11,690 nucleotides of DNA from positions 1 through 11,690 of the forward strand of contig JBDRLL010000023.1 of assembly GCA_043813075.1 (NCBI GenBank). The letters run 5' to 3'. The notes beneath the pieces were generated by a model that saw only the letters and a list, made by a program, of their open reading frames with translations, was not told the origin of the DNA and made no database searches. Shown here in pieces: positions 1-11,690 of this stretch. How positions within the stretch are numbered: position 1 is the stretch's first letter; every line of letters starts with the position of its first letter. Origin of the DNA: Candidatus Altiarchaeota archaeon. GTDB lineage: Archaea > Altiarchaeota > Altiarchaeia > IMC4 > SCGC-AAA252-I15. The position numbers and the translations under genes are program-made.

Positions 1-1
1 C

Positions 2-856
2 TGCACCCAAGTACTATGCTGCACGAGGTCTGACGACAGCAGCGGGAAATTCGTGAGAAGATGGTACTACGGGGGAAGTGGGGGGGATACTGTGGAGTTG
101 GGTGGAGTGCTGTTCTGCTCCACAGGACCACCACAACCCACAACCACAAGCACCACCACAACCACAAGCAGCACCACGACAACCATAAGCGGCAGCCTCA
201 GAGTGGCTATAGAATGCAACACAGGAAGCCGTAACTGCAACACACCCAGCGAAACAGCATACACCATAAGAAGCCTGCTGCAAGGCAGAGGCCATACCGC
301 CACGATAGTTGACGGAAGCGACATAGACACTCAAGCAGAACTGGAGCAATACGATGTGGTAATAGTCGGAGAGAGCGGGTATGGCGACAACGACTTCACC
401 GTATTCCAGACCCCGCTGAAGGCGTGGGTGCGGGACGGTGGAGGCCTTGTAGCTACAGCGTGGGTGCCGTACTTCATACAGGGCCAGGGCCTGTCTGGCC
501 AGGACCTGGATGACATCATCCCGGTAAAGCCGGGGACACAATACAGTAATATGGCAAGCATATCGATAACCGACTCCAGCCACCCGGTTACCGAAGGATT
601 GTCAGGCTTCAATTCTCCGAGCTTCAACAACTATGGGGGAGGCAAGGAGGGTGGAGCCACCATTCTTGGAATAGATGGTTTAGGCAATCCCGCGGTGGTC
701 GTGTGGACTCCGGTCAAAGGCAGGGCAGCTTATCTCTCGCCCAACTATTACGCAAGCCATGGCGCATACAATAACGAGCCCCTGCTTGACGGAAGCCTTT
801 CGGACGCGAGGGACCTGTTCATACAGTCAGTCGAATGGGCGGGCGGTATAAGGTAA
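2..856 (+). CDS. 5'-truncated putative surface protein: Cys-containing segment, Thr-rich linker and C-terminal class I glutamine-amidotransferase-like (ThuA-like) domain, probably non-catalytic
   Basis: Frame 2 is open from the window start (CTQVLCCTRSDDSSGKFVRRW...), so the GTG at 53 is probably internal; stop TAA at 854-856. The linker PQPTTTSTTTTTSSTTTTI is followed by ELEQYDVVIVGE...LKAWVRDGGGLVAT...HPVTEGL...GRAAYLS...FIQSVEWAG, a pattern typical of GATase-like/ThuA folds. No Cys at the expected nucleophile elbow. Confidence 0.7.
   Translation, partial: CTQVLCCTRSDDSSGKFVRRWYYGGSGGDTVELGGVLFCSTGPPQPTTTSTTTTTSSTTTTISGSLRVAIECNTGSRNCNTPSETAYTIRSLLQGRGHTATIVDGSDIDTQAELEQYDVVIVGESGYGDNDFTVFQTPLKAWVRDGGGLVATAWVPYFIQGQGLSGQDLDDIIPVKPGTQYSNMASISITDSSHPVTEGLSGFNSPSFNNYGGGKEGGATILGIDGLGNPAVVVWTPVKGRAAYLSPNYYASHGAYNNEPLLDGSLSDARDLFIQSVEWAGGIR
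138..170 (+). repeat. 15-nt direct repeat (CCACAACCACAAGCA x2, 18-nt period) within the Thr-rich linker coding sequence
   Basis: Identical copies at 138-152 and 156-170, encoding TTTS units. Confidence 0.7.
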
Positions 857-868
857 ATAAGAGTGAGG

Positions 869-1558
869 ATGAATGGTATTAACATGGACGGCGGCTTCAT
901 CAACGGTAATTGGATTATAGCATGCCTGATGCTGCTTGCCATGGTGAACTCCGTTTCCGCGGATATCATAGGGTATGTGACGATAGAGAATTACGCGTCA
1001 TGCAATGACGCTGACCCTGACATGGACGACGACTGGTACGACTGCAACATGGACCCGGCTAACTCCGACTGCAATCCTGTCGGAAGCCAGCACCAGGAGT
1101 TCACGTGCGGGTACAGCACGGCCAGCGCATTGGATGCGTGCAAGTGCATATACGGTTCTGAAGTGGAGGTGTCTGTGAACACGTATGTAATCTCTCCGAG
1201 AAACTGTCCCATATGGACGTGCGAGACAAACAGCGCAGACCAGTGCAACCAGAACCCCAAGATAGTCAGCGTCAACCTGGAGTATACTGGGACGCCGGTC
1301 TCCGGGAAGATAAGCCTGAACCCGAACGACTGGGACAGCAGCTACTGGCACTGCTTCTGGTGGGACGACCAGTTCCTGAAAAGCCAGCAGGCTGCGCCAA
1401 CAAACCCGTTTGAAATCAGCATAACAGATGCGGGCACACTTGCCCCAGGCAGCCATGAGCTTAAGATGTCGCTGGAGGATATGGAATGCGACGGAACGTC
1501 GTATCCAAGTAAGGAATGGCATGCGACAGAAGTTGAGATACAGGTTTTGTACGTTTAG
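869..1558 (+). CDS. Secreted Cys-rich, acidic hypothetical protein with Sec signal peptide
   Basis: ORF 863/869/884..1558, start uncertain. Hydrophobic segment WIIACLMLLAMVNSVSA has a probable V-S-A cleavage site. The mature part has 11 Cys, an Asp-rich stretch (CNDADPDMDDDWYDC) and a beta-rich C-terminal half. Confidence 0.75.
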   Translation: MNGINMDGGFINGNWIIACLMLLAMVNSVSADIIGYVTIENYASCNDADPDMDDDWYDCNMDPANSDCNPVGSQHQEFTCGYSTASALDACKCIYGSEVEVSVNTYVISPRNCPIWTCETNSADQCNQNPKIVSVNLEYTGTPVSGKISLNPNDWDSSYWHCFWWDDQFLKSQQAAPTNPFEISITDAGTLAPGSHELKMSLEDMECDGTSYPSKEWHATEVEIQVLYV

Positions 1559-1559
1559 A

Positions 1560-2141
1560 ATGGACTTGGACGACTTGATTGAAAACAAGGTGCTGATAGC
1601 TCTGGCGGGCCTAGTGCTGGTGGCGGTCATCGCTTGGAGCACTGGCTACTTAAATCCTGTGGAGACGACATCGACCACGATAACCACTACGACGCAAACG
1701 ACCATCCCGGAAAACAGGGTGGAGGATGCTTCAGAACTCCTGAAGGTGATGGGTAATATCCTCAGGGAGAATCCAGAGAGGGTGATAGATATGGGAGACA
1801 GCTACGTGCTCATACTGCCATCGCGCGATGCCGTGGAGTTCTCGAAGGACGGGAAAGAGACTGCGATACTGTTGAACAGGGCTGCGAGGGCAGGCCAGGA
1901 GCTTGAGTTCACAGCTTCAGACATGTCGTATTGCAGTGAAGACGCTGGAGGGGGGGATTTGTGCGTGAAGGACGAGGACGATGTTGAGCTGGAGATTCTC
2001 GGTTTATTCCCACAGGGATACGCCAGAAGGAGTTCAAGAATCGACGCCTATAGCACGCTAGACGCTGAGATGATTGATGCCATGAACACTACGGAATACG
2101 TGAGGAGAACTGCCGTAGGCGGGATGCTGGACGTGGGTTAA
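1560..2141 (+). CDS. Membrane-anchored hypothetical protein with N-terminal TM helix and Thr-rich linker (193 aa)
   Basis: ATG at 1560, 1 nt after the upstream TAG. Sequence MDLDDLIENK-VLIALAGLVLVAVIAW (TM) then ETTSTTITTTTQTT. The ORF-track start at 1428 overlaps the previous gene and is rejected. Confidence 0.75.
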   Translation: MDLDDLIENKVLIALAGLVLVAVIAWSTGYLNPVETTSTTITTTTQTTIPENRVEDASELLKVMGNILRENPERVIDMGDSYVLILPSRDAVEFSKDGKETAILLNRAARAGQELEFTASDMSYCSEDAGGGDLCVKDEDDVELEILGLFPQGYARRSSRIDAYSTLDAEMIDAMNTTEYVRRTAVGGMLDVG

Positions 2142-2174
2142 AGCATTTTTTCCTTTAAGACGATAACTTAACAC

Positions 2175-2585
2175 ATGAAAGCGCAGATTACGGTAGACTT
2201 CATGATAGCGATAGGAGTGGCCTTGACGCTTTTCATACTGATCCTTCAAACAATAAACAGCCAGGACTCCCAGCGGCGGGATATCGTCCACCGGGTGGAG
2301 GCGAAGAATCTGGCTGAAGAACTGGCGTCTGCGATAAACTCGGTGTATCTTTCTGGGGAGGGTTCCAACAGGACAATTGTCCTCCCCCACACAATGCAGG
2401 GGGGTGTGGGCTATGAAGTAAGGGTCTACCCGAAGTCGGTGCTTGTGAGGTACGACGACAATGTGAGGATGCAGTCCACGGGAACGCTTACTGCAGACAT
2501 CGGGCCCGGCGAATATGTGCTGGTGGACCCTGGGAGGATTATGATATCGTATTCTGGAGGTGTATTGAAGGTTGAGAATGAATGA
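2175..2585 (+). CDS. Minor pilin-like protein with class III signal peptide
   Basis: MKA|QITVDFMIAIGVALTLFILILQ: basic residue, A at -1, Q at +1, acidic D at +5, then a hydrophobic helix. The AEELASAINSVYLSGEG...IVLP segment is typical of archaeal pilin-like proteins. Confidence 0.8.
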   Translation: MKAQITVDFMIAIGVALTLFILILQTINSQDSQRRDIVHRVEAKNLAEELASAINSVYLSGEGSNRTIVLPHTMQGGVGYEVRVYPKSVLVRYDDNVRMQSTGTLTADIGPGEYVLVDPGRIMISYSGGVLKVENE

Positions 2586-3099
2586 TAAAGGGCAGATGTC
2601 CACGATAGACTTGACTGTTGCCTTCGTGATAATGCTGTTCATAATATTCGCGTCCCTTGAGGTGTGGACTACTGGCGTGAGGAAGATGGACACTGTATAC
2701 AACAAGCGGGGCATAGACCGTAAGGTACTGGACGTCGCGGAGTCGCTGGTGGAGACTCCAGGCGTGCCTTCAGGATGGCATACCCTGGATGTCGTTGACT
2801 CCAGCACTGTGGGTTCGGTAGGGTTCGCTAGGAAGAGGAATGTCTTGGACGGTCCGAGGCTGGATAAGGCATCTTCCATGGACTATGGGGAGTTGAGGAG
2901 GATCATGGGCTTGAGCAAGGAGGAGATTCACGTGGTAGTCAGGAACCTGAGTGACCCGGGTAGACGAGTTGTCTACGAGTACGGTCAGGGTACGGACGGC
3001 ACGGCAGTCGTCGTTAACAGGTATGGCATGCTGGGGGGCGACATGGTCGAAGTGAGTGTGAGGCTATACTATCCGGAGGGGTCCCAGCTGTCGGTGTAG
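2578..3099 (+). CDS. Minor pilin-like protein with class III signal peptide
   Basis: ATG at 2578 overlaps the upstream gene end. MNDKG|QMSTIDLTVAFVIMLFIIF, followed by AESLVETPGVPSGW...VGFA and MDYGELRRIMGL motifs seen in archaeal minor pilins. Confidence 0.8.
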   Translation: MNDKGQMSTIDLTVAFVIMLFIIFASLEVWTTGVRKMDTVYNKRGIDRKVLDVAESLVETPGVPSGWHTLDVVDSSTVGSVGFARKRNVLDGPRLDKASSMDYGELRRIMGLSKEEIHVVVRNLSDPGRRVVYEYGQGTDGTAVVVNRYGMLGGDMVEVSVRLYYPEGSQLSV

Positions 3100-3109
3100 G
3101 TGGTATGAT

Positions 3110-3490
3110 ATGACGGGCATATTCACTCTGGACGCGGTGGTGGGACTGTCCATATCGATGATGGTGCTAAGCGCCAGCATACTGATGCTCTCAGAGCCTA
3201 AATCCAGCAACAGGGAGAACGTCTACCAGATTTCCACGGACGTGCTCACGATACTCGACGAGAACGGCGGGCTTCAACGTCTGGCAAACCATGATGGGAG
3301 CATGCTAGGTGAGATAAAATCCGCTTTGCCGCAGAAGTACTGCATTGAATTAAGAATCAGGGACACCAACGACAATATCGTATTCCAGGAGGATGAGGAC
3401 TGCATTGGAAGCGAGTACGTGATCTCAAGGAGGAATTTCATGATGGAGCGAGAGCCGTATACGGCTGAAATAAGGATGTGGTACAAGTGA
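3110..3490 (+). CDS. Minor pilin-like protein with short class III-like signal
   Basis: RBS-like AGGTGGT at 3098-3104. MTG|IFTLDAVVGLSISMMVLSASILML has a G|xFTLDA motif, followed by STDVLTILDENG and two Cys. Confidence 0.75.
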   Translation: MTGIFTLDAVVGLSISMMVLSASILMLSEPKSSNRENVYQISTDVLTILDENGGLQRLANHDGSMLGEIKSALPQKYCIELRIRDTNDNIVFQEDEDCIGSEYVISRRNFMMEREPYTAEIRMWYK

Positions 3491-4308
3491 GGGACAGGGG
3501 ACTTTTATTCTCGATAATGAGCTTGATGCTGGTGCTGAGCGTGTTCACGCTGGCAGCCTACTATTCCACCATACACGTGGGGGAGGAAATACAGTCCGAG
3601 AAGATGAACAACATATTCAGTGACGTGCAGACGGACATCGAGCAGGTCCTTGCCATGAACGCGGAGGTGGTTCATGATGGGGGGAGGACTATGGTGAGGA
3701 TGAATGATAGGATGCCGCTGGAGGATGGCGTAAGCACACTAAACGCCTATGAGGACCATCTTGAAGGCTACTATGCGGGGAAGATAAACTCTGACATAAG
3801 GTTCTTTAGGGGGAGCGAGCCGGAGATGAGCATAGAGCCCGTCGGGATGGTGTACGGGTACAACACATACAACAAGCAGGAGTTGAGGGTATACAATGAG
3901 ACAGGCGAGGCGAGGGTATACGCTTATGAACTCTACTTCAGGGTAGACGGCAACTTCGTGAACGCGCAGGATGAGACACTATCCGGAAGCAGGAGGGTGA
4001 AGATAAACGGGACATTCGCGAACACAGGGTATGAGGAGATGTTCACAGTCTCGCCCACAGAAAGCTCGACCGTAACCCTGAACTTCACGACAGGTAAGGT
4101 CAGGATACACTTGGGTAGAAACACCATAAAAGGCGTTGAGAGGGATAATTCAATTAGGATAACCATGCTTGGCGACATAGGCGGCGAAATAGGCGCGAAC
4201 ATCGTGTTCGATGACATGGCGGACGTCGGCGTCAAGACGAATATGAGCCTGGAGGTCAGCGGGCCAATAACCAGAAGGGACAATGTATGGCTCACCCCCC
4301 CTGTATGA
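3487..4308 (+). CDS. Larger minor pilin or adhesin-like protein with class III signal peptide
   Basis: GTG at 3487 overlaps the upstream stop (GTGA); alternative GTG at 3478. (M)RDRG|LLFSIMSLMLVLSVFTLAAYY, beta-rich C-terminal domain, four N-glycosylation sequons (NET, NGT, NFT, NMS). Confidence 0.75.
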   Translation: MRDRGLLFSIMSLMLVLSVFTLAAYYSTIHVGEEIQSEKMNNIFSDVQTDIEQVLAMNAEVVHDGGRTMVRMNDRMPLEDGVSTLNAYEDHLEGYYAGKINSDIRFFRGSEPEMSIEPVGMVYGYNTYNKQELRVYNETGEARVYAYELYFRVDGNFVNAQDETLSGSRRVKINGTFANTGYEEMFTVSPTESSTVTLNFTTGKVRIHLGRNTIKGVERDNSIRITMLGDIGGEIGANIVFDDMADVGVKTNMSLEVSGPITRRDNVWLTPPV

Positions 4309-4340
4309 GCAGGACATGTCAGGTAGGTGTTTTCGTACCG

Positions 4341-4347
4341 TATAAAA
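4341..4347 (+). promoter_or_regulatory. Putative archaeal TATA box for the parA-adaptor-ATPase-platform unit
   Basis: TATAAAA lies 28-34 nt upstream of the ATG at 4375, in the 66-nt intergenic gap. Confidence 0.55.
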
Positions 4348-4350
4348 GGA

Positions 4351-4369
4351 GTTATTAGTAAGTAATAAC
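4351..4369. promoter_or_regulatory. Inverted repeat GTTATTA-N5-TAATAAC, candidate operator
   Basis: Perfect 7-bp arms (4351-4357 and 4363-4369) between the TATA box and the start codon. Confidence 0.45.
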
Positions 4370-4374
4370 AGTCT

Positions 4375-5349
4375 ATGGAGTTGAATGGCCGCATAATCCT
4401 GAGGGAGCTGCCCGACAAGGGAGAGGTTAGGATAGACACATTAGCTGAAGTCCTCGGTTTTGATAGGAAGAGTGTGCTGGAATCCTGTATGGCCCTTAGC
4501 AAGGACGGGTATGTTGAGGTGAGGAAACCATTATTCAGGAAATACCGTATATCTCGGACAGAAAAGAGGATGGGACGGCCAGGTAAATGCAGGGTTATAA
4601 GCGTTTCAAACCATAAGGGCGGGGTCGGGAAGACCACTACCGCCATAAACGTCTCAGCATCGCTCGCAGAGCTTGGGAAGAAGGTCCTTTTGGTGGACTT
4701 GGACCCGCAGGCGAATGCGACGACAACAATTGGGAGGGGTAAGAACATCAGATACAACATATACGACGTCCTATCCCTGACTGTGCCCGCTGCGGAGGGT
4801 GTGGTGGAGACTGACTACGGCTTCAGCCTGCTGCCATCGGAAGTCGGACTAGTGGGGCTTGAAGTCGAGTTGAGCGGAATCAGGAACAGGGAGCATCGTC
4901 TTGATGACGTGATAACAGACCTCAGGAGCGCGTACGACTACATCATAATAGACTGCCCGCCGTCACTCAGCATACTCGCTGTGAACGCGCTCACAGCATC
5001 GGACTCTGTCTTGATACCAGTGCAGTCAGACCAGTACGCCATAGAAAGCATTAGCACCCTCACCAGGATAATAGAGCTTGTTAAAGACAGGCTCAACGAA
5101 TCCCTCGAGATAGAGGGCGCGCTGATAACAATGCACGAGCCGGAATCCGAGTTCTCAAGGAGGATAGCGGAAGAGGTGAGGAGGAGGATGAAGGAGACTG
5201 TCCTGGATGTGGTTATCGAGAGGGATCCTAAGGTGAGCGAGGCTGCTGGCAGCAACATGCCTTTAATCAAATACGACCAGGAATCAAAGGCTGCGAAAGC
5301 ATACATGGAATTGAGCAGGAAACTGATTTCAGATGAAAGAGAAGGATAA
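4375..5349 (+). CDS. parA: ParA/Soj-family ATPase with N-terminal winged-helix extension
   Basis: Deviant Walker A KGGVGKTT (from 4615), VLLVDLDPQANAT, Walker B YDYIIIDCPPSL and NALTASDSVLIPVQ give strong Soj similarity. The N-terminal ~62 aa (IILRELPDKGEVRIDTLAEVLGFDRKSVLESCMALSKDGYVEV) are wHTH-like. No C-terminal MinD amphipathic helix. Confidence 0.92.
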   Translation: MELNGRIILRELPDKGEVRIDTLAEVLGFDRKSVLESCMALSKDGYVEVRKPLFRKYRISRTEKRMGRPGKCRVISVSNHKGGVGKTTTAINVSASLAELGKKVLLVDLDPQANATTTIGRGKNIRYNIYDVLSLTVPAAEGVVETDYGFSLLPSEVGLVGLEVELSGIRNREHRLDDVITDLRSAYDYIIIDCPPSLSILAVNALTASDSVLIPVQSDQYAIESISTLTRIIELVKDRLNESLEIEGALITMHEPESEFSRRIAEEVRRRMKETVLDVVIERDPKVSEAAGSNMPLIKYDQESKAAKAYMELSRKLISDEREG

Positions 5350-5545
5350 CGAGTCTAGGGGGCTTGACTCCCTGATACCAAGGGAGAGCAAGGGCGAGAA
5401 GCTGGGTAGGGGCGAAATACAGAAGGTGCTTTCCATCCTGGACGAGCTGCTGGGCAGGCTTCCTGACGAAGAGGTTGAAGAATTCGCGAAGTCCAAGGAA
5501 TACGAGCTATACGTGAAGCTCCTTGAATCATATAACGTAAGGTAA
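5333..5545 (+). CDS. Small 70-aa helical protein with a ParB-like N-terminal RGLDSLI peptide; putative ParA partner or adaptor
   Basis: Overlaps parA by 17 nt and ends 1 nt before the ATPase start. Contains SRGLDSLIP and KLGRG, then amphipathic helices VLSILDELLGRLPDEEVEEFAKSKEYELYVKLL. Confidence 0.75.
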   Translation: MKEKDNESRGLDSLIPRESKGEKLGRGEIQKVLSILDELLGRLPDEEVEEFAKSKEYELYVKLLESYNVR

Positions 5546-5546
5546 A

Positions 5547-7913
5547 ATGGGCTTAAGGGAGAAGGCAGAGTTGATAAGAGAGCGAGGCGTTCTCACTGAA
5601 GCCCTTGGCAGACACGTAAGAGCATATGGCGCCGTCGTGGCGGTAAAAGCATCCAAAAAGCTGAAGGCCGGCCGGAGGGACTTCAAGAGGTCTTTGGAGA
5701 AGCTCGAGGGGGACGGTAGGATAAAGATAGTAAAAAGATTTCTTAGGCCTCCAGCAATCAAGGCGACTGACAAGCTGCTTCTGGAAATGCCTCCCGGCGT
5801 GGGTAAGAACAACCTGCTTGACTTGATGGAGTCTGAGGGGAGACTGACGACACGTGATGCTGCTGAAAGGCTGGGTTTAAGCTATGAGGTAGTTAGAGAG
5901 TGGGCTTCCATACTCCAGAGGGACAATCTGGTGGTGCTGGACAAGGGGGTGATAAAGGCTGTTATGCCCAGGATATTCAGGCATAGACTGGATGGAGAAC
6001 TCGCGGAGAGCAGTAGGGGCAGTAGGACGATATACACTCAGGTGGACTACCTGTATGACTCGCTGAAAAGGGCTGGTAGGATGAGTGTGCCTGACGCGGC
6101 ATTGCTTTGCGAGACGACGCCGGAAAGGATAGAGAAATGGGCTAAACACCTGGACGTGTTCACGATAGAATACCCGTCAAACTTAATGAAGGAGGCTCAA
6201 GTGAAGCTCTCAAAAAAGCAGGTGAATCAGGAGGGGGAGGAGGAACTTGAAGGCCAGGTTTTAGACAGCTACAAGCTGACTGCCGACAAGGTGGTTGCTG
6301 AAGTGAGGATAATATCGAGCAAGAAGAAGTCCAAGCCCATATACATGGTGAAGGTTCCGAAGATATGCGCTGCAACACATAGCATGATGGACTTCATGAG
6401 GGATATATTGAGCAGCAGGGTGAAGATAGAGGTGGGGGACATCTCAGACTCCAGGAAGATGATGGAACTCAAGGAGAAGTTCTTCGATGAAGCCAGGAGG
6501 ATACTGATGAGCGAACTGGATTTGGACACTGACGACGCTAACGTTCTCGCGGGGACCATGACGCACTACATGTACGGGCTGGGAGACATAGAGCTACTGA
6601 TGCACGACGACTGGCTTGAGGAGGTTTGCGTGAACACCAGCCACATACCATTGACCGCTTACCACAAGAGGTTCGGATGGGTTGAGACAAGCCTGACCAT
6701 AAAGGACGAGCGGAGCGTCTACAACTACGCAGCGCAGATCGGGAGGAAGGTGGAGAGGGACATAACGAACATGGAGCCCATAATGGACGCCCACCTGCTG
6801 TCAGGCGACAGGGTGAACGCAACACTATTCCCGATATCCAACTTCGGTAACACGATAACCATAAGGAAGTTCGCGAGGCAGCCGTGGACTATAGCCCACT
6901 TCGTGAGCCCTGAAACACAGTCGCTTTCATACGAGATGGCTGCATTCCTCTGGCTCGCCTTCCAGTACGAACTCAACGTGCTTGTGGGAGGGGGGACTGC
7001 ATCAGGGAAGACGAGCATGCTGAACTGCCTGTGCTCGCTGATACAGCCCACACACAGGGTCATAACCATAGAGGACACCAGGGAGCTGAACCTGCCAAAG
7101 TACTTGAAGTGGAACTGGGTTCCGCTGAACACGAGGGAAGCCAACCCTGAGGGTAAGGGTGAGGTGAGCATGCTAGACCTCATAGTCACATCCCTGCGTA
7201 TGAGGCCGGACAGGATAGTCTTGGGCGAGATAAGGCGCAGGCGGGAGGCTGAAGTCCTCTTTGAAGCCATGCACACCGGCCACTCGGTCTACGGCACCAT
7301 ACACGCGGACACCGTCCACAACCTGAAGAGGAGGCTTCTTGAGCCGCCCATAGAGCTGCCTGCCGCGGAAGTCGAGGCACTGCACCTGATGATAGTCGTC
7401 TACAGGGACCGTCGGAAGGGCAGTAGGAAGGTGTTTGAGATAGCGGAGATACGGCCTGGAACCGGGAGCAGCGAATTCGAACTCAATTACCTGTACAGGT
7501 ATGACACCAGGTCCGGGGAATTCCTCACCATGCACGATAGCGTCAGGATATTCGACGAGCTTAGCCTGCACACGGGGATGACGAGGCCTGACATAGAGAG
7601 GGACCTGGGCGAGAAGGAGGCTGTGCTCCAGTGGATGGTGAAGGAGAACAAGAAGAGCCTCGATGATGTCGGGGAGGTGATGGACCTTTACTACAAGGAC
7701 AAGGAAGGCCTCCTGAAGATGGTGAGGGACAGTGGGGTGGAAGTCCCTAAAGGGAAGGGGGGTGAGGGTGATGTTGGTGACGATGCTGCGGTGAAGAAAC
7801 AGGGTGGTGAGGAGAAGGCTGCGGTGAAAAAGGAGGGCGTTGATAGGAAGCGGCCGCCCAAGAAGGATGAATCCGACGACTTCAAGCCTCCTGACATGAG
7901 CCAGCTAGGATAG
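5547..7913 (+). CDS. Type IV pilus / type II-IV secretion ATPase (VirB11/TadA/CpaF/FlaI family) with N-terminal winged-helix repeats
   Basis: YGLGDIELLMHDDWLEEVCVN, ITIRKF, Walker A GGTASGKT (~6990-7013), Asp box TIEDTREL, Walker B RMRPDRIVLGEIR and His box MHTGH...TIHAD. Has a ~230-aa N-terminal extension and a charged, low-complexity C-terminal tail. Confidence 0.95.
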   Translation: MGLREKAELIRERGVLTEALGRHVRAYGAVVAVKASKKLKAGRRDFKRSLEKLEGDGRIKIVKRFLRPPAIKATDKLLLEMPPGVGKNNLLDLMESEGRLTTRDAAERLGLSYEVVREWASILQRDNLVVLDKGVIKAVMPRIFRHRLDGELAESSRGSRTIYTQVDYLYDSLKRAGRMSVPDAALLCETTPERIEKWAKHLDVFTIEYPSNLMKEAQVKLSKKQVNQEGEEELEGQVLDSYKLTADKVVAEVRIISSKKKSKPIYMVKVPKICAATHSMMDFMRDILSSRVKIEVGDISDSRKMMELKEKFFDEARRILMSELDLDTDDANVLAGTMTHYMYGLGDIELLMHDDWLEEVCVNTSHIPLTAYHKRFGWVETSLTIKDERSVYNYAAQIGRKVERDITNMEPIMDAHLLSGDRVNATLFPISNFGNTITIRKFARQPWTIAHFVSPETQSLSYEMAAFLWLAFQYELNVLVGGGTASGKTSMLNCLCSLIQPTHRVITIEDTRELNLPKYLKWNWVPLNTREANPEGKGEVSMLDLIVTSLRMRPDRIVLGEIRRRREAEVLFEAMHTGHSVYGTIHADTVHNLKRRLLEPPIELPAAEVEALHLMIVVYRDRRKGSRKVFEIAEIRPGTGSSEFELNYLYRYDTRSGEFLTMHDSVRIFDELSLHTGMTRPDIERDLGEKEAVLQWMVKENKKSLDDVGEVMDLYYKDKEGLLKMVRDSGVEVPKGKGGEGDVGDDAAVKKQGGEEKAAVKKEGVDRKRPPKKDESDDFKPPDMSQLG
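7776..7838 (+). repeat. Imperfect ~30-33 nt tandem duplication in the ATPase C-terminal tail (GDDAAVKKQG / GEEKAAVKKEG)
   Basis: The core GCTGCGGTGAA-R-AA occurs at 7785 and 7818, preceded by GGTGA at 7776 and 7806. Confidence 0.65.
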
Positions 7914-7918
7914 CTAAG

Positions 7919-8803
7919 ATGGAAGTACCGTTGATGATAATACCCCTTAAGATAGGGGTGAGGCTTGCAGGCAAAGAGAAGGCCATATGGAGCAGGGCCT
8001 TCAAATTCTACCCGAAACTCAAGCTGTATCTGATGGAAACGGACTTGGAGGTGGAGGCTGAGGAGTACATCGGCGCGTCATTCATATCAGCCCTAGCGAC
8101 AGGGCTTCTGTTCGCAAGCCTCGTATACCTGCTTCTGACTGTGCTTGGAGCGGAGCAGGATAAGGTCCTGTTCCTCACGGGGAGTGTGGGTCTGGTAATA
8201 TTCCTGCTCTTCCTCTTCGTCCTGATAACATACCCAAACATACTCGCAGGGAAGAAGGCCGAGCAGATAGAGAGAGACCTGGTGTTCGCGCTGAAAGACA
8301 TGCTACTGGAAGTCAGCTCAGGGGCCTCACCCTACGCCGCACTGACTGAAGTAGCGAACTCGGACTACGGGAGCATCTCCAGGGAGATAGGGAAGGTTGT
8401 GAACAAGGCTAATGTCGGCATTCCGGTCGAGGAGGCGCTGGAAGACCTGGCTGTTAGAACCAGGTCTGAGATGCTGAAGAACAGCATATGGCAGATAGTC
8501 AACGCCCTAAAGTCCGGGTCCAGCCTGGAGGGCATACTGCGGGAGCTGGTGAGAGACCTCACAGTAGAGCAGAAGATGAAGATAAGGAACTACGCGCAGG
8601 AACTAAACGTCATGGTGTTGATATACATGCTCTTCGCCGTGGTCATACCCACCATAGCGACCACCCTCATAATAGTCTTAGGGCCGTTCCTTGGGATAGA
8701 CATGGGCCCGAAGGTCTTCTACATAATCCTTCCCGTATGCTTTTTCATACAGATATCGCTCATGGAGTTCATAAAAAGCAGAAGGCCGGTGGTGTACGTG
8801 TGA
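7919..8803 (+). CDS. Type IV pilus membrane platform protein (TadB/TadC/FlaJ-like, T2SS-F domain)
   Basis: Two N-terminal TMs, then YP...KAEQIERDLVFALKDMLLEVSSGAS...YGSISREIGKVV...GIPVEEALEDLA...QIVNALKSGSSL, then C-terminal TMs. Lies directly after the ATPase. Confidence 0.92.
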   Translation: MEVPLMIIPLKIGVRLAGKEKAIWSRAFKFYPKLKLYLMETDLEVEAEEYIGASFISALATGLLFASLVYLLLTVLGAEQDKVLFLTGSVGLVIFLLFLFVLITYPNILAGKKAEQIERDLVFALKDMLLEVSSGASPYAALTEVANSDYGSISREIGKVVNKANVGIPVEEALEDLAVRTRSEMLKNSIWQIVNALKSGSSLEGILRELVRDLTVEQKMKIRNYAQELNVMVLIYMLFAVVIPTIATTLIIVLGPFLGIDMGPKVFYIILPVCFFIQISLMEFIKSRRPVVYV

Positions 8804-9768
8804 TGATTCGGAGATTCTACATACTATTGTCCAAAGTGTTCCCGAAGAAGACTGTGGAGGGCATGCAGGACATGATAAGGTGTGCTGGACTGGATGTCGA
8901 GGCGAGGGTGTGGCTCGGCAACTCACTGCTCATGGGGACGCTAGTGCTGGCTGCAACAGTGTACATAGGGAGATACGGGGACCAGATGATGTTCAACATA
9001 CTCGGAGTGTGCATGTTCATAGTGTATATGGTGGCGGCATACAACATACCATTCTTCATAGCCGAGAAGAGGGCTGAGGCTGTTGAGGAAGCGCTGCCGA
9101 GCGCGCTACAGCTGATGTCATCCAACGTGCGGGCTGGGATGACCCCATACCAGGCCATGAAGGTGTCTGCGAGAGACGAGTTCGGTGTTCTGAGCGAGGA
9201 ACTGGAGAAGGCGACCACAAAGGCTCTGGGAACTTACTCGTTCTCAGACGCCCTGATGGAGATAAAGGAGAACATCTCCCTACCGGTACTTGAACGCTCG
9301 ATAAAACTGTTCATCAGGAGCATAGAGTCGGGAGGGCACCTGGCAAAGATGCTGGAGGAGACTGCTAGGGACATGAATGAGAACATAATGCTCAGGAGAC
9401 AGCTCGTATCCAGCACAAAGACGTACACCATACTCATACTATTGACTATAATAGTGGGCATGCCGGTCCTGATGAACGTTTCCATACACTTCACGGAGAG
9501 GATGGAGCAGATGAAATCCAACTTTAACCCATCAAACCTAGATGAGGTAGGCCTCGGGGTTCTCATGTCGGAGGCGTTCAGCATAGACTTCCTCATGAAC
9601 ATCTCGACGGTTATCATAGTCTTCACGTCCATAATCGCGAGCCTGCTCATAGGAGTCATAATCAAGGGTGAGGAGAAATACGGGCTGAAATACGCTTTCT
9701 TTATAGTGCCCGCGACCCTGATGGTTTTTTACGGCATAAGGCAGATGGTGAAGCTGTTTTTCACATAG
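8803..9768 (+). CDS. Second type IV pilus membrane platform protein (TadC-like, T2SS-F domain), 321 aa
   Basis: ATG at 8803 overlaps the upstream stop (TGATG). Contains AEKRAEAVEEALPSALQLMSSNVRAGMTPYQAM...EFGVLSEEL...SIESGGHLAKML and several TMs. The ORF-track start at 8488 is spurious. Confidence 0.92.
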   Translation: MIRRFYILLSKVFPKKTVEGMQDMIRCAGLDVEARVWLGNSLLMGTLVLAATVYIGRYGDQMMFNILGVCMFIVYMVAAYNIPFFIAEKRAEAVEEALPSALQLMSSNVRAGMTPYQAMKVSARDEFGVLSEELEKATTKALGTYSFSDALMEIKENISLPVLERSIKLFIRSIESGGHLAKMLEETARDMNENIMLRRQLVSSTKTYTILILLTIIVGMPVLMNVSIHFTERMEQMKSNFNPSNLDEVGLGVLMSEAFSIDFLMNISTVIIVFTSIIASLLIGVIIKGEEKYGLKYAFFIVPATLMVFYGIRQMVKLFFT

Positions 9769-9812
9769 TTTATAAGGCGAAAAACAAATAATTTTCCAAA
9801 TCAAGGAGGTGA
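9769..9812 (+). promoter_or_regulatory. Putative internal promoter (TTTATAA, 9769-9775) and strong Shine-Dalgarno (AAGGAGGTGA, 9803-9812) for the first major pilin
   Basis: TATA-like element immediately after the tadC-like stop, an AT-rich spacer, and a full-length SD just upstream of ATG 9816. This is the strongest SD in the window. Confidence 0.65.
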
Positions 9813-9815
9813 AAA

Positions 9816-10271
9816 ATGAATAATAAGGGACAATTATCAACGGAGTACCTGGTCATATTGGCCGTCGTCGTGATAGTCGCGCTTATAGTTGTGACAGTGC
9901 TTGGCGGGTTCATAGACATAGGTACTGGTGCGGGAGCCCAGGCAGCAAAAGGATACTGGAGGTCGGCAGACATAGGGATACTGAACTGGAAGGTGTCCTC
10001 GACGGCAGGCGGATCTGAGTTCATGGTCAGGAACAACCTGGACTACAGGATAGAGATATCGGACGTCAGTGTGGACGGTGCGTCAGTGCACTCCACTGCG
10101 ACAGTGCTAACCGCAGGACAGAGCAAGAAGTTCACTCTGACAGGAACGCTGTGCAGTGCTGCTGGAGACCAGTACGCTATGCCGGTCAAGTTCACGTACA
10201 AGGACGTTGACAACGACATATCAGGACTGACGTTCACTGGTACGAAGAACATTGAAGGCAACTGCGAGTAG
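9816..10271 (+). CDS. Archaeal type IV pilin (class III signal peptide, DUF361/PF04021-type), probable major pilin
   Basis: MNNKG|QLSTEYLVILAVVVIVALIVVTVLGGF has the canonical KG|QxSxE motif with Glu at +5. Beta-rich head domain with two Cys; strong SD. Confidence 0.9.
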   Translation: MNNKGQLSTEYLVILAVVVIVALIVVTVLGGFIDIGTGAGAQAAKGYWRSADIGILNWKVSSTAGGSEFMVRNNLDYRIEISDVSVDGASVHSTATVLTAGQSKKFTLTGTLCSAAGDQYAMPVKFTYKDVDNDISGLTFTGTKNIEGNCE

Positions 10272-10284
10272 GATTATATCCTTA

Positions 10285-10333
10285 CGGCTCTGCGATTGCA
10301 GAGCCGGACTCATTTATTTCTAATCATTTTTTT
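10285..10333 (+). terminator. Stem-loop plus T-rich tract after pilin 1 (terminator or mRNA-stabilising hairpin)
   Basis: CGGCTCTGC-GATT-GCAGAGCCG is a perfect 9-bp stem (10285-10306), followed by ATTTATTTC and a T7 run (10327-10333). Confidence 0.65.
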
Positions 10334-10357
10334 AATCCAGGATAGTAATAATCATCC

Positions 10358-10819
10358 ATGAAGCATAGGGGACAGTTATCCACAGAATACCTGGTCATAC
10401 TGGCAGTCGTGGTCGTGATAGCGCTTATAGTCGTCACAGTGCTGGGCGGATTCATAGACATCGGCAGCGGCGCAGGCAGCAAGGCCTCGAAGGCATACTG
10501 GAGGGGGGCGGACATTGGGATACTTAACTGGAGGATGTCTTCGACAGGGGATTCAAGATTCACGCTAAGGAACAACATGGACTACTCTATAAAAATGGAT
10601 TCTATGACTGTGGAAGGCAACCAGGTTTCGGGGGCAGTAGACAAGATCATAGAGCCGGGCGCAACCATTAACGTTAACGGAGACATGACCGCATTATGCG
10701 TTAAGGCAGGGGATACATATTCTGTGGGGATTGTCTTCCAGTTTGACGACAAAGACCATAGCATAGATGATCTGACATTCAAGGGGCTTAAGAAACTTGA
10801 GGGAAGCTGCGAAGAATAG
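10358..10819 (+). CDS. Archaeal type IV pilin (class III signal peptide), paralogue of 9816-10271
   Basis: MKHRG|QLSTEYLVILAVVVVIALIVVTVLGGFIDIG. Shares YWRxADIGILNW, RNNxDY, LCxxAGDxY and LTFxGxKxxEGxCE with the upstream pilin. Confidence 0.9.
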   Translation: MKHRGQLSTEYLVILAVVVVIALIVVTVLGGFIDIGSGAGSKASKAYWRGADIGILNWRMSSTGDSRFTLRNNMDYSIKMDSMTVEGNQVSGAVDKIIEPGATINVNGDMTALCVKAGDTYSVGIVFQFDDKDHSIDDLTFKGLKKLEGSCEE

Positions 10820-10840
10820 TGTAATCGTGAGGATAAATGA

Positions 10841-11062
10841 TCATTTCAATAGATTTACCTCCCTGAGGAAGTAGACGGAAACCCACATGACTATGGACAT
10901 CACCAGGAGTATCACTCCGACCTGCCCTATTTCAGGGCTTTTCTCCGCAATGTTGGTCTCGAATATGGTTATGGTAACATTCGAGAAAACAATGCTTATG
11001 AATATTATAAAAACGCCTAGGAGGAAAATCCCGACCGGAGATGCTATGTCTATCAGCTTCAT
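10841..11062 (-). CDS. Small two-TM hypothetical membrane protein (73 aa)
   Basis: Hydrophobic segments VGIFLLGVFIIFISIVF and VGVILLVMSIVMWVSVYFL. Fills the gap convergent to pilin 2 and divergent from the beta-propeller gene. Confidence 0.65.
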   Translation of the reverse strand: MKLIDIASPVGIFLLGVFIIFISIVFSNVTITIFETNIAEKSPEIGQVGVILLVMSIVMWVSVYFLREVNLLK

Positions 11063-11090
11063 TCTAGCGTTCTAGCCCCGCAGCCAACAC

Positions 11091-11117
11091 ACTATATTAT
11101 CAGCGAGCCAATATAAA
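11091..11117. promoter_or_regulatory. Putative divergent promoter region with TATA-like elements on both strands
   Basis: ATATAAA at 11111-11117 is 23-29 nt upstream of ATG 11140, consistent with leaderless spacing. The reverse-strand ATAATATAG at ~11092-11100 is ~30-38 nt upstream of the minus-strand ATG at 11062. Confidence 0.45.
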
Positions 11118-11139
11118 TCCCTAAAAACAAATCCTTAAG

Positions 11140-11690
11140 ATGAATCATGGGATAACACTCCTGACGGCAACAATAATGATTATGGCAGCCATTATGGGAG
11201 TTGCCCAGAACTACGAGCACGTGCCGGTATGGACCGGCAACCTTGGAGGTAGGATAGGGTCGATAAAAAAACAGAATGACACTATCATAGTGGCGTCCGG
11301 CGACAGGATAGCCTGCTTGAACCAGAACGGAAGGCTCAAGTGGGAGCACGCTACGGGAAACATCGTGAACTCTATAATGTTCTACGGGGATAGGATAATC
11401 GCCTCGTCCACAGACCACACCACATACATGTTCTCGAGAGAAGGTAGATTATTATGGAAGGCGGAGACCCCGGGATACGTCGGATACGACAATGCCTTAG
11501 ACGCTAGGGACGGTAGGATACTCGCAGGTTCTGTCAACGGGAACGCCTACATGTACGATGACAGTGGAAACCTGCTTTGGGAATATTACGTCGGAGGATA
11601 TGTCATGGCGGTAAGGATACTGGAGGACAGCACGGTCGTTGTATCCGACAGGCAGGCACTCATACTTGACCTTGAGGGGGAGGTTAGGAC
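11140..11690 (+). CDS. Secreted PQQ-like/BamB-type beta-propeller repeat protein, 3'-truncated and absent from the ORF track
   Basis: Translated by hand: signal-like MNHGITLLTATIMIMAAIMGVA, then repeats of ~40 aa ending CLNQNGRLKWEH, MFSREGRLLWKA, MYDDSGNLLWEY and ILDLEGEVR. The frame is open to the window end. Confidence 0.85.
   Translation, partial: MNHGITLLTATIMIMAAIMGVAQNYEHVPVWTGNLGGRIGSIKKQNDTIIVASGDRIACLNQNGRLKWEHATGNIVNSIMFYGDRIIASSTDHTTYMFSREGRLLWKAETPGYVGYDNALDARDGRILAGSVNGNAYMYDDSGNLLWEYYVGGYVMAVRILEDSTVVVSDRQALILDLEGEVR

Follow-up and report, generated by a model that had tools for sequence, protein, structure and literature searches.

A Soj-type ParA, a 70-residue candidate adaptor and a winged-helix-bearing ATPase encoded together in an archaeal type IV pilus operon

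Why is a partition-type ParA encoded in the middle of an archaeal type IV pilus operon, and with what might it act there? The question is raised by an 11,690-nt stretch of DNA from Candidatus Altiarchaeota archaeon (the window), in which genes for a ParA, a 70-aa protein and a pilus assembly ATPase (the trio) follow one another on the forward strand (Table 1). The first two genes overlap by 17 nt (5333–5349) and a single base (5546) separates the second from the third. Minor pilin genes flank the trio on its 5′ side and two platform genes on its 3′ side, just as an earlier reading of the sequence alone had described, and its coordinates matched. The four upstream pilin-like ORFs matched no Pfam family.

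Table 1. Features of the window and the evidence for each
Feature	Position	Strand	Basis
Pilin-like/minor-pilin ORF	2175–2585	+	N-terminal hydrophobic segment
Pilin-like/minor-pilin ORF	2572–3099	+	N-terminal hydrophobic segment
Pilin-like/minor-pilin ORF	3110–3490	+	N-terminal hydrophobic segment
Pilin-like/minor-pilin ORF	3478–4308	+	N-terminal hydrophobic segment
TATA-like box TATAAAA	4341–4347	+	sequence; ~27 nt 5′ of the ParA ATG at 4375
Perfect inverted repeat, 7-nt arms, 5-nt spacer	4351–4369	+	between TATA-like box and ATG
wHTH-fused Soj-type ParA, 324 aa	4375–5349	+	Pfam AAA_31 2.4e-59
Bipartite adaptor candidate, 70 aa	5333–5545	+	alignments A1, A2, A4; profile search
ParB-type motif, residues ~7–16	5351–5380	+
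TP_0179-like domain, residues ~28–70	5414–5542	+
Type IV pilus assembly ATPase, 788 aa	5547–7913	+	T2SSE 8.1e-30
Platform protein 1, TadC/T2SSF-like	7919–8803	+	PF00482 8.5e-17
Platform protein 2, TadC/T2SSF-like	8803–9768	+	PF00482 1.6e-19
Pilin, class III signal peptide	9816–10271	+	PF04021 2.4e-5
Pilin, class III signal peptide	10358–10819	+	PF04021 2.8e-4

Conserved synteny in related genomes, the check that the earlier reading had named, was found: the order wHTH-ParA, small protein, ATPase starting with Met-Gly-Leu recurs in six other genomes of the Altiarchaeota-labelled family (G001, G002, G011, G016, G018 and G020) and on four metagenome contigs (L113, L114, L116 and L118). ParA lay immediately 5′ of the small gene at all 11 loci with a motif-bearing small protein. 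Within the family, ParA and the small protein accompanied the orthologous ATPase at 7/7 loci and a paralogous pilus ATPase at none of 23, as judged on ±1.5 kb flanks; the trio is present in 7 of the 21 genomes and absent from 14. The synteny in relatives extends to the last two upstream pilin-like ORFs, minor-pilin homologues directly precede ParA in L051, L056, L113, L116 and L118, and every locus found keeps the ParA cassette within a pilus operon. At one of them, L113, the small gene and the ATPase gene lie 373 nt apart. Since the trio loci found may all represent one lineage, the independent evolutionary support that they provide is thin.

Judged by its sequence, the ParA is a catalytically intact, Soj-like ATPase. 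The deviant Walker A (K81-GGVGK-T87), D108/D110 and Walker B D193 are present, and these catalytic motifs were invariant in alignments of relatives (A5/A6). The top PDB matches were M. xanthus ParA (8RAY, 212.6 bits) and T. thermophilus Soj (160.8 bits) versus 86.4 bits for MinD, 53 for McdA and 47 for FlhG, which bears out the earlier assignment to the Soj type. Scores against NCBIfam models fell below their cut-offs for minD_arch (118 bits against 202), CpaE-like (32 against 154) and SopA (45.8 against 725). The core is 34–45% identical to chromosomal ParABS ATPases (M. xanthus 8RAY, T. thermophilus Soj, H. pylori Soj), with TM scores of 0.9–0.95. Foldseek with the AlphaFold2 model (pLDDT 87.8) returned 8ray_B with E 1.6e-29 and TMt 0.95. 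The model places a confidently folded winged helix at the N-terminus (residues ~5–61), where weak wHTH matches were also found (residues 1–72; TrmB 9.7e-4).

The 70-aa protein matched no Pfam or NCBIfam family and no recognized DNA-binding domain in domain searches, and it divides into two parts. In the first, R9, L11, L14 and I15 have the same spacing as R13, L15, L18 and I19 of the reference ParB motif (PMC12462528), so that, as in ParB, a basic residue lies between hydrophobic ones near the partner's N-terminus. The motif is short (~9 residues) and keeps three of four hydrophobic positions in the window; the fourth, ParB L11, is Glu here and Leu in L003, P0008 and P0026, and the motif is more degenerate in four relatives (G002, G016, G018 and G020). 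The ParA, for its part, retains the hydrophobic pocket that receives the ParB peptide in M. xanthus ParA: V116, L150, L152, L155, L187 and L192 (PMC12462528) align to V164, L198, I200, V203, L235 and L240, four identical and two conservative hydrophobic residues of six. The trio resembles ParABS in its deviant Walker A and its pocket, and differs from it in lacking a ParB CTPase/HTH body and parS-like repeats, in a 70-aa partner with a TP_0179-like domain, in the extra winged helix on ParA and in its location inside a pilus operon. The ParB_N domain (PF02195) was found in 0/7 trio genomes and in 2/21 genomes of the family, in agreement with the proposal of a ParB-type peptide without the ParB body.

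The protein is more than a cut-down ParB: about two thirds of it, at the C-terminal end, belong to a domain (~45 aa) that is widespread in archaea and is probably Pfam TP_0179 (lead: PF27359). A profile search retrieved 2545 representative proteins at E ≤ 1e-3, and the domain was common across archaea, almost always at the extreme C-terminus (0–3 residues from the end in 41/42 proteins of a first set and 19/23 of a second). In the first set, 36 distinct domain proteins had an ORF downstream; in 30 cases its product matched the starting pattern M-G/S-L/F, and in 4 more such a start was recognized by eye. In the second set, sampled at phylum level, 13 of 17 new domain proteins preceded a gene of this kind. 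The partners encoded 3′ of the domain include pilus ATPases, KaiC-like ATPases (PF06745, down to 2.6e-53), DUF2226-like proteins and DUF835 proteins. This indicates a general module whose genetic partner is the N-terminus of the next gene's product. Because the C-terminal domain is followed by Met-Gly-Leu across unrelated partners, a cognate pair is the simplest reading. Neither the domain nor its conserved Met-Gly-Leu genetic partner had been noticed in the sequence-only reading.

The pilus ATPase begins with such a Met-Gly-Leu helix (residues 1–27), followed by winged-helix modules at ~28–79, 87–138 and 165–221, a FlaI/TadA-like core (~270–730) and a charged tail. It matched the FlaI-like model NF058587 at 6.3e-73, under that model's cut-off. 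AlphaFold2 modelled residues 1–240 as one long helix and three winged helices (pLDDT 84.7), and Foldseek with this region retrieved tandem winged-helix proteins, i.e., protein- or RNA-binding scaffolds. Profile alignment showed the second module (WH2) and the winged helix of ParA to be homologues (hhalign Prob 97.4, E 1.1e-11), consistent with the likeness to the ParA N-terminus that had been noted before.

We believe, with about even confidence, that the trio is a ParA–adaptor–ATPase accessory module belonging to one type IV pilus machine, which it places, partitions or gates. Gene order, co-occurrence, folds, and conservation of the motif and pocket are its direct basis; from these we infer every physical contact within the trio, the matrix to which ParA would bind, and what the module does in the cell (placing, counting or gating). 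The ParA would dimerize with ATP and bind a matrix, most likely the nucleoid, via a basic surface and/or the extra winged helix. Binding through the canonical surface is uncertain, because Arg238, which binds DNA in M. xanthus ParA, corresponds to Lys286 here and to Thr/Ala in 3/5 relatives aligned (A5). The ParB-type motif of the 70-aa protein would fit into the hydrophobic pocket that the ParA dimer offers, stimulating ATP hydrolysis, while the TP_0179-like domain would grip the pilus ATPase, most likely via the Met-Gly-Leu helix and the first winged-helix module. A hexameric ATPase could then display up to six ParB-type motifs, and only assembled motors would be strong multivalent cargo for ParA. 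Pilus motors might thereby be placed, spaced or partitioned by ParA, or the ATPase might be kept off the platform until release.

The small protein might instead regulate ParA alone, in the manner of MinE and with no tether to the ATPase. The TP_0179-like domain would then dimerize or bind a P-loop ATPase, be it ParA or a different one; the Met-Gly-Leu N-terminus would be an independent signal, e.g., a membrane- or ParA-interacting helix, and ParA itself would touch the pilus ATPase, perhaps by way of their homologous winged helices. In L148 and L150 the domain lies directly 5′ of a MinD/ParA-like gene, and in L042 it forms one protein with a DnaA-like AAA+ ATPase (PF00308 1.3e-68), so it could bind P-loop ATPases generally, ParA included, rather than the Met-Gly-Leu helix; the domain carriers P0033 and P0090, moreover, themselves start with a similar basic N-terminal motif. 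We consider this reading unlikely, given the near-universal order of domain C-terminus and Met-Gly-Leu and the absence of ParA from the surroundings of most domain proteins.

In type Ia ParAs (P1 ParA, F SopA), an N-terminal winged helix represses the protein's own operon. The chief role of the ParA could likewise be to control transcription of its own pilus operon, assisted by the small protein as a co-regulator, and its model aligned over its whole length, N-terminus included, with P1 ParA (3ez2) and V. cholerae ParA2 (7npe) in Foldseek (369 columns). The TATA-like box, a feature of the earlier reading that was recovered, lies at the usual archaeal distance from the start codon and is possibly a promoter giving a near-leaderless ParA transcript; the inverted repeat just behind it is a tentative candidate for an operator that a winged-helix protein would bind. 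However, the repeat was not kept in position in seven related upstream regions: L086 has a different 7-6-7 repeat, L084 a 7-nt palindrome, and L085, L088, L003, L113 and L116 no inverted repeat near the start. The winged helix also has a homologue among the modules of the adjacent pilus ATPase, whose tandem array resembles protein- or RNA-binding scaffolds, and the sequence is distant from type Ia ParAs (see the SopA score), with a core like that of chromosomal Soj. Autoregulation as the main role, which leaves the ParB-type motif and the cargo-linked domain unexplained, is in our view distinctly improbable; autoregulation is compatible with the accessory module.

It is very unlikely that the machine handles DNA (uptake or transfer), with ParA, like VirC1 of Agrobacterium type IV secretion, recruiting a DNA substrate or the nucleoid for the secretion ATPase and with DNA bound by the four winged helices (one on ParA, three on the ATPase). 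The ATPase does resemble VirB11/TrbB-type transfer ATPases (TIGR02788 7.8e-34, TIGR03819 2.2e-49; both under cut-off), and conjugation machinery is among the cargoes of ParA-like ATPases in the accessible part of PMC11407121. But the pilins, minor pilins and two platform genes are typical of an adhesive pilus, domain searches of the 11.7-kb window revealed no relaxase, nuclease or DNA-translocase, and the VirC1 scores were 30–32 bits (cut-offs 24 in Pfam and 313 in NCBIfam). An ordinary cassette for partition of a chromosome or mobile element, with a small centromere-binding protein, that merely sits in a pilus locus is barely credible: it would suit the Soj-like core, the ParB-type motif and the finding of no second ParA in the genome (ParA query, E ≤ 1e-5), but not the constant pilus-operon position, the 14 family genomes lacking the cassette, the lack of a centromere-like repeat array within 3900–5700, or a partner that has no recognized DNA-binding domain and a C-terminal domain linked elsewhere to ATPase genes rather than DNA elements.

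The proposed accessory module would follow the logic of McdA/McdB, ParC/ParP, PomXYZ and Haloferax MinD4, in which, as far as the accessible part of PMC11407121 describes them, a ParA/MinD ATPase and a small adaptor position protein cargo, the adaptor's N-terminal region binding and activating the ATPase and another part binding the cargo. It would differ in its cargo, a type IV pilus assembly ATPase, and in its adaptor domain and Met-Gly-Leu tag, and the ParA is remote from McdA and FlhG by score. ParA/MinD-superfamily ATPases beside pilus genes, thought to place or regulate the machine, are known from TadZ/CpaE and from FleN/MinD-like ATPases (arCOG00589, arCOG05608) of archaeal type IV pilus loci (Makarova 2016, PMC4858521; PLoS Genet 2026, PMC13705601; PMC11407121; accessible parts). 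The window's ParA is Soj-type rather than MinD-type, and unlike TadZ/CpaE it has a winged helix instead of a receiver-like domain, together with a ParB-mimic adaptor.

Because such ATPases have already been reported in archaeal pilus loci, the architecture, which the sequence-only reading did not recognize as a described system, is not wholly undescribed; the literature searched, with PMC13705601 available in part, yielded no description of a ParB-mimic adaptor, of the domain-to-Met-Gly-Leu pairing or of ParA–adaptor wiring of a pilus, nor did the accessible part of PMC13705601 mention a ParA/adaptor pair. The observation itself was confirmed and its interpretation partly supported. In its ATPase, two separate platform genes, several pilins with class III signals and minor pilins, the locus resembles the archaeal 'system 1'/Epd-like filament loci (PMC13705601, accessible part). 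The N-terminal extension of its ATPase (~270 residues; helix and three winged helices) sets it apart from these; in the same part of that paper, extended ATPase N-termini are assigned to system 2 and proposed as interfaces for accessory proteins.

In this locus, a 70-residue adaptor appears to connect a pilus assembly ATPase with a ParA of the Soj type, a protein that ordinarily acts as a motor of DNA segregation. The window is a complete 11.7-kb contig from an archaeal genome bin of 1.8 Mb and 89% completeness. The archaeal type IV pilus set it encodes (system 1/Epd-like) is complete for the T2SSE-family ATPase, the two-gene TadC/T2SSF platform and the class-III-signal pilins, and no dedicated prepilin peptidase was seen within the 11.7 kb. 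The sequence-only reading had described the three central genes as tightly coupled, with a 17-nt overlap between the ParA and 70-aa genes and a single-base gap between the 70-aa and ATPase genes, and our figures agreed with both. The ATPase orthologue at L084, a locus from the same genus, is 1086 aa long and has a much longer tail than the window's ATPase. The proteins encoded at the two ends of the contig could act as adhesins or could partner the pilus at the surface.

Features of the contig, some with family matches
Feature	Positions	Strand	Remarks
ThuA-like/Thr-rich secreted protein fragment and Cys-rich secreted protein	2-2141		upstream of pilus genes
Four pilin-like ORFs	2175-4308	+	
TATAAAA box	4341-4347		upstream of ParA ATG
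Perfect 7-5-7 inverted repeat	4351-4369		immediately 5' of ParA ATG
ParA, 324 aa	4375-5349	+	
70-aa ORF	5333-5545	+	
Secretion ATPase, 788 aa	5547-7913	+	PF00437 8.1e-30
ATPase tail	7700-7913		rich in Lys/Glu/Gly
Two TadC/T2SSF platform genes	7919-8803, 8803-9768	+	PF00482 in both
Two pilins, class III signal peptides	9816-10271, 10358-10819	+	PF04021 in both
Membrane-anchored PQQ-like beta-propeller	11140-11688		PF13360 2.3e-9

In both sequence and fold, the window's ParA is closer to Soj/ParA than to MinD, FlhG, McdA or SegA. Its core (residues 72-319) scored 212.6 bits against M. xanthus ParA (8RAY), 160.8 against T. thermophilus Soj and 152.5 against H. pylori Soj, compared to 86.4 bits for MinD, 69 for SegA, 53.5 for McdA and 46.8 for FlhG. 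Foldseek with the AlphaFold2 model of the protein (pLDDT 87.8) returned the same ranking. The deviant Walker A motif (K81-GGVGK-T87), D108/D110 and the Walker B D193 were invariant in the alignments of relatives (A5/A6). Matches to Pfam AAA_31 and CbiA were well over their cut-offs, and scores fell below the cut-off for both NCBIfam ParA_partition NF041546 (108.3 bits vs 180) and minD_arch TIGR01969 (118.4 bits vs 201.75). The protein is also unlike TadZ/CpaE: with TIGR03815, a CpaE-type model, it scored 32 bits where 154.45 is required, and where TadZ/CpaE has a receiver-like N-terminal domain the window's ParA has a winged helix (residues 5-61 in the AlphaFold2 model; weak in Pfam, TrmB 9.7e-4). 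It differs likewise from MinD, with 75.7 bits for minD_bact against a cut-off of 212.9, and inspection of its C-terminal residues by eye revealed no MinD-type amphipathic membrane-targeting motif. This ParA was the sole Soj-like match in its genome at E<=1e-5; two more CbiA-family P-loop genes (G000:C8:26448-27200 and 28545-28661) scored 55.8 and 23.4 bits.

As judged from the alignment, the hydrophobic pocket for the ParB motif at the dimer edge is kept in this ParA. According to passages of PMC12462528, the pocket that receives the ParB N-terminal motif in M. xanthus ParA is formed by V116/L150/L152/L155/L187/L192. Aligned to 8RAY, with a chain-to-residue offset of +19 worked out from the position of D60A, these residues correspond to V164/L198/I200/V203/L235/L240 of the window, four being identical and two conservative. 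M. xanthus R238, a basic residue for non-specific DNA binding, has K286 in its place; of five aligned relatives, two (loci L084 and L003) have K there and three have T or A.

ParB's ParA-binding motif at the N-terminus consists of four hydrophobic residues around a central Arg or Lys. R9, L11, L14 and I15 of the 70-aa protein have the spacing of ParB R13, L15, L18 and I19, as given in part of PMC12462528. The motif is short, and the window's copy keeps the Arg and three of the four hydrophobic positions; the fourth is Glu in the window and Leu in the orthologue of genome G011 (L003) and the metagenomic homologues P0008 and P0026, in which all four are kept. A phmmer search of the 26-residue N-terminus against PDB sequences gave no matches at E<=10. 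We rejected the identification of the 70-aa protein as a ParB, as it has neither the ParB_N CTPase nor the HTH domain; at most, it is a mimic of a ParB motif.

No Pfam or NCBIfam family was reported for the 70-aa protein, PF27359 being taken as absent from the Pfam copy scanned. A profile built from six family members found 2545 matches at E<=1e-3 (285 at E<=1e-10) among 1.84 billion representative proteins. In nearly all of these the match was limited to the final ~45 profile residues and sat at the very C-terminal end of proteins 48-760 aa long. The ESM Atlas pointed to PF27359 (TP_0179), a Pfam family of recent date, with feature scores of 0.84-0.85, 181-194 shared features and structure TM of 0.70 and 0.62, and our own domain profile also matched zinc-ribbon (DZR) Thermoplasmata proteins of the kind that the Atlas groups under PF27359. 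We take the identity of the C-terminal domain with PF27359 as a lead.

The gene after a domain gene starts within a few bases, and its product nearly always begins with Met-Gly-Leu and a basic stretch, as read from the printed N-terminus lists of two samples. The first set held 42 distinct domain proteins, 36 of them with a downstream ORF; a Met-Gly-Leu-type start was found by pattern in 30 of the 36 and by eye in four more, one of the remaining two being followed by another domain protein and the other having no such neighbour. In the second, phylum-level sample the domain was present in 76 of 401 genomes and yielded 19 further proteins, 17 of which had an ORF downstream, and in 13 cases that ORF began M-G/S-L; a MinD/ParA-like gene came next in 2 of the 17. 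At loci L148 and L150, where a membrane or secreted protein contains the domain internally, a MinD/ParA-like gene comes directly next, which is an independent link of the domain to the MinD/ParA family.

The Met-Gly-Leu partners include pilus ATPases, ~320-aa DUF2226-like proteins that themselves lie upstream of a pilus ATPase, giant DUF835/coiled-coil proteins of Thermoplasmata, and KaiC-like ATPases (PF06745, down to 2.6e-53). The last are known neighbours of archaeal pilus loci, as described in passages of PMC4858521. The carriers of the domain vary just as much, from coiled coils and double zinc ribbons to a DnaA-like AAA+ ATPase. At L142, L143, L145 and L146, loci of a second phylum, a domain protein is followed by a KaiC-like ATPase (PF06745) with an M-G/S-L-L start. 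In seven loci from Thermoplasmata-labelled bins (L052, L053, L057, L058, L060, L120 and L121) the domain ends zinc-ribbon/coiled-coil proteins, and the next genes encode giants with a Met-Gly-Leu start (1149-1739 aa where uncut by the locus end), one of which contains a DUF835 domain (6.9e-29). None of these loci showed pilus genes. L042 (G026:C1, 271-1746) encodes a bacterial-type DnaA ATPase domain (PF00308 1.3e-68) fused to two domain copies, and the next gene (1746-3002) a DUF2226 protein (PF09987 3.5e-6) with a Met-Gly-Leu start. Among the 150 matches listed, 13 proteins with internal or repeated domains were examined, and none of them joined the domain and a Met-Gly-Leu protein in a Rosetta-stone fusion.

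The simplest model is a chain from ParA through the adaptor to the pilus ATPase, all contacts of which we infer. The ParB-type motif of the 70-aa protein would engage the ParA dimer, its C-terminal domain would engage the Met-Gly-Leu end of the ATPase, and the ATPase hexamer would show several motifs together; in M. xanthus, juxtaposed motifs strongly favour ParA activation (passages of PMC12462528). Sequence alone allows three outcomes: placement, partitioning when cells divide, or a gate on assembly. If these contacts exist, evolution has in the ParB-type motif a portable handle for cargo other than DNA. In an alternative, the 70-aa protein would be a MinE-like regulator and no tether, which we consider unlikely. 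Prediction of a complex between the 70-aa protein (alignment A4) and residues 1-240 of the ATPase (alignment A3), run without controls, gave a best score of 0.26 against a mark of 0.32, and was counted neither way.

A wider form of the adaptor model, which we hold tentatively as possible rather than probable, is that the TP_0179-like domain and the N-terminal Met-Gly-Leu helix encoded by the next gene make up a widespread archaeal docking code that here connects a secretion ATPase with a gradient of Soj-type ParA. Such a code would let oligomeric ATPases (type IV pilus and KaiC-like ATPases, DUF835 proteins) dock onto interchangeable scaffolds (coiled coils, zinc ribbons, a DnaA-like ATPase), and this lineage would have a bare ParB-type motif in place of the scaffold. 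If true, ParA cargo adaptors would gain a new class, and a pilus motor positioned by ParA would be a first for archaea. The pairing of the domain with Met-Gly-Leu on KaiC-like and pilus ATPases spans several archaeal groups, and could explain how 'orphan' ATPase extensions and accessory proteins recognise each other in archaeal filament systems.

In the AlphaFold2 model of the ATPase N-terminus (pLDDT 84.7), residues 3-27 form one long helix, which is accompanied by three winged-helix modules; Foldseek matches of the model included the tandem winged-helix scaffolds TFIIIC tauB, UFL1/DDRGK1, ESCRT-II, RPC62 and SelB. The second module and the winged helix of ParA are homologues (hhalign Prob 97.4, E 1.1e-11), a likeness found only by profile-profile comparison; BLASTP of the ParA wHTH against its own ATPase N-terminus gave nothing. 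The third resembles the C-terminal winged helix of DUF2226-like proteins. From these two likenesses, it seems that in this lineage a separate Met-Gly-Leu/winged-helix protein was fused to the ATPase, and a winged-helix copy to ParA. Several ATPase paralogues of the family have one or two N-terminal winged-helix modules and no Met-Gly-Leu start. In type Ia ParA proteins the winged helix serves autoregulation, and a similar role for the winged helix of the window's ParA is quite unlikely. The inverted repeat next to the ParA start codon was not kept in seven upstream regions of relatives.

A ParA/MinD-type ATPase in an archaeal pilus locus is already known, from passages of Makarova et al. 2016 (PMC4858521) and again from a 2026 paper (PMC13705601), parts of which propose ATPase extensions as accessory-protein interfaces. 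We found no ParB-motif adaptor in a pilus locus in the titles and abstracts retrieved or in passages of these two papers. Listings, abstracts and passages likewise made no mention of a pilus operon with a Soj-type wHTH-ParA, nor of a pairing between the domain and Met-Gly-Leu; the supplements of Makarova et al. 2016 and the 2026 S1 Fig may include the genes as arCOGs. Our searches found no literature on DUF2226, and by title that on TP0179 concerns Treponema genomics. So far, only Haloferax MinD4 has been tied experimentally to the archaellum, as cited in passages of PMC13705601 and PMC11407121. The bacterial precedents in the latter are TadZ/CpaE and VirC1, and we judge a VirC1-like DNA-handling role for the window's ParA very unlikely. 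For the question of how archaea set the site and number of their surface filaments, the locus provides a small circuit of three proteins that can be put to the test.

The domain is present in 22 of the 61 species genomes of the phylum, and its small motif-bearing form is confined to 7 of the 21 genomes of the window's own family. All seven have the gene order wHTH-ParA, small gene, ATPase with a Met-Gly-Leu start, which recurred on four metagenome contigs (two with identical proteins); ParA lay directly upstream of the motif-bearing small gene at 11 of 11 loci. The related-locus search had yielded 10 loci from 54 candidate stretches of genome contigs and 12 from 70 of metagenome contigs. Family genomes have 1-8 pilus-ATPase matches each, with four in the window's own genome. 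Within ±1.5 kb flanks, ParA and the domain were found together at 7/7 orthologous ATPase loci and 0/23 paralogue loci (30 loci, scripted and also by eye). Since the genomes with the trio are kin, these counts are not independent.

The conserved operon position, the missing ParB and centromere repeats (PF02195, ParB_N, in 0/7 trio genomes and 2/21 family genomes, controls positive; no centromere-like repeats in 3900-5700) and the links of the domain to ATPase genes make a hitchhiking partition cassette the most strongly opposed of the rivals, and highly improbable. In a sister family, the ParA most like the window's (~40% identity) lies at L127 (G035:C4:31000-44000; ORFs 1026-5411, 5499-6350 and 6353-8815), downstream of a membrane protein of 1461 aa that has a HerA/FtsK-like ATPase end. 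Next after this ParA comes a coiled-coil protein of 820 aa with a ParB-like motif at its N-terminus, which looks like a second non-ParB partner of a Soj-type ParA in the phylum.

Follow-up and report, generated by a model that had tools for sequence, protein, structure and literature searches.

A candidate ParA adaptor encoded within a type IV pilus operon of Altiarchaeota

Results

Gene order at the locus

The window (the whole 11,690-nt stretch of Candidatus Altiarchaeota DNA that was analysed) carries a type IV pilus operon on its plus strand. The first gene encodes a 324-aa Soj-type ParA ATPase with an N-terminal winged-helix domain (4375..5349; Pfam AAA_31, 2.4e-59). A TATA-box-like TATAAAA, read from the sequence at 4341..4347 on the same strand and 27 nt ahead of the parA ATG, is a possible archaeal promoter of parA, the small gene that follows it and the ATPase gene after that. 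The small gene (5333..5545, plus strand) runs from an ATG at 5333 to a TAA at 5543-5545 and encodes 70 aa; it overlaps the parA stop by 17 nt and leaves a 1-nt gap to the next ATG (5547), junctions that would fit co-translation of the three genes. There follow, all on the plus strand, a 788-aa assembly ATPase of the type IV pilus/archaellum type (5547..7913; Pfam T2SSE, 8e-30, residues 427-598), two TadC/FlaJ-type platform proteins (7919..8803, T2SSF 8.5e-17; 8806..9768, T2SSF 1.6e-19, start codon uncertain), an archaeal type IV pilin with a class III signal peptide (9816..10271; Class_IIIsignal, 2.4e-5) and a second type IV pilin of the same kind (10358..10819; Class_IIIsignal, 2.8e-4, just under the curated cut-off). 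For the second platform gene, an alternative longer mechanical ORF begins at 8488. An Rfam scan of the window gave no match.

The small gene is a real, conserved member of this operon. Its coordinates and length as given in a preliminary description were reproduced from the sequence, as were the positions of RGLDSLIP (residues 9-16; 5357..5380, plus strand), a ParB-type candidate ParA-binding peptide recognised by motif conservation, and of KLGRG (residues 23-27 of the 70-aa protein; 5399-5413). The peptide is followed by a TP_0179 domain (PF27359; residues about 26-68; 5408..5536, plus strand), a three-helix bundle assigned from a precomputed label and a structure model. On the strength of the ORF, its conserved synteny and its motif and domain, we describe the product as a two-module candidate ParA partner or adaptor.

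Orthologues of 59-71 aa occupy the same position in six further genomes of the family, and a small protein also follows ParA at three metagenome loci (L108, L109 and L112); the earlier placement of the gene directly after parA is thus borne out in seven family genomes and three metagenome loci. The window and all six of the further genomes have the genes of ParA, the small protein and the ATPase side by side, a trio conserved over five genera. All three genes are present at L108, while L109 and L112 show ParA and the small protein and then reach the contig end. Across 21 family genomes, the small protein, the winged-helix ParA and the orthologous long ATPase (counted at E <= 1e-228) occur in the same 7, and none of them occurs in the other 14. 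A scan of the genome contigs gave six loci, one of which is of the short form.

The flanking ATPases

The upstream ATPase is a Soj-type ParA and not a protein of the MinD/FleN type. It consists of a winged helix (residues about 1-66) and a P-loop core (about 72-320), and its model (pLDDT 88) builds the winged helix from H3-11, H20-27, H31-43, E47-50 and E58-61. The deviant Walker A motif KGGVGKT, with its signature Lys, is invariant in 8-9 ParA orthologues. Bacterial chromosomal Soj shares 40-46% identity with the core; the best solved relatives of the protein are ParA 8ray (7e-62; 45% identity, rmsd 1.5) and the Soj proteins of T. thermophilus and H. pylori, whereas archaeal MinD reaches about 1e-22 at most in the same PDB comparison. 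At E <= 1e-5, no other protein of the genome matches AAA_31. In a ParA tree of 24 rows, the winged-helix ParAs were not recovered as one clade; because the deep branches lack resolution, we make no statement on origin.

The pilus ATPase downstream has an N-terminal extension of about 270 aa, within which HTH_28 matches weakly, and is matched by the NCBIfam FlaI motor model at 6e-73, below that model's cut-off. Its orthologues, at 52-67% identity, are confined to the same seven genomes. In one genome (G015), a paralogue lying 395 nt from a contig end aligns from residue 87 (43% identity), and ParA and the small protein were not detected. The window's genome contains four pilus ATPase loci, and the parA-small gene system is found at one alone.

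A ParB-type peptide at the N-terminus

The preliminary description had read RGLDSLIP as a ParB-type motif, and comparison of its relatives with genuine ParBs upholds that reading. Annotated ParBs encoded directly 3' of the closest bacterial Soj/ParA genes have N-termini such as LGKGINALF, LGRGLDALI and LGRGLSALIPE. Three full-length metagenomic ParBs adjoining ParA (L113-L115), each matched by ParB_N, HTH_ParB and ParB_C, begin with VLGKGLDALIP, and the identical sequence occurs in a 71-aa relative of the window protein. RGLDSLIP itself belongs to the family consensus [RK]-G-[LIV]-x-A-[LF]-[ILF]. Conservation of RGL among relatives, on which the earlier reading had been staked, holds in the main: of 13 aligned sequences, 12 keep the Gly that follows the basic residue and 10 have R or K at the basic position. 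It fails in the remaining three, where D, E and E, all acidic, replace the Arg. Three of the four 'G-x-G-[VL]-K-A-[LF]' forms retain a Lys two residues downstream of the basic position.

Within the window's own genome, the motif is rare. Of 6888 mechanical ORFs with at least 60 aa, only three show the relaxed pattern [RK]G[LIV]x[AST][LF][ILF] within their first 30 aa, and the target is one of these. A profile made from the first 28 aa of nine annotated bacterial ParBs, selected via ParA similarity and not by motif, places the target at rank 1 of the same 6888 N-termini, although its score of 8.7 bits (E 0.81) is weak. With the same profile and database size, relatives score 1.8e-4, 2e-3, 0.026, 0.027, 0.036 and 0.05, and 5 of 19 scored sequences fall below 3 bits. 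Unlike most ParBs, the window protein has no L-G ahead of the basic residue. The segment KLGRG had been proposed as a second, partial copy of the motif; the closest orthologues have KLGRT, TLSKS or TLSKG there and the others lack the segment, and for want of conservation we reject the second copy.

Residues 1-25 are probably a disordered arm, as judged from the low confidence of the structure model there (pLDDT 49 and 67 in the first two 10-residue blocks, with a short helix at 11-14). The N-terminal arms of the 13 aligned proteins carry charges from -4 to +3 and are not net positive. For bacterial ParB, the accessible text of one study describes a motif of aliphatic residues and one central positive residue, which is Lys in about half of chromosomal ParBs, and states that a 20-residue peptide suffices with DNA and that full activation requires two juxtaposed peptides (PMC12462528). 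In the available portion of a second, the H. pylori ParB N-terminus ends in VLGRG, with Leu7 and Arg9 conserved (PMC11229316). A literature text search pairing LGRGL and ParB returned no paper.

Of 152 stored TP_0179-family proteins, 10 have the motif, and these all measure 59-107 aa; the 108 that exceed 120 aa lack it. Among 55 near-length relatives, the motif was recovered in 14 by regular expression and in two variants by eye. At every locus with a readable upstream gene (10 of 10), the motif occurs only with a Soj-type ParA as that neighbour. On two bacterial plasmids, ParA is followed by small non-ParB proteins (93 and 102 aa) that carry a comparable peptide. A tblastn search of plasmids with the 27-aa N-terminus and a 24-aa stretch of P0019 gave nothing at E <= 10, because these queries were too short.

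A TP_0179 domain in place of the ParB body

The C-terminal part had been described as a helical bundle resembling the tails of archaeal proteins, and both points are confirmed: the model predicts three helices (26-41, 45-52 and 55-66; pLDDT 85-94), and the region is a TP_0179 domain, which is mostly C-terminal in many archaeal and spirochaete proteins. The precomputed PF27359 label falls on the window protein and on 51 of its 55 relatives, and 258 cluster representatives match at E <= 1e-3 via residues about 26-69, mostly through their own C-termini. The acidic character also ascribed to this part is not a family trait, net charge ranging from -7 to +4 among 13 relatives. With the small-protein model as query, Foldseek found nothing at E <= 1e-3 and the best VIA-align Z of 3.8 lay within helical-bundle noise. 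Membrane, coiled-coil and zinc-ribbon proteins carry TP_0179 at their ends, and the domain also occurs in tandem; Thermoplasmata have it joined to zinc ribbons beside 1300-aa proteins, without pilus genes. The literature searched held no paper on the domain, and the listed retrievals for TP0179, as far as their accessible text goes, were almost all treponemal/syphilis genomics. We know of no function assigned to the family.

The rest of ParB is absent, as had been claimed. The 70-aa protein has no Pfam or NCBIfam match to ParB_N (Srx-like CTPase, GxxRxxA), even at E 10, nor to HTH_ParB or ParB_C, and L113-L115 match all three in the same library; the Pfam library searched was one without the PF27359 model. 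Neither the window's own genome (89% complete) nor any of the six others that bear the system yielded a ParB_N, and querying PDB sequences with a profile of the family alignment produced chance-level matches alone and no ParB. The sole strong ParB_N match in the family, a 310-aa ORF in another genome (G005), was set aside, having neither the N-terminal motif nor an adjacent ParA; its neighbours are phage-like by appearance. Frames of ~290 aa in class-level relatives, weakly matched by residues 5-32, have translations without any sign of ParB and were treated as chance.

Peptide and domain are separable modules

The two halves of the small protein occur apart from each other: the peptide tracks ParA, and TP_0179 tracks the pilus ATPase. 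In a sister family, f5, three of three Soj-like ParAs of this type are followed by a coiled-coil protein with an N-terminal K-[GD]-L-E-x-L-I-P or M-G-L-D-I-L-I-P. Two of these proteins are 770 and 820 aa long and the third ends at a contig edge; none of the three contains TP_0179, and no pilus genes lie near the two loci with enough flank. Twelve of the 13 f5 genomes with TP_0179 share a different order, in which a tandem-TP_0179 protein is followed by a 325-352-aa protein and a T2SSE ATPase, and these tandem proteins have neither the peptide (0 of 12) nor an adjacent ParA (0 of 12). At a Thermoplasmatales locus, TP_0179 lies immediately ahead of T2SSE and two T2SSF genes. The N-terminal extension of the window's pilus ATPase aligns with the separate 325-aa f5 protein at E 0.002 in a single pairwise comparison, and tblastn gave nothing at 1e-4; homology between the two is only suggestive.

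Discussion

A candidate link between ParA and one pilus machine

We propose that the 70-aa protein acts as partner or adaptor of ParA, coupling this borrowed Soj-type ATPase to a single pilus machine, a reading to which we assign a probability of roughly 60%. The gene of the small protein lies between that of a ParA-type ATPase and that of a pilus motor, and the protein therefore probably links both. Of the two roles suggested for it earlier, we favour cargo adaptor over minimal activator, given that the C-terminal domain follows the pilus ATPase on its own.

The ParB peptide of bacteria binds at the interface of the ParA dimer and acts together with DNA to stimulate ATP hydrolysis. At the pilus locus, a flexible N-terminal arm would present a ParB-type peptide, with its central basic residue and aliphatic flanks, to ParA; we consider it likely that this peptide binds ParA and stimulates its ATPase. 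The TP_0179 three-helix bundle would stand in for the DNA-binding body of ParB and would dock on the downstream pilus ATPase, probably at its unique N-terminal extension. Genomic association leaves the odds that TP_0179 binds the pilus ATPase evenly balanced and, because the domain is promiscuous (zinc-ribbon contexts, spirochaetes), its specificity for pilus ATPases is only a candidate. We infer a positioning role for the ParA system, in which the ATP-bound ParA dimer would place, count or gate one pilus machine out of the four in the genome, with an outcome akin to that of TadZ/CpaE for Tad pili or MinD4 for archaella. Because the system marks one of four pilus ATPase loci, it may explain the placement or switching of one pilus among several.

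Alternative explanations

The alternative that survives best, although we consider it unlikely, is operon autoregulation, in which the winged-helix ParA is mainly a DNA-binding repressor or activator of the pilus operon and the small protein a co-regulator, with no positioning. Such a scheme would parallel type Ia plasmid ParAs (P1/F), in which an N-terminal HTH binds the par operator and ParB is the co-repressor. The extra N-terminal winged helix of the window's ParA agrees with such a role, as do the place of this gene at the head of the operon, behind a TATA-like box, and the occurrence of the system at one of four pilus ATPase loci, as for a locus-specific regulator. However, the ParA core is a full Soj-type ATPase whose nucleotide motifs are all invariant, and a pure co-repressor does not account for the link between TP_0179 and pilus ATPases where ParA is absent. 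Autoregulation and positioning are compatible and not exclusive.

Two further explanations seem to us more doubtful still, and about equally so. If the small protein were part of a minimal DNA segregation device, binding a centromere via TP_0179 as ParG, omega or SegB would, the pilus context would be incidental or mobile; yet the trio with the pilus ATPase is kept across five genera. Nor does such a device explain why 14 of 21 family genomes are without the system, which is odd for chromosome segregation, or why TP_0179 occurs on membrane, coiled-coil and zinc-ribbon proteins and in tandem, with a signature that is hydrophobic and acidic and no HTH or RHH match. In favour of segregation, the ParA is the sole Soj-type ParA found in the genome, ParB was not found there, and small non-ParB partners bearing a similar peptide follow ParA on two bacterial plasmids.

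Alternatively, the peptide could be convergent and the small protein a pilus-ATPase accessory whose G-L-x-x-L-I-P serves a non-ParA partner, a reading consistent with the non-significant ParB-profile score of the window protein itself and with the absence of the basic residue in three relatives. A conserved basic M-G-L-[RKL]-x-K is likewise found at the start of the ATPase and of its f5 neighbour, and short N-terminal tags may therefore be common at this locus. Convergence does not, however, predict that the motif should be restricted to loci with an upstream Soj-type ParA (10 of 10 readable), appear after ParA on an unrelated coiled-coil body in three f5 genomes, and be absent from 12 of 12 f5 TP_0179 proteins without a ParA neighbour. 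Finally, the notion that the small ORF is a chance frame in the parA-ATPase junction and no real gene, invited by its shortness and its lack of a match in the Pfam and NCBIfam libraries searched, has almost no probability left, being already refuted by the size of the family (258 cluster representatives), its conserved position and its alignment, with conservation at the protein level to about 40% identity and a C-terminal domain predicted with confidence.

Implications

ParA/MinD ATPases position many bacterial cargos, and archaeal cases are little known; we know of no Soj-type ParA tied so far to an archaeal pilus. No description of such a system was found in the literature searched, subscription journals and supplements (e.g. 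the arCOG tables, PMC4858521) lying outside its scope. Coupling of ParA to the pilus ATPase through the small protein would make the locus a very small testable system, comprising a single ATPase, an adaptor of 70 residues and one candidate cargo. The ParB peptide appears able to move as a module between protein bodies, and the repeated linkage of TP_0179 (PF27359) to type IV pilus ATPases in Altiarchaeota offers a first functional lead for that domain.

More tentatively, and with somewhat less than even odds, Altiarchaeota may have taken a bacterial Soj-type ParA, kept the 10-residue ParB 'tag' and grafted it onto different bodies, giving at least two archaeal systems in which ParA drives the positioning of protein cargo. 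If so, one body would be the 45-residue TP_0179 bundle, for a specific pilus motor, and the other a coiled-coil scaffold of 770-820 aa; TP_0179 would be a general docking module of archaeal pilus ATPases, and the locus a natural minimal 'ATPase plus luggage tag' device of the kind sought by synthetic biologists.

Comparison with known systems

SegB is a site-specific DNA-binding protein in chromosome segregation. With SegA, it provides an archaeal case from Sulfolobus of a ParA-like ATPase with a small partner encoded 3', as described in the accessible part of PMC12858884. SegA is a far weaker structural match to the window's ParA than Soj is (7dut, rank 36), and SegA/SegB have no pilus context.

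TadZ/CpaE proteins are defined by a receiver-like N-terminal domain and an atypical MinD-like core, and the window's ParA falls outside this class (TIGR03815, 'CpaE_hom_Actino', 32 bits against a cut-off of 154). Like TadZ/CpaE and archaeal FleN/MinD, it is a ParA/MinD-family ATPase encoded inside a type IV pilus locus; unlike them, it is Soj-type, with a winged helix and no receiver-like domain. In the available text of the sources, TadZ/CpaE and FleN/MinD (arCOG00589) are ATPases within such loci that are thought to place or regulate the machine (PMC11407121, PMC4858521). The same portions of text mention no ParB-peptide partner for them, and the window system has a candidate for one.

What the 70-aa protein has in common with ParB/Spo0J is a central R or K flanked by aliphatic residues, right at the N-terminal end of a probably disordered arm, and a gene directly after a Soj-type parA. 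It differs in having no ParB_N/CTPase, HTH or dimerisation domain, and therefore no parS binding, clamp or spreading is expected of it. The system as a whole departs from ParABS in its archaeal host, its pilus operon and the extra winged helix on ParA. The C-terminal 45 residues are a member of the TP_0179 family (PF27359, Pfam 38.1), in which the ParB-type peptide is limited to a small subset of 59-112 aa, where named only from Altiarchaeota.

In partner proteins of ParA/MinD ATPases, a short N-terminal peptide contacts the ATPase and the remainder binds cargo, the 'luggage tag' idea, according to the accessible parts of PMC10241942 and PMC11407121. The 70-aa protein has a candidate for such a peptide, on a probably flexible N-terminal arm, and a gene adjoining that of the ATPase. 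It would resemble the non-ParB partners PomX, McdB, ParG and MinE in combining a short N-terminal ATPase peptide with a remainder for cargo, here a candidate one. None of those four systems is archaeal and none is pilus-linked. Their peptides are system-specific, whereas the peptide of the window protein is the ParB consensus itself, carried on a body that is just the 45-residue TP_0179 bundle.

Results

The window is one complete contig of 11,690 nt from a genome of 1.8 Mb and 89% completeness, and the nearest named relatives of its proteins belong to Candidatus Altiarchaeota. From 2175 to 10819 every gene lies on the + strand, together forming a type IV pilus locus. A ParA-type ATPase (parA, 4375-5349, +), with a TATAAAA read in the sequence that ends 27 nt 5' of its ATG, is followed by the 70-aa ORF (5333-5545, +), a FlaI/PilB/TadA-type ATPase of 788 aa (5547-7913, +), two T2SSF (TadC/FlaJ-like) genes (7919-8803 and 8806-9768, +) and two pilins with class III signal peptides (9816-10271 and 10358-10819, +). 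The small ORF has a 17-nt overlap with the parA stop and a 1-nt gap to the ATPase start. Four genes at 2175-4308 (+) encode products of 136, 175, 126 and 276 aa that start hydrophobic and have no match in a Pfam search; their appearance suggests minor pilins or proteins associated with the pilus of this locus. Each has a short polar N-terminus, then a hydrophobic segment. Genes flanking the locus encode a protein with a weak ThuA-like match and a linker rich in Thr/Ser (2-856), a Cys-rich 231-aa protein with no match (863-1558) and, truncated by the contig end, a protein with PQQ/beta-propeller repeats (11140-11688).

The upstream neighbour is a Soj-type ParA. It matches Pfam AAA_31 at 2.4e-59, its deviant Walker A is invariant, and among solved structures it is closest to ParA 8ray, T. 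thermophilus Soj and H. pylori Soj (7e-62 to 1e-43 by sequence; fold rmsd 1.2-1.7), with archaeal MinD far behind. The model (pLDDT 88) has an extra N-terminal winged helix of order helix-helix-helix-strand-strand. This ParA is the only AAA_31 match in its genome at E <= 1e-5. A ParB_N search found no such domain there or in the other six system-bearing genomes; that search did recover the domain in 12 of the phylum's 61 genomes.

The small ORF is a real gene, because six other genomes of the family have an orthologue of 59-71 aa in the corresponding position, between ParA and this ATPase. The same order recurs in a metagenome locus (L108), and in two others (L109, L112) ParA and the small gene are followed by the contig end. 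Across the 21 genomes of the family, the small protein, the winged-helix ParA and the orthologous ATPase (52-67% identity) occur in the same seven, and none occurs in the other 14; the proposed placement next to parA is borne out by gene order in all seven. Pilus ATPase matches number 1-7 per family genome, with four in the window's own. Three of these are type IV pilus/archaellum-type paralogues on contigs C1, C35 and C6 (29-44% identity to the window's ATPase) that are without the first 200-250 residues, and no ParA/small-protein pair lies beside them, since both genes match only at contig C23 in this genome. An exception is another family genome, G015, whose ATPase paralogue aligns from residue 87 onwards (43% identity, 395 nt from a contig end); no ParA or small protein was detected in it.

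Seven long pilus ATPases share a basic N-terminus, M-G-L-[RKL]-x-K (window 5547-5590; orthologues L002-L006, L010, L078, L079), and in the sister family f5 the 325-aa protein preceding the ATPase starts M-G-L-L-D-K. Such a start could serve as a second short tag at this locus, again N-terminal. The N-terminal extension of the window's ATPase (~270 aa, 5547-6356) weakly resembles, in one pairwise BLASTP comparison (E 0.002), a separate f5 gene that stands before the shorter ATPase of that family (L076 5864-6838); the likeness falls in a winged-helix-like stretch and suggests fusion or split.

RGLDSLIP occupies residues 9-16 of the small protein (5357-5380), as the preliminary description held. 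Its conservation among homologues proved substantial though incomplete: in an alignment of 13 sequences, 12 retain the glycine that follows the basic position, the basic position itself is R or K in 10 and D, E and E in the remaining three, and 10 satisfy the relaxed pattern [RK]G[LIV]x[AST][LF][ILF]. The K forms are normal because Lys is common in the ParB motif, standing at its central position in about half of chromosomal ParBs (PMC12462528); the D/E forms are the exceptions, and they weaken the ParB-peptide case. KLGRG (residues 23-27, 5399-5413), earlier taken for a second motif copy, is not conserved in relatives. Among 55 near-length relatives, a regex found the motif in 14, always <=41 residues from the N-terminus, and reading by eye added two variants, R-G-L-D-E-L-I-P and K-G-L-R-P-L-V. 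Of 152 stored TP_0179-family members, the 10 with the motif are 59-107 aa long; the 108 members above 120 aa all lack it.

Comparison ParBs were gathered without using the motif, by searching the window ParA core against a plasmid collection that includes many chromosome pieces (1013 records at E <= 1e-30; best identity 46%). The gene after ParA, examined in 11 of the 1013 records, is an annotated ParB in nine. Read by eye, six of the nine N-termini fit G[RK]G[LIV]x[AST][LF][ILFT] (LGKGINALF twice, LGKGIGALF, LGRGLDALI, LGRGLGALF and LGRGLSALIPE), two are near misses and one is without the motif. The remaining two genes, at bacterial plasmid loci (L089 2249-2530; L094 2294-2602), encode hypothetical proteins of 93 and 102 aa with G-G-[FL]-[DN]-S-L-[IL]. 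Because these carry ParB-like N-termini (R-G-G-F-D-S-L-I or S-G-G-L-N-S-L-L), small non-ParB partners with such a tag are found in bacteria too.

A profile built from residues 1-28 of the nine ParBs, run on the N-termini of 6888 mechanical ORFs from the window's genome, ranked the small protein first but weakly (8.7 bits, E 0.81). At equal database size, its relatives reached 1.8e-4, 2e-3, 0.026, 0.027, 0.036 and 0.05, and 5 of 19 scored below 3 bits. A metagenome scan, whose pattern was derived from the small proteins themselves and is thus not independent evidence, included three proteins, each encoded directly after ParA, in which Pfam recognises a complete ParB (ParB_N, HTH_ParB, ParB_C); these start VLGKGLDALIP, as does P0020, a 71-aa relative of the small protein. 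The published ParB motif is aliphatic with a single central positive residue; R13K has a mild effect in M. xanthus, a 20-residue peptide is sufficient if DNA is present, and two juxtaposed peptides are far more effective than one (PMC12462528). The H. pylori peptide ends VLGRG, with Leu7 and Arg9 conserved, and T. thermophilus Arg10 and B. subtilis Lys3/Lys7 are cited for comparison (PMC11229316). Profile rank, shared start and published motif together support assigning the N-terminal peptide to the ParB type.

Residues ~26-68 carry a precomputed PF27359 label, named TP_0179 in the protein atlas. They are modelled confidently as three helices (26-41, 45-52 and 55-66; pLDDT 85-94), residues 1-25 are poorly defined, and comparison with solved structures gave no informative match. 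An exhaustive search at E <= 1e-3 returned 258 cluster representatives, 41 to 1354 aa long, that match mostly via their own C-termini, often in two tandem copies; towards the N-terminus they variously carry membrane segments, coiled coils and zinc ribbons. The suggested resemblance to the tails of other proteins therefore holds; acidity is not a family trait, as charge is not conserved among relatives. A literature search (supplementary tables outside its scope) found no paper on TP_0179 or on the ParA-tag-pilus arrangement.

Peptide and domain also occur apart. Three f5 genomes encode a Soj-like ParA (E about 1e-58) followed by a gene whose product has K-D-L-E-A-L-I-P, K-G-L-E-T-L-I-P or M-G-L-D-I-L-I-P within its first 15 residues (L074 3499-6815; L075 983-4152; L080 1-1507). 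The product is a coiled-coil protein without TP_0179, 770 aa long in one genome and 820 aa in another; in the third the contig end cuts it. It is probably another ParA partner of the phylum, distinct from the first, and recalls scaffold partners such as PomX. The gene upstream in L074 and L075 encodes a product of >1000 aa, with a P-loop in the L074 copy.

Conversely, 12 of 13 f5 genomes with TP_0179 encode a two-copy TP_0179 protein, then a 325-352-aa protein, then a T2SSE ATPase, with T2SSF genes next where the contig permits. None of these 12 loci has an adjacent ParA, and the motif is in 0 of 12 N-termini (two possibly cut by contig ends). On a Thermoplasmatales contig, TP_0179 lies immediately 5' of T2SSE and two T2SSF genes. 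Pilus genes are absent from four Thermoplasmata loci (L033-L036), where 407-455-aa proteins combine a double zinc ribbon with TP_0179 at the C-terminus; directly downstream lie very large proteins (three of ~1300 aa, the L035 one cut by the contig end), one with DUF835 and the others with coiled-coil-type matches. This is a further recurrent setting of TP_0179.

Discussion

Because peptide and TP_0179 track different neighbours, which is our main argument, we prefer "adaptor" to "minimal activator" for the small protein. From the observed anatomy and associations we infer a contact of the peptide with ParA and one of TP_0179 with the pilus. ParA would dimerise on ATP and probably bind DNA, by analogy with Soj, perhaps via its winged helix; the small protein would dock at the dimer with its N-terminal arm and stimulate hydrolysis, and the TP_0179 bundle would hold a pilus component, likeliest the ATPase with its locus-specific N-terminal extension. 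The outcome may be placement, spacing or gating of this single pilus machine. The preliminary observation is confirmed, and its interpretation supported.

The main rival is that the winged-helix ParA autoregulates the operon, a role that may coexist with that of an adaptor. The patchy occurrence of the system and the nature of TP_0179 make a DNA-segregation role, in which the small protein would bind the centromere, unlikely.

As an adaptor, the small protein would work like the ParA/MinD partner proteins described with an N-terminal "luggage tag" (PMC10241942; PMC11407121). It is not a ParB, the rest of which is indeed missing: three of four ParB-defining features are absent. In archaeal pilus loci, Makarova et al. 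(PMC4858521) noted an ATPase of the MinD/FleN family, and Tad pili have TadZ/CpaE for a similar task (PMC11407121); the window differs from both in that its ATPase is Soj-type and has a partner with a ParB tag.
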